Assembly (NCBI RefSeq): GCF_009914755.1
Contig: NC_060930.1
Direction: 5' to 3' (one strand)
DNA: 64,000 nt
DNA from: the human T2T-CHM13v2.0 reference genome, Homo sapiens
Positions within the stretch are counted from its first letter, which is position 1; every line of letters begins with the position of its first letter. Made by a program: the position numbers and the translations under genes. Below, one piece after another: positions 1 to 64,000 of the stretch. Below the pieces are notes generated by a model, which saw only the letters and a program-made list of their open reading frames with translations, did no database searches and was not told the DNA's origin.

Positions 1-317
1 GAATTAACATTTTAAATAAAAGGGGTTGAAAATATTAACAGATAAAAGATTTGCCTTGGATTGAATTTTTTTATTCCTCCTATTACCATTCATTTTAATG
101 TGAACCCATCTGTGAGAAAAGTGGATAATTTATGTGAATAATGTAATGATGCTGTATTCTCCTAGATAATATTATACTGTTTTTGAAATTATCTCCTGCC
201 CCCATTCCAAACTTATTGATGAATGGCACTGTATAGGAGTATCAAAAAACTAAGTTTGCAGATTCCTGAGACTGAGTATAGAGGGCTGATGTTAATCATA
301 AGAAGATCTCATATTGA

Positions 318-674
<357 letters not shown>

Positions 675-1299
675 AAGAATAAAGCTTTTAATCTTTCCCC
701 TCCCCTGATCTCTTTGCTTTCTGAAATAATCTCCTCACAAGGAGGTGAAACATTGAGTGGCCAGCCTGGCCTTGCTGTTGCTTCTGTATATCCCAGCCTG
801 TCACTCTTAGGAGCACGATGAAGATCTATAAGTATCTCTACTTTGGTCCAGCTACACCTCCCCTTGAGGAATATAGATTGGAAAGGGTACAGAATATGTT
901 TCCTCATTGGTAATGTTAACCTTTTATTTCTTCTGAATAATTTAATATTTGATGTGAAAGGCTATTTTTTGAAGTATCACATAATGAAACAACAGCCCTG
1001 AACAATATAGACATTAGAAGCATTTTTTTCTTTTACCTTACTACATGCGTTACCAAGGAAACAAAAGAAATTGGAAAACAAAGAAAACCAAAGGAGATGT
1101 AGCAATATTGGGGGTTATAATAACTTTGTGAAAAAGTTTCTTGCAGAGGTAAGTTCAGTTAAGGCACCTAAAAGCATCTTGACAACTGATAACTCACACT
1201 GCATGGTGGATACAAAATGTCCAATGAAATTCCCAAGATTTTTTAAAGCAAATGGTGTCTGTTTCTCACCAAGGATGCAAATCCAAACTGTTATCCAAG

Positions 1300-2080
1300 T
1301 CTTGTTCATAGTGCTTTCTAAATATCTCCAGAATGCATTGATCTTTATTATTTCTTGATCTCTGTTGCGCTTTCTCAAGCCTTCACGACAGTGTATGTCT
1401 TCCCTGGATTACTGTGATGATCTCCTACTAGACTCCCTGCCCTCAATCATGCCTCTGTAATCTGTAGTGTGCATGGTTGTCAGCAACTCTGATCATGGCC
1501 ACCATACTTAAATTTTTAAATTTCTCATGTTTCAGAATAAGGAACCCTTTAACTTGACATATTAGGAAGACGCTTCATGACCTAATTCCTATGTAATCTT
1601 TCCAACATCATCTCTCACGGCTGTCCTGCCTTATACTAGATGTGTCAAATGATGCAATTACTTCATTTGTTTATCTACTTAGCAAATATTGACTAAGCAT
1701 TCAACATTGTCAGGCACTGTTTAAGTGTTGCAATATAATGGTAATACTTTCAGTTTCTAGAATAAGTCCTGGGCCTTATCTCTTATCTCTGGGCCTGTGC
1801 ATATGTTTTTCTCTCTCCCGGGAACTCTCCTCTTCCTTGAAAGTATAAATTCTGCTAAGTGCGCTACTGCCTTACTTCTGGTAAACCTTCTCTATTACCT
1901 AGGCTGAATTAGGTGACTTGCTGGGTCCCCTCAAAATACCCTTCTCTCTCATGCATTTATCATGCTACACCTTTCACTTCTCTGTCTGCTCCACTAGAGT
2001 ATAAACTTCTTAAGGCAATATGCCTTTTTCATTTTTGTATTTCCAAGACTGTGCCTTGCATATTATAGATGTTATTTATG
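1300..2080 (+). mobile_element. L2 LINE remnants (small opposite-strand L2 piece at ~1660-1740)
   Basis: Degenerate L2 3' motifs (CCTGGATTACTG, CTCCACTAGAGTATAAACTTCTT); boundaries approximate. Confidence 0.55.
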
Positions 2081-2159
2081 GGATATCCTCTGAAAAATCT
2101 CCAAGTGAGTCCTAAGATCCTAGACATTGCCTAGTAATAATTTTTCCTTCATGAGGTAG

Positions 2160-2489
<330 letters not shown>

Positions 2490-2631
2490 TATTTTTTTAT
2501 TGTTTTTAAAGTGACTTATGCAAAGGTGGCTATGCCTTTTTATAAAAGATTAGCACAAAGGGAGAATAATAACATTTGCAAATTATTTGCTTGAAGCTTT
2601 TATTTAGAAATCTGTTACATGTCCTTTTTTG

Positions 2632-2659
2632 ATATATATATATATATATATATATATAT
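2632..2659. repeat. (TA)n microsatellite
   Basis: Directly visible. Confidence 0.95.
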
Positions 2660-2865
2660 CTATAGATCTGTAGCTAGATTAGGGAGAAATTTGGGCCTAA
2701 ATTTGAACTTTTATACACCAATTAAAGCAAGTAGAATTTGTAATATATTTCACCACAGGCCACAATTTCTGCCCTGGAGAAGGGGTCAGATCGTGGTCTC
2801 CATCTAGGGGAGCAGTTACCTGATAGTCACATAAACTGCAGGTCAGGCCCCTCTGTGGTCTGCCC

Positions 2866-3238
2866 CTGTTCAGGTTGGATTTCCAAGAAAACAGGCTCTA
2901 AGGAGAAGGTTTGAATATGGAGATTTATTTAGGAAGGCTCTTGGGATCCATCCTTGGGGTGGGAGTGAACAGATGGGGATAGAGCGGAGTAAAAAAATAC
3001 AGAATTGGGTGGAGGGAGAGAATGAATAACAACGCTGCCATAATAAACACCTCAACTAATCCTATGGGGAAGACTGGGGCTGGGATGACCCCAGCTTTGA
3101 GAGGCAAAGGGGGCTGTGCCTTTATGCTCCTGCACAGACCAGTCTCCCAACCCTACCCAACTGCAACTTGATGAATGAGGGCCCTTTCTTCAACTGTGGT
3201 CAATTCCCAAGAAGGGAATCAGATGAGTACTGGGGGAG
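2866..3238 (-). mobile_element. ERVL LTR (LTR16-like)
   Basis: CAGGTTGGATTTCCAAGAAAACAGGCTCT...ATTTATTTAGGAAGGCTCTTGGGATC resembles the reverse complement of the LTR16 3' end. Confidence 0.6.
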
Positions 3239-3647
3239 TGCTATAGTTTGAGTGTACGTGTCCCTCCAAAATTCATATGTTGAAACCTAATCACCAAGGT
3301 GATGGTATTAGGAGGTGGGGACTCTGGGAGGTGATTAGGTCATGGGGGCTCCAGGTTTGTGAATGGAATTAATGCCCTTACACAAGAGACTTCAGAGATC
3401 TGCTTCCCCTTTCATCTCCTTCATCCCTTCCACCATATGGGGAAACAGAGTTCATCCAGTCCTCCATGTTAGGATGCAGCAACCAGGTATAATCTTGGAA
3501 GCAGAGACAGACCCTCACCAGACACAGTCTCCTGGGACCTTGATCTTGGACCTTCCAGCCTCTAAAACTGTAAGCAATAATTTTCTGTTATTTATAAATT
3601 ACCCAGTGTAAAGTATTTTGTTGCAGTAGCAGGAATAGCCTAAGACA
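3239..3647 (+). mobile_element. MaLR solo LTR (MLT1A/MSTD-like)
   Basis: TGCTATAGTTTGAGTGT...CCCTCCAAAATTCATATGTTGAAACCTAATC start; ...ATAAATTACCCAGT...CTAAGACA end. Confidence 0.85.
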
Positions 3648-3759
3648 TGTAGTGAGTGTTTCAGTTCTGAAACTGCAAGTAGAGATCCTGGTTGTGGACT
3701 CTAAGTTCCTAAACCTCCTCATCACTTATTGGGAAAGTCAGTTTTGGGGCTCAGGACCA

Positions 3760-4830
3760 TTAGGAAAATTCAAGATTCCTGCCTCATTCAAATGGAGGGC
3801 TAAATGCAGGGTAGGAATAGCAAGAAGGTATTTTCTTTCAAGCCCATTTCCCTCTTCTTTCAGGCTGTTAAAACATGTTCACTTGTTCACCTGCTAGTGG
3901 CCATTGGCTCAGGGAAAGTGAATCAGATCCCTTGTTCAAGGGGATAAATTTAGTTACTCTTAGCCAATCATGGTGATTCTATTCTGCTTTTCAGAGACTG
4001 GTTTAACAAGAGTCATGTGATCTTTCTGGTCAATGAAAGATAAGGGGAAGCCAGCCTGGAGTTGCTTCAGAAAGGCTGCTCTTAAACAGAAACATATTTG
4101 AAGAAACAGTAACTTTATTCTGACTCTTTATGTGTGTGGCGGAGGAAGTGATGCCTAGAGCTACTACAGGCACTTAGGCCATGAGGAGAACCAGTGTAAG
4201 TCAGCAAGCCAAGATGCTAAAGACAGCAGAATAAGAAAATGGCAAGAATCTTGTCCTTGATGCTGTTGAGCTACTGAATTAACCAGGGCTGCAACTCCCT
4301 GTATTAGTAAGGATTCTCCAGAGGAACAGAACCAATAGAATGTATATATAAGTATATAATAAGGAATTAGCTCATGCAGTTACAGAGGCTGACAAATTCC
4401 AATATCTGCAGTTGGCAAGCTGGAGACTCAGGAGAACTGACGGTGTAGTCTAACGGCTAGCAGGCCCAAGAACCAGGAAAAGCTGATTAAAGTTCAAAGG
4501 CGGGGAAAAAAAACCCAATGTCCCAACTTGAAGGCATTTAGGCAGGAGGAATTCCCTCTTATTTATGAGACTGTCAGCCTTTTTGTTCTATTTAGGCTAT
4601 CAATTGTTTTGATGAGGCCCACAACATTAGAAAGGGCAGTGTGCTTTGCTCAGTCTATCAATTTCAACGTTAAACTCATCCAGTATAATGTTTGATCAAC
4701 TATCTGGGTATGCCATGGTTCAGTCAACTTGACACATAAAGTTAACCAATCGTCAAAACCCCCTACTTTTGGTTTCTTGATAAATAAAATAATATTTATC
4801 TTCTGTTTTAGTGGAATAAAGGTATGGAAA
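3760..4830 (+). mobile_element. Old MaLR LTR (MLT1J/K/L-like) interrupted by MLT2B
   Basis: AGCCAATCATGGTGATTC...CATGTGATCTTTCTGGTCAATGA...GAGCTACTGAATTAACC motifs; resumes after ~4756. Confidence 0.5.
4300..4755 (-). mobile_element. MLT2B-like ERVL solo LTR
   Basis: TGTATTAGTAAGGATTCTCCAGAGGAACAGAACCAATAG start; CAACTTGACACATAAAGTTAACC end. Confidence 0.85.
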
Positions 4831-7754
4831 ACGCTTTGATCAGTTTCTGTCTTTTGTTGATCTGGAATTGCAGTATCATTGTGATTAAAGAAACTAAAAT
4901 ACAGTGTAATTAGGGGATCACATCCAAATTTTGCAAACCCTTTGGTAATGTTTAGAATATATTTGATTAATTCATTTTCAATTCAACAAACACCTGTTAA
5001 ATACTAACTATATGTCAGCTAGGTACATGTTATATGTCAATGAAAAAAAAAAGAAAAAATTCCCCTTGTGGGGCTGACATCTAGCATATAAACAAATGGT
5101 CAATTTTAATATAGTTTTGGGTTTATTTAAGCTTATTACAGAATAAAAAAATAGTGCCCCAAACTGACCACTCTTGCATAGCCATGCCCAGCAGCCAATA
5201 CTACATAATGTCAACCTACAACACAGCACCATCAAGTTGTTACTCAAATGAGACCTAGGCTTGACGGGATGTTAGGAGGTCCATTTCTATCAATAAACAG
5301 AGTCTGGAGTTCATCCATCGCCCTAAGCCTGCTATTGAGGGAGCTCTATGTAAACATTTATGTGGCCACCAATAAATAGTAAGCCCCTCAATCCCAACCC
5401 TAACCTCACTGTGTTTCTAGATTCTTGCCTCTGTTCTTTGTTTGCACTTTATTCTTTGCTGGTAACGGATTCTAGCCCTGAACTCCAGCCAAATTGTCTG
5501 GGCCTACGAATTGACTAGTCTTGCCAACCTCTTCTCTCTGGGGGATCTGGATCCTATCCCAATTTTCTCCCCTCTGCAGCCCACTGGCTAAGGCCCTATT
5601 ACAACCCAGACAACCTCTCCCATTCCGAACATAAAACTGTCATCTGTTGGATAATAACATTTCCCACATAACCAGTTCCTGGTGCCATGCTCCCACCTGG
5701 CTTGAGATGGTGACTGTCACCATTAATCTGGTTTGGATTCAGGTTTGGTATGTCCTGTTAGATGCTGAGACTTGGGGGAGCTTATAGTCATATACCTCAG
5801 ACCTCCCCTATCCCCACCAGTCTTGGCTTACTTCTCTCTCTCCTACAGATCTACAGCTGGGGTTCTCTTCTGGCTCTCCTGCCAAGGCCAATCAGATCGC
5901 AATACAAAAAAGTAACACTTTCCAGCATTCTGTAGAGTCTGATTTTCTAAACAGTTCTTTAGATTTTAATGCATCTCAATAATAGTTATAAGTAACATTT
6001 TATTTTTTTCTGTGGCAGATTAGGCCTCCTGCAAAATAGTCATTTTCAAAAATTGTCTAAGATTCAGATGCCGCACCCAATGTTTATGCTTTTTGCAGCA
6101 ATATGGTCCTAATTCAACATCATGCAGCGTGCAAATCAGTGTTTCTTCTAACTTCAACAGTGATAAATATTTATTAAGCCTCCACTATGTTCATGGAACT
6201 ATACCAGGTGCTGCTATAACTATTTTTCCTTTCCAGGAAAAATAAATTCAAATATGGAATAAAAAGCCCAAACTCATGAAACTGGACTGACTTTGCTTCT
6301 TAAAAATTCAACATGCTGCAGCTGCATGCTTAAACCTGGTTCAAACAGGATGATGAAATAAAACATTATTATTGTGGGAATATAACACTGTCTAAATAAA
6401 TAGCCAACATGAAAACTGTCTCTAAAACCCATAGCATCTGTATGTGCAGACTGTAAGTAAGTTATATAATTCCTCCACTATTCTGTAACATGGCCAATTC
6501 AGAATGTCTTACCATTAATCTTGAAGACATTTAAAGATGTTCACTTTTCTAACTCTTCCCTTTGAAAATATATTTGAACCTTATTTGCAATAAAAATCTC
6601 ATAATATTGTATTACTTTTTGATGTGTCATTTCTGTTAAATGGTGCCTGGAATAAATCAGCTTTGACTTTTCAGATTACATGTGTTGTTCCAGAGTTTTA
6701 GTAGTTACAACATACATTTACATTTTCTAATGTCCTCACTATAATGAAGATAAACACAGGGGTAATTTTTCTCATGTCATGTGTATATAGGATAAGATTA
6801 CCAGGCCAACAGTGTCACTATCAGATTTCTTTCAGAAAGTGTTTAATGTTGAATTTTAATCACATGCTTGAACAACTAGGACTTTTTGGGTTTTATTTTT
6901 CAAATATGTGTTAGTAAGAAAACAGACTGAAATGTGGAATGTACCAGATAAATCTCTTTGGTGATTTTACATATCTGTATGATCATGTTTGACTTAGAAA
7001 TACCAATCTTTTGATCTTACACTTCAAATGTTACATCTGTGAACATAAAAATCTATATGGCTATAACTTTCCAGGAAGAAATCTTGCTCAAGTAACTAAT
7101 AAATGATCCAAGTTTTAGATAATTCTGACATAATTCCAACATATTTCCTACAGTATTTTGCTTTAGAAGACTTTCTGACCCAGATATTTATGGCTAAAGT
7201 CCATATTTTATAGATCAAATGATAATTACCTTGTAGAGGAAAGCATTTGTTTTTGAATAGTGCCAGGAGCAAGTAAGTGTAACTAATATTACACGATAGA
7301 TATTTCTGCAGATAAGTGAGCTTAACTCTCGTGGTTAAAACTTATGGTTAAATTTCCACAGATTAGTAAAAGTTCTCAGTTTTATTAACAATTCTCCATT
7401 TTCATTAAAAGCCCTACTTTCCTGATAGTTAGGCTGATGAGAAGTTAGTTCAGAGGGCTGCTCATTCCCATATTCATCACTTTTTATTCAGTAATGTTAT
7501 TTTATGAATAATAATTTTCTTATTTGTTGAGGCGTATATCATGATGTTTAGATGTACATTACTATTTGTCCAATGCAACTAATTAGTTAAATAGGAATGA
7601 GTTGTAATGATCAGAGGTAATCCCAGAAAATATTTTTTCAAGTTTACAAACTTATAACTTTATAACTTTACAAGTTATAAAGAGACCTTCATAACAGTTA
7701 ATTAAATCAAAGAATCCTTTAGTTGGACCATAAGCACTAACAGTCGGCATTCCG

Positions 7755-7960
7755 TGAATATTTGTTATATGTTTGGTATTTTGCTAAGCACTTCATTTTT
7801 TTTAAGTGTCATTTAATTTTCACATGAACCCTATGAAATATGTATCATTATTAGTCTTATTTAAATGTTGCTGAAGCTGATGCTTCAAGGAAAAGTATCA
7901 TGCTTAAGGACGAACAGCTACCAGGTGGGGAACCGGGGACCTGAACTGGGTAATCTAACT
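7755..7960 (-). mobile_element. MIR SINE
   Basis: TGCTAAGCACTT...CATTTAATTTTCACATGAACCCTATGA core. Confidence 0.65.
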
Positions 7961-9049
7961 TAACTTCTGCTTCAGTATCATTTTAGTTATATCTTTCTTG
8001 TACAAGTATGTCTCATCTTCCCTGTTAACTCTTCATTGATAGGAAAGACCATCTTTTTTTAATCTTTATGTTCCATTACTTGCCTTGGGCACAGTAGAGA
8101 CCTATAAATGTTTGGTGCTCACATTTAATAAAAATGTAGTAATAATAGCACTATGATATATAGCAATAATTTTTTTTTTTTTACTTTTTAAGGGTTAAAT
8201 AGGGTCAACGTGATTGACTCACTTGTTTTTGCTTATTGTACTTAAACGTCTAATATGTTAGATTAACTCTATTATTAATGATTTGGCCACGTAAAGTCAA
8301 CGGCTATTCTGAAATAAACAAAATGGTCTGTAAATCCCTTGGTATATTTTTGCTGCCAAAGAGTACAAACATTCATTCAATAAATATTTATTGAGTAGAA
8401 TGAAGTGAAATCCAAGTGCAAGAAAACAGCAAAGAAGTAACAGAGGTGATTGAGAAAATAGAAAACAGTAGTGAGATTCAGAATGACAGCAGTGGCTTCC
8501 ACTTTAGTGTAGGTAGTTGAAAAAAGCCCTACCACAAAGTTAAACTTCAGCTGAGACTAGACGGGTGAGGAGGACATGAACTTGGCCAGTTTGAAGGTAA
8601 AGATGGATGATGTGGCTGGAGTATAGTGAAATTGTAATTTCTACCAATCTAAAATCCAAGGCAAGCTTTGCCTGAGCCATTCCAGACTTCCCTGGTGGAT
8701 ATGAATTAGATCATTCCAAGTCAAATGTTCATGTGTTGAAATCTAATACTAAAGATCCCTTAAAAAATTTTTAGACTAATTTCAATGACCTTCCATTCTG
8801 GTCACTTAGGATAATGGGCTAAAATAGAAATCCCTCTGAAACATTATTCTCTCTTACTCTTATGGTTTTCTGTCTTCTCTGGATCAACACGAATGGTACT
8901 CCCTCCACTGCCCCAAATATTTTAGCCGCAACTTGGAAGCCCATGGCACATCCTGTGTGTATTAAAAGAGGGCTCCATTGACTACCTGGTAATGACAGAT
9001 GCTTGGTTCTCCTTGGAAAACAATTCTTCTAGGTCACTCACTTTCTCCA

Positions 9050-11450
9050 TTCAAGACTCTGACACCTGGGTCACAATTTCATCCTCTGCTAAATCCTGTT
9101 ATTATCTTCCCTGACTTCAAAGGTTCTTCCACCTCTCCAACTCCAGTGATTTTCACATACCTTTGTCACCCCACAAAATACTGGCAACTGTGGATATACT
9201 CTGAACTTTGTTATTCCCTACAATTGTCCTGCCCTCTTACTTCCAGCTCTCTCCTCAGACCTTACTCTCCATAGATGTCTCTCTGACACCACAGACATCT
9301 CTTATCTCATGGCTCTGTTACCCCAGTTTATCTACCACATTGTTCTTGTTTATATCCCTCCCCAGCTTGAACCCTATAACTTATTGATGGAACCACTTTT
9401 TTGTACCAACATCCCCAAATCTCTGAAACCTTGGACTTTCCTATGCATATACCTTGGCTGTTGAACAGTCTCAGAAAAAGGTCACTTGGTATTTGCTAGG
9501 GGCCAATATAATATTTAACTTAGCTGGAGTCTAATCAATGCTTGACTGTCCTATGCTTTGTTCTTGGTTAGTAATTCTTGCCACCCTTCCCAAGAACTTC
9601 TTTAGATTCCTGCCATTCCCCCTTAAGATCCTTTTTAACTTTTTCTTGGTGCCTTGGCCTTTTATTCTACTGACAATATTGAGATGTTGAAGAATGAAAA
9701 CTTTCAAACACCCATACCTTCCCTCAAATTTTGAACCAGAATCATCCTTGACTCTCTCCCACCAATCTCAGTGGAAGCTCTCTTGCCTTCTTCCCAAGGC
9801 CAGGCCTTCCAGTTAGGATCTTGATTAGGATACTATTCTGTCTGTTCTCCAATTTTCTTATATGCCTTCAACTTTTCTGCTTCTCTTCATCTGTCTTTTC
9901 TTAAGGCTTATGGAACTCCCATTTAAAAAATCTTTGAATTTGTGTGCCCCTTTAATGTTAGCCATGTCTGTATCAGCTAACCTTTATCAGCTGTTTTCAG
10001 AAAGAATAGTCTGCACTTGACCACCACCACTTCTTGAATTCCCCATTCATTCACCTATTAAAATCGGGCTTCCTCCTCTATCCTCTGCGCTGACAATATC
10101 TGGCTAACCATAATTGATCTTACTATTTTTAAATCCATTTATTTTATTTAGCATACTAACCCATTTCTTGAAACCACCTCTTTATTTCATTAATGCCCTC
10201 TTCTGTCATCGAAACTCTCTGCCTATTGCTTCCTTGTCCCCTTTTTCTATCTTTTTTCTTTGCATAATTCAAAATGCTGGTACTCTTGGAGGTCTTTTTT
10301 CAGCCCATTGCTCTTATTACTCTGCATATGCTTCTTCAGATAGGGGCAGACAGGATGTGGTTCTCATTTAATTTCACAGTATGTATTATCACCTATAAGT
10401 TGACGCCTCAGATCTGCTCAGCAACTTAGGCTTCCAATTGGAAGGACCATAACTTAGTGAAATAAACATACTCCAATTACTGAAAATTTTCTACACCAGG
10501 TTCCCCTGCCACTCTACATACTTCCTCACATGATGGTGCCAGCATGCATTAGAAACCAAAGCCAGACCGCTTGGAGTCACTTGAAATGCCTTCCCTCATG
10601 CTCACCTCATTTAGTCACTACATCTTGCTGATTTCACTTCTAAATATTGCTCCTCTGCTTTTCCTCCTACTTTTTAGCTTTGCTGTTACTCCTCTAGTTC
10701 AGGCATTCATCTTCACTCATGTTGATTATTGTTTTGGCCTCCTTTGTCTGCCTCATCTTTTCTGGCTTTGCACTCACAGTCCATCCTCCTTCTTCCATCA
10801 TGGCTGTCCATTTAAAGGGCACATCCTCCTGTAGCAGAGGGATGACAAAAAAAAAGGAGAAGGAGAAGATGAAGAAGAAGGACAAGAAGCAGAAGAAGCA
10901 GAAGCAGCAGCAGAAGAAGCAGAAGCAGAAGAAGCAGCAGCAGAAGAAAGAGGAAGAGGAGGAAGAAGAGGAAGAGGAGGAAGAAGAGGAAAAAGAAGAG
11001 GAAGAGGAGGAAGAGGAAGAGGAGGAGGAAGAGGAAGAGGAGGAAGAGGAGGAAGAGGAAGAGGAGGAAAAGAGGAAGAGGAAGACGAGGAAGAAGAAGA
11101 GGAAGAAGAGGTAGAGGAAGAAGAAGAAGAAGAAAGAAGAAGAAAGAAGAAGAAAAGAAGAAGAAAGAAGAAGAAGAAGAAGAGGCAAATCCCATAACAT
11201 CACTCCCCTGATTGAATCCTTAATGGGTATACCTTCACCTGCCCACTGCTAGGTGCTGCCCACTGCCAGGTGCCCCATGCTTCTCTTCACAACAGTTACC
11301 ACATTGATTGCAGTCCTGTTGCCCAGATGTAGCCAGAAGCACCTCAGTGGCCAACACCTTGCCTCACTCATTCTACAGCCTTGGTACCTGGGATACTACC
11401 CAGCACACCATAGGCATTCAACAAATGTTAAACTAAACAGAATAGAGTTA
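9050..11450 (+). mobile_element. Long degraded L2 LINE split by the purine triplet tract
   Basis: Pyrimidine-rich L2-type sequence; CAAATC...CATCACTCCCCTG resumes at 11186; ends CATAGGCATTCAACAAATGTT. Confidence 0.6.
10847..11185 (+). repeat. Compound AAG/CAG - GAG/GAA - GAA purine-rich triplet tract (~340 bp)
   Basis: Directly visible. Confidence 0.97.
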
Positions 11451-11594
11451 AATGGAATATATAACCAAAGTTAATTCCATATTGGAGAAAAACAAACATC
11501 ATGGCAAGTAATTATTTGGGGAACACCTAATGCATACCAGCACTGTGTTGGAACTTCACACATTTTATGCTGATTTACTAGACATCTGTGTTAC

Positions 11595-11800
11595 ACAGCA
11601 GGGTGAAGTGGTGTAAGGAACATGACTTTTTAAAGAGAAAGATCTTGGGTTACATCCTGACTGTGCCACTTCATAGCTGTGACCTCGAGAGAACTACTTA
11701 ACATCTAATTTTTAATATCGCACTATTCAAGGGATAGCAATGCATTTCTCACAGGGTAGTTGTGCAGACTAAAAGAGATTAAAAGGACCTAGAAAATGTG
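11595..11800 (+). mobile_element. MIR SINE
   Basis: TGGGTTACATCCTGACTGTGCCACTTCATAGCTGTGACCT B-box/core. Confidence 0.7.
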
Positions 11801-13893
11801 TGGAGGTTAAACATGAATGCCACTGGGGCTTGAACCTTTCTCATAATTTGACAACTGCTGAGAAGGGCAGGACTTTTTGGCATGTTAAGGTCTCTGAGTT
11901 CAGGAATGAAGGGGCCCCCATGAGTCCTGAGTGAGACTTGCTGAGGCCCAGCGATATTGTGTGAAACAGGATTTAAGAGTTTTTACTTTCCAGAAACCAA
12001 GGGTAACAGAAGTCTCTGTATTGTAATAGGAGGTCATACCTGCTTAAATACATAGATAGTAATTTAGTATTTGCTGGTGTAAATAGTACAGTACTATTGG
12101 GGATACATTAGAAACCTTAGGAACATTTATTAAATGAAATCATAATAGACAAAACCCTTCAGAGTGTGCCATCTCTTTTTTTTGCTGTGACGCTGACAGC
12201 TCTTACACTATTTCAAAGAGATTTGGAACAAATTATTGGTAACAATAAAGCCCCTCTAAAACTTTTATATGGAGATGTTTATTGCAACATTATATTCAAT
12301 AGCAAATAATTACAAATAACTTATGAGATCATAAAGTAAATGATGAGTGATGTTATACCAATATGATAAATAAAATATTATTTATCTCTACAGTAAGGCT
12401 TATGAAGACTGTAGGAAATAGAAATAAAGTGCCCAATGTGGCATGCATCTAATTCCATAATTATAGCTAAGAAAATGTAAGACTATCTTTGGATAAGGGC
12501 TAATAAAAAAAAAATAGGTATAAGGTAGTATGCAAATATGAATATAATTAGGTTTGGGCAGTAAAATCTACTGATTTTTTTTAATTTTGGAAGTTTACAT
12601 AATTAAAAATTTTAAATTATTTTAAATGATTTATGAGCATCAGTATCAGAATATTAAAAATATATAAACCAAGATAAATGCTCCAAGCAAGAGAAAAGCA
12701 ATTACTGACTTACCAAATTATTCTTCTGACATCTTAATTATAAAACCTAGCCATAATTTATTACCAGACCCTAGCTTCCCATTCTTATAACACAGAAAAT
12801 ATTATTTTATGACTTACAATCAAGGCACAATCTCTTAAATAATCTACTTTAGAATCAACTATAAGCAAAAGAAAATTTATCTACAGAGCTATATTATTAG
12901 ATAACCTGGTTTGTAGCCTTGCAATGTGTATTCAATTGCCTTTATGTCTATTTGCCTATCTCCTAAAATACTCAAATTTCGGATTTTAGCCTAATACACT
13001 CACAATCATGAGACTGATTACATAACTGGATTTCAAGGAGAAAAAATAACAAAGAGGAATGAATTAATTATCTGAACTTTAGTTATATATTAGATTTCCT
13101 AAACAAGAATTACAGACAAATTTGTTTATTAAGAAAACACTGTTGAGAGGAACATGTCTTTGGAATTATGAAAAATGATCTTCCAGAGTATATGGAAAGT
13201 AAAGACATTCTGAGGAAATGTCCATTATGAAAGTCCAAGTGACTATGCTTAAACCACTATAACCGTAGATCTGATTGCTTGATGCTATAATTCAATTATC
13301 TTCTCACTACTTTACCTCTCATCTGATAGTGAAATACAGCCCTATTTTTTCCTCTAGTATTTATTCAAATATTTTTCCAAGTATGACACAATGACTTTAT
13401 CTCCTCAGTCAGTTGTCATTCTTGAGGTATGTAGACTCATCAACCACTAAACCACTGTGGCGAGGACCCTGGTCCATTTGGCCAAAAATTCTGCCCTTGT
13501 TCTTCATCCTATTAACCGTAAATATATTAGGAATCTAGCTAGAAGATGTCCCAATTTATTATTCATTATAGCTCTAACAATATTAATGTTAACTATTAAG
13601 TATGAAGATGATTTTTTTTTATTTTCCATTAAGTCATTTATTGAGTCACTTACATTATGCCTGTAGTTTAGGTAGGATTAATCCATAATTTCTTCCCAAA
13701 TTCCCCTGTGATTCGATTCCTTGCAGAGGACCATTAAATATATGATGAGTGGTTGGAAGGTTCCTTCTTATCCTATGGATAAAAGGCTCTAAATGTCTTA
13801 ATATATTTAATTCTTCATTTAAATCACTTCTGATGTGTGTTTATTATATAGGTAGGCTCTCTTGAACATATAGTCCAGTGCAACTATTAATGC

Positions 13894-14198
13894 TTTATTT
13901 ATTTTTTATTTATTTATTTTTTGAGACCAGGTCTCACTGTCGCCAAGCCTTGAGTGCAGTGGCAGGATCACAGCTCACGGCAGCCTCTATCCCCCAGGAT
14001 GAAGTGATCCCCTTTCTTCAGCCTCCCAAGTAGCTGGGACTACAGGTGTATGCCACCATACCGTGCTAATTTTTGTATTTTAGTAGAGACAGGGTTTCAC
14101 CTTGCCCAGGCTGATCTTGAACTTCTGAGCTCAAGCCATCTGCCCGCCTCTGCCTCCTAAAGTGCTGCGATTGCAGGCATGAGCCACCACATCTGGCC
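13894..14198 (-). mobile_element. AluJ
   Basis: GATCACAGCTCACGGCAGCCTC and GAGCTCAAGCCATC (J diagnostics); degenerate TSD AA..CTTTATT. Confidence 0.92.
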
Positions 14199-14354
14199 AA
14201 CACTTTATTGATAACTGTATGTATGTATAAGCATTTCTAGGTTGTAACAATCCATTGGCTCTCAGTAGGCCCACCAGAGGAGTACTGCACCTGCAATGAA
14301 AACCTGTCTCAGATTTCAATCTGCAAGTGTTTTATTATGGGCTGCTAGTAAATT

Positions 14355-14373
14355 ATCCCACAAGAGGTCGCTA
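14355..14373 (+). promoter_or_regulatory. Candidate CTCF site
   Basis: CCACAAGAGGTCGCTA resembles the CTCF core CCASYAGRKGGCRSTA; CpG retained in AT-rich unique DNA; motif evidence only. Confidence 0.4.
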
Positions 14374-16363
14374 AAGCTCCGGTTTTTTTGATGTGTGATT
14401 TTTCTGACTTTTTCTCCTTCCTGCAAAGGAATTGCAAAAAATTTTCTGTTTCCCGGTTTTCTATTTCCCAGTCTGTTCCAACTTGACATGAAGGTAGTCA
14501 AGAATTAGGGCTTAGTCATGGGCAAGGCAGCTTACTTATGGAAGTTTGTAGCCATCTAGGGTTGCTCAAATCCATCACGTGAACTTCAGAGCATTTCTTA
14601 CCACAATTTATACTTGAAAAGGAAATACAACCAGGCACCTTCTGACCTCAATAACTAAACTCTTTTAGCTGTAATGTAGACCCCTTTAAAGGCACATTAC
14701 CACTTTTCAGGCCCTGGGTTGACATTCCAGTTTTCTGCACATACCAGAATGATAGAATAGACATCTAAAAGAGGCCTGCACTCAGTAAATATCTCCTTAG
14801 AGAAGATCTAATAAATAAATGCTAGAGGTACCCTCATTAATGGAAAATTGCTGCTACATCTATTTCTTTGGAGGATTTTTAGACTCAAGCAGGCAGATTC
14901 CTGTAAAGAATTTGGTTTAAAACAAAGCTGATATTTTAGAAACAATCTCTATTTTCTCCACAGAAAACATAAATATTTTTTAACAAGACATTTAAAATTG
15001 TGTTTTAGAGAAAAATCGGCTTAAAATTTGAGAATATTTTCGCCCATCCTTAGAAGAATTTTCTCTTCCCCTTAGAAAAATATTGCCTGAATATAAAAAG
15101 GGAATCTTACCTTGATTTCTCCATCTCTCAAATCTCAGAAGAAACAATGCCACTTTTAGCATTCTTGACTAGTAAGATTATTGGCTATATATTTTCTTAG
15201 CAAGGGTCACATGTTACATTTTTAATAGGTTCTATTACATAGGGCAGAGGTTATAGGCAAAGACTTCTCTAATGATCTTTCCACTTCCCTTCTCTACGGG
15301 GAATATTTAACTTAAAATATTGTGATTTAATCATATATAAAGAGAGAAGTGTTATTGTGAATCAAGCATTTGAACAATTTTATGTTTTCATATGAATATA
15401 GAGTGTTAAAATTATAAATAACATTTTAATTATACGGATGGAAAAACCTGGAAAGATCTCAACCCTATGAACATGAAGGATTTATACAAGATGATTTTGG
15501 AATCATCCCTTCTAGTCCTAAAATGTAATGACTTTCCTTAAATTCTTATGCTTTTGGACTATAAAAGCCCATTTCTATTTTAATGAGATAACTTTAAGTG
15601 GAGGGCTTTTCTTATTTGAATAGCTGTCCTGTTACGATTTGGGAGTTAAATATCAGATAATTAAAATTTAGTTGTTTACAGTTACTGAGATTTTTGCATT
15701 ATTTCCTCAGCAATAATTTTTTATATTTACAACCTCTATGTTAATGAACACACTATTTCATGAAGTGCTTTTGTAAAATGCTAACATAATTCTTTCCTCA
15801 TGTCTTTTTGGAGGTAGGAGACTCATATACTTTTTATCAGAGATGCTCATGAACTTGAAGGCCCAAATGAATAATAATATACAGATAATGAATTTCTACT
15901 TGACTTGAGCCATATCGCAATAAAGAAGGAAAAATGAAACAGGCTAGCCAGGAGGGTAGGAATAGACCAGTCACAATGCATCAAAAGGCAAATGATAGTA
16001 ATCAGAATCTCAAAGAATCATACAATGAGTCTTTTTAAAATACCACCACCACCTACTCCACTACTCTGGGCTTGTGTTAGCTGACAAGGCACATTGGTTT
16101 TCCCGTTTACTCACATTAAGCCCTGGGTAGGCACAACCAGAGAACATTTCAAATATGTATGGGTTATGAATAAGTGTGAGTCACCGACTTTTAGTCCAGC
16201 TGAAACTACATTGTCAGAAGAGTATTAAGCTGGCATTTGCAACCCACATACTTACCTTGTGCCTGACACTGTGTTCTGTATTTAGGACAAAGGCTTTTCT
16301 AGTCCATGCACTCAGGTAACTCACAATACAGTTGAAGAAAAGAGATAAGAACACAGACAACTA

Positions 16364-17463
16364 CAGTATTGCATCAGTACTAAGGCATGCATAGCACCCC
16401 CACCCCCAGCTGTCTTACCTCTTGGAAATCAGGTTGCATCTTACAATTGATGGTATCTTGCAAATGCCATGTCTAGGCTGCTGTCATAAGCAGTCTTGGT
16501 TTGTGTGGGTGCAAACTTGGTCATAGCTGTTGATCTTGTCTTCCCTTCATTGAGGTATGTGCACTGTTGATAATGCATGAGTTGAGTGAATTGCCATTTA
16601 AAATGCTTTAAATGTTACCTTATAATTCAGTATTAGAAAAAAAATTGTGGTATGTGCAAGAAGGGCTAGAAACAGTGCAGTGGGATGTATATTTAATGTC
16701 ACTGAGGTAAATATTTACCATTGGAAGGATGATTCTCATTTCTTATTTTCTTGCAAACCCATAATAAAATAATAATTATGGGTTCTAAGAAAGGAAAATA
16801 CATGTTGAATAAATTGTGTAAAATGTGGTGACTATGCTATGTGTCAAAGGATTGTCTATCACCTTGCTACAACCAAGTGTGGTCTCTGGATCAGGTACAG
16901 TCTCTGCATCAACATTACCTGAGAAGTTGTTAGATTTGGAGCATCTCAGGCGCCACACCAGACTTACAAAATCAGAATCTTCATTTTAAAGTCCGTAAAT
17001 GGTTCATATGACATAAAAGTCTGATAAATAATTATGTCACATGCCAAGCAATTCAATGAAAGTCAGGAAAAATTGCCTTTGAAGAGATGAAAGAAATTTC
17101 AAAACAACAAGGAGTTGATGTGACCAATTCACTCATGCAGGACTATCATTAAGGTGTCAAACTTCAATATCAGAAACTTCCTGCTGAGTTTGAACAGCAG
17201 TTGCCTAACTTCGTGTGACATGTATTTTGATTGAAGAAAAATGAAAACGATCAGTTTATTGAATAAAAAATGCTAACAAACCATGGGCTCTTTGATATGT
17301 CTCAGAATCACACTAAAAGAACCCTTTCAATACATATAAAATAAAAATTCTAAGTGATAAGGCTGTGTAATAATTTTACTGGCAGCTTTTTTTGTTCCTT
17401 GATGTTACATAAACTAATAGTGTGTTTTATAATTGATGGTGGCATAGACTTGATGAAAAACAG
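16364..17463 (+). mobile_element. Tc2/pogo-type DNA transposon (Kanga-like), internally deleted
   Basis: Degenerate TIRs CAGTATTGCATCAGTACTAAG / CATAGACTTGATGAAAAACAG with TA on both sides; transposase relics QKLPAEFEQQLPNF (from 17171) and FDMSQNHT. Confidence 0.75.
16865..17030 (+). mobile_element. MER5-type hAT-Charlie MITE nested in Kanga
   Basis: AAGTGTGGTC...CATCAACATTACCTGAGAAGTTGTTAGA...TCTCAGGCGCCACACCAGAC...AATCAGAATCT. Confidence 0.7.
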
Positions 17464-17848
17464 TATAATACAGTGTGATAGGTGCTATAATAGGAAGAAG
17501 TGGGAGATGCTATGGAGTAAATAGGTGGTAGTCATATCTCATAATCAAGGTTTGTTACCTTGAGCAAAAGTCAGTCAGATGGAGATGGGAATGAATTGAG
17601 GTGGGATGCAGGGAAGTTATTATTCCAAGAAGAGAGAATTACACATGCAAAGCCATCAAGGCTGTTTGTCAAGAAGCAGGTAGAGGGATTGAATCAGTTT
17701 TTAGGGGATGGGGGAGTTGGGATGCTGGATTGTGTTTTGCCTTAGCTTTGGTGTTACAGAGCAAAAGCAAAGGGAAATAGTACCTCCACATGTCAAAGGA
17801 AAATTTGGTGTCCAAAAGCTCCCATTCCCGCTAGGAGAACTGACCTTG

Positions 17849-18298
17849 TGTATTAGGGTTCTCTAGAGGGACAGAACGAATAGGATAGATGTATATACAT
17901 ACAGGGGAGTTTATTAAGGAGTATTAACTCACACAATCACAGGGTGAGGTCCCACAACAGGCTGTCTGAAAACTGAGGCGCAAGAAAGCCAGTCCAAATC
18001 CCAAAGCTGAAGAAATTTGACTCTGATATTTGAGGGCAGGAAGCATCCAGCACAGAAGAAAGATGGAGGCTGGGAGGCTAGGCCAGTCTAGTCTCTTCAC
18101 GTTCTTCTGTCTGCTTTTATTCTAGCTGCACTGGCAGCTGATTAGATTGTGCCCACCCAGATTGAGGGTGGGTCTGCCTTTCCCAGTCCACTGACTCAAA
18201 TGTTAATCTCCTTTGGCAACAACCTCACAGACACACCCGGGAACAATACTTTGCATCCCTCAATCCAATCAAGTTGACACTCAATATTAACCATCACA
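17849..18298 (-). mobile_element. MLT2A (HERV-L) solo LTR
   Basis: TGTATTAGGGTTCTCTAGAGGGACAGAAC...ATTAACCATCACA; perfect 5-bp TSD CCTTG (17844-17848, 18299-18303). Confidence 0.93.
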
Positions 18299-19629
18299 CC
18301 TTGTCTGGGATCAGTTTTGTGTAGAATTAGGTTCACGGATAAAGTTAGCTTTGTTCTCTTCCAGTATTTTCTTGAATGAGGATGGTTTCCACTTAAGGAA
18401 TAAAGACATTAGTTTTGATGGCTAAGAATGGAGTTTTCACTCAATCCTGTCTGCACATTGCCATCACCCCAAGTAATGCCTTAGCCACACTCACAGAAGT
18501 TTGATTAACTTGCTATGGAGAAGCATGAGCATTGGTATTTTTTATCCATTGTCTCCATGATACTACTGTGCAGTTTATTTAAAAAAATGGGCTTATGGTC
18601 AGGGAGGGTTAGGGCAGATGAACAGCTGGTCAGCAGAAAACAGGAACTGCAGCACCTATAAGGCTACAAATGAAGCAAAGCATCAGTCAAACACTTGGCC
18701 TCTTAGGGGAAACCATTTATTTGGGCAGATATGGTAGGGAAATGCGGGATAAATTTCTGCCATCATATGATAAGCCCTAGGATTTACCAAACACCTTGGA
18801 TCATCTTGGAATCCTCTCATTCTAAGATAACAGATCTCTCTTCTGGCCTCCTATGGGTGTTTGGATATAAAAGACAGATACACAACTTTCACATCCAGGC
18901 CCTCAGATACACATTTCCCAGGGTAGCCCTGAGGTGGTGCTGCTGTACTTGTGGTCACATCTTGGTTTGAAAACGCTGGTAGAGAGAGTGGAACTTTTCC
19001 CTTCTTTTCACAAAGAGTATGGGGCTTTTGCAAGGCCAAAAATAGAAAAAAAAAGCCTAAAGTTGGTGCCTACATGTTTGTGTGGAGCATTTAAGCTCAA
19101 ACAGGGCATATATATGTTGGGTAAGAAAGTGGATATTCATCCATAATGACAGTATACTGGTGATATCTCTGCTATGTCTTGACATAAATAGGATTCCTAT
19201 AGTTTTACCTTGCTCAGTTGCAGGAGTGGGAAAGGCAGCTGAGTGGGGAAACTGAGTCAATATATACAATGTTAACAGTAGACTTTTGAGCCAAAGGATG
19301 GGGTGGACACATTCAAGAATGAAAGGAATAGTGGGTTTGCAACCGTAGAGGCTGAGAGCAACATTAAGTAACAAGTCACAGACAGCACTGTTCTCTCAAC
19401 TCCCTCTGTGCAGTGCTAGTGTATATGAGTGGGGGTCCCCTGATAATGTCTACTCACACAGGAGCCAGCTTGAGTCAGTGGACAGCTGGGCTGACCCTAC
19501 CTGCATTTGTACTTCAAAGCTATGTGATACTTTAGTGTATTATAGGCTGCACTTGGAGGTGTGTTGTTTTGAAGACAGATTTGTGGCACAACCAGTGGAA
19601 TATTCTCTGCCCAAGAGTGGCGGCTGAGG

Positions 19630-22600
19630 CATCTAGCTTATTAAAAAGGCCTCCAAACTGGTCTCCCTGCCTCCACCCTTGCCCCTCACAACTCTACTCT
19701 CAACAAAACAATAGAAATGATCACTTGAGAATCAAACTCTGTCTTCTCTACTCAAAAACCCTTCTATGGCTCCTCTACTCAGGCTGAAAGTCAAGGTCAG
19801 TACCATGGCCTCTAAGGCCCTTTGTGATTTGTGTCCCCTCCCCTACTCCTCTGACTTCATCTCCTCTTACTGGTCCACACTTCTGCCCCAGGGCCTTTGC
19901 ATTTGCTTGTCTTTCTGCTTAAAATACTCTTCCCTATATATTTTGGGGAGCTCATTCTTCTTCTCCTTTAAATCTTTGTTTGAGTGTCATCTTTGCAGAA
20001 AGGCTTTCCTTGACCACCGATTTCGATTTAAAGTGACATCTGACTGAGCCAGAAAGAAATAGATTCCCTGAATAGATAAATAATGAGCTCTGAAATTGAA
20101 TCAGTAATAAATAGCCTACCAACTAAAAAAGCCTCAGGATCTCATGGATTCATAGTAGCATTCTACCAGATACATAAAGAAGAGCTGGTATTATTCTTAC
20201 AGAAACTATTCCAAAAAATTGAGGAGGGACTTCTTCCCAACTCATTCTATGAGGCCAGCATCATCTTGATACCAAAATTTGGCAGAGACACAACAAAAAA
20301 GAAAACTTCAAGCCAATATCCTTGATGAACATTGATGGAAAAATTCTCAACAAAGTACTTGCAAACCGAATCCAGCAGCACCTGAAAAGGTTAATCCACC
20401 ATGATCAAGTAGGCTTCATCTCTGGGAGACAGTGTTGGTTCATGAATAAATGTGATTCATCACATAAACAGAACTAAAGACAAAAACTACATGATTATCT
20501 CAATAGATGTGGAAAAGACTTTTGAAATAATTCAACATCCCTTCAAGTTAACAAGTCTCAAAAACTAGGTATTGGAGGAGCATGTTTCAAAATAATAAGA
20601 GCCATCTATGACAAACCCACAACAAACATCATAGTGAACAGGCAAAAGCTAGAAGCATTCCCCTTGAAAACTGGCACAAGACAAGAATGCCTTTTCTCAC
20701 CACTGCTATTCAACATAGTATTGGAAGTCCTAGTCAGAGCAATCAGGCAAGAGAAAGAAATGAAGGGCATTCGAATAGAAAGAGAATTCAAAGTATCTCT
20801 GTTTGCAGAAGGTATGATTCTATATCTAGAAAACTCCATAGTCTCAGCCCAAAAGCTCCTTCAGCTGAAAAACAACTTCAACAAAGTTGCAGGATACAAA
20901 ATCAATGTACAAGAATCACTAGCATTCCTACACACCAACATCAACCAAACTGAGACTCAAATCAGAAAGGCAATCCAATTCACAATTGCCACACATACAA
21001 AATAAAATACCTAGGAACACAGATAAGCAGGGAAGTAAAAGATCTCTACAATGAGAACTACAAAACACTGCTCAAATAAATCAGAGAAGACACAAACAAA
21101 TGTAAAAACATCCCATGCTCATGGGTAGGAAGAAGCAATATCTCTAAAATGGCTATACTGCCCAAAGCAATTTCCAGATTCAATGTTATTCCTATCAAAC
21201 TACCAACTTCATTTTTCACAAGGCTAAACAAAATTATTTAAAAATTTATGTGGAACCAAAAAAAGAGCCCGAATAGCCAAGGCAATCCTAGGCAAAAAGA
21301 ACAATGCAGGAGGCGTCATGTTACCCGACTTCAAACTATTCTACAAGGCTACAGTGACCAAAACAGCATGGTACTGGTACAAAAGCAGGCAAATAGACCA
21401 ATGGAACAGAATGGAGACCCCAGAAATAAGGCTGCATATCTATGACCAACTGATCTTCGACAAAACTGATAAAAATAAGCAATGGGGAAAAGACTCCCTT
21501 TTCAATAAATGGTGCTGGGATAACTGGCTAGCCATATGCAGAAGATTGAAGCTGGACCTCTTCCTTATACCCTAAAATCAATTCAAAATGGATTAAAGAC
21601 TTAAATGTAAAACCTCAAACTATAAAAACCCTGGAAGACAACCTAGACAATACTATCCTGGACCTAGGAATGGGCGAAGATTTCACAACAAAGACACCAA
21701 AAGCAATTGCAACAAAAGCAAAAGTTGACAAGTGGGATCTAATTAGGTCAAAGAACTTCTGCACAGCAAAAGAAACTATCATCAAAGTAAACAGACAAGC
21801 TACAGAATGGGAGAAAATATTTACAAACTATGCATCTGAGAAAGGTCTAATATCCAGCATCTATAAGGAACTTAAACACATTTACAAGAGAAAAAACAAC
21901 CCTATCAAAAAGTGGGCAAAGGACGTGACCACTTTCAAAAAGAAGACATGCATATGGGCAAGAAGCATATGAGAAAAAGCTCAATATCACTGATTATTAG
22001 AGAAAAGCAATGAAAACCACAATAAGATACCATCTCACATCAGTCAGAATGGCTATTATTAAAAAGTCAAAAAATAACAGATGCGGGGGAGGTTGTGGAG
22101 AAAAGGGAATACTTTATTACACTGTTGGTGGGAGTGTAAATTAGTTCAACCATTGTGGAAGGCAGTATGGCATTTCCTCAAAGAGTTAAAAGCAGAACTA
22201 CCATTTGACCCAGTAATCCCATTACTGGGTATATACCCAGAGGAATATAAATCATTCTACCATAAAGACACATGCACGCAAATGTTTATTGTCTCACAAT
22301 ACCAAAGACATGGAATAAACCTAAGTGCCCATCAGTGACTGACTAGATAAAGGAAATGTGGCACATACGCACCATGGAATATTATGCAGCCATAAAAAAG
22401 AATGAGATCATGTCTTTTGTGGGAACATGGATGGAGCTGGAGACTGTCATCGTTAGCAAACTAACACAGGAACAGGAAACCAAATACTGCATATTCTCAC
22501 TTATAACTGGGAGCTATATGATAAGAACTTATGAACACACAGAAGGAAACAACAGACACTGGGGTCTACTTGAAGGGGGAGGGTAGGAGGAGGAAGAGAA

Positions 22601-22950
22601 GAAGAAAAGATAACTATTGGGTACTCTGTTTAATACCTGGGTGGTGTAATAATATGTACAACAAACCCCTATGACATATGTATATCTATGTAACAAACCT
22701 TCACATATACCCCAAAACTAAAATAAAAATTAAAAAAATTAAAAAAATTAAAATTCATGAAAAAAAAAGTGACACCCAACACTTCCTAACCCATGTCACT
22801 GCTTTATTTTTCTATTTTCTTCATTCATTCATTCATAAGTTCCATGAGAGCAGGGCTTTTTCTCTTTTGTTTTCTGCTACAGGAACAGTAAGTGCCTAGA
22901 ACAATAAGTGGTGATTAAGAACTAGCTCCTTGCTGAATAAATGAAAGAAT
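19630..22950 (+). mobile_element. L2 3' region split by an L1PA insertion
   Basis: GCCTCCAAACTGGTCTCCCTGCCTCC...CAGGGCCTTTGCATTTGC; resumes ~22775; ends TGCTGAATAAATGAA. Confidence 0.7.
20041..22766 (+). mobile_element. 5'-truncated L1 (L1PA11-13-like), decayed ORF2 RT/C-terminus, 3'UTR and A-tail
   Basis: ORF2 peptides [32 protein letters not shown] with frameshifts; TSD AAAGTGACA. Confidence 0.95.
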
Positions 22951-23364
22951 ATGTGTATTATCCCAAACCATAATGTTTCTTGGTGTCAGTAACACTGGGA
23001 GTGGGCACTGACCACGTGGTCCACATGCAGAATATGCACAGCTATCCTCGCTGGTGACCTTCTTGCTTTGTGGATGTCAAAGAAAGTAGACAGCTATATG
23101 GACTCTGCCACCTGGATAACTCTAGAGGTGAGTGGTAGGGGTTATGAACAGCACTGAGGAGCTGGGAGTGGCTGTTTGTTGGGTTTCTAGCTTCAGGACA
23201 AGTTCTATGAGTTTCCTGAGCCCTCATGATCTAAAACTATGAAGCATGATGGTGCTGGGGTGAATACTCATTGTGTTGCTTGCTCGGTACTCACTATCCT
23301 AACTTTGTTCTGAAGGACCCATTTCTCCCTCACTCTGTGTGTTTCAAGTAAAATATGTACTGAA

Positions 23365-23627
23365 GAAAATGCCACCTATTTTTATAAATACTGTGAACTA
23401 AGAATGATTTTTATATTTTTAAGTGGCTTCAACAAAAATCAAAATAATAATATCTAAATTTCAGTGCCCATAAAGTTTTATTGTAACTTAGCCATGCTAA
23501 TCCATTTATGCATGGCTGCTTTTGCTCTACAATGGTGGAGGTCAGTAGTTGTGACAGAGACCATGTGGCCTGCAAAGCCATAAATATTTACTATCTGGTC
23601 CTCTATGGCAAAAGTTTGCCAGCCTCC
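23365..23627 (+). mobile_element. MER58-type hAT-Charlie MITE
   Basis: AAAGTTTTATTG...GTAGTTGTGACAGAGACCATGTGGCCTGCAAAGCC...AAAGTTTGCC. Confidence 0.8.
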
Positions 23628-23639
23628 ACCTCAGACTGT

Positions 23640-23960
23640 CGCTGTGGTTAGAGTCCTATGATCACAGTGGGTGGTTCAGCACAAGACCCAGGTTTAAACG
23701 TCTGGTCTTTTCTTTGAACTACTTGGGAAGCTAGCTCTAGCTAGCTAGCTAGCTAGCTAGCTCTTCTGCTGCCTCAGGTGAGAAACTGAGGATGTCAGGA
23801 AGCATCAGGCAGCCCCTAAGGATGAGGTCGTAATCAAGCTTGATTGAAACCATTCCAACTCTAGAATTTTCAGCTGTGCCAATCAATACATTTTCTTTAA
23901 TCTTAAATTAGCTAGCATTTTAAGATCTTTGTTGCTTACAGCCAAAGAAACTTAACTGAT
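23640..23960 (+). mobile_element. Old MaLR (MLT1) LTR remnant
   Basis: AATTTTCAGCTGTGCCAATCAATACATTTTCTT...TTGCTTACAGCCAAAGAAACTTAACTGATA 3' end. Confidence 0.55.
23737..23762. repeat. (CTAG)6 self-complementary tetranucleotide repeat
   Basis: Directly visible. Confidence 0.95.
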
Positions 23961-24819
23961 AAAGTCATTTGGAAGAAATCCTACTCCAGGTATACAGGGA
24001 ACAGAATTAATGAGTTCCCAAGATGATTGCCTTATGGTGGCAACAGCAGTTGCCTGGCAGAAGATAGGAAATCTGTCTTAATAGTGCCTTCTAGGACCCA
24101 AATTTGTCCTGCTCTGGTAGAAATCCTAGAAGATCAGGAATACAGGAGATGCAATTAGTGTTTAGGATCTTCATTTAACAGCACACATCTGTGTCTTCCC
24201 TTGGCATAAATACTGGGAGAATGCAGTACTCAGGATTTTTATATCCTCTTATTGGAATTACCCACATAATATATGATTTATTGCCTATAGACTTCTCAAT
24301 TTCTATGTACACAATAGCAGCACTACCATATTTTTTAATTCAAATGAAATGCATGAAGATGTTTGGGTAGAAGTAATAGAAAAGTTTAGTAATGAATAAT
24401 GTTTCATTATTCTGTCTGTATTTTCTGAACATCAGTCATTATCAAATATAGACTCATAATCAAATAATAATACATACACCTACAATATTTTGATTATGAT
24501 GTTTTTAGAAACATACATCTCTTTTCCCTCCTACTGATTAATCTCCTTGCTGTTTAAGCAGCAAAGCTGCTTTCCACTCAGTATCTCAGGGAAAGGATAT
24601 GACATGGTAGACAACAGAAAACAAATGAAACAACTCCCCCACACTCCCCAAATTCAGGAAACTTCCTGGCAAAAAGCTCACTCCTTTAGGACAATAGAGA
24701 GTCTCTGGGTAGAGCCAAATTATATAAGAGAAACATCAAGGGTGACTGTTGCTTTCGCCTTCTGGAGAGGAAAAGATTCCCAGGGGTTTATATAGAAAAG
24801 GAAGGGGAAAAGAGGGAAC

Positions 24820-25230
24820 AGGGAGGATGTGGTGGCAGTGCGTTTGGATGGGTTTCAAAGAGGGAGCCCCAGTTCCATCAAGGACCTTGGAGCCCCTGGA
24901 GGCTTCTCCCTCGGGTTCTGTGGGGCCAAGGAGAGGCGTCCCCTCAATCCCACCTGGATTCCCTGCTGGATCAGCCCTAGAAGGAAGCTTCCTGGGGCTG
25001 CTCCCACTTCTGCTTAAGTGTGGCTACACCGTGGAGGGTGGGTCCTTAGGAATGTGGCAAGGGCAGCAAGATTGAGGGGGCCATAGTGGTGCGGGCATGT
25101 GGAGGGGGCACAGGCTTTGGCCCGCGGGCCTGTGTTCCTATCCCTCCCTCTGTCGTTCCCTGTGACCAATGGGCGGAGGGCCCATTCTTGGCAGAAACCC
25201 AGGGAAGTGGCAAAATTCCCAGACAGTGTT
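24820..25230. promoter_or_regulatory. GC-rich promoter/enhancer-like patch with adjacent CCAAT and GC boxes
   Basis: GC-rich with ~9 CpGs against AT-rich flanks; CCAAT 25166-25170 abutting GGGCGG 25171-25176; GGAAGT 25203-25208. Confidence 0.35.
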
Positions 25231-25988
25231 GTGAGAGCAGTAGAATGTTCACAACCTCCTACCCTTGCCCTAGCATCAGGGTTTGACAGAAAAATTAGAT
25301 TGAATGAAATAAAAATATTTCTCACCCACTTGCGTTCATGGATGGAGATTGATGACCTTCTAGGTCAGACACATTTGTTTCCATTAGTGTGGAAAATCAA
25401 GAGTTGACTTCACTCCTCAGTTCTTCCAAGGGTGACAGTTAAATTTTGGCTGCACACCAGCAGCCAATGGCATGCAAGTGTTAGAGCAGGTTATCTGCAT
25501 TTCATGTGCTGGATTTTGCTTCACTGCAATGCACTATTGTTCATTTTGAAGAACTGCTTTTTCTTCATTTGATTATGAAGTCCATTCTTCACTGAGAAAG
25601 GGTGAATCACTGGGTTTCATTATGGAGCTCTTGAAGTTCAGGGAGAGCGATTTTCATACTAAGTTCATTTTCTTTAACATATAACCAGTGAAATAATAGA
25701 ACAAAAATACATTTATCTTTTATAATTGTTTCCCTCCTCTAAGACATAACAGTATTAACATAACAGCTATACTGCATAATTCTTCTTCAACCAAAGAACA
25801 AGAAGATTAATCTATTCTATTTATTTATAAAATCTCCTGATATTTCTGATACTGGTTTTTCCCGTCATTCACCTGGTGGAAAAAGCAAGGTGGGGAAATA
25901 AACGATGGTGACAGCTTTTTGCTGGCAATGCAGAATGAGGCCCTTGATGTTATTGTGGCCCAAGGGAAAGTGTGAGTACTATATTCAT

Positions 25989-26219
25989 CAGCAGTTCTCA
26001 ATCGGGCTATTTTGCACATTAGGGGCTATTTGGCAATTTTGGGAGATATTTTTGATTGTCAAAACTGGTGAGGTGGGTAAGGTGGAAGGTATGCTACTGG
26101 CATCTAGTGAGAAGCGAGATGAAGCTAAACATCCTACAATGCAGAAGATAGCCCCAGCCCCTGGCAAATAGTTATCTGGCCCAAAATGTCAATAATAATT
26201 CCAAGGTTGAGAGACTCTG
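25989..26219 (+). mobile_element. MER20 hAT-Charlie element
   Basis: CAGCAGTTCTCAATCGGG...GCTACTGGCATCTAGTG...CCAAGGTTGAGAGACTCTG. Confidence 0.88.
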
Positions 26220-26716
26220 ATATAAAGTAATCAGGAAAGGAGGAAAGATCTGAGTATGTTAGGATGATTGGCAGGGTTTTTGCAGACTGAGAAGAGCCAT
26301 ATGGACATTTGTTGAAAAAGGGGGAAAGAGAGACACCTGAAGAGTTGGATAATTCTTTTATACTATGTAAGGCATATTTTAAAGGGCTACCGTTTTTAGA
26401 GGGTACGTTCTTACCAACTTTTTAAGGAGAGGATAAAATTCTGTGAAATCAATATTATGGTTATTAAAAGCACAAAAGGACCATAATTGTTTCATGATTT
26501 GTCTTGCTAATTTCACATACTATGATGTTTTATGTGCTGAGTGGAGATAAATGTGTAAACAAAAATACGAAGGTGACAAAGCATGGTATATTTCTACCTG
26601 GCTAGGTTGTATAGGCCAGTGAATGTCTAGGGGAAGGGTGGTCCTGGAGCCAGGTGAGAGAGATCTTGAATGGAAAGTTACAGAGTTTGAATCAATTCAT
26701 TAGAAATGGAGGCAGG

Positions 26717-26925
26717 TGTATTATAGGGTTCTCCAGGTAAACAGAATCAATAGGGTGGGGAGGGAGGGAAAGAGAGAGAGAGAGAGAGAGAGATGAGAGA
26801 GATTTAGTTTTCAATTGAGGGAGCTGGCAAGTCCTAGATTTGTATGACGGGCAAGCTGGAGATTCAGGTCAGAGTTGATATTGCAATCTTAAGTCTGGAA
26901 ACTCTTCTGCATCTGGAGGCAGAAT
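26717..26925 (-). mobile_element. MLT2 LTR fragment with (GA)n
   Basis: GGGTTCTCCAGGTAAACAGAATCAATAGG + (AG)n + GCAAGCTGGAGATTCAGG. Confidence 0.7.
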
Positions 26926-27259
26926 TCTTTCTGAGGGCAGTGAGAGGCAATCTATTCCATACTTCTCACCCAGCTTCTTGTTGTTTACTGATCATTTTTG
27001 GCGTTCCTTGTAGAAACATCACTCTTATCTCTGCCTTCATCTCATATGATGTTTTCCCTCTGTGGTTGTCTGTGTATAAATTTCCCCATTTTTTTCTATA
27101 GACACCAGTTATATTGGATTAGGGCTCACCCCAGTGACCTCATGTTAACTAATTATAGCTTCCACAGCCTTATTTCCAAATAATGTCACATTATGAAATA
27201 CTGAGGGTAAGGACTTCAACATATGAATATGTCAGAGGCAGACAGTTTCACCTGTAACA
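26926..27259 (-). mobile_element. MLT1C-like MaLR LTR fragment
   Basis: GACACCAGTTATATTGGATTAGGG...TATTTCCAAATAATGTCACATT...GGACTTCAACATATG...TAACA. Confidence 0.8.
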
Positions 27260-27559
27260 GGGGGTTTGCATAGAGCAGTGACATTTTCTGAATTGTTCCA
27301 TGCTGGCAACATTGCCCAGTTTTCTTCTCAGGGACATCAGTTATAGGAAAATGCTATAGTGAAGGCAAATGGGACAGAATCTTAAAATATTTGTGAATCT
27401 TTGTTTTTTCTTGTTCTAATGATAATGTAAATGTAGAAAACACTAACACATTGTAAAACACAGAAAGCAAAATAGGTATTATACTGCTCAGTTATGATAC
27501 TGCTCATAACCCAATTTATCAGTAATAGTATGTCTATATTTAAATATCTAAAAGGACTA

Positions 27560-27735
27560 TTTTTTAAAAAATATGGGTCTTGCTACTTTGCCCAGGCTAG
27601 AGTGCCGTTTGGCTATTCACAGGTGCAATCATAGTTCACTGCAGCCTTGAACTCCTGGCCTCAAACAATCCCCCCACCTCAGCCTCTCAGCCTCACGCGC
27701 AGCTGGGGCTACAGGTACGCTCCACTGAGCCCAGC
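27560..27735 (-). mobile_element. FAM (fossil Alu monomer)
   Basis: Monomer with the 7SL-derived GGCTATTCACAGG segment absent from dimeric Alu. Confidence 0.85.
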
Positions 27736-27739
27736 TATG

Positions 27740-28170
27740 GAATATCTATTTTTAATAAAAATGTGAATCATAGCATACGTACTGTTCTGTTATTATCCCT
27801 TGTTTTCTTTTGGACATTTTGGACACCTTTTCGTGTCAGAACATAAAGACCTACTAATTCTTTTTTATTTACTGCCTAGTATTTCATTGAATGAACGTGC
27901 TATATCTGTTTAACCAATCCCTTATTGAGTGCCATTTGGGTTATTTCTAAATTTTTACTTTTACAAGAAATATTACAGTGAATGTCATTGAACATATATC
28001 TTTGTACAGTAAGTAATTTTTTTTGCTGGGTATTTTTTTTTTTGCTGGGTATATTTTTAGGGATAGAATTGTTGAGCCAAAAGGTGTGATCATTTTAAAT
28101 TATAACAGACATTTCAAATGCAAAAATGCTGCATCAAATTTTTTTCCCTCCCACTAAAAACATATGAATT
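27740..28170 (-). mobile_element. Old L1M 3' remnant
   Basis: TATTTCATTGAATGAACGTGC...TTTAACCAATCCCTTATTG...GAATTGTTGAGCCAAAAGG. Confidence 0.6.
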
Positions 28171-29149
28171 AGATTAGTAATTCCTACATAGAAAGAATTA
28201 AATAGACTACACTGATAGTGTATTTAATGACACTATGCCAGCACAATAATTCCTGTAATAATCAAAGAATAGTTACCATTGTTTTATTAATATACACTTA
28301 TTTGTCCTCCATAGAGCTCTTGTTAATAAATCTTAGCTTATTGCTAAGATTTGGGACTTCTTCCAGATGGAGTTTATGATTAAATGCTAATCACATTGTT
28401 ACCGAAGTGTTCAGCTTTATTCATTATTTGTTTGATGTTTGCCATAAAAATTACAGCCCTTATAACCCATTATTTTGGTTTCAACTTCTCAAAATAAATT
28501 GAAATATATGTTAAAAACTTAATGTTTGATTACTGTTTAAAATGCTAAAAAATATGATCCAAAGTATCAGTGCTTAGAACTAGAAAACCCAAATAGCTTT
28601 AATCCTTTTTGGGGGCTTTCTTTTCACCCCCGTGATGTGTGGGTGTGTCAAACGTGGATTCCTTCCTGTTGTTCTGTTTGCTGGAGCAAAGAATCATGTC
28701 TTGATAAATTCACAAGACTAGTGAATTTCATCTAGTGTAATATTGAGGAGTCCAGATCATGGAGAAGGTGTGGCTAGGACTGGTACCCCCCAAATACTGT
28801 CATCTCCAATCACAATTCTGGAAAACAGTTTGATATAAGAACATCAATGAAATGGTAATTTATTACACCAGTAGAGTGGAGCTCAGCTATGGAGACACAA
28901 AGCCTGGTGAGACTTGGAAATCCTGGGCTTAGGCCGTCAGTTTCTGGGGTCTGTTAAGAGGATGCAGAGTGCCAGCCACAGAGCTGAGTGTCAGAGAAGG
29001 GCTATAGAATAGGGGAGGAGGAATAGAAGAGCCACTTGGTGTTCTTGTTGTAGGAGGCACATTAACACATCAGAAATGTTCCAACAGAGACCAAGCTAAC
29101 AAACTGGAGACCATGAAATGCAGATAGTCTCTGGAGACTACACATCCAA

Positions 29150-29602
29150 TGTCTGAATTTTCTAATTTACTTTTCAAGGCAAAGTCATTGATACCATGTT
29201 TTTCTCCACAATATTTTTGCCTGTACCAACCAAGAGATAACATACGGCACTTCCTAAAACAATACGATTGCCTTCTGGATTTTCTTCCAAATCAGTGATA
29301 CCTGTTCTCCAAGTTTTGATGATGACACTGTCTTTAGCTTATCAGAAGGTGGCCATGGAAGATGCTCAGTCAACGAGCAAGATTCATATTTCTTCCTGAA
29401 ATGGTTTTGAAATAGTTGTTGCGGGAAATGTGAAGGGATTGTGGTCATGCAGTCATGTCACCAGAAATAACCAAATTTATCCGCAGCTGTTGTCAGATAC
29501 AATCAATAGCAAGATAAGCCTCAATTTCAAAGATATTAAAATGTGAAACTTAGAATTGAATGAATTATTAAAATGTGAATCTTAGAACTGAATGAAATAT
29601 AG
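29150..29602 (-). mobile_element. Second Kanga/Tc2 fragment with DDE-domain relic
   Basis: Minus ORF 29254-29448 NHFRKKYESCSLTEHLPWPPSDKLK...WKKI resembles pogo/POGK-type transposase; TIR CTTAGAACTGAATGAAATATAG followed by TA. Confidence 0.7.
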
Positions 29603-29633
29603 TAATGTGAAAAAATTTAAAATCGAATAGAGC

Positions 29634-29723
29634 TTTTTTTTAAAAACATGGATCTTGCTGTGTTGCTCAGGCTAGAGTGCAGTGGCTATTCACAGGTGCA
29701 ATTATAGTTCACTGCAGCCTTGA
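29634..29723 (-). mobile_element. Truncated FAM monomer
   Basis: GGCTATTCACAGGTGCAATTATAGTTCACTGCAGCCTTGA. Confidence 0.8.
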
Positions 29724-29819
29724 GATGGCTTCATTAATTATTTCCTTTAATCATTCAGCAAATATTCACTGAACATCTTTATGTACAAGACCTTGTGGTA
29801 AAACTTGCCACCCATTTTT

Positions 29820-31900
29820 ATTTGTTGCTTATGCCTCCTTCTAGGTTTCTTAATTAGCTTAGCTAATAGTTTATGAAATGTATTTTTTATTCCAAAGACT
29901 GAACTCTTCTATTTCTCTATTAGTTCTGCTATTTTCTATTTCATTATTTTTGTTTTAATTCTTGTTTCCTTTCTTTTATGTTTTTTTACAACTGTTTAAT
30001 TTAAATGTCTTATAAACTTAGTTGTAATCTTAATTATTTAGATATATAAGTATTTAAATACATACATTTCTCTCTGCTCTAGCCATATCCTATTATTTCT
30101 ATTATGTGGTATTTGAACTACTGGTATTTCCTAGATGCCTTACTATTTTGATTTAGAGTTTTTCCTTTGATGCAAAAGTTGTGTTAGAGAGAAATTAAAC
30201 TTACATGTAGCAGTATATTTTGTTTTTCTAATTTTGTGATTAATTTCTATATTTGTTGTAGTAGAGGATGTTATCTACATGATTTTTACTTTCAGGAATT
30301 TATTCTTTTTTTTGTGGTTTGACATATGGTCAATTTTGAATATGTTTAATGTGTAATTGAAAAGTGCGTTGAGTTTGATTTAAATTAATGTATCTATCTT
30401 ATTGATTAGGTCATTTGGCTCATTATTTTTTCTTCTACTTAATCTGTATCATGAAGAGATGACTTCGTCTCCCATATTTACTTGTGTTTCTGTGTTTCTT
30501 TTTGTATTTCTTGTTTCTATGAATTTTTTTATTATTTGTGCACAAATACTCATAACTGTTAGATTTTTATTGTGGGTTGTAGGAATTGTTCCAAAGTACC
30601 TCTCTTTGTCATATTTTGCACTTTGTGAGTTGAATTCCACATTGTCTGATATCACTATCTTGACCCTGCTTCATTTTGTATTTGCCAGGTAGGTCTTTAT
30701 TGATTCTTTCAACTTTCCCATGCCGCTTTGTTTCAAACTTAGCTTTTCAGTACACCATGTTTTACTCTGTGATCTCTTTTTCTTTTATTACCTTTCTATT
30801 TATTTTCTCTAAAAGATATAGTCTTTGGTTTCTAATAGTTATTTTTAATAGCATAACATAGCTACACAGAGCATTATTTAGACTGTACATGAGTTACTTG
30901 TTTTAAACAACAATTATCCCTTCTTCCCCTGACCCCTCACCCTCCCTCACAACCACCTTCCTATTTGGATGAGTCCTCTGTACATGGCATGGCCAATGGA
31001 GTCCACAGACTGACCTGTCACTGCCATGGCCACAGCAGTTCTACATTCAAATGGATTCATGTTCACTGCCTCCACTTTTGCCATAGCTTCTTCTTCCTTT
31101 TATTGAATGGTTGAAGTTTGTTTCTTTAAGAAGTCTTCACGGGACCATAGTTCTTAAATTCATCCATGTTTGAAAATGTCTACTGTTTGTCTCTTTATGC
31201 CTGGAGAACACTTTATGCCTGGGGAAAACTTTATGCCTGGAGAACTATAAAAATCTCTGAAGTGCATAATCATTTCCCTGAAGACTTGACAGAAAGTTGA
31301 AATTTATCTGATTTTTTTCCCTTATAGATGACCAGATTCTTCCTTTATCTTTGAAATTTTATATATTCACCAGAAAAGATACATTACCAGTTTGATCGCT
31401 TTCATGCATTTTTGCTGAAACATCATGTGACATTTGAATTTGTAGATTCAAATATTTATTTAAAAATGATTTTTAAGTTATATTTTTGAGTACCTTTCTG
31501 GGTCTTATTGTTTTCTGTTTCATGGACCCTAAATAAATGTATACTTCATTTCTTTTGTCTGTCTTCCTTCCATAGCTTTACTTTCCTCTCTAGTCCTTTT
31601 AAACTCTTTTGGTTTGGCACAGTATTCTCAAGCTTGTTCTTCAGGTCCTTGAATTTGTTCTATCTGTCCTCCTTTCCGTGATATCTAAATGTGACATTCA
31701 TTTTTGTGATGGTCTTATTTTCGCCTTCCATTTCCACCTAAGTTCTAGCATTTACAGAGGTGGTTCTTTCATTAAGTTCTCCTATCCAGGAGGACAGTTT
31801 AAAGTTTTCATCAGCTTCATGACAATACATTTGAGGTATGTGTTGTGGGCTTGTATCTATTTTTGGAAGAGGTTGTATTTCTTTTCTTTTTTAAGAGTGT
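29820..31900 (-). mobile_element. Highly degraded L1M sequence
   Basis: T-rich antisense L1-like motifs (GCTCTAGCCATATCCTA, ATATGGTCAATTTTG, GTAGATTCAAAT); boundaries approximate. Confidence 0.55.
31193..31246. repeat. 18-bp tandem repeat x3 (CTTTATGCCTGGAGAACA)
   Basis: Units at 31193, 31211, 31229. Confidence 0.9.
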
Positions 31901-32620
31901 TTTTACTTTGATCTCATGCTTTAAAAAATATCTGATCTTTGAATGAGAGAAAGTCTTTTTCTCAGCTCTTAGTTGAACTATAGAATAGTGCTATTTTACC
32001 CTAATCTGTCTCTAATATGATTATTTACAATGGTTCAAATGCATTTTCAGCAGAAAAATTGTTTTTTTGAATAAGTTCCAAACTTGCTTTCCTTATTAAA
32101 AGAAGCTAGTTGGAACTTGGGTCTGTGTGCTTAATTTTTAAGCAAAATGGAGCTTTTGCTCAAAATGGAGCTTCACTGCTTTCATTGGTTATAAAATTGA
32201 ACCTCATGGGAAGTGTAAACATAAAAAGCATAAAGAAGAAAGCAAGAATCACCCATAATTTTTACCACTTAGAGATAATCACCATCATTTTGATGTATAT
32301 AAGACTGTAATTTTTAAAGTATGTAAATTTATGTGACACATGTTTGTATATATAGTGTGTATACACACATACACAGATAAATGGCAGATATTTGCATGTG
32401 TGTGTATACACACACATTCATACATATATGTGTACTTAGTATATATATACACATACATGTGCTCATACTATACATACGTAATAAAGTGATCTAACTTTGC
32501 TTTTTCCCTAAAGGTCAGAGCTGATGTTCTCAAACCTTGCACAGAGGTCAGCCCTAGGGCACAAGAGCAAATTCATAGGGTGGGTGCCATGGGAATTGAA
32601 AAAAGTTTTTTCTTTATTTT

Positions 32621-32678
32621 CTCTAATTCTGATCCTGACCCTGACCCCAAACCCTAACCTTAACCCTAACCCTAACCC
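32621..32678 (-). repeat. Short interstitial telomere-like hexamer run (TTAGGG plus variants on minus strand)
   Basis: CTCTAA TTCTGA TCCTGA CCCTGA CCCCAA A CCCTAA CCTTAA CCCTAA CCCTAA CCC. Confidence 0.75.
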
Positions 32679-32713
32679 CTGGAATTTTAAAATTATTGAG
32701 AAAAATATAGTGA

Positions 32714-32840
32714 ATGCTAGATGACCAGTTAGTGGGTGCAGCGCACCAGCATGGCACATGTATACATATGTAACTAACCTGTGCAATGTGCACATGTACC
32801 CTAAAACTTAAAGTATAATAAAACAAACAAACAAACAAAC
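32714..32840 (+). mobile_element. Very short young L1 3' end (L1PA2-like) with (AAAC)n tail
   Basis: ATGCTAGATGACCAGTTAGTGGGTGCAGCGCACCAGC...AACTTAAAGTATAAT; perfect 13-bp TSD AAAAATATAGTGA (32701-32713, 32841-32853). Confidence 0.93.
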
Positions 32841-35800
32841 AAAAATATAGTGACATTGATATCTTTTAGATACTTTTTGAGATACTAAATGGAAGTAGTT
32901 CATTTTATAGTTCTGTCTTTAGATTGAGCTATGTTCCTTTCAATGATGTTATCTTTGCAAATCTGAGTTGATGAAATTAAAAGCAAGTAAATACCCTGTG
33001 AAAATTATCTGGGAACAGGAAACGAGGGTGGCAGTATTCATTCTAAGTCCAAGGCTTGAGAAATTGTGCAGTGCCCAACATTAAACAGATCCCATTAATA
33101 AGTAATTTGGTTAAGAATGACATAAAAATAATATTTCAATTTATGTGTATTATTTCTTTCAAGCATGGAAATCTGTGCCCGGCAAAACCCTCAATCAAAT
33201 ATATGGCATAAAAAAGATATTTTTAGACCCCTAAGATCTTAAAACAGTTACCTCTCTTCTAATTGGTCTAAAAACTTTCTCAGGAACCTGTTGGAGAATG
33301 TACTCCTTGGAAATAAGGAAGAAAGAGGATCCAGGGAACAGGAGTTTCACCACAGAGGAGCAGGAAAGGGAATTCCCAGTATGATGGCAAGTTGCTAAAT
33401 TAAATGTTTTGCCCATTATTTTTTACTGGGCTGTTGGTCTTTTTCTTATTGACTTAAAGAACTCTTTATTATAGGAGATAAACCTTTGTTGTGTTGCAAA
33501 TTATTTCTTGAAATGTTTTTACCTCTTGAATTTGTCTTTGAGTTTCTTTTTTCTTTGCTCTACAGAAACTTAAAATATTTATTTGATCAAATTGATTAAC
33601 GTAAGGATAATTTTAACTCTCAGATCCTGTGACCCTATTAAGTTAGATACTATAACTTACAGAAACTAAGCCAGCTGTCTGACTTCTTCGGACTTTAGAT
33701 TTGTTATCTGTAACATGACGAGTCTTCTGCTAGCTATTTGTGAAGTCCCTTCCAACTGTGATTATTGATCAGTATTGACTTCATGTGATGGGAAGCTTTT
33801 GACAACAAATTTAAATTAGCTCCTGGAAAAATTCTAGAAACAATCAACAACAGGATTTTAGATAAAACCATGATATTAAACATCATAAAACCACAAAATA
33901 TACAGATTGAAGTGGCAGAAAAATTCAGTGACTACTGCTGAGACGACATGGAGAAAGAACACTTCCTCATTTTGTCTGAGGCCTGGTGATTCAACGGCTG
34001 TGTGAACGGAAGGTAGGGCATCAGCAGGCCTGGAAATATCAAACTGGTCTCTACCAAGCTTCTCACTAGCAAAAAGGAAAGAGACGGGAACTTGTTGAAA
34101 CTCCCCCTGCAGCATGTTTTGGACACAAACATTTCTTATTGTTTTTTTTTCTTTTTTTTTTCTGTGAGTGACAACTCATTCACAAAAGAGAAAGGTGACC
34201 AGAGAGCTTTGAAACTCATTCACAGGCTATAGGGAACTTTCCTCACTCTCTGAGCTCCTCCTTAGCTCAGGTAGGAGATGGGGAAGGAGTAGGTGATAAA
34301 AGGGAGTTCATATTGCCATGCTTTTGCAACTCTTTCCCCTTCTCCCTAAATTGCTACCCCATGGAACTTTGGTTCATCTGCTGTCCTTATGTAATGCTCT
34401 GATCTGGATGCAGCTTTCATTAGCAATATCTGCAAACAGGAATGAGACATTGCATGCATTTGTTCTGAAATGATACTAATTTTAAAAACTATCTGCAAAT
34501 AAATACAAGTGCTTCTCAACCAGTGTACATCTTTCACATTGCTTTGTCCAGAACATGATCAGTGAAACTAAATCTCTAGCCTCTGCACTAGACTCTTTTT
34601 AAATTTTTCATATTTTCCATTGCTGGTTAGTATTTGTTCTCACATGTATATAGAGATAAAAGCATCACAGCTATATAGCTTGTGAAGATTTCGTTTGGCC
34701 CTGTTGAAAATTACACAGTCAGAACCATTTCATTAGTATCAAGCCTCTGTCAAGATGTATGGTTAGAAATTGAGTAAGCTTGGAAATCCGTTGTATTTGC
34801 ACACATTTGAGACATCCAGTGGGGCACCAGACTATAAAATAGCTGGCTTAGCAGACTAAATGGAGTAAATGCATTAGGTTTTTGCATTTAGAATCTAAGA
34901 GCATTTAGAATCATCATAGATGAGTTCCAAATGAGAAAAATAATATATATGCATTTAAAGCAAACTAAAACGTATTAGAGAAACTCTATGTGTTAGAGTA
35001 AATATTTTGATAGTCATTGTAAAGCTGTTTTAATAATGATTTTATATGGCCACATGATGCCAATTACTTAAACATGCTAGATATCTTTCATTGTCAAAAT
35101 AATGCAAAAATGTTACAAACTATTCAAATATAAGGAAGAACACAGTGTGACTACCTTAACACACCGTTGTGTACATTTTTCTGTCCATCCTTACAGGTAT
35201 TTGCCTTGTGCAGATTTTTTACATAGTTGTAGTTGTATAATTCAAGCACCTTTTTGCATTGGCTGCATTTTTACAACTTTATTTATAAAGGTAGAAATAG
35301 CAACAATCTTTACATATTTGTAGTGTAACTTGCTTAAACATTACTCTTATGTTGGATATTCTTTTATTTTCTATTAAAATATCACTACTATAAATATATA
35401 TTCATATATATACACATAGAAAATAATTTTTTACTCAATTTAGATTATATTAATAGGAAGCATGATTTCAAAGTTAAAGTGTAACATATTTTTTATGGTT
35501 CTTGATACATATAGCTAAATTGCTTTTGGAAATGATTGTACATATTTAGAATGCAATTAGCAATGTATAAAACTGCCAGTTTCACTGCACCACCATCAAA
35601 ACATGATTTCTTCAATAAACTATTTAATAGATTTAATACTTAATAATACCTTCCTGGGTTTTTTTGGTTTTCTTTTGTTTTAAATTAATGCCTTGGCAGA
35701 ATAGGGTCAATGCTGCTGTGGAAATATAGTCATGGAGCAAGAAATTCAAGACTTTTTTTTTTTTTTTTTTGGTGTAGTTTAGCAGGAAAGGTGCAGAGAG

Positions 35801-37189
35801 TGTGAGAAAGAAGCCATTTCATCTGGGTGCGTGGTGAAGTATAGAAGGGTTCCTATTTAAAAATCTAGGGTTTTTCTCCTACTTTTTAAAAATTTGGCCT
35901 ATTCTCCTATTTCCTTATGACTGTGTAAAGAAAAAATCCCCACCACCTGCCACTTTAATAAGAAATGTACTATTTTGTTCCAAAGGGCACTTGTTTTGCA
36001 TGTGTCAGCTGAAGACAGAGGCTCATGTGAAGCTTAATCTGGACGGAACTGTGCAGTCCCTACCACCATCACAGCTCTAGAGCCATGGAAAGTCCAACAA
36101 CTAATTTCTGGGCACAGTTTACTGAGGAGGAAACTTTTGATTCTATAGTCTGTCTTTGGGGACTCCAGTAGATTTTTTTGAAGTATGTTTAATAATGTCT
36201 GGTACGTGGAAGTCCTGAGACTTCAAACAGCCTCAGACCATTTGGCTCTTGGTCAGTTAGAGCAGGTGATTCAACTGCTTCTGCAATAGGTAGCAGGCAG
36301 GACACAAAAGGAGCTAGCCAAGGACTTATTGCAGTTGAGACAGGAAGGAGAGACTGCAACAGCCTGCTACCATGAAAGGTGTATGTGTGTGTGTGTGTCT
36401 GCATGTGAGTTCATTGGCCGGGGTAGTAATGGTGTTTAGGACTACATTTGTTATCTAGGTAATGTAGGGGCAAGGGAAATGAGATAGCCCTGTTTTTGTT
36501 TTCAGTGTTTTCCTTCAAGGCCTGTTTTTCTCTCTGGGTTGAGAACTAGGACCATTTTCCTGGTTACTGTTTCTACTACTTAGGGAAGTGTAGGGAGAAC
36601 ATACCTTCCTGTGTGTGAATTAGAGCAAAGGCCAAGTCTCTATGTGTGCATGTGCCTGCACATGCCAGTGTTCTGCATTTGAAATAGGTCTGGTGGGCCA
36701 TTAAAAGGGACACGGGCTTGAGCGTTTTTGGTCTTAAAGGTAGGGGTGACTTAAGCAGTTATAGCCTTTGTAGAAAGAGTCTATAGAACCAGACACATCG
36801 AAGGTCTAGGAGAAGAAAAAATGGTTCTCCTGGGAGAACAACATTCCTGGGAGATAGTTTACCTACTAATGAAGATATGGCTGATCAGGCAATAAGAATT
36901 GAAGGAAACAACCCTTGATGGTGAAATTGGAAACCACAAGGAAGAGAAAATGATTGAAGTCATGGGGATGGTGTACTTGTCACGGAAAAGCATGTTGAAG
37001 ATGGGAAGAAATAGAAACAAACTTAGATGTGGAGACCTGAGTGGAAGGAGCAAGTAGAGCAGAAACTCACAAATGTAAGGTCAGTTTTACATTTGTCACT
37101 TTAGAAAATCAGAATTAAATTTATGTTTTAGGAATTTTAGGATAAAATAAATAGGCATTCTTCTATCTTCTTAAGAGTATTGTGAGCAT

Positions 37190-37775
37190 TATAGTAATTC
37201 AGTTTCCAGGTATATGCACCAAAGAATTGAAAGCAGGGATTTGAACAGATATTTGCACACCCATGTTCATAGCAGCATTATTCACAATAGCCAAAAGGTG
37301 GAAGCAACCCAAGTGTCCACTGATAGATGAATGGATAAACAAAGTGTGGTACATGGCATATAACCCAGTCTTAAAAGAGAGGAAATTCTGATACATGCTA
37401 AAACGTGGATGAACCCTGAGGACATTATACTGAGTGAAATAAGCAAGTCACAGAATGATAAATACTGTATGATTCCATGTAATCATAATTATATTCCATG
37501 TAATAAATACTGTATAATTCCATGCACTCTAAGTAATCAAAATTCATAGAGATAGAAAATACAATGGTGGTTGCCAAGGTCCAGGGGAAGGGGGAATAGG
37601 AAGGTAGTAGTGTTTAATAGATACAGAGTCTCAGGAAGATTAAAAAGTTCTAGAGATGGAAGATGGTGATGGCTGCACAGTAATATGAATGTACTTAATG
37701 CCACTAAACTGTATACTTAAAAATCGTTAAGATGGCAAATTTTTTGTTATGTGTATTTTACCACAATGAAAACAA
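37190..37775 (+). mobile_element. L1MB 3' end
   Basis: AAGAATTGAAAGCAGGG...CCCATGTTCATAGCAGC...GTGTATTTTACCACAAT. Confidence 0.9.
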
Positions 37776-37934
37776 GTGGAGGGCTCAAAAATATATACAT
37801 TTCATAAAATTACAGTAATCTGACAACCACAGTTTTCGGACCACTAGAGTTCATTAATAGTGATTTAAATTTTTATAGCAATTGAAAAAATCTGAGATCT
37901 TTCACAAACACAAGATTTAGTTTAGTCCTTTATA

Positions 37935-38095
37935 GTTGTTCCTAAAGTTGTCTATTAAAATTACTTATTAAACTCCATAAACACACAAAATACAAATGTC
38001 TGGGCCCTGCCCCAGACCTATTGAATCATACTCTCCAGGGATAGATGCCAAACATTCACATCTTAACAGGTGCTTCAGAGGACCCTTATGCAGCA
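37935..38095 (+). mobile_element. MER5-like MITE
   Basis: CAAATGTCTGGGCCCTGCCCCAGACCTATTGAATCA. Confidence 0.55.
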
Positions 38096-38723
38096 AAAAA
38101 ATACAAGTGCCCCCCCACACCCAAATTACTCTTCCCTCTTTAGACCTGGGGGTAGGCCTCTTGGGGATCATGCAGAGAAAAGATCTTTTAAATTTTATCC
38201 TTTCAACAAATGTATGAGAGGCTAGTCTGGGGAAATAATACTTCTTAATCACCTTGATAATTTATAAAAATGCATAAGCATTTTATAAAAGGGAATAAGG
38301 GAGGACCAGTAATAAAAGATGTAATTATTGCCATCTTTGGTGAGTGGAAGTTTAGTGTCAGGTATTTGATTTAGAAAAATAAAGAAATGTGACAGTCCTA
38401 CCACTTCAAGCATTGTAGAAGTATATATATGTCTGCGTGTGTGTGTGTGAAATATATATTATATATATTACTATTTTTTCCATTGCCTTTCATTAAAAAA
38501 ATTTTTATTTTACTTTAAGTTCTGGGATACATGTGCAGAATGTGCAGGTTTATTGCATAGGTATATGTGTGCCATGGTGGTTTGCTGCACCTGTCAACCC
38601 GTCATCTAGGTTTTAAGCCTCACATGCATCAGGTATTTGTCCTGATGCTCTTCCTCTCCACCTCTCCCATGACAGGCCCCAGTGTTTGTTGCTCCCCTCC
38701 CTGTGTCCATGTGTTCTCACTGT

Positions 38724-41700
38724 TCAACTCCCACTTATGAGTGAGAACACGTGGTGTTTGGGTTTCTGTTCCCGTGTTAGTTTGCTGAGGATGATGGCTT
38801 CCAGCTTTACCCATGTCCCTGCAAAGGACATGATCTCATTCCTTTTTATGACTGCATAGCATTCCATGGTGTATATGTGCCACTTTTTCTTTATCCAGTC
38901 TATCACTGATGGGTATTTGGGTTGGTTCCATGTCTTTGCTATTGTAAATAGTGCTGCAATAAACATACGTGTGCATGTATCTTTATAGTAGAATGATTTA
39001 TATTCCTTTGGGTATATACCCAGTAATGGGATGGCTGGGTCAAATGGTATTTCTGGTTCTAGATCCTTGAGGAATCACACTGACTTCCACAATGGTTGAT
39101 CTAATTCACATTCCCACCAACAGTGTAAAAGCGTTCCTATTTTTCCACAGCCTTGCCATCATCTGTTGTTTCTTGACATTTTAATAATTGCCATTCTGAC
39201 TGATGTGAGATGGTATCTCACTGTGGTTTTGATTTGCATTTCTCTAACCATCAGTGATGTTGACCTTTTTTTCATATGTTTGTTGGCTGCATAAATGCCT
39301 TCTTTTGCGAAGTGTCTGTTCATATCCTTTGCCCACTTTTTGATGGGGTTTTTTTTTTTCTTGTAAATTTGTTTAAGTTCCTTGTAGATTCTGGATATTA
39401 GACCTTTGTCAGATGGGTAGATTGCAAATATTTTCTCCCATTCTGTAGGTTGCCTGCTCACTCTGATGATAGTTTCTTTTGCTCTGCAGGAGCTCTTTAG
39501 TTTAATTAGATCTCATTTGTCAATTTTAGCTTTTGTTGGAATTGCTTTTGGCTTTGTTGTGATGAAATCTTTACCCATGTCTATGTCCTGAATAGTATTG
39601 CCTAGGTTTTCATCTAGGGTTTTTATGATTTTGGATTTTACATTTAAGTCTTCAATCCATCTTGAGTTAATTTTTGTATAATGTATGAGGAAGGGGAGTC
39701 CAGTTTCAGTTTTCTGCATATGGCTAGCCAGTTTTCCCAGCACCATTTATGAAATAGGGAATGCTTTCCCCATTGCTTGTTTTTGTCAGGTTTGTTGAAG
39801 ATCAGTTGGCTGTAGATGTGTAGTGCTATTTCTGAGGTCTCTGTTCTGTTTCATTGGTCTATATGTTTGTTTTGGTACTAGTAACATGCTGTTTTGGTTA
39901 CTGTAGCCTTGTAGTATAGTTTGAAGTCAGGTAGTGTGATGCCTCCAGCTTTGTTCTTTCTGCTTAGGATTGTCTTGACTATATGGGCTCTGTTTTGGTT
40001 CCATATGAAATTTAAAGTAGTTTTTTCTAATTCTCTGAACAATGTCAATGATAGTTTAACAAGAATAGCATTGAATGTATAAATCACTTTGGGCAGTATG
40101 GCCATTTTCATGATATTTATTCTTCCTATCCATGAAGATAGATTTTTTTTCCATTTGTTTGTGTCCTCTCTTATTTCGTTGAGCAGTGGTTTGTAGTTCT
40201 CCTTGAAAAGGTCCTTCACTCCCCTTGTTAGGAGTATTCCTAGGAATTTTATTCTCTTTGTAGCAATTGTTAACGGGAGTTCATTCATGATTTGGCTCTC
40301 TCCTTGTCTATTGTTGGTGTATAGAAATGCTTGTCATTTTTGCACATTGATTTTGTATCCTGAGACTTTGCTGAAGTTGCTTATCAGCTTAAGGAGTTTT
40401 GGGGCTGAAATGATGAGGTTTTCTAAATATAGAATCATATCATCTGCAAACAGAGACAATTTGATTTCCTGTCTTCCTATTTGAATACACTTTATTTCTT
40501 TCTCTTGCCTGATTTCCCTGGCCAGAACTTCCAATACTATGTTGAATAGCAGTGGTGAGAGAGGGTATCCTTGCCTTGTGCCGGTTTTCAAAGGGAATGG
40601 TTCCAGCTTTTGCCCATTTGATATGATATTGGCTGTGGTTTGTCATAAATAGTTCTTATTATTTTGAGATATATTCCATCAATACCTAGTTTATTGAGAG
40701 TTTTTAACATGAAGGGATGTTGAATTTTATTGAAGGCCATTTCTGCGTCTATTGAGATAATCGTGGAGTTTTTGTCATTAGTTCTGTTTATATGAAGGAT
40801 TAGGTTTATTGATTGGTATATTTGAACCAGCCTTGCATCCCAGGGATGAAGCTGACTTAATCGTGGTGGATAAGCTTTTTGATGTGCTGCTGGATTCAGT
40901 TTTTCATTATTTTATTGAGGATTTTTACATTGATGTTCATCAGGGATATTGGCGTGAAGTTTCTTTTTTTGTTGTGTCTCTGCCAGGTTTTGGTATCAGG
41001 ATGATGCCAGCCTCATAAAATGGGTTAGGGATGAGTCCCTTCTTTTCAATTGTTAATGGTTTCAGTAGAAATGGTACCATCTCCTCTTTTTACCTTTGGT
41101 AGAATTCAGCTGTGAATCTGTCTGTTCCTGGGCTTTTCTGGTTGGTAGGCTATTAATTACTGCCTCAATTTCAGAACTTGTTATTGGCCTATTAAGGGAT
41201 TCAACTTCTTCCTGGTTCAGTCTTGGGAGGGTGTATGTGTCCAGGAATTTATCCATTTCTTCTAGATTTCCTAGTTTATTTGTGTAGAGGTGTTTATAGT
41301 ATTCTCTGATGGTAATTTGTATTTATGTGGGGTCAGTGGTGATATCCCCTTTATCATTTTTTATTGTGTCTATTTGATTCTTCTCTTTCTTCTTCTTTGT
41401 TAGTCTAGCTAGTGGTCTATCTATTTTGTTAATTTTTTCAAAAAGCCACTCTTGGATTCATTGGTTTTTTTGAAGGGTTTTTGTTTGTTTGTTTGTTTCT
41501 ATCTCCTTCAGTTCTGCTCTGCTCTTAGTTATTTCTTGTCTTCTGCCAGCTTTTGGATTTGTTTGCTCTTGCTTCTCTAATTCTTTCAATTGTGATGTTA
41601 GGATGTCAGTTTGAGATCTTTCTAGCTTTCTGATATGGTCATTTAGTGCTATAAATTTCTCTCTTAACCCAGCTTTAGCTGTGTCCCAGAGATTCTGGCA

Positions 41701-42540
41701 CGTTTTCTCTTTATTCTTATTGGTTTCAAAGAATTTTCTGATTTCTGCCTTAATTTCATTATTTACCCACGAGTCATTCAGGAGCAGGTTGTTCAATTTC
41801 CATGTAGTTGTGTCGTTTTGAGTGAGGTTCTTAACAGGACTGTTTGAGTGAGGTCCTCTCACTTTTGTGATTTCAGTATTTTTGCATTTGCTGGGGAGTG
41901 TTTTCCTTCCAATTACGCGGTCAATTTTAGAATAAGTGCCATGTGGCACTGAGAAGAATGTATATTCTGTTGATTTGGGGTGGAGAGTTCTGTAGATATC
42001 TCTCAGGTCCACTTGATGCAGAGCTGAGATCAAGTCCTGAATATCCTTGTTAGTTTTCTGTCCCGTTGATTTGTCTAATATTGACGGTGGGGTGTTAAAG
42101 TCTCCCACTCTTATTGTATGGGAGTCTAAGTCTCTTTGTAGGTCTCTGAGAATTTATTTTATGGATCTGGGTGCTCCTGTATTGGGTGCATATGTATTTA
42201 GGATGGTTAGCTCTTCCTGTTGCATTGATCCCTTGACCGTTATGTAATGCCCTTCTTTGTCTTTTTTGATCTTTGTTGGTTTAAAGACTGTTTTATCAGA
42301 GACTAGAATTGCAACCTCTGCTTTTTTTTTTGCTTTTCATTTACTTGGTAAATTTTCCTCCATCTGTTTATTTTGAGCCTAGGTATGTCTTTGCATGTGA
42401 GATGGGTTTCTTGAATACAGCACACTAATGGGTCTTGAACTCTTTATCCAGTTTACCAGTCTGAGTCTTTCAAATGGGCCATTTAGCCCATTTATATTTA
42501 AGGTTAATATTGTTATGTGTAAATTTGATCCTGTTCTCAT
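38724..42540 (-). pseudogene. Disrupted L1 ORF2 (endonuclease/reverse transcriptase)
   Basis: MRTGSNLHITILTLN start, [34 protein letters not shown]; many frameshifts and stops. Confidence 0.9.
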
Positions 42541-43473
42541 GATGCTAGCTCGTTATTCTGCACACTAGTTGCTGTGATTTCTTCATAGTGTCATTGGGCT
42601 TTATATTTTAGTGTGTTTTTTTGCAATGGCTGGTACAAGTTTCTCCTTTCTGTGTTTAGTGCTTCTTTCAGGAGCTCTTGCAAGGCAGGCCTGGTGGTGA
42701 CGAAATCTCTCAGCATTTGCTTGTCTGAAAAGAATTTTATTTCTCCTTTGCTTCTGAAACTTGGTTTGGCTGGATAGGAAATTCTGAGTTGAAAATTCTT
42801 TTATTTAAGAATGTTGAATATTGGCCCTCAATCTGTTTTGGCTTCTAGGGTTTCTGCTGAGAGATCCGTGCTAGTGTTATGGGCTTCCCTTTGTAGGTGA
42901 CCTGGCCTTTCTCTCTGGCTGCCCTTAACATATTTTCCTTCATTTTGACTTTGGAGAATCTGATGACTATGTGTCTTGGGGTTGATCTTCTCATGGAGTA
43001 TCTTAGTGGTATTCTGTTTTTCCTGAAATTGATTGTTGGCCTGTCTTGCTAGGTTGCAGAAGTTCTCCTGGATAATATTCTGAAGTGTGTTTTCCAACTT
43101 GGTTCCATTCTCCCTGCCTCTTTCAGGTACTACAATCAATCACAGGTTCAGTCTTTTTACATAGTCCCATGTTTCTTAGAGATTTTGTTTATTCCTTTTC
43201 ATTCTTTTTTCTCTAATCTTGTCTGTCTGTCTTATTTCAACAAATGGTCTTCAATCTCTGATATTCTTTCTTCCACTTGATTGATTTGGCTATTGATACT
43301 TTTGTATGTTTCATAAAGTTCTCATGCTGTGTTTTTCAGCTCTATCAGGTCATTTATGTTCCTCTCTAAACTGGTTATTCTAGTTAGCAGCTCCTGCAAC
43401 CTTTTATCAAGGTTCTTAGCTTCTTTCTTTGGATTAAAACATGCTCCTTTACCTCAGTGAAGTTTGTTGTTAG

Positions 43474-43927
<454 letters not shown>

Positions 43928-46800
43928 TCACTGATTCTTTCTCATCTTCATGAGTTTGTCTAGTTTCAGTCTTTGAGGCTGCTGACCCTTGGATGAGGTT
44001 TTTGTGGGAACATTTTTTTTGGTTGATGCTGTTGTTTTGCTTTCTGTTTGTTTGTTTTTCTTCCAATAGTCAGGTCCCTCTTCTGTAGGGCTGCTGTGGC
44101 TTCCTGGGGTTCATTTCAGGCCCTATTCATCTGGTTCACTTCCATGCCTGGAGATGTCACTTGAGGAGGCTGGAGGACAGCAAAGATGGGTGCCTGCTCC
44201 TTCCTCTGGGATCTCTGACCTCAAAGGGCACTGACCTGATTCCAGTAGGAATGCTCCTGTACAGGGTGTCTGACAACCCTTGTTGGAGGGTCTCACTCAG
44301 TTAGGTGGTATGGAATGCAGGACCCAATTAATGAAGCACTTTGGCTGTCCCTTGGTAGGGGGCTGGTGTGCTGCCATGTGGGGGAAACCCACTCATCTGG
44401 GCTTCCTGTATTCCTCAGAACTAGCAGGAGGAAACACTAAGTCTGCTGGTTCATGGAGACTATGGCCACCCCTCCTGCTAGGGGCTTAGGCCCAGGGAGA
44501 TTACGGTTCTGTCCCTGAGCCCCTGGCTGGAGTTGTTGGAGTTCCTGCAGTGAGGCCCCACCCAGTGAGGAGGGATGGGTCAGGGTCAGACCTGAAGAGG
44601 CACTCTGGCTGTAGTCTGCCACAGCCGGTGTGTTGGGCTGTGGGGGATACCTCTTGGGACCAAGCCATCCAGCCTCCCTGGCTCCAGCAGGGGAAAAGCA
44701 TGACCTGGAGCTATGGAGATGGCTGCTGCCCTTCCCTTGCCCTGGGGGCTTAGTGTGTTAGGCAGCTAGCAGTCCCAGTGTTGGCTGCCATCCCTCCCTC
44801 AAGGAGCTCAAATGGCTTAGACAGCGGGAAGCCGCAGCTGTGGTGCTGGCCGCCCCTTCCCCCAATAACTCTGCAGGCTTAGGCAGATTCTAGCTGAGTG
44901 GCTGTTGAAAATCTATGTGGCTTCATGGTTGGGACCCTAGACCTGGGTGGCATGGGCTCATGAGTGGGATCTTCCATTGCACAGTTCCATGGGAAAAGCA
45001 TGGTTTCCCAGGCTGAGTAGCATGCTTGCTCACTGCCTTCTTGGCTGGTGGGTGGGGGCTCCCCTGACCCTTGTGGGTCTCAGGTAGGCCGCAGAACCAC
45101 ACTGCTCTTCCTTTCTCTTGGTGGGTCATGCCAGCCGCCTAGTCAGTGCTGATGACAGAACCTGGATACCTCGGTTGCCAGCACAGGATTTGCAGGCTGT
45201 TTTGTTTCTTTTTGATGCAAGCCTCCGATTGTGGCTGCTTCTAGTCATCCATCTTGGGCGTGCCCCCCAGTTGCCTTTCCAGACCTGTGTAGGGCAGAGC
45301 CTTTGGGTTTATGTATAGAAAGAATGCAAATGCAAAACATTAAATTTCAAGCCAGTAGATAATGGTTCTCAATCCTTTTAACTGGATGCCCCAGCAGATC
45401 ACAGAACAGCAACATGAGTTCTAGAACAAATGCAAAAGGTGCTCTGGTAGAGGACTTCCTGCCAGAACAAGTTTTCAATGACAAATATGACCTGTTTTGG
45501 ATAAGACGTATTCTAGACTTTTATTTACTCTGCTTTTAAGTATTATATATATTTAGCCCTTAATTTTTTGTTCCTGTCAAACCTTTTATTTTCCACGAAG
45601 AAGTATTGTCAACCAACCATTCTGCCAGCCCCAGAACTTTTCACATGCAACTTTTTCTCCCCATGGTTGGCAAGGGATCACTGTAATTATTTCAGGCATG
45701 AAAATAAGCATTTATACACTTACTTTTCATTACCTTAAGAAAAACTGAACAAGTAACTGGAAGCATTTTAATAAGTGTGGCAGGGCAAGGTATTAATAAT
45801 TTACAGGAGCAATATCCCTGTACACAATCCCTTCCTCGCCCCATTGGAGTAGTCTTATCAGAAAAAAGAAAAAATAATAAGAGCTGATTATTCCCATGGA
45901 AGATTGTCCTGAGGGCATTTGTAAAGGTAAAACTTTGAAGCTGCAGTCTTGGCACCTGTAGTTGAGAAGATGTCTCACTGAAGGGACCTGGGACAGACCC
46001 ATCTCTGATTCTCTATGGGCTGCTATGTTACCAGTTCTCAAAGATGGGGGAAGAGAATTGTGCTCAGGCTGAGTTCTGCACTCAAATGAGGAACGGTAAG
46101 ATGGCAACCACAATGGAATAAGAACCTGCCCTCCCCCACCCTTTTTCTCTGGACCTTGTCAGCCCTAGGATCCTTGTAAAGTCCCTCCCTTGAAGGGAGT
46201 GGAAGTAAGTATGTACCAATGACTGATATTGATCAGCTGCTTTCCTACCTAGGTGAGCAAGGGCTCAGATTGCAGAGTAATTTGATATAGAAAACTAAAT
46301 TGAACAATTCTAGCACCTTGTGTTATGCAGGAACTTATTCATGTTATATATGATGATGGATATTGCCTACCATTTTTTAATAAAATTGATTTCCACAAGA
46401 CCTGTTTTTTTGGGGGGTTGGGTAGGGGGGCTTGATTTTTCCTACAGGAAGATGAGTCTTTCCCTGGATCAAGTGTGGGAGAAAGAGGGGAAGACCGTGG
46501 AACTGGTTCTGAGCAAAAGTGTAAGTTACACTATTATGGAAAAGATCTATGCACATTTTGAAACTCGAAGGTTTTCCAGAATTATTGAGTTTATACAAAT
46601 TCTGTTTTTAAGGCTGAATTAGCAGCTATCAGAATCCATTACAATTTTTTTGTTTTCTTTTTCTTTTTCTTTTTTTCTATAATAGAATAGGCTTGCTGTT
46701 GAGGAAATGTGTGAAAATACCAGTGGGGGAGCAGATTTTTCTAACTGATTAAAATATGTGGAGCTGCTGCAATGATTTCCTCTGTGTTTCCTTTGGCTAC

Positions 46801-46863
46801 AGATAATACCACAAAGCTAACTCAGTGACGCACATGGCCAGCTGATAACAGCTGACACATGTG
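46801..46863. promoter_or_regulatory. Dense GATA/RUNX/CRE-half/E-box motif cluster (candidate enhancer)
   Basis: AGATAA, ACCACA, TGACG, CACATG, CAGCTG, TGATAA, CAGCTG, CACATGTG within 63 bp of non-repeat DNA. Confidence 0.4.
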
Positions 46864-47169
46864 AATCGAAAGCCAAGTGTGTATTATCAGAAAGTGAGTT
46901 AAAAACCCATAAAACTCCCCACTGTCTGACTTGAAAACATTCCTCTTGAAATTTTAATGACATGGTAGGTAATATTTTTAATTCTGCGTGCTAAAACACT
47001 TCCAGTGAAATCTGAGAGTAAAAGCATGTCCCTTTAATCAATATGAGCTAGATATACAACCTAAGTATTAATATATTCCTGCAATAGCAGGATTCCTGAG
47101 AATTGCGTAAAATTGGTATCATTCATTAGGATGTACAACTAAATATTGGACGATCTTGATTTGCCTTTT

Positions 47170-47735
47170 AAAATTTAATTTTAATATTGTAATCAAACAT
47201 TGACAAAGTTAAAAAACTCCAACAGTACCATAGCTTTAAAAAGAAAACCAGCAGTCCTCTGCTAAAACCCTTCCCATCACAGATTCCTGTTCCCTGGAGA
47301 TACTTTCAATTATTGTAGTCGTTATGTTTATTGTTTACTGTAATATTTTAAAATAATCTTATACTATTATTTCTTCAATTTTAATTCATAAAAATTATCT
47401 AATGACTTCATATTACTGAAGATATGAATTTTGGTCTCTTCTACTGCCCACTTCTCTGTTCACACTTTCCTTTTCCTATCCTTCCAATGCGACTTTTGAT
47501 GAAATCAGTTTGGTACATTTTTCTTGGTTAAATTCCCTGCTTATTATGATTATTTAAACATAATTCACCACTGAGCCATAGTGAATTATGATCCTATTTC
47601 TTTCTTATACAGCTTTTCATTTTTCATACTAATTGCTTTTTGTCAAGTTTAGTCTTCTATGCAGCCATCATTAATTTATTCCCAAACTTCCCACAGGACT
47701 TCAGATCTTCTCTCATCTCTCAATATGTTAAAATA
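47170..47735 (-). mobile_element. Old L1M remnant
   Basis: Degenerate T-rich L1ME-like sequence. Confidence 0.4.
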
Positions 47736-47756
47736 CACCTAAAAGTTAAATAAAAA

Positions 47757-47896
47757 AATAAGCTAATAGGTACTAGGCTTAATACCTGTGTGACAAAATA
47801 ATCTGCACAAGAAACCCCTATGACACAAGTTTAGCTACATAACAAATCTGCACATGTACCCCTGAACTTAGAATAAAAGTTAACTAAAAAAAAAAA
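47757..47896 (+). mobile_element. Short L1PA (13-16-like) 3' end
   Basis: GGTACTAGGCTTAATACCTG...TGCACATGTACCCCTGAACTTAGAATAAAAGTTAA + A-tail. Confidence 0.88.
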
Positions 47897-47906
47897 GTCC
47901 ACCAAA

Positions 47907-48330
47907 TGTGGGCCATGAAGATGCGCAGCCCAGATCTCCTTACAGAGTCTGCTATAGGACACATGGGGATTGCCTTCAGTTGCTGCTCCTACAGCTGCTT
48001 AGAACATGCTTCCCCTAGGTTGTTCTCGGCCAATGACTGAACATGGCTGGGGTATTAGGGCCTAGTCCTGTCCTAGTACCAATGAACAACTTTTGTGTGG
48101 GACTCCCCTCTCCACTGGCCTGGCTACAACTTTCTCAGAACTGTGCTGTGGTCTGGGGCTTTTCTACCCAATCCTCCCTTCCCTCTCCTTTCAAAAGGTC
48201 ATATCTGCAAACAGTTATCCCTGCCTAATCCTGGTCTGGCCCCCTTTATCCTTCACAGACATTCCCCCCAGTAAATTTCTTGCACATCCAATCTCATCTT
48301 GGCACCTGCTTCTCAAAACGGGGCCCTGAG
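47907..48330 (+). mobile_element. LTR16-type ERVL LTR
   Basis: TGTGGGCCATGAAGATGCGC...GGCCAATGACTG...TAAATTTCTTGCAC...CATCTTGGCACCTGCTTCTC. Confidence 0.75.
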
Positions 48331-48769
48331 AGGAGTCTGAGAAAGCAGGCTCTAAGATGGACATGTGGATTGGCTTACTCTTTGCCCTGATGGTGGTAAG
48401 GAGGACCCCATCCTGAGAGTAATATGAGGTCAATGGAACCTGGTACAGTTGGAGGCTCAATTACTTAAATCTCACTTGTGGTGATTTGGGAAAACAGCCA
48501 GAGGGCTGATGATTGCTAAGTTATATTGATGTCCTACAAAGGATAATGAAAAACTGAGAGTGATTAACAAATAGTGAAAGGCTAAATGTAAGTGCCAGAG
48601 GGACTGTTGGTAGTTCACAAATAGGTCCTTATCTTCCACAGTAGAAGAACATACACAGCTGAGAAGCAGACATGGGATTTTATAGTTAAAGTCACAAAGC
48701 CTCAGAAACATTTAAATGCTCAGCTGAGGCAGGTTCTGGAACCCTGACACATGCGATAGAGACATCTAG

Positions 48770-49077
<308 letters not shown>

Positions 49078-49379
49078 AAGGGTCTTGACACTACAGATCC
49101 CCTGAACCCTCAGAGCTTACGGAGACATCTCCTTTTTCCATAGCAAGGGCTACTGCTTCCTCTAATTGGAAGATGCTGGAGAGGCCTCTTCCCAATCAGG
49201 CAAGCGCCGCCTCAGGAATGCCTCCATTCCTGAGGGTCAAATCCCAGTGCAGCTTCATGGGGAATGTGCTGGGCCTGGTAAGAAAGGAAAGAAACCATGT
49301 ACTAAAGGAACAGCAGGAACTAGTTAGCATGAACTAGCAGAAGCCAGGGGAGTATATTAGTGATTGGATTTTGAGGAGG

Positions 49380-49744
49380 TGATATGGTTTGGCTCTGCGT
49401 CCCCATCAAAATCTCATCTTGTAGCTCCTATAATTTCCACATGTTGTTGGGGGGATCCGGTGGGAGACTATTGAATCATGGGGGTGGGTCTTTCCCATGC
49501 TGTTCTCATGATAGTGAATGGGTCTCACAAGATCTGATGGTTTGAAAAACAGGAGTTTCTCTGCACAAGCTCTCTTTGCCTGCCACCATCCATGTAAGAT
49601 GTGACTTGCTTCTTCTTGCCTTCCACCATGATTGTGAGGCCTTTCCAGCCACATGGAACTGTGAGTTCAAGTAAACCTCTTTCTTTTGTAAATTGCCCAG
49701 TCTCGGGCATGTCTATATCAGTAGCATGCAAATGAACTAATACA
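49380..49744 (+). mobile_element. THE1 MaLR solo LTR
   Basis: TGATATGGTTTGGCTCTG...GAACTAATACA; degenerate TSD GGAGG/AAAGG. Confidence 0.93.
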
Positions 49745-50880
49745 AAAGGCTTGATCAAGGGGACCGAGAAATGAAATTGTATAAGCAAAATTTATTGACT
49801 TGGGGGTACTTTCTTGGGACATAGGATCCTGGCAAGGACCCCAAGTGATGGAACAAACTTGTTGCCAGCATGGACCTTTGAAACCTGGAAAAAGCAATGG
49901 TCTGAATGAAGTGGAAATGCCAGACATCAGAAGAATTACAAAGGCTAAGGGAATCAGGCAAAGAGTGAAGACTTTAAATCAGATGTTAATGCCTACCAGA
50001 AAGCATACACCATGGAAGAGGCACTGAACAACTAAATTGACAAAATAACTTGGTCATTTGGCATTATCCAGTCTTCATGATTGGTCACTCTGGTACTAAT
50101 GGGAAAGGAATAATAACATAGTGGTCATCATGGTGGCAGAGATGAAAGATATACATGGGCCCAACAGTGGGAACTTTCCCACTTACCAAGGTCAATCTAC
50201 CTACTGCTGCCTCTGAACATCCAGTTTGTCATTAACCAAGATCAACACTGAGCCCTGATATGGCATTATTGCTCTAGGGGACCAAATAACCACTTGGTGG
50301 CAAACCAACCAAATTGGGTCTCTTATCTGGTGGATGGACCAGCAGTTCGTCCACTCTGGGACAGATACCTATTCTGGGTATGATTTCCTGCCCACTGAGA
50401 TTCAGCTAACACTGTTTTCTGGGGGCTTAAAGAATACTTGACTCATAGGCATGGAATCCTGTACAGCATAGCATCAGACAGGGGACTCACTTCACAGTGA
50501 TGTAGGTGTGGGAGTAGGGCTATGACATGGGATTCACTGATCCTATCACCTACTGCATCATTTAGAAGCAGCTGCTCCATAGAGGGTTGGGATGACTTTC
50601 TAAAGGCACAGTGAGAGTCCTAGTTAGGAGGCAATACTCTGTGAGGATGGTGTATCATTATTCAGGATGTAGTATATGCATTAGACTGGAGAACTTCATA
50701 TTGTATTGTGACCCCAGGAGGACGAATACATGGATCTGGGTACCAAGGAGGTGGAACCAGAAATAGCTCCATCCCAGTGATCTGCTGGGGGCCTTTGTAC
50801 TTTCCATCTTGCAACTTTGGGCTCTGCATGATTGAAAGTCTGTACTAGTTTGGGTTCTCTAGAGAAACAGAACCAATAGG

Positions 50881-50916
<36 letters not shown>

Positions 50917-50918
50917 CT

Positions 50919-50979
50919 TCCATTCCTGAGGGCCAAATCCCAGTACAGCTTCATGGGGAATGTGCTGGGCCTGGTAAGA
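50919..50979 (+). repeat. Direct local copy of 49223-49283 (59/61 identical)
   Basis: Manual alignment. Confidence 0.95.
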
Positions 50980-51419
50980 TGTGTGTGTGTATGTGTATTT
51001 TTATATATAATATATGTCCTATATATTTAGAAGTACATATATACTTCTTATATACTTATATATACTATTTATTTACTTATATATATAATCTTATGTTCTA
51101 TCTATTTAGAAGTATGTATATGTCCTATACATTTAGAAGTATATATTTTTATATACAATATATAGTCCTATATATTTACACTTTATATATACACATTATA
51201 TTAAATATATATACATTATATGGTACCTTCATATTAAATACATAAAGTATATGATATACTTCCTAATATATAGGACATATATTAAGAATATATGTTTTTA
51301 TATCTCTCTATATATTTATATGTATAGAGACATATCCTATATGTATATTCTTAGTATATATGTACTATATAAAGGACATATACAAATATATATGGTTTTT
51401 TTAATAAGTTTTTTTTATT

Positions 51420-51550
51420 TTTTAGTTGTATTTTAACATATTGAGAGATGAGAGAAGATCTGAAGTCCTGTGGGAAGTTTGGGAATAAATTAATGATGGC
51501 TGCATAGAAGACTAAACCTGACAAACAACAATTAGTATGAAAAATGAAAA
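51420..51550 (-). repeat. Inverted local copy of 47614-47744 (127/131 identical)
   Basis: Manual alignment to the reverse complement. Confidence 0.95.
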
Positions 51551-52637
51551 TATACAAATGTATATGTCCTTAATCTATATAGGACATATATATTAAGAAT
51601 ATATCTCTGTATATCTCTTATCTTTCTATCTATGGAGGGATTGATTTATTATAAGAAATTGGCTTACAAAATTATGGAAGCTGAGAAGTCCCATGACCTG
51701 TAGTCAGTAAGCTGAAGACCCAGGTGATCTGGTATTAACGGTATAGTTTCAGTCCAAGTCTGAAGGCCTGAGAACCAGGAGAGCTGGTGGTGCAAGTTCC
51801 AGTCTGAATGCCAGCAAATACTGATGTTGCAGTCTAAAAATAGGCAGAGGGAGTGAATTCTCCCTCACACTGCCTTGTATTCTACTTAGGCCACCAACAG
51901 ATTGGGTGAGGCCCACCCACACTGGGGAGGGCAATCTGCTTTACTCAGTCTGCTGGTTCAAATGTTAACCTCATCCAGAAAGACCCTCGCAGACACACCC
52001 AGAATAATGTTTAACCATATATCTGGGCACCCTGTGGACCAGTCAGGCTGATACATAAAATTAACCATCACAAAGTCTATGTCCCCAAAGGGAGTCATTC
52101 TTGCAAAGAGACACAGTAAAGGTCTCCTTGAATTATAAGCTACAGCTACTGCCAGACCACTTTTAATTTCCTGTGTCCAAGGACCAGAAATTGGGGACAG
52201 GAGGCACCATCTTGGCAGGGGCAGTTGGCAAGAGAAGGTAAGACTGCTTTCCCACAATGGGAGCAGGAAGGAATTCATGTGGAACCAGGTGGTCCTCTGG
52301 GTACCGCGCTGCCCAGTGTAACTGTGAGTGGGCACATGCAGCAATCCTAACCTGAAAAGTCTCTGATTAGAAAGAGCTCAGGCTCCTCAAGAGCAAAGTT
52401 TTGGGTGAAACCACCAGGTCAGCCTGAAGACTTTCTGAGGTGACAGCTGAAGATTAGTGGAATTCTGAGTAAATAACGATGAAAGGAGAGGACGAGTGCC
52501 CATGGCATCCCTAAAACCACCTGCAGTGACGCAACCATCATGCATCCCACCAGCTTTCCTCTTCTCAGATTCCTTTCAAGAAGAGAGGCCCATGACACTT
52601 TGGAGGAACTGCTCCTCAAATGTGCCTGAAATGAATC

Positions 52638-52842
52638 TTTTTTTTTTTCCCTTGGCTTCAGCATCCCAAGTAGCTGGGATTACAGGCGTCCACCACCATG
52701 CCTGGCTAATTTTTGTATTTTTAGTAGAGACGGGGTTTCACCATGTTGGCTAGGCTGGTCTCGAGCTCCTGACCTCAGGTGATCCACCCGCCTCGGCCTC
52801 CCAGAGTGCCGGGATTACAGACATGAGCCACCGAGTGCAGCT
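52638..52842 (-). mobile_element. AluS lacking the distal right arm but keeping its tail and TSD
   Basis: Poly-T joined directly to CCTTGGCTTCAGCATCCC; TSD GAA(AT/GC)GAATCTTT. Confidence 0.9.
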
Positions 52843-52899
52843 GAGAAGCGAATCTTTCAAGAAGTGTGGCTATAATGACAACAAGAGAGAAGGGAGAAA

Positions 52900-53550
52900 C
52901 CATGTCAAGAAACAGTTTATTTAATATGAGGGAGTGTATTTTAAAGAACGCAAAGTGGGAGCGACTTATTGAAGATATAAGAGAGAGGGAAGAGATAAGT
53001 GATTGACAATAAGTTGTCCCTGAGAAGATAGGAAGAAATAGGACCTTGGCAGAGGAGTGGTCAGGAGAAAAGAGAAAGATGCTCTACTGTGATCAGAGAA
53101 AAGAGTCAAAGGAGAGGTATGAGCCTACATTTATAGTTTTGGATGCAGATGGTGAGGGCATTCCTATGTGATGGGTTCTTTTTCTATTTGAAGTTTGAGG
53201 CAACTTTGCTTAGACTGAATGGCACTTGGTAGCATGAGAGTGGTGTGAAAAGAGAGGTGAGGTGATTGTGGGAATAGTAGGTGCAATTGAGATATTTGTT
53301 CAAAAACAAGTGGATCTTTAAAATCATTTTTTGAGCACTAACAATGTCAGGCACACTACTGAGCTCTTTTCCGCATTATTTCTAATATTTAAACCTATCA
53401 TACTTACTCTGAGAATTAATGAATATTGCCTTTAATTTATTGGAAAAGAATGTTTTCTTACTTGTCCAATTCATTCCTTTACTTGTTTAACATATATTTA
53501 CTGAGCTTCAATTATATGGCAAGCACTGTTCTCAGCATAGTAAGTAAGTG
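52900..53550 (-). mobile_element. L2/MIR remnants
   Basis: Purine-rich L2-like sequence; TTGAGCACTAACAATGTCAGGCAC; CATATATTTACTGAGC. Confidence 0.5.
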
Positions 53551-55164
53551 TATCAGTAATGCAAACCAAGGGCTGCCTGATTTCAAAATCCAGTTTCCTT
53601 ATAGTATGTCAATAAAAATGATCCAACAATACAAAATATTGACTCTGTGAGCCCTCTACCGGGTTCACCTATTCTAATGAGACAGGGAACTACTACTTTA
53701 TACAACAAAGACAGATTGATTATTTATAGTTGTTTAAATTATTTCAAGTATATTTTCAATGATAAGTTTGGAAGTTGAATTCCAATATAATTTCTTTATG
53801 GTAATTAAGAAGATGAATTAGTATCTTATTAAAATGTATTTTCCTTACATATTCAAAAGCAACATCTTGAATATTTGAAAACGCTTATGGTAAAATTATG
53901 ACTAATTCATGATTTAGTGCATCGCACTTCAGCTGAAATTTACATTGGCATTTACTTTGAAGAAATAATTTGATAACCAATGTAATAATTTGCACAACAT
54001 TTAAAAAAGGTTTGTGAGTTTGAGGAGTGGTTGTGGTTGCATTTAACTCATCCTTTAAAACCAGCTTTTTTTAATTGGTCAGCATATTTCTTTGTTAGTA
54101 ACTCCAGTCATTTATTGAAGCACACTCAAATGATATTTACTTGCACAAACATATTAGGGTTATAATATACCTTTTCTGTTTTTAAATTTCTATTTGTTGC
54201 AATTGTAGACAGATAAACGTTATTGGCCCCCTGTGCACATGGGGCTTTTGTGGGAAAAGTGCAATGCTATAATACATTAAAAGCCATAAGCTTTTACATT
54301 AAAAAGCAGTGATGATGGGATGAGGGTAAGTGCCATCCCATGGTGTTATTGCTATAGCATCAGCTGTGGCACTATTTTCATGAACAGACTTAGAGTTGAG
54401 TACCTCTCAAAGCAATTTTTATGTTTGAACAAATACAGTGATGGATCAGCAGAGTGAGTTACTCATCAAGAACTTGGCAAGAAGGATGAGTTACGCTGAG
54501 CAAAAATGCTGCTGAGTTTAATGACTCTTTGGGAACATGTAGGCACTTAAGTCTCTGGGGTCTAAATCTGGTTAATTCACAAGTGTGAAATTGTCAGCCT
54601 ACTTAAAAGAGGCAGAAATTATGCAATGCTTTTAGAAAGCAATTTTAATGTAAGAGGAGCACTGGAAGCCAGACAGGGCATAGTAGTATTATATTAATGA
54701 CTTTTGTTTTGTCATGGTAGAACAGTTAATTGATTCCATGAGGAAGATGGAACAAAAGAGACTTTCTAGAAATTTCATTCTCCTTCTAGGAGAGAAGAGA
54801 TAATCAGGGAAGGATTTCTCATTTTAAATCTCTGAATTAGTTCTTATTCCTGATTCAGGAAAGGTTTTCTCTAATAAGTATGCACTCAGAGTTTGAAGAA
54901 AAATGTGATGTGACTAAAGAGAAAAAACAATAATATGAAATGTCTTTATTACCTTAAATAAGTAAAATTAGATTCAACATACCCATTTGTTAGATACTGG
55001 GATTTTTGAAGGGATGATTTACCATGTATAACATGTTCTCATTTCTCAATGTATTTCACTTCCTTGGCCTTCAAATATTGCACTTGTTACTATTCTTACA
55101 CTTTACCAGTGAAATTAAATCAAGGCAAATAAGAGTTTTTTTAACATGTTTTTAAAACTTTTTA

Positions 55165-56695
55165 GAGATAAATGTGTTCCTTCCACTCCTATCGAAAATG
55201 GAGTAACAAGGACTTTCTACCAGAAGCAACTAGAAAACCAAGATATATACGTCTGGTTTTTAAACCTTGAGCCTAAGATATCATAGGCCTGTGATTGCTT
55301 CAAGAAAAAAAAAAAAGAAAGTGCGCTCTAAAATTGCATTTTTTTTTTTTGCATAGCAGGTAGTACAGGGAGGATGCATTCAGAGACCAGAGATTCTGCT
55401 AAATTGAAGAAAAAGAGGAACTAACCCACAAAGGCCAAATTTGTTAGAATTTGCAAGCAGTCTACCAGTGGGGAAGGAACAGCACAAAGACAGAGCTCTA
55501 GAAATCTGCAGAGAGGTTCCCACAAGTCTTTGGATGAATACTGATCTCTATAATGCATGAGAAGAAACTATCTGAGATTGGAGTGGGTGGAACACCACAA
55601 ATAGAGTGAGGAGAACAGTTTCAGAGCTCAAACTGGCTAGAAATAGTTCATGTTTTCACCATTAAAGTGGAAATAATTTGTCATACAAAGAGTATTGGGT
55701 AGAATGCTCAGAAAACTGTCACCTTTGTTGTGGGGATAAACTGGCTCTATGCTAAAGGCTGCTCTCAACACACACAAAGCTTAAGGACAAGCATCAGAAT
55801 GATTTAACTGGTTCCAAGCAACTTAACTGCATGCCAAAGCAAAGTCTAATGCTATTTTAAGGAATACAACAAAACTCAGTAAAGAACAACGTAAAAATCA
55901 CAATGAATGGCATCCAACAGAAAACTACCAGGCATACAAAAAAAAAAAAGAATATGATTCTAGTAAGATAAAAAACAGAAACAAAATCTACAAAATAGAC
56001 CCAGAAATGAAAAAAATAATAAAACCAGCAGATAAGGATGTTAAAATAGTGATTATAAATATGCTCGATATGTTTAATAAGGTAGGTAACAAGGAGATAA
56101 ATAACCTAAATGGAATTTCTAAAGCTGAAAAACACAGTATCTGAAAGGGAAAATGCAATTGAATGGGGTCAACAGCTGATTAAACAATGTAGAAGAAAAG
56201 ATCAGTGAACTTTAGGATGTAGAAACTATCCAAAATGAAGCCTAAAGAAAAAAAAATGGTTAAGACAAATGGACGTAACATCAGTGACCTGTGGGACAAT
56301 ATCAAACAGTCTAACATGTTATTACATCTAATTGGAGATAAAGAGGTGGGAGACATAAAAATATTCAACAAAAAATGGCCAAATATGATTCCAATTTGAT
56401 TATAAACAGAAATTTTGAGAAGAAGCCAGAGGGGGAAAAAATCTTATTATATACGGAAGAACAAAGAATTGTCACAGATTTCTTGTCAGGAACTGTGCAA
56501 ACTAAAAGAGAAATTTAAAGTTCTGAAAGAAAAAAACTTGAATTTTGTACTGTTGAATATATGTTTCAAACAAATGCAAAAGGAAGACTTTTTACACACA
56601 CACACACATACACACACACACACGCTCTCTTGAGAAAATTTGTCAAAAGTACACCTGTACAAGAAATGTTAAAGGAAGTTCTTTAGGGCAGAAAA
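55165..56695 (+). mobile_element. Old L1M 5' region/ORF1 remnant
   Basis: AAATGGAATTTCTAAAGCTGAAAAACACAGTATCTGAAA...GAAGAAAAGATCAGTGAAC...GACCTGTGGGACAATATCAA. Confidence 0.75.
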
Positions 56696-56719
56696 TTCAT
56701 AACTGTTTTTTTTTATTCA

Positions 56720-58080
56720 TTATGCCTTTTTATAAATGTTGACATTTTTCTTTATTGTAATGTATTTTTACCATGAAATTTACTTTACCTGAAATCAATA
56801 TTGCTATTTTTATTTATTTTACCTGATTTTTGTCTTAATTAGCTACTGTTTTTTCTTCATTTGTAATATTTATAATATATTTATTTAACATACCTTTTCT
56901 AAGGTGGAATAGTTTGAATGCTACTTTTTGAATTATTCTGTGTTTGTCTCTTTTTGAATTGAATTTAAGCAACTTGAATTTAGTTATAACAAATATATTT
57001 AGTCTGTCTCCTGTCATTTTGTTTTATATTGTCTAAGGCTTCATTTTCTATGCCAATACTTTCGTATTCTAAATTTTAGGGACTATTAGTTTATGTATGG
57101 GTATGTGTGTTGCTGTTGCTTATATGGAGCATATTTTGTTTGCTTTTATAAATTGCCTACTGCATTAGAAGGCATCTGTAAGGCTTAGGTCCAATTCTAT
57201 TAGTGATCACTTTCACATTCAAAACTATGCTTGAATCTTTTTTTAAATTTCCCTATTTCTGAATTTCAAGAATGAAAAAAAATTGCTACCTGTAATATTA
57301 CATGAATAATTTGATGTATTTCACCATTCTTCTAGAAAATATACTCATTTTTGCTATTTCATTATGTTATTAACTTTTTAGGAGACTATCAAATTGTTTG
57401 CAACGTGATGATGTCATTTCATAGTCCCACCAACTATATAGGAAAGATGTACTTGCTATTGTAGCCTTAAAAATTTTTAGCCTTTAGAAGTTTTATAGTT
57501 TTAGTATTTATATTACGGTCTGTAATCCATCATTTTGAGTTAATTTTTTAAAAGGTGCAAGGTAAAGATTAAACTTCATTTTTACCGTATGGATATCCAG
57601 TTGGTCTAGATCACTTGTTGAAAAGACTATTTTTAACCCTGTTGAATTATCTTGACACTTTGATTATCTTGAAAATCAATTGACAATATATGTGTGGGTC
57701 TATTCTGAATTCTCAGTTTGGTTCCATGGATCTATGTATGTATTCTTATGTTGATACCATATTCTCCTGATTACTGTATCTTTATAGTAAGTCTTGAGAT
57801 TAACAAGTATAAATCTTCCACTTTTCCCTCAGCTATGCTGAATCTTTTGCATTTCTACATAAGTTTTAGAATCAGCTTGAAAATTTATGTCAAAAAAAGC
57901 CTGTGAGAATATTGATTAGGATTGCATTGAATCTACAGACCAATTTGGATATAATTGACCTTTTGACAATTTCAGTTTTCTAATTCATAAACATGTATGC
58001 CTTATCTTTTTGTGTATATCATTTAATTTTTCTCAAGGATATTTGTATAGGTGTTGCACAAAATTTGTTAAATTTCTTCC
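56720..58080 (-). mobile_element. Old L1M ORF2 remnants
   Basis: GGATATCCAGTTG...TTGTTGAAAAGACT...GATTGCATTGAATCTACAGACCAATTTGG. Confidence 0.7.
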
Positions 58081-58576
58081 CTGTCTCAAAGTAGAAAATA
58101 GAAAACAATCACAGAGATGCCATTATAAAATATATAGATATAGCAATCCTCTAAAATTCCCATTTAACTCTGTAGTTTGACCGGAATGAAAGACGGCTAT
58201 CTTGGAGAATGATGTTAGATTAATCAAGTAGTCACTCTAATAATAGCAACTGTTCCAACTACCATCTCCATATTGAAATCCTACAAATGTTTCCTCTTTA
58301 AAAAAAAAATTCAAAACAGAAGAACCAGCAGCATGTCTTTCACTAACTGATTCAGTTAGCTCCTGGGGCAGTGATCATCTCCCTATTTTATAGGACATCA
58401 TACTCATCCGTTACATTGAAGATACCATATAGATTCTTGGATAGAATAAGAAAGAGAGTGCTAGGTGCCTTAGAGTACATGTACTGATGAAAATACAGGA
58501 GCCTGACACTTAATTAAATTTTTTGGAATTTAGGAGCCTTGGTCAAGAAAGATAGATATCTTTATTAGAGTAACTA

Positions 58577-58925
58577 ATTTTTTTTTAAAGAGATGAAGTC
58601 TCACTTTATCACCAAGGCTGAAGTGTAGTGGGCACAATCATAGCTCACTGCAGCCTAGAACTCCTGGGCTCAAGTGATTCTGCCACCTCAGCCTCCTGAG
58701 TAGCTCGGACTACAGACACATGCCACCATGCTCAGCTAATTAAAATTTTTTATTTTTTGTTTTTTATTTATTTTTATTTTTATTTATTTTTATTTTTTAT
58801 TTTTTTTTAGAGATTGGATTTCAACTATGTTGCTCAGGCTGGTCTCAAACTTCTGGCCCCAATAGATCCTCCCACTTAGGCCTCCCAAAGTGTTGGGATT
58901 ACAGGTGTGAGCTACCATGCTCTAC
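58577..58925 (-). mobile_element. AluJ with expanded middle A-rich linker
   Basis: CACAATCATAGCTCACTGCAGCC; ~70-nt T-rich linker at 58741-58808. Confidence 0.9.
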
Positions 58926-59481
58926 AGCAATGATTTGCTGAACCTTGTCCATCCTTCAATGTTTAGGGTATCTTTTAGATTTTGTAGGCAACTTATCCCA
59001 TGTATAGGTGTGTGCTGCCTAATTTATTAACTGAATGACCTAAAAAGCTTCCCCATTAAGGCCCAGAACAAGGGAGGGCTTTCCTGATGGCCCAGGCTGC
59101 AGTGTAAACAGCTAAACTGTTTGGCTCCCATGTTGCTTAAAGTGTCTATGGAAGATACGAATGCTGTGGCAAGTCCTATAAGAGGATTGCAGAAGAGACT
59201 GGTATCTTTGATTTGAGATGCAGCTGGAATGGAAATTTGTCTCACTTCACTTTCTGCCTCATGTTTCCTCCATCACCAAGGAAGCTGGTAATAACTTGGT
59301 TGGTCTGAACCCATGCACAGCTCAGAAGTGTGAGTGAGTTAATACCCCCAAGGAAAACTTTTGACTAATTGGGGGAAGAAAGCAGATAGATAAATGCTTC
59401 TCCTGTTTCCCTCCTTCTGATAGAAAATTCAGGGAGGTATCTGGAAACTTCTCAGGAGCCCTCAACAGAACAGTGCATTAA

Positions 59482-60058
59482 TATACTACAGCCAAATACC
59501 ACTAAGAACACATCTGTGGCAGAACAAGTTCGGCTCAAGGTTCATTGCAACAAGGGAGAACTCCCCTCATAGGGATCTTTGGGACATTTCTGTAAGATGG
59601 TGTTAAAAGGACGTATAGGATTTTTAGCTATGCCAGGTATTTTGAGGAGAGTTCAAGAATGCAGGGCTTTGTTATGGATTAGATGCTGTCAGGAAGTGAG
59701 GATAATTCTGACTGGGTGTCTTAAATCTTTACAAGGTGAGAAGACTAAAGTGAGGGTAAATCTAATTGATAAAGAATCATATTAGCAAGGTTAGGGAGAC
59801 GCTTGGTCATTTGTATGGTTTGGATAATGTTGTTTTTAATCTGTGTTCAGATGTGATTACGAAGTGGTATTTTTGCTCTAATTCATTACAGTTGTGGTGT
59901 GGCCTTGTTGATGTTGATGTTCTAGGAAAATTGTTCACATCCAACAGGAGAATGTTGAGACCTAGCTGTGAATGCCAGGCCAGCTCTTAGCAAAACCAAA
60001 GTCTAGCTGGTAGTTCCAGGCTATTCTTATCAGTTAAGAGCTATTTTTCTCTCTCTCA
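59482..60058 (-). mobile_element. ERV1-type LTR (MER31/MER67-like) nested in an ERVL LTR remnant (~59220-60210)
   Basis: TTGCAACAAGGGAGA...GTAAGATGGTGTTAAAAGGAC...TTTTCTCTCTCTCA; subfamily uncertain. Confidence 0.55.
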
Positions 60059-61771
60059 AGAACCACTGGTTTTCTGGAAGGAATAGCTTCAAGAATACCC
60101 TCTTATAATGGCTTTTCATCCTTCCTGTTGCATTCTTTCTGGCCTCTCACTCTGTCTCAGTCTATACCTTCAGCCTTCTGTAGGCATGGTAACTCAAGTT
60201 GAGATACTCTTTCAGGAACACAAACAATATTCTAAATAGTATTCCCCTTTTGAAAAACAGCTGCCCATCATGAACTGTGCTATATGATCCATCTGGCCAT
60301 AAGGTCGGGACGTGCTAACTATGCTCCATCATTAAGTGGACGTAGATATTCTCAACAGGGCTCAATTGTTCCTGAAGGCAAAAGTACCTTTCCTGAATAG
60401 GACATTCACATGTCCAGTGTGCCTTCACTTTATTACCCTTCAGTTTGCTCCTGTGGCCTGTGGACATTCCCAATGACTAGTTGGCTGAGGAGGTATGGCT
60501 GTGAGTCTGCTTTACAGATGGCTCTGCATCATATGGCATCATCTGCTATAACTGGCCAAAATAATTATGAAAAAGTTCAGCTCCATTCAGGATTGGTTTA
60601 GAAAGGACATTCCTGAGGAGGCAGAATTTGAAACAGAAAAACTCATTTTCCCAATTGTATCTTGAGCTAAGGATATAAGGATGGGACAAGGATGGGGAAA
60701 AGTTCAGAGCTACTTCCTTGGCAGCAGTTTTCTGTGGCAGCCATGTCAGAGGACAGTATCATGTTGACATCAGCAGTGGCATCAATCAGTCTCATCCTGG
60801 GTTATGGTGATGGAGGACCGGGTACCTACATGCTCCACATCTTTCCCGATGCCTTGGACTTACATAAACCTCTGAGATGAAGCTAAAATCCTGGAAAAAA
60901 AGGAAGTATGTAGGAAAACCTTGATTTCACTGAGGAAAAAATTAGAATAAACCACATTCACCATATATTGACTAATATTATGTTTTTACCACCAGAGAGG
61001 CTTGAGACAAAAAATAAGTTCAGTGATCAAGAAAACAAAGAAAATATCCACTCTCAAATTTGTAGCCTGATAATTCAGACCTGTAGTTAGAAGTATTGAC
61101 AGTGGCTTTCTAGATAGAGACACTAAGAGAGAGACTAGGAAACTTAGGTTACTTAAGTTTTCTTATTTGTACTATTTTTCATACATGTAACAAAATTTTT
61201 TACAACAAATATGTATTACCTCTATAATCAGAAAACTATAAGCATTGCTTTAGAGGAATATCATCAAGGCAAAAACACTACTGAAAGTCAATGATGAGTA
61301 TCTATGACTAGTATTACTATGGTTATTATTATTACATTTAACCTAATAGAAATGGTACTATACATTTACTATTATAAACCTTATCCTAATAGGAGTTATA
61401 GTTGATTAAAACACTTAAATTTATCTTGTTGATATTTTCTTAGCTAGTAATATTATACTATAAAATTAATACTTCTCGGTCTTTTTTGCAAACTCTTAAA
61501 ATATGAAAGACAAAATTCTTACCTCTTGGTCATGTGAGTCATCAATGACTGTGGAAGCTACTCATGAGCTCATGCTTATTTATAATCTTGAATATGTGCT
61601 CACACAGATTATATAACATTAAGCAAGAAGCAATTCACTGGCAATGCCTAATATTGGGGCAGATAGACACTTATATGAGTTACACAGAAAATATTATTAC
61701 TCACTTTTGTGGACAGTGGGGGCAGAGAGGATTTGTTTTCAGCTCTAACTTCAGTCAGGAAATGTCTCTAC

Positions 61772-62148
61772 TGTTAACAAGAAAAGCTCTAGACTTACTA
61801 AAGTTAACAGCATTTATTTGAGCAAAGATTGATTCATGTATTGGTCAGCACTCAGAACCAGAAGACGTTCAGAGAGCTCTGCTCTACAATGTGGGCAGTG
61901 AGTATTCATAGACAGAAGACCATGGAAGCACAGAAATACCTTAATTGGTTACAGCTAGGCTTTTGCCTTGTTTGGACATGGTATGAATAACTGGCTGCTT
62001 GTCATTTGCTGAAGCTCTGCTGCTTGTGATTGGTTGAGATCCGGCTATTTTAACTCCTAAATTAGATTGCCCTACAGGTTGCAGTTCTTTAGGTAGGAAC
62101 TTCAAGTATACAGACAGCCTCAGGCTAATGGCCTTCTGCTTATTTAAT
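61772..62148 (-). mobile_element. MER4-group ERV1 LTR (MER93-like)
   Basis: TGTTAACAAGAAAA...TTTATTTGAGCAAAGA...CTCAGAACCAGAAG..GTTCAGAGAG. Confidence 0.6.
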
Positions 62149-62654
62149 GTAGCAGTACCAAAAGAAGTTTCATTCTACCATATCCCCTTTCCATTACTGC
62201 AGTGTATGGAAAGCCACATTTATCCCACAGAGAGAATAGGGCTGGAACAGAGGGATCTGACCACAGTGAGAGGGCAGATCGCAGAGACTGAATAGGAGTA
62301 CGGTGCTGAGTGTGTAGACAGGATTCAGAACCTTCCACAGCAATCAGCTGATACAGACTCACCGCCTAATGATTCAGAAAATGAGGGATCAAAGACTAGA
62401 ATGGAGAGAGAAAAAATGAAGTGTGGCAAGAGCAACAAGGGGTAGTGGGATGCACAGAAAGGATCCAAAGGACATCAGCACTAATCCCTCAGTTGACAAT
62501 AATGGCTATCTGGAAGCCACCTACCCCTGAGAAATTGTGAAGTACATGTGTAGATCTCATGACACAAAAGAATACTTTTAGTATATTGCTGCTATAATCA
62601 ATATGATTAAAAGGTTAACTACAAATTTGGAGCATATTGGTCACAAAACAGCTG

Positions 62655-62875
62655 ACATTTCTTTCTGGATATGTACCAGGTAATGCTGAGCAGTTTATAT
62701 GCCTTGGGTACATTTAATTTTTCCAACAACACTATGAGGTAGGTACTGTTTTCCTCATTGAGAAAAGTGCAGAATGACCAAGTGGCTTGCTTAAGGTCCA
62801 CAGCAAATGGTTGGCAGGGCCAGATTCAGGCTGAGATATCTGACTTCAGAGTCTGAGATGTTAATTACTGCATAG
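62655..62875 (-). mobile_element. MIR SINE
   Basis: CAACACTATGAGGTAGGTACTGTT...AAGGTCCACAGC...TCTGACTTCAGAG. Confidence 0.7.
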
Positions 62876-62962
62876 ACTTCTTTTCCAAACTGACGGATCT
62901 CTGTGAGGAGCATCATCACATCTCTGTTAGGAGCAACTGTTAATTTATTAAAACCTACTGTA

Positions 62963-63297
<335 letters not shown>

Positions 63298-64000
63298 TTA
63301 GATAGTATGACTGAGTGGAGAAAATTTTAAGAGTGTGGATTCAGCATCTTCAACAGAATTTTTGGTTCTGTTTTCTTAATTTATCCTATAGAGTAGTTTC
63401 AGGTACTGATATTTGTGGATACTTGGACCAAATGGACCATATCAAATATTATGCCAGAGATTCTGATCCCTAAACTAAGTAGAATAGGCACTTGATTTAT
63501 AATTGTGTCTTAACAACATCGTTTCTCTCTTATCTTGTGTTACTCTTTGTCATTTATTCCTCACAGGAAGAAAGAAGTACCTAAGGCCCCACCATTAGAA
63601 CCTGACTCTGTGTTTCTAATGCTTCAGGCCAAGGAGGAAAACACTGTATTTAATGCGCTTGCAGTATTTCTATTCTTGCAAAATACTTACTGTTCCAAGC
63701 AAGTGAGTTTTCAAATAAAATAAGAAAAGCATTTTCCTATTTTTGCTGCTTACCTTATTGCTCTATAACCCTCTACAAGTGTATCTATTTCCAAATCGTT
63801 TCTCTCTGGGGAGGCTACATTTCACACTTCTACAACATAAAATACTACCACAGAGATTCTTAACAGTTGACATTTGTAGACCTCCTTGATTGAAAGGTTG
63901 TGCAGTGAATACATTTGTTTTGGAATCAAATAAATATTATTTAAATTTGGAAATAGATACACTTGTAGAGGGTTATAGAGCAATAAGGTAAGCACCAAAA

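What the first reader, a model, noticed from the sequence alone, without database searches (positions are those of the whole stretch)
50883..51640. An LTR microsatellite that captured two pieces of nearby DNA, one direct and one inverted
Seen: the simple-repeat core of this MLT2B LTR is ~750 bp, against tens of bp in the MLT2 copies at 4300 and 17849, yet the LTR TSD (AAGTC) is intact. It holds two foreign blocks that match donors ~1.7 kb (direct, 59/61) and ~3.8 kb (inverted, 127/131) upstream, both ~97% identical. Established: TA-rich and CA/TG repeats can form cruciforms and break, and MMBIR/FoSTeS or Pol-theta repair can copy nearby templates into a break. Inference: a fossil multi-template repair event much younger than the host elements. 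Equal divergence is compatible with one event, plausibly in the ape lineage.
Basis: partly seen in the sequence, partly recalled or inferred. Interest (0 to 1): 0.8.

Follow-up and report, generated by a model that had tools for sequence, protein, structure and literature searches.

The report
Old LTR repeat captured nearby DNA
The unstable, hairpin-forming repeat inside an ancient retroviral LTR on human chromosome 6 has picked up copies of two pieces of DNA lying a few kilobases upstream, which is a clear but ordinary fossil of error-prone break or replication repair.

Summary
Window 50919-50979 is a direct copy of 49223-49283 (59/61). Window 51410-51550 is an inverted copy of 47614-47758 (137/141 plus one 4-nt indel). 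In the whole assembly each block has only two places: itself and the local donor. Old diverged paralogues run across the block edges at both upstream sites, so those are the sources and the LTR copies are derived.

The host is a solo MLT2-type LTR (50841-52073, AAGTC on both sides). Paralogous "empty sites" support this. Its simple-repeat core is about 753 bp.

- Each block sits at the centre of an inverted repeat.
- Block 2 is flanked by a 17-nt direct duplication (16/17) that spans a perfect 12+12-nt palindrome.
- Block 2 is joined through a 15-nt T-rich filler.

My best reading is template switching during repair of breaks or stalled forks at hairpin centres (MMBIR/FoSTeS-like). Pooled divergence is 3.0% (CI 1.1-6.4%), roughly 12-30 Myr.

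One event or two cannot be decided here. For block 2, an RNA or retro-type insertion remains a live rival. This is a known kind of mutation, of modest interest. Primate orthologues and long reads could not be examined.

The parts
47614..47758 (+). Donor 2, the source of the inverted block. It ends in an A7 run (47752-47758) that includes AATAAA.
   Evidence: Searches give the alignment. Searches find only this place and the copy in the genome. A chr15 paralogue at 70% identity crosses the left edge at 47614.
49223..49283 (+). Donor 1, the source of the direct block.
   Evidence: 59/61. One search finds only two places in the genome. Five diverged paralogues (72-79%) run from about 49260 across the right edge at 49283 to about 49380.
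50836..50840 (.). Left copy of the 5-nt target-site duplication AAGTC of the solo LTR.
   Evidence: Paralogous copies of the flanking element lack the LTR.
50841..50882 (+). 5' part of the MLT2-type LTR.
   Evidence: Matches the other window copies at 4299-4341 and 17853-17887.
50883..50914 (.). Perfect (AC)16, the left arm of the hairpin around block 1.
50915..50918 (.). 4-nt filler (CCCT) between (AC)16 and block 1.
   Evidence: It is not part of the donor alignment.
50919..50979 (+). Block 1, a direct copy of donor 1 (59/61).
50980..50998 (.). Imperfect (TG)n, the right arm complementary to (AC)n.
   Evidence: 18/19 against the left arm.
50999..51377 (.). AT-rich array. Forward units of about 27 nt lie at 51010-51146, a TA-rich centre at 51140-51221, and reverse-oriented units from about 51254. 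The array is an imperfect palindrome (51008-51284 self-inverted at 71%).
51378..51394 (.). Left copy of the 17-nt direct duplication that flanks the block 2 insertion.
   Evidence: 16/17. 51372-51383 is the exact reverse complement of 51560-51571.
51395..51409 (.). 15-nt T-rich filler (G, T7, AATAAG, T) of unknown template.
   Evidence: One search finds no other copy in the window within 1 mismatch.
51410..51550 (-). Block 2, an inverted copy of donor 2 (137/141 plus a 4-nt indel).
51550..51566 (.). Right copy of the 17-nt direct duplication. Its first base overlaps the last base of block 2.
51567..51635 (.). The remaining AT-rich core. 51576-51637 repeats 51267-51329 at 82%.
51636..52073 (+). 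3' part of the MLT2-type LTR.
   Evidence: 5,435 first-look candidates genome-wide, of which the 40 scored are 72-81% identical (mostly 73-78%). One search shows matches to the window copies.
52074..52078 (.). Right copy of the target-site duplication AAGTC.

Best explanation
A solo MLT2-type (ERV-L) LTR carries a simple-repeat core that has grown to about 750 bp of hairpin-forming CA/TG and AT-rich palindromic repeat. At two hairpin centres in this tract, a broken or stalled 3' end left its template. It copied a stretch of DNA lying 1.7 kb upstream (61 nt, same orientation) or 3.7 kb upstream (141 nt, opposite strand) and then returned. At the second site the end was primed on the donor's A7 run through a T-rich end, and it re-entered 17 nt behind its point of departure, which left a 17-nt flanking duplication. 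This is replicative template switching of the MMBIR/FoSTeS or break-induced-replication type. It happened roughly 12-30 Myr ago and has no evident function.

Shown: the copies, their uniqueness, the donor polarity, the palindromic target sites, the flanking duplication and the filler.

Inferred: the enzymology, DNA rather than RNA as the template, and the number of events.
For: - The donors are retained and the copies are 97% identical.
- Each block has only the local donor as a match in 3.1 Gb.
- Diverged paralogues cross the block edges at the upstream sites, so the LTR copies are derived.
- Both orientations occur, and both donors lie within 4 kb on the same side.
- The tract folds far better than shuffles: -96.4 against -59.7 kcal/mol, z = -7.4, with 0 of 20 shuffles as good.
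- Block 1 lies between (AC)16 and (TG)n. In the slid control, 4 of 3,000 window positions and 39 of 570 tract positions have arms as good.
- Block 2 plus its filler lies between roughly 54-nt inverted arms. Only 5 of 450 tract positions and 1 of 3,000 window positions score as well. The insertion also sits in a perfect 12+12-nt palindrome.
- The block 2 junction falls in a homopolymer run (donor A7, copy T8), which fits microhomology priming.
- The 17-nt flanking duplication (16/17) fits re-entry upstream. At the same gap, only the 4 positions on the true diagonal, out of 455, reach 15/17. Over all gaps of 60-299 nt, 58 of 103,320 do.
- Two independent local captures within 630 nt argue for a proximity-driven process.
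- Literature: germline templated insertions with up to five templates are described (PMC8421209, passages read). Short template switches in great apes are enriched at AT-rich and poly(dA:dT) sequence (PMC7954356, abstract and section 11 read).
Against: - Microhomology at three of the four junctions is 0-2 nt, and fillers of 4 and 15 nt have no identified template.
- A 17-nt flanking direct repeat together with an A-rich end (A8-CTTATT-A7 after AATAAA, in the sense orientation) is also the look of an L1-type retro-insertion.
- Both donors lie in the intron of one + strand lncRNA, according to the hub's annotation. An RNA template would therefore give the same sequence.
- The AT-rich tract is so repetitive that inverted arms are fairly common in it (39 of 570 positions for block 1).
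- No orthologous pre-insertion allele could be examined.
Confidence: 0.6

Rival explanations
1. An RNA-templated insertion. Under this reading block 2, and perhaps block 1, was copied from nascent or intronic AHI1-DT RNA. The copying could have been done by LINE-1 ORF2p (a class 1 TSIP-like retro-insertion) or by reverse-transcribing break repair (a class 2 TSIP-like cDNA patch).
For: - Block 2 has a 17-nt flanking direct duplication (16/17), which is within the usual range for L1 target-site duplications (recalled).
- In the sense orientation, block 2 ends in AATAAA followed by A-rich sequence (A8-CTTATT-A7), and this sits next to the duplication.
- The donor segment ends at an A7 run.
- Both donors are sense-strand intronic sequence of one lncRNA (hub annotation).
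- Block 1 has no flanking duplication and a 4-nt filler, which matches class 2 TSIPs in form (PMC5110952, abstract and passages read).
Against: - The inferred first-strand nick reads TATG/TC, not TTTT/A.
- The 6 nt between the two A runs do not match the donor's downstream sequence.
- The A tail is short and interrupted.
- TSIPs are described as landing seemingly at random in the genome (PMC5110952). Here two captures come from within 4 kb, which by chance is of the order of 1 in 10^5-10^6 each (my estimate).
- Block 1 has no A tail.
Confidence: 0.22
2. Two unrelated events at a recurrent break hotspot, rather than one multi-template event. This concerns the number of events and is compatible with either template chemistry.
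For: - The junction anatomies differ. Block 1 has no flanking duplication and a 4-nt filler. Block 2 has a 17-nt duplication and a 15-nt filler.
- The blocks are separated by 430 nt of native repeat.
- The MLT2 core is unstable in other copies too: about 170 and 310 nt in 2 of the 7 measured.
Against: Divergences are indistinguishable (2/61 against 4/141, Fisher p = 1), although this test has very low power. Break-induced replication is known to switch templates repeatedly within one tract (recalled).
Confidence: 0.5
3. An artefact or an ordinary repeat. Possible forms are an assembly chimera, two members of a young dispersed repeat family, or gene conversion between paralogues.
For: AT-rich palindromes are hard to assemble. 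The AT-rich array itself resembles at least 143 other AT-rich places at about 70% identity.
Against: - The copies differ from their donors by 6 substitutions and a 4-nt indel, which a collapse or chimera would not produce.
- The blocks have no other copy in the genome, so they do not belong to a young family.
- There is no flanking homology that could support conversion.
Confidence: 0.03

Closest known systems
MMBIR / FoSTeS templated insertions, including germline MMB-TI events (PMC8421209)
   Same: These are duplicative copies of nearby sequence inserted at a break or stalled fork. Both orientations occur, several templates are possible, fillers and short microhomology are seen, and the events are associated with sequence that stalls replication.
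   Different: MMB-TIs as operationally defined there are inverted copies of templates within 100 bp. Here the templates lie 1.7 and 3.7 kb away, one of them is direct, and the inserts are 61 and 141 nt. Whether a single event was involved is unknown.
Short-range template switches in great-ape genomes (PMC7954356, PMC5453318)
   Same: They are evolutionary fossils of template switching, enriched in AT-rich and poly(dA:dT) sequence with unusual secondary structure.
   Different: Those events act over tens of bases and mostly replace sequence. This one adds 61-155 nt taken from kilobases away.
Templated sequence insertion polymorphisms, classes 1 and 2 (PMC5110952)
   Same: They are short patches of unique genomic sequence inserted elsewhere. 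Class 1 has a target-site duplication and an A tail, as block 2 does in part. Class 2 has fillers and no duplication, as block 1 does.
   Different: TSIP donors are distant and the insertion sites seem random. Here both donors are local. The L1 nick-site criterion is not met, and the insertions appear fixed and old rather than shown to be polymorphic.
Palindromic AT-rich repeats (PATRRs) and long (TA)n tracts as cruciform break sites (recalled from the literature; no paper on them was read here)
   Same: An AT-rich tract of several hundred bp with palindromic symmetry, with rearrangement junctions at palindrome centres.
   Different: The arms here are only about 71-83% complementary. The outcome is local insertion, not translocation. 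Cruciform extrusion was not tested.
Dispersed or inverted dispersed duplications among complex structural variants (search listing only)
   Same: A segment is duplicated and inserted non-tandemly nearby, in either orientation.
   Different: Catalogued events are usually much larger, from hundreds of bp to kb. These are 61 and 141 nt and sit within a simple repeat.

Membership tests
Replicative template-switch insertion (MMBIR/FoSTeS type) | The inserted segment is a copy of another genomic segment, and that segment is retained. | tested here: met
   Both donors are present and 97% identical to the copies. Polarity follows from paralogues that cross the block edges.
Replicative template-switch insertion (MMBIR/FoSTeS type) | Microhomology at the switch points. 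| tested here: inconclusive
   A T/A homopolymer run of 7-8 nt lies at the block 2 entry and 1 nt at its exit. Block 1 has 0-2 nt. Fillers of 4 and 15 nt obscure the junctions.
Replicative template-switch insertion (MMBIR/FoSTeS type) | Several templates used within one event. | not testable with these tools
   This needs primate orthologues or a polymorphic intermediate. The divergence test has no power.
MMB-TI as defined by MMBSearch (PMC8421209) | An inverted copy of a template within 100 bp of the insertion. | tested here: not met
   The templates lie 1,696 nt and about 3,650 nt away, and block 1 is direct.
Class 1 TSIP / L1 ORF2p-mediated insertion | A target-site duplication of at least 5 bp. 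| tested here: met
   Block 2 has a 17-nt duplication at 16/17. Block 1 has none.
Class 1 TSIP / L1 ORF2p-mediated insertion | A poly(A) tract 10-30 nt downstream of a cryptic AATAAA. | tested here: inconclusive
   AATAAA is followed by A5, CTTATT and A7. The tail is short and interrupted, and the intervening 6 nt do not match the donor.
Class 1 TSIP / L1 ORF2p-mediated insertion | Insertion at a 5'-TTTT/A-3' site. | tested here: not met
   The inferred nick is TATG/TC on the + strand.
Solo LTR of the ERV-L MLT2 group | TG...CA termini, a 5-nt target-site duplication, and many diverged genomic copies. | tested here: met
The element starts with TG, ends with CA, and has AAGTC on both sides. There are 5,435 first-look candidates, with the scored ones mostly 73-78% identical. 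Four distinct paralogous places hold both flanks collinear without the LTR.
PATRR-type palindromic AT-rich repeat | A long, nearly perfect AT-rich palindrome. | tested here: not met
   The tract is AT-rich and palindromic in plan, but the arms are only 71% complementary (51008-51284) and 83% (51344-51393 against 51550-51603). Only a 12+12-nt perfect palindrome lies at the block 2 site.

The most novel reading that the evidence does not exclude
Both patches were copied from the nascent intronic RNA of the lncRNA that spans the donors and the acceptor. That would make this a germline fossil of transcript-templated break repair at a hairpin hotspot. It would explain why both donors are local and on the transcribed strand, and why block 2 was primed on an A tract and carries a flanking duplication. 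A side effect is a 141-nt, 97% inverted repeat 3.65 kb apart in one transcript, with a predicted RNA duplex of -207 kcal/mol. This could act as a long dsRNA.
Probability: 0.1. Interest if true: 0.65.

Novelty: new member of a known kind. Interest (0 to 1): 0.3.

Why it matters
This is a clean example, resolved junction by junction, of how structure-forming repeats inside old transposon remnants keep breaking and get patched with nearby sequence. The donors are unambiguous, their polarity is established, and the target was a palindrome centre. Cases like this could calibrate searches for kilobase-range templated insertions in primate genome alignments, which tools limited to templates within 100 bp would miss. 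On its own it changes no concept. Nothing seen here suggests a function.

Tried and rejected
- Further captured pieces. A 13-mer scan of 50841-51700 against the rest of the window found only the two blocks, LTR matches and simple-repeat matches.
- A template for the 15-nt filler. There is none in the window within 1 mismatch. A 6-nt match to the donor's AATAAG is too short to count.
- A young repeat family. Rejected, because each block has two genomic places only.
- The AT-rich array as a specific satellite. Its 143 or more matches at about 70% on both strands are generic AT-rich arrays.
- Known RNA families in 46000-53000. None reached the gathering score.
- Pfam on two short translated pieces of the LTR's flanks. 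There was no hit. The reading of the flanking element as ERV-L pol therefore rests only on my inspection of the translations and on recall.
- Earlier findings of this scan.
- Cruciform resolution as the source of the 17-nt direct duplication. I considered this and set it aside on reasoning alone: hairpin-capped ends would give inverted duplications, not direct ones.
- No primate genomes, read data or repeat-family library were reachable. Branch placement, polymorphism and the subfamily name remain untested.

Full report
**What is there.**

The sequence at 50841-52073 begins with TG and ends with CA. AAGTC lies directly on both sides, at 50836-50840 and 52074-52078.

Its first 42 nt and its last ~440 nt match two other MLT-type LTRs in the window. 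The 3' part has 5,435 first-look candidates in the genome. The 40 that were scored are 72-81% identical, mostly 73-78%.

I fetched 11 loci through the upstream flank, representing 10 distinct places. In 4 distinct places (L034/L039, L036, L041, L042), sequences matching both flanks lie collinear on one strand, with spacing that leaves no room for a 1.2-kb LTR.

The element is therefore a solo LTR that inserted into an older interspersed element, and its target-site duplication is intact. The translated flanks look to me like retroviral integrase and dUTPase remnants (recognised from memory). Pfam gave no hit on two short pieces, so that identification is unverified.

**The core.**

Between the two LTR parts lie about 753 bp (50883-51635). 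In order, they are:
- (AC)16
- a 4-nt filler
- block 1
- imperfect (TG)n
- an AT-rich array: forward ~27-nt units at 51010-51146, a TA-rich middle, then the same units in reverse orientation
- a 15-nt filler
- block 2
- more AT-rich units

The two window copies have cores of about 20 nt. Of 11 other genomic copies, 7 could be measured. Five have cores of about 3-36 nt, and two have about 170 and 310 nt of (TCTA)n/(CA)n or AT-rich repeat (the core lengths are my arithmetic from the coordinates). Three copies had no hit to the 5' part, and I dropped one that had only an 11-nt hit.

So the core of this LTR family is generally unstable. This copy is an extreme case, and what sets it apart is the foreign sequence inside it.

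**The blocks are real, unique and derived.**

Block 1 (50919-50979) matches 49223-49283 in the same orientation at 59/61. Block 2 (51410-51550) matches 47758-47614 in inverted orientation, with 4 mismatches and one 4-nt indel.

Searches of the whole 3.1-Gb assembly found each block only at its own place and at the local donor. The tool warns that its counts are lower bounds for common repeats. For unique sequence like this, the result speaks against a young repeat family and against a better donor elsewhere.

The surroundings of donor 1 have five diverged relatives (72-79%). These align from about 49260 through the block's right edge at 49283 to about 49380. The surroundings of donor 2 have one relative on another chromosome (70% over 132 columns) that crosses the block's left edge at 47614.

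At the LTR, similarity stops exactly at the block edges. The upstream copies therefore sit in their ancestral context, and the LTR copies are the derived ones.

**Where the insertions sit.**

As single-stranded DNA, the tract folds to -96.4 kcal/mol, against -59.7 ± 5.0 for 20 shuffles (z = -7.4).

Block 1 lies between (AC)16 and (TG)n, which are complementary (18/19). With the same gap, arms this good occur at 4 of 3,000 sampled window positions but at 39 of 570 positions inside the tract.

Block 2 with its filler lies between inverted arms of about 54 nt (51344-51393 and 51550-51603). Arms as good occur at 5 of 450 tract positions and 1 of 3,000 window positions.

A closer look shows three further things:
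- 51372-51383 is the exact reverse complement of 51560-51571.
- The 17 nt at 51378-51394 recur as a direct repeat at 51550-51566 (16/17).
- These direct repeats flank 155 inserted bases.

At that gap, only the four positions on this same diagonal reach 15/17, out of 455 tract positions. Over all gaps of 60-299 nt, 58 of 103,320 tests do.

The target of block 2 was therefore the centre of a short perfect palindrome, and the insertion duplicated 17 nt spanning that centre. Block 1 has no flanking duplication.

**Junctions.**

The copy of donor 2 starts in the donor's A7 run, which is T8 in the copy. It is preceded by G, T7, AATAAG, T, for which I found no template. It ends with a 1-nt overlap with the duplicated 17-mer. 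Block 1 is preceded by CCCT and followed directly by (TG)n.

A 13-mer scan found no further pieces from elsewhere in the window.

**Age.**

Substitutions are 2/61 in block 1 and 4/141 in block 2, which pools to 6/202 = 3.0% (exact 95% CI 1.1-6.4%). Fisher's test between the blocks gives p = 1.

With recalled rates of 0.5-1.2e-9 per site per year, the point estimate is about 12-30 Myr and the interval about 5-60 Myr. This is much younger than the LTR. It is compatible with the ape stem but does not exclude early catarrhines. The equal divergence says almost nothing about one event versus two.

**Mechanism.**

I put about 0.6 on template switching during repair of a break or a stalled fork at a hairpin centre, with DNA as the template.

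Reasons for this reading:
- The donors are retained.
- Both orientations occur.
- Both donors lie within 4 kb.
- The targets are structure-prone.
- One junction falls in a homopolymer run.
- Fillers are present.
- The flanking duplication is explained by re-entry 17 nt behind the departure point.

For block 2, the departure point lies 7 nt into the distal arm of the 12-nt palindrome. That is where a template or nascent-strand hairpin would interfere. This last point is inference.

Published work shows that this kind of event exists in the human germline and in great-ape evolution:
- Templated insertions with up to five templates are reported, although templates were searched for only within 100 bp (PMC8421209, passages read).
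- Short template switches are enriched at AT-rich and poly(dA:dT) sequence (PMC7954356, abstract and section 11 read).

**The main rival (about 0.2).**

Read on the minus strand, block 2 ends AATAAA, then A-rich sequence (A8-CTTATT-A7), and is flanked by a 17-nt direct repeat. This is the look of an L1 ORF2p-mediated insertion of a cellular RNA, as in class 1 TSIPs (PMC5110952, abstract and passages read). Both donors are sense-strand intronic sequence of one lncRNA, according to the hub annotation.

Against this rival:
- The inferred nick site is TATG/TC rather than TTTT/A.
- The 6 nt inside the tail do not match the donor.
- Block 1 has none of these features.
- Two captures from within 4 kb would be very unlikely for a process that lands at random.

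A proximity-bound variant, repair templated by nascent RNA, cannot be told apart from DNA templating by sequence alone.

**Artefact and other readings.**

An assembly chimera is unlikely, because the copies differ from the donors by six substitutions and an indel. No read data could be checked.

Gene conversion is excluded by the lack of flanking homology. No Rfam family matches the region.

**Verdict.**

The finding belongs to a known kind of mutation and has no sign of function, so its interest is modest.

I did not search for this specific locus in print.

Noticed in passing
window 47759-47896: Directly after donor 2 lies what looks like the last ~140 nt of an old L1 with its A tail. I recognised it from memory and did not test it. 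The copied block stops at the A7 run that borders this fragment.
   Followed up: no
window 47614-47758 and 51410-51550: The donor and its inverted copy form a 141-nt, 97% inverted repeat 3.65 kb apart on one strand, inside the span of the AHI1-DT lncRNA. The predicted RNA duplex is -207 kcal/mol. It could be a dsRNA or editing substrate if it is transcribed.
   Followed up: partly
window 50240-50840 and 52079-52616: The LTR interrupts an older interspersed element whose two halves are contiguous at four other genomic places. Its translations look like retroviral integrase and dUTPase remnants with many stops. Pfam gave no hit on two short pieces.
   Followed up: partly
L025:1175-1500 and L026:1318-1500: Two other genomic copies of the same LTR family also have enlarged cores. 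One has about 310 nt of (TCTA)n plus (CA)n, and the other about 170 nt of AT-rich repeat. The core of this LTR family seems to be a general seed for repeat expansion.
   Followed up: partly
window 50996-51409: The AT-rich array aligns at about 70% over nearly its full length, on both strands, to at least 143 other places in the genome (619 first-look candidates, 40 scored). These appear to be generic long AT-rich palindromic arrays.
   Followed up: no
window 51267-51329 and 51576-51637: A direct repeat (82%) includes the junction between the AT-rich core and the first bases of the LTR's 3' part. Part of the array therefore grew by duplicating a chunk that reached the edge of the non-repeat LTR sequence.
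   Followed up: no
window 49383-49740 and 48775-49083: Donor 1 lies between an Alu (repeat families D1, D2 and D5) and what looks like a MaLR-type LTR (recognised from memory).
   Followed up: no
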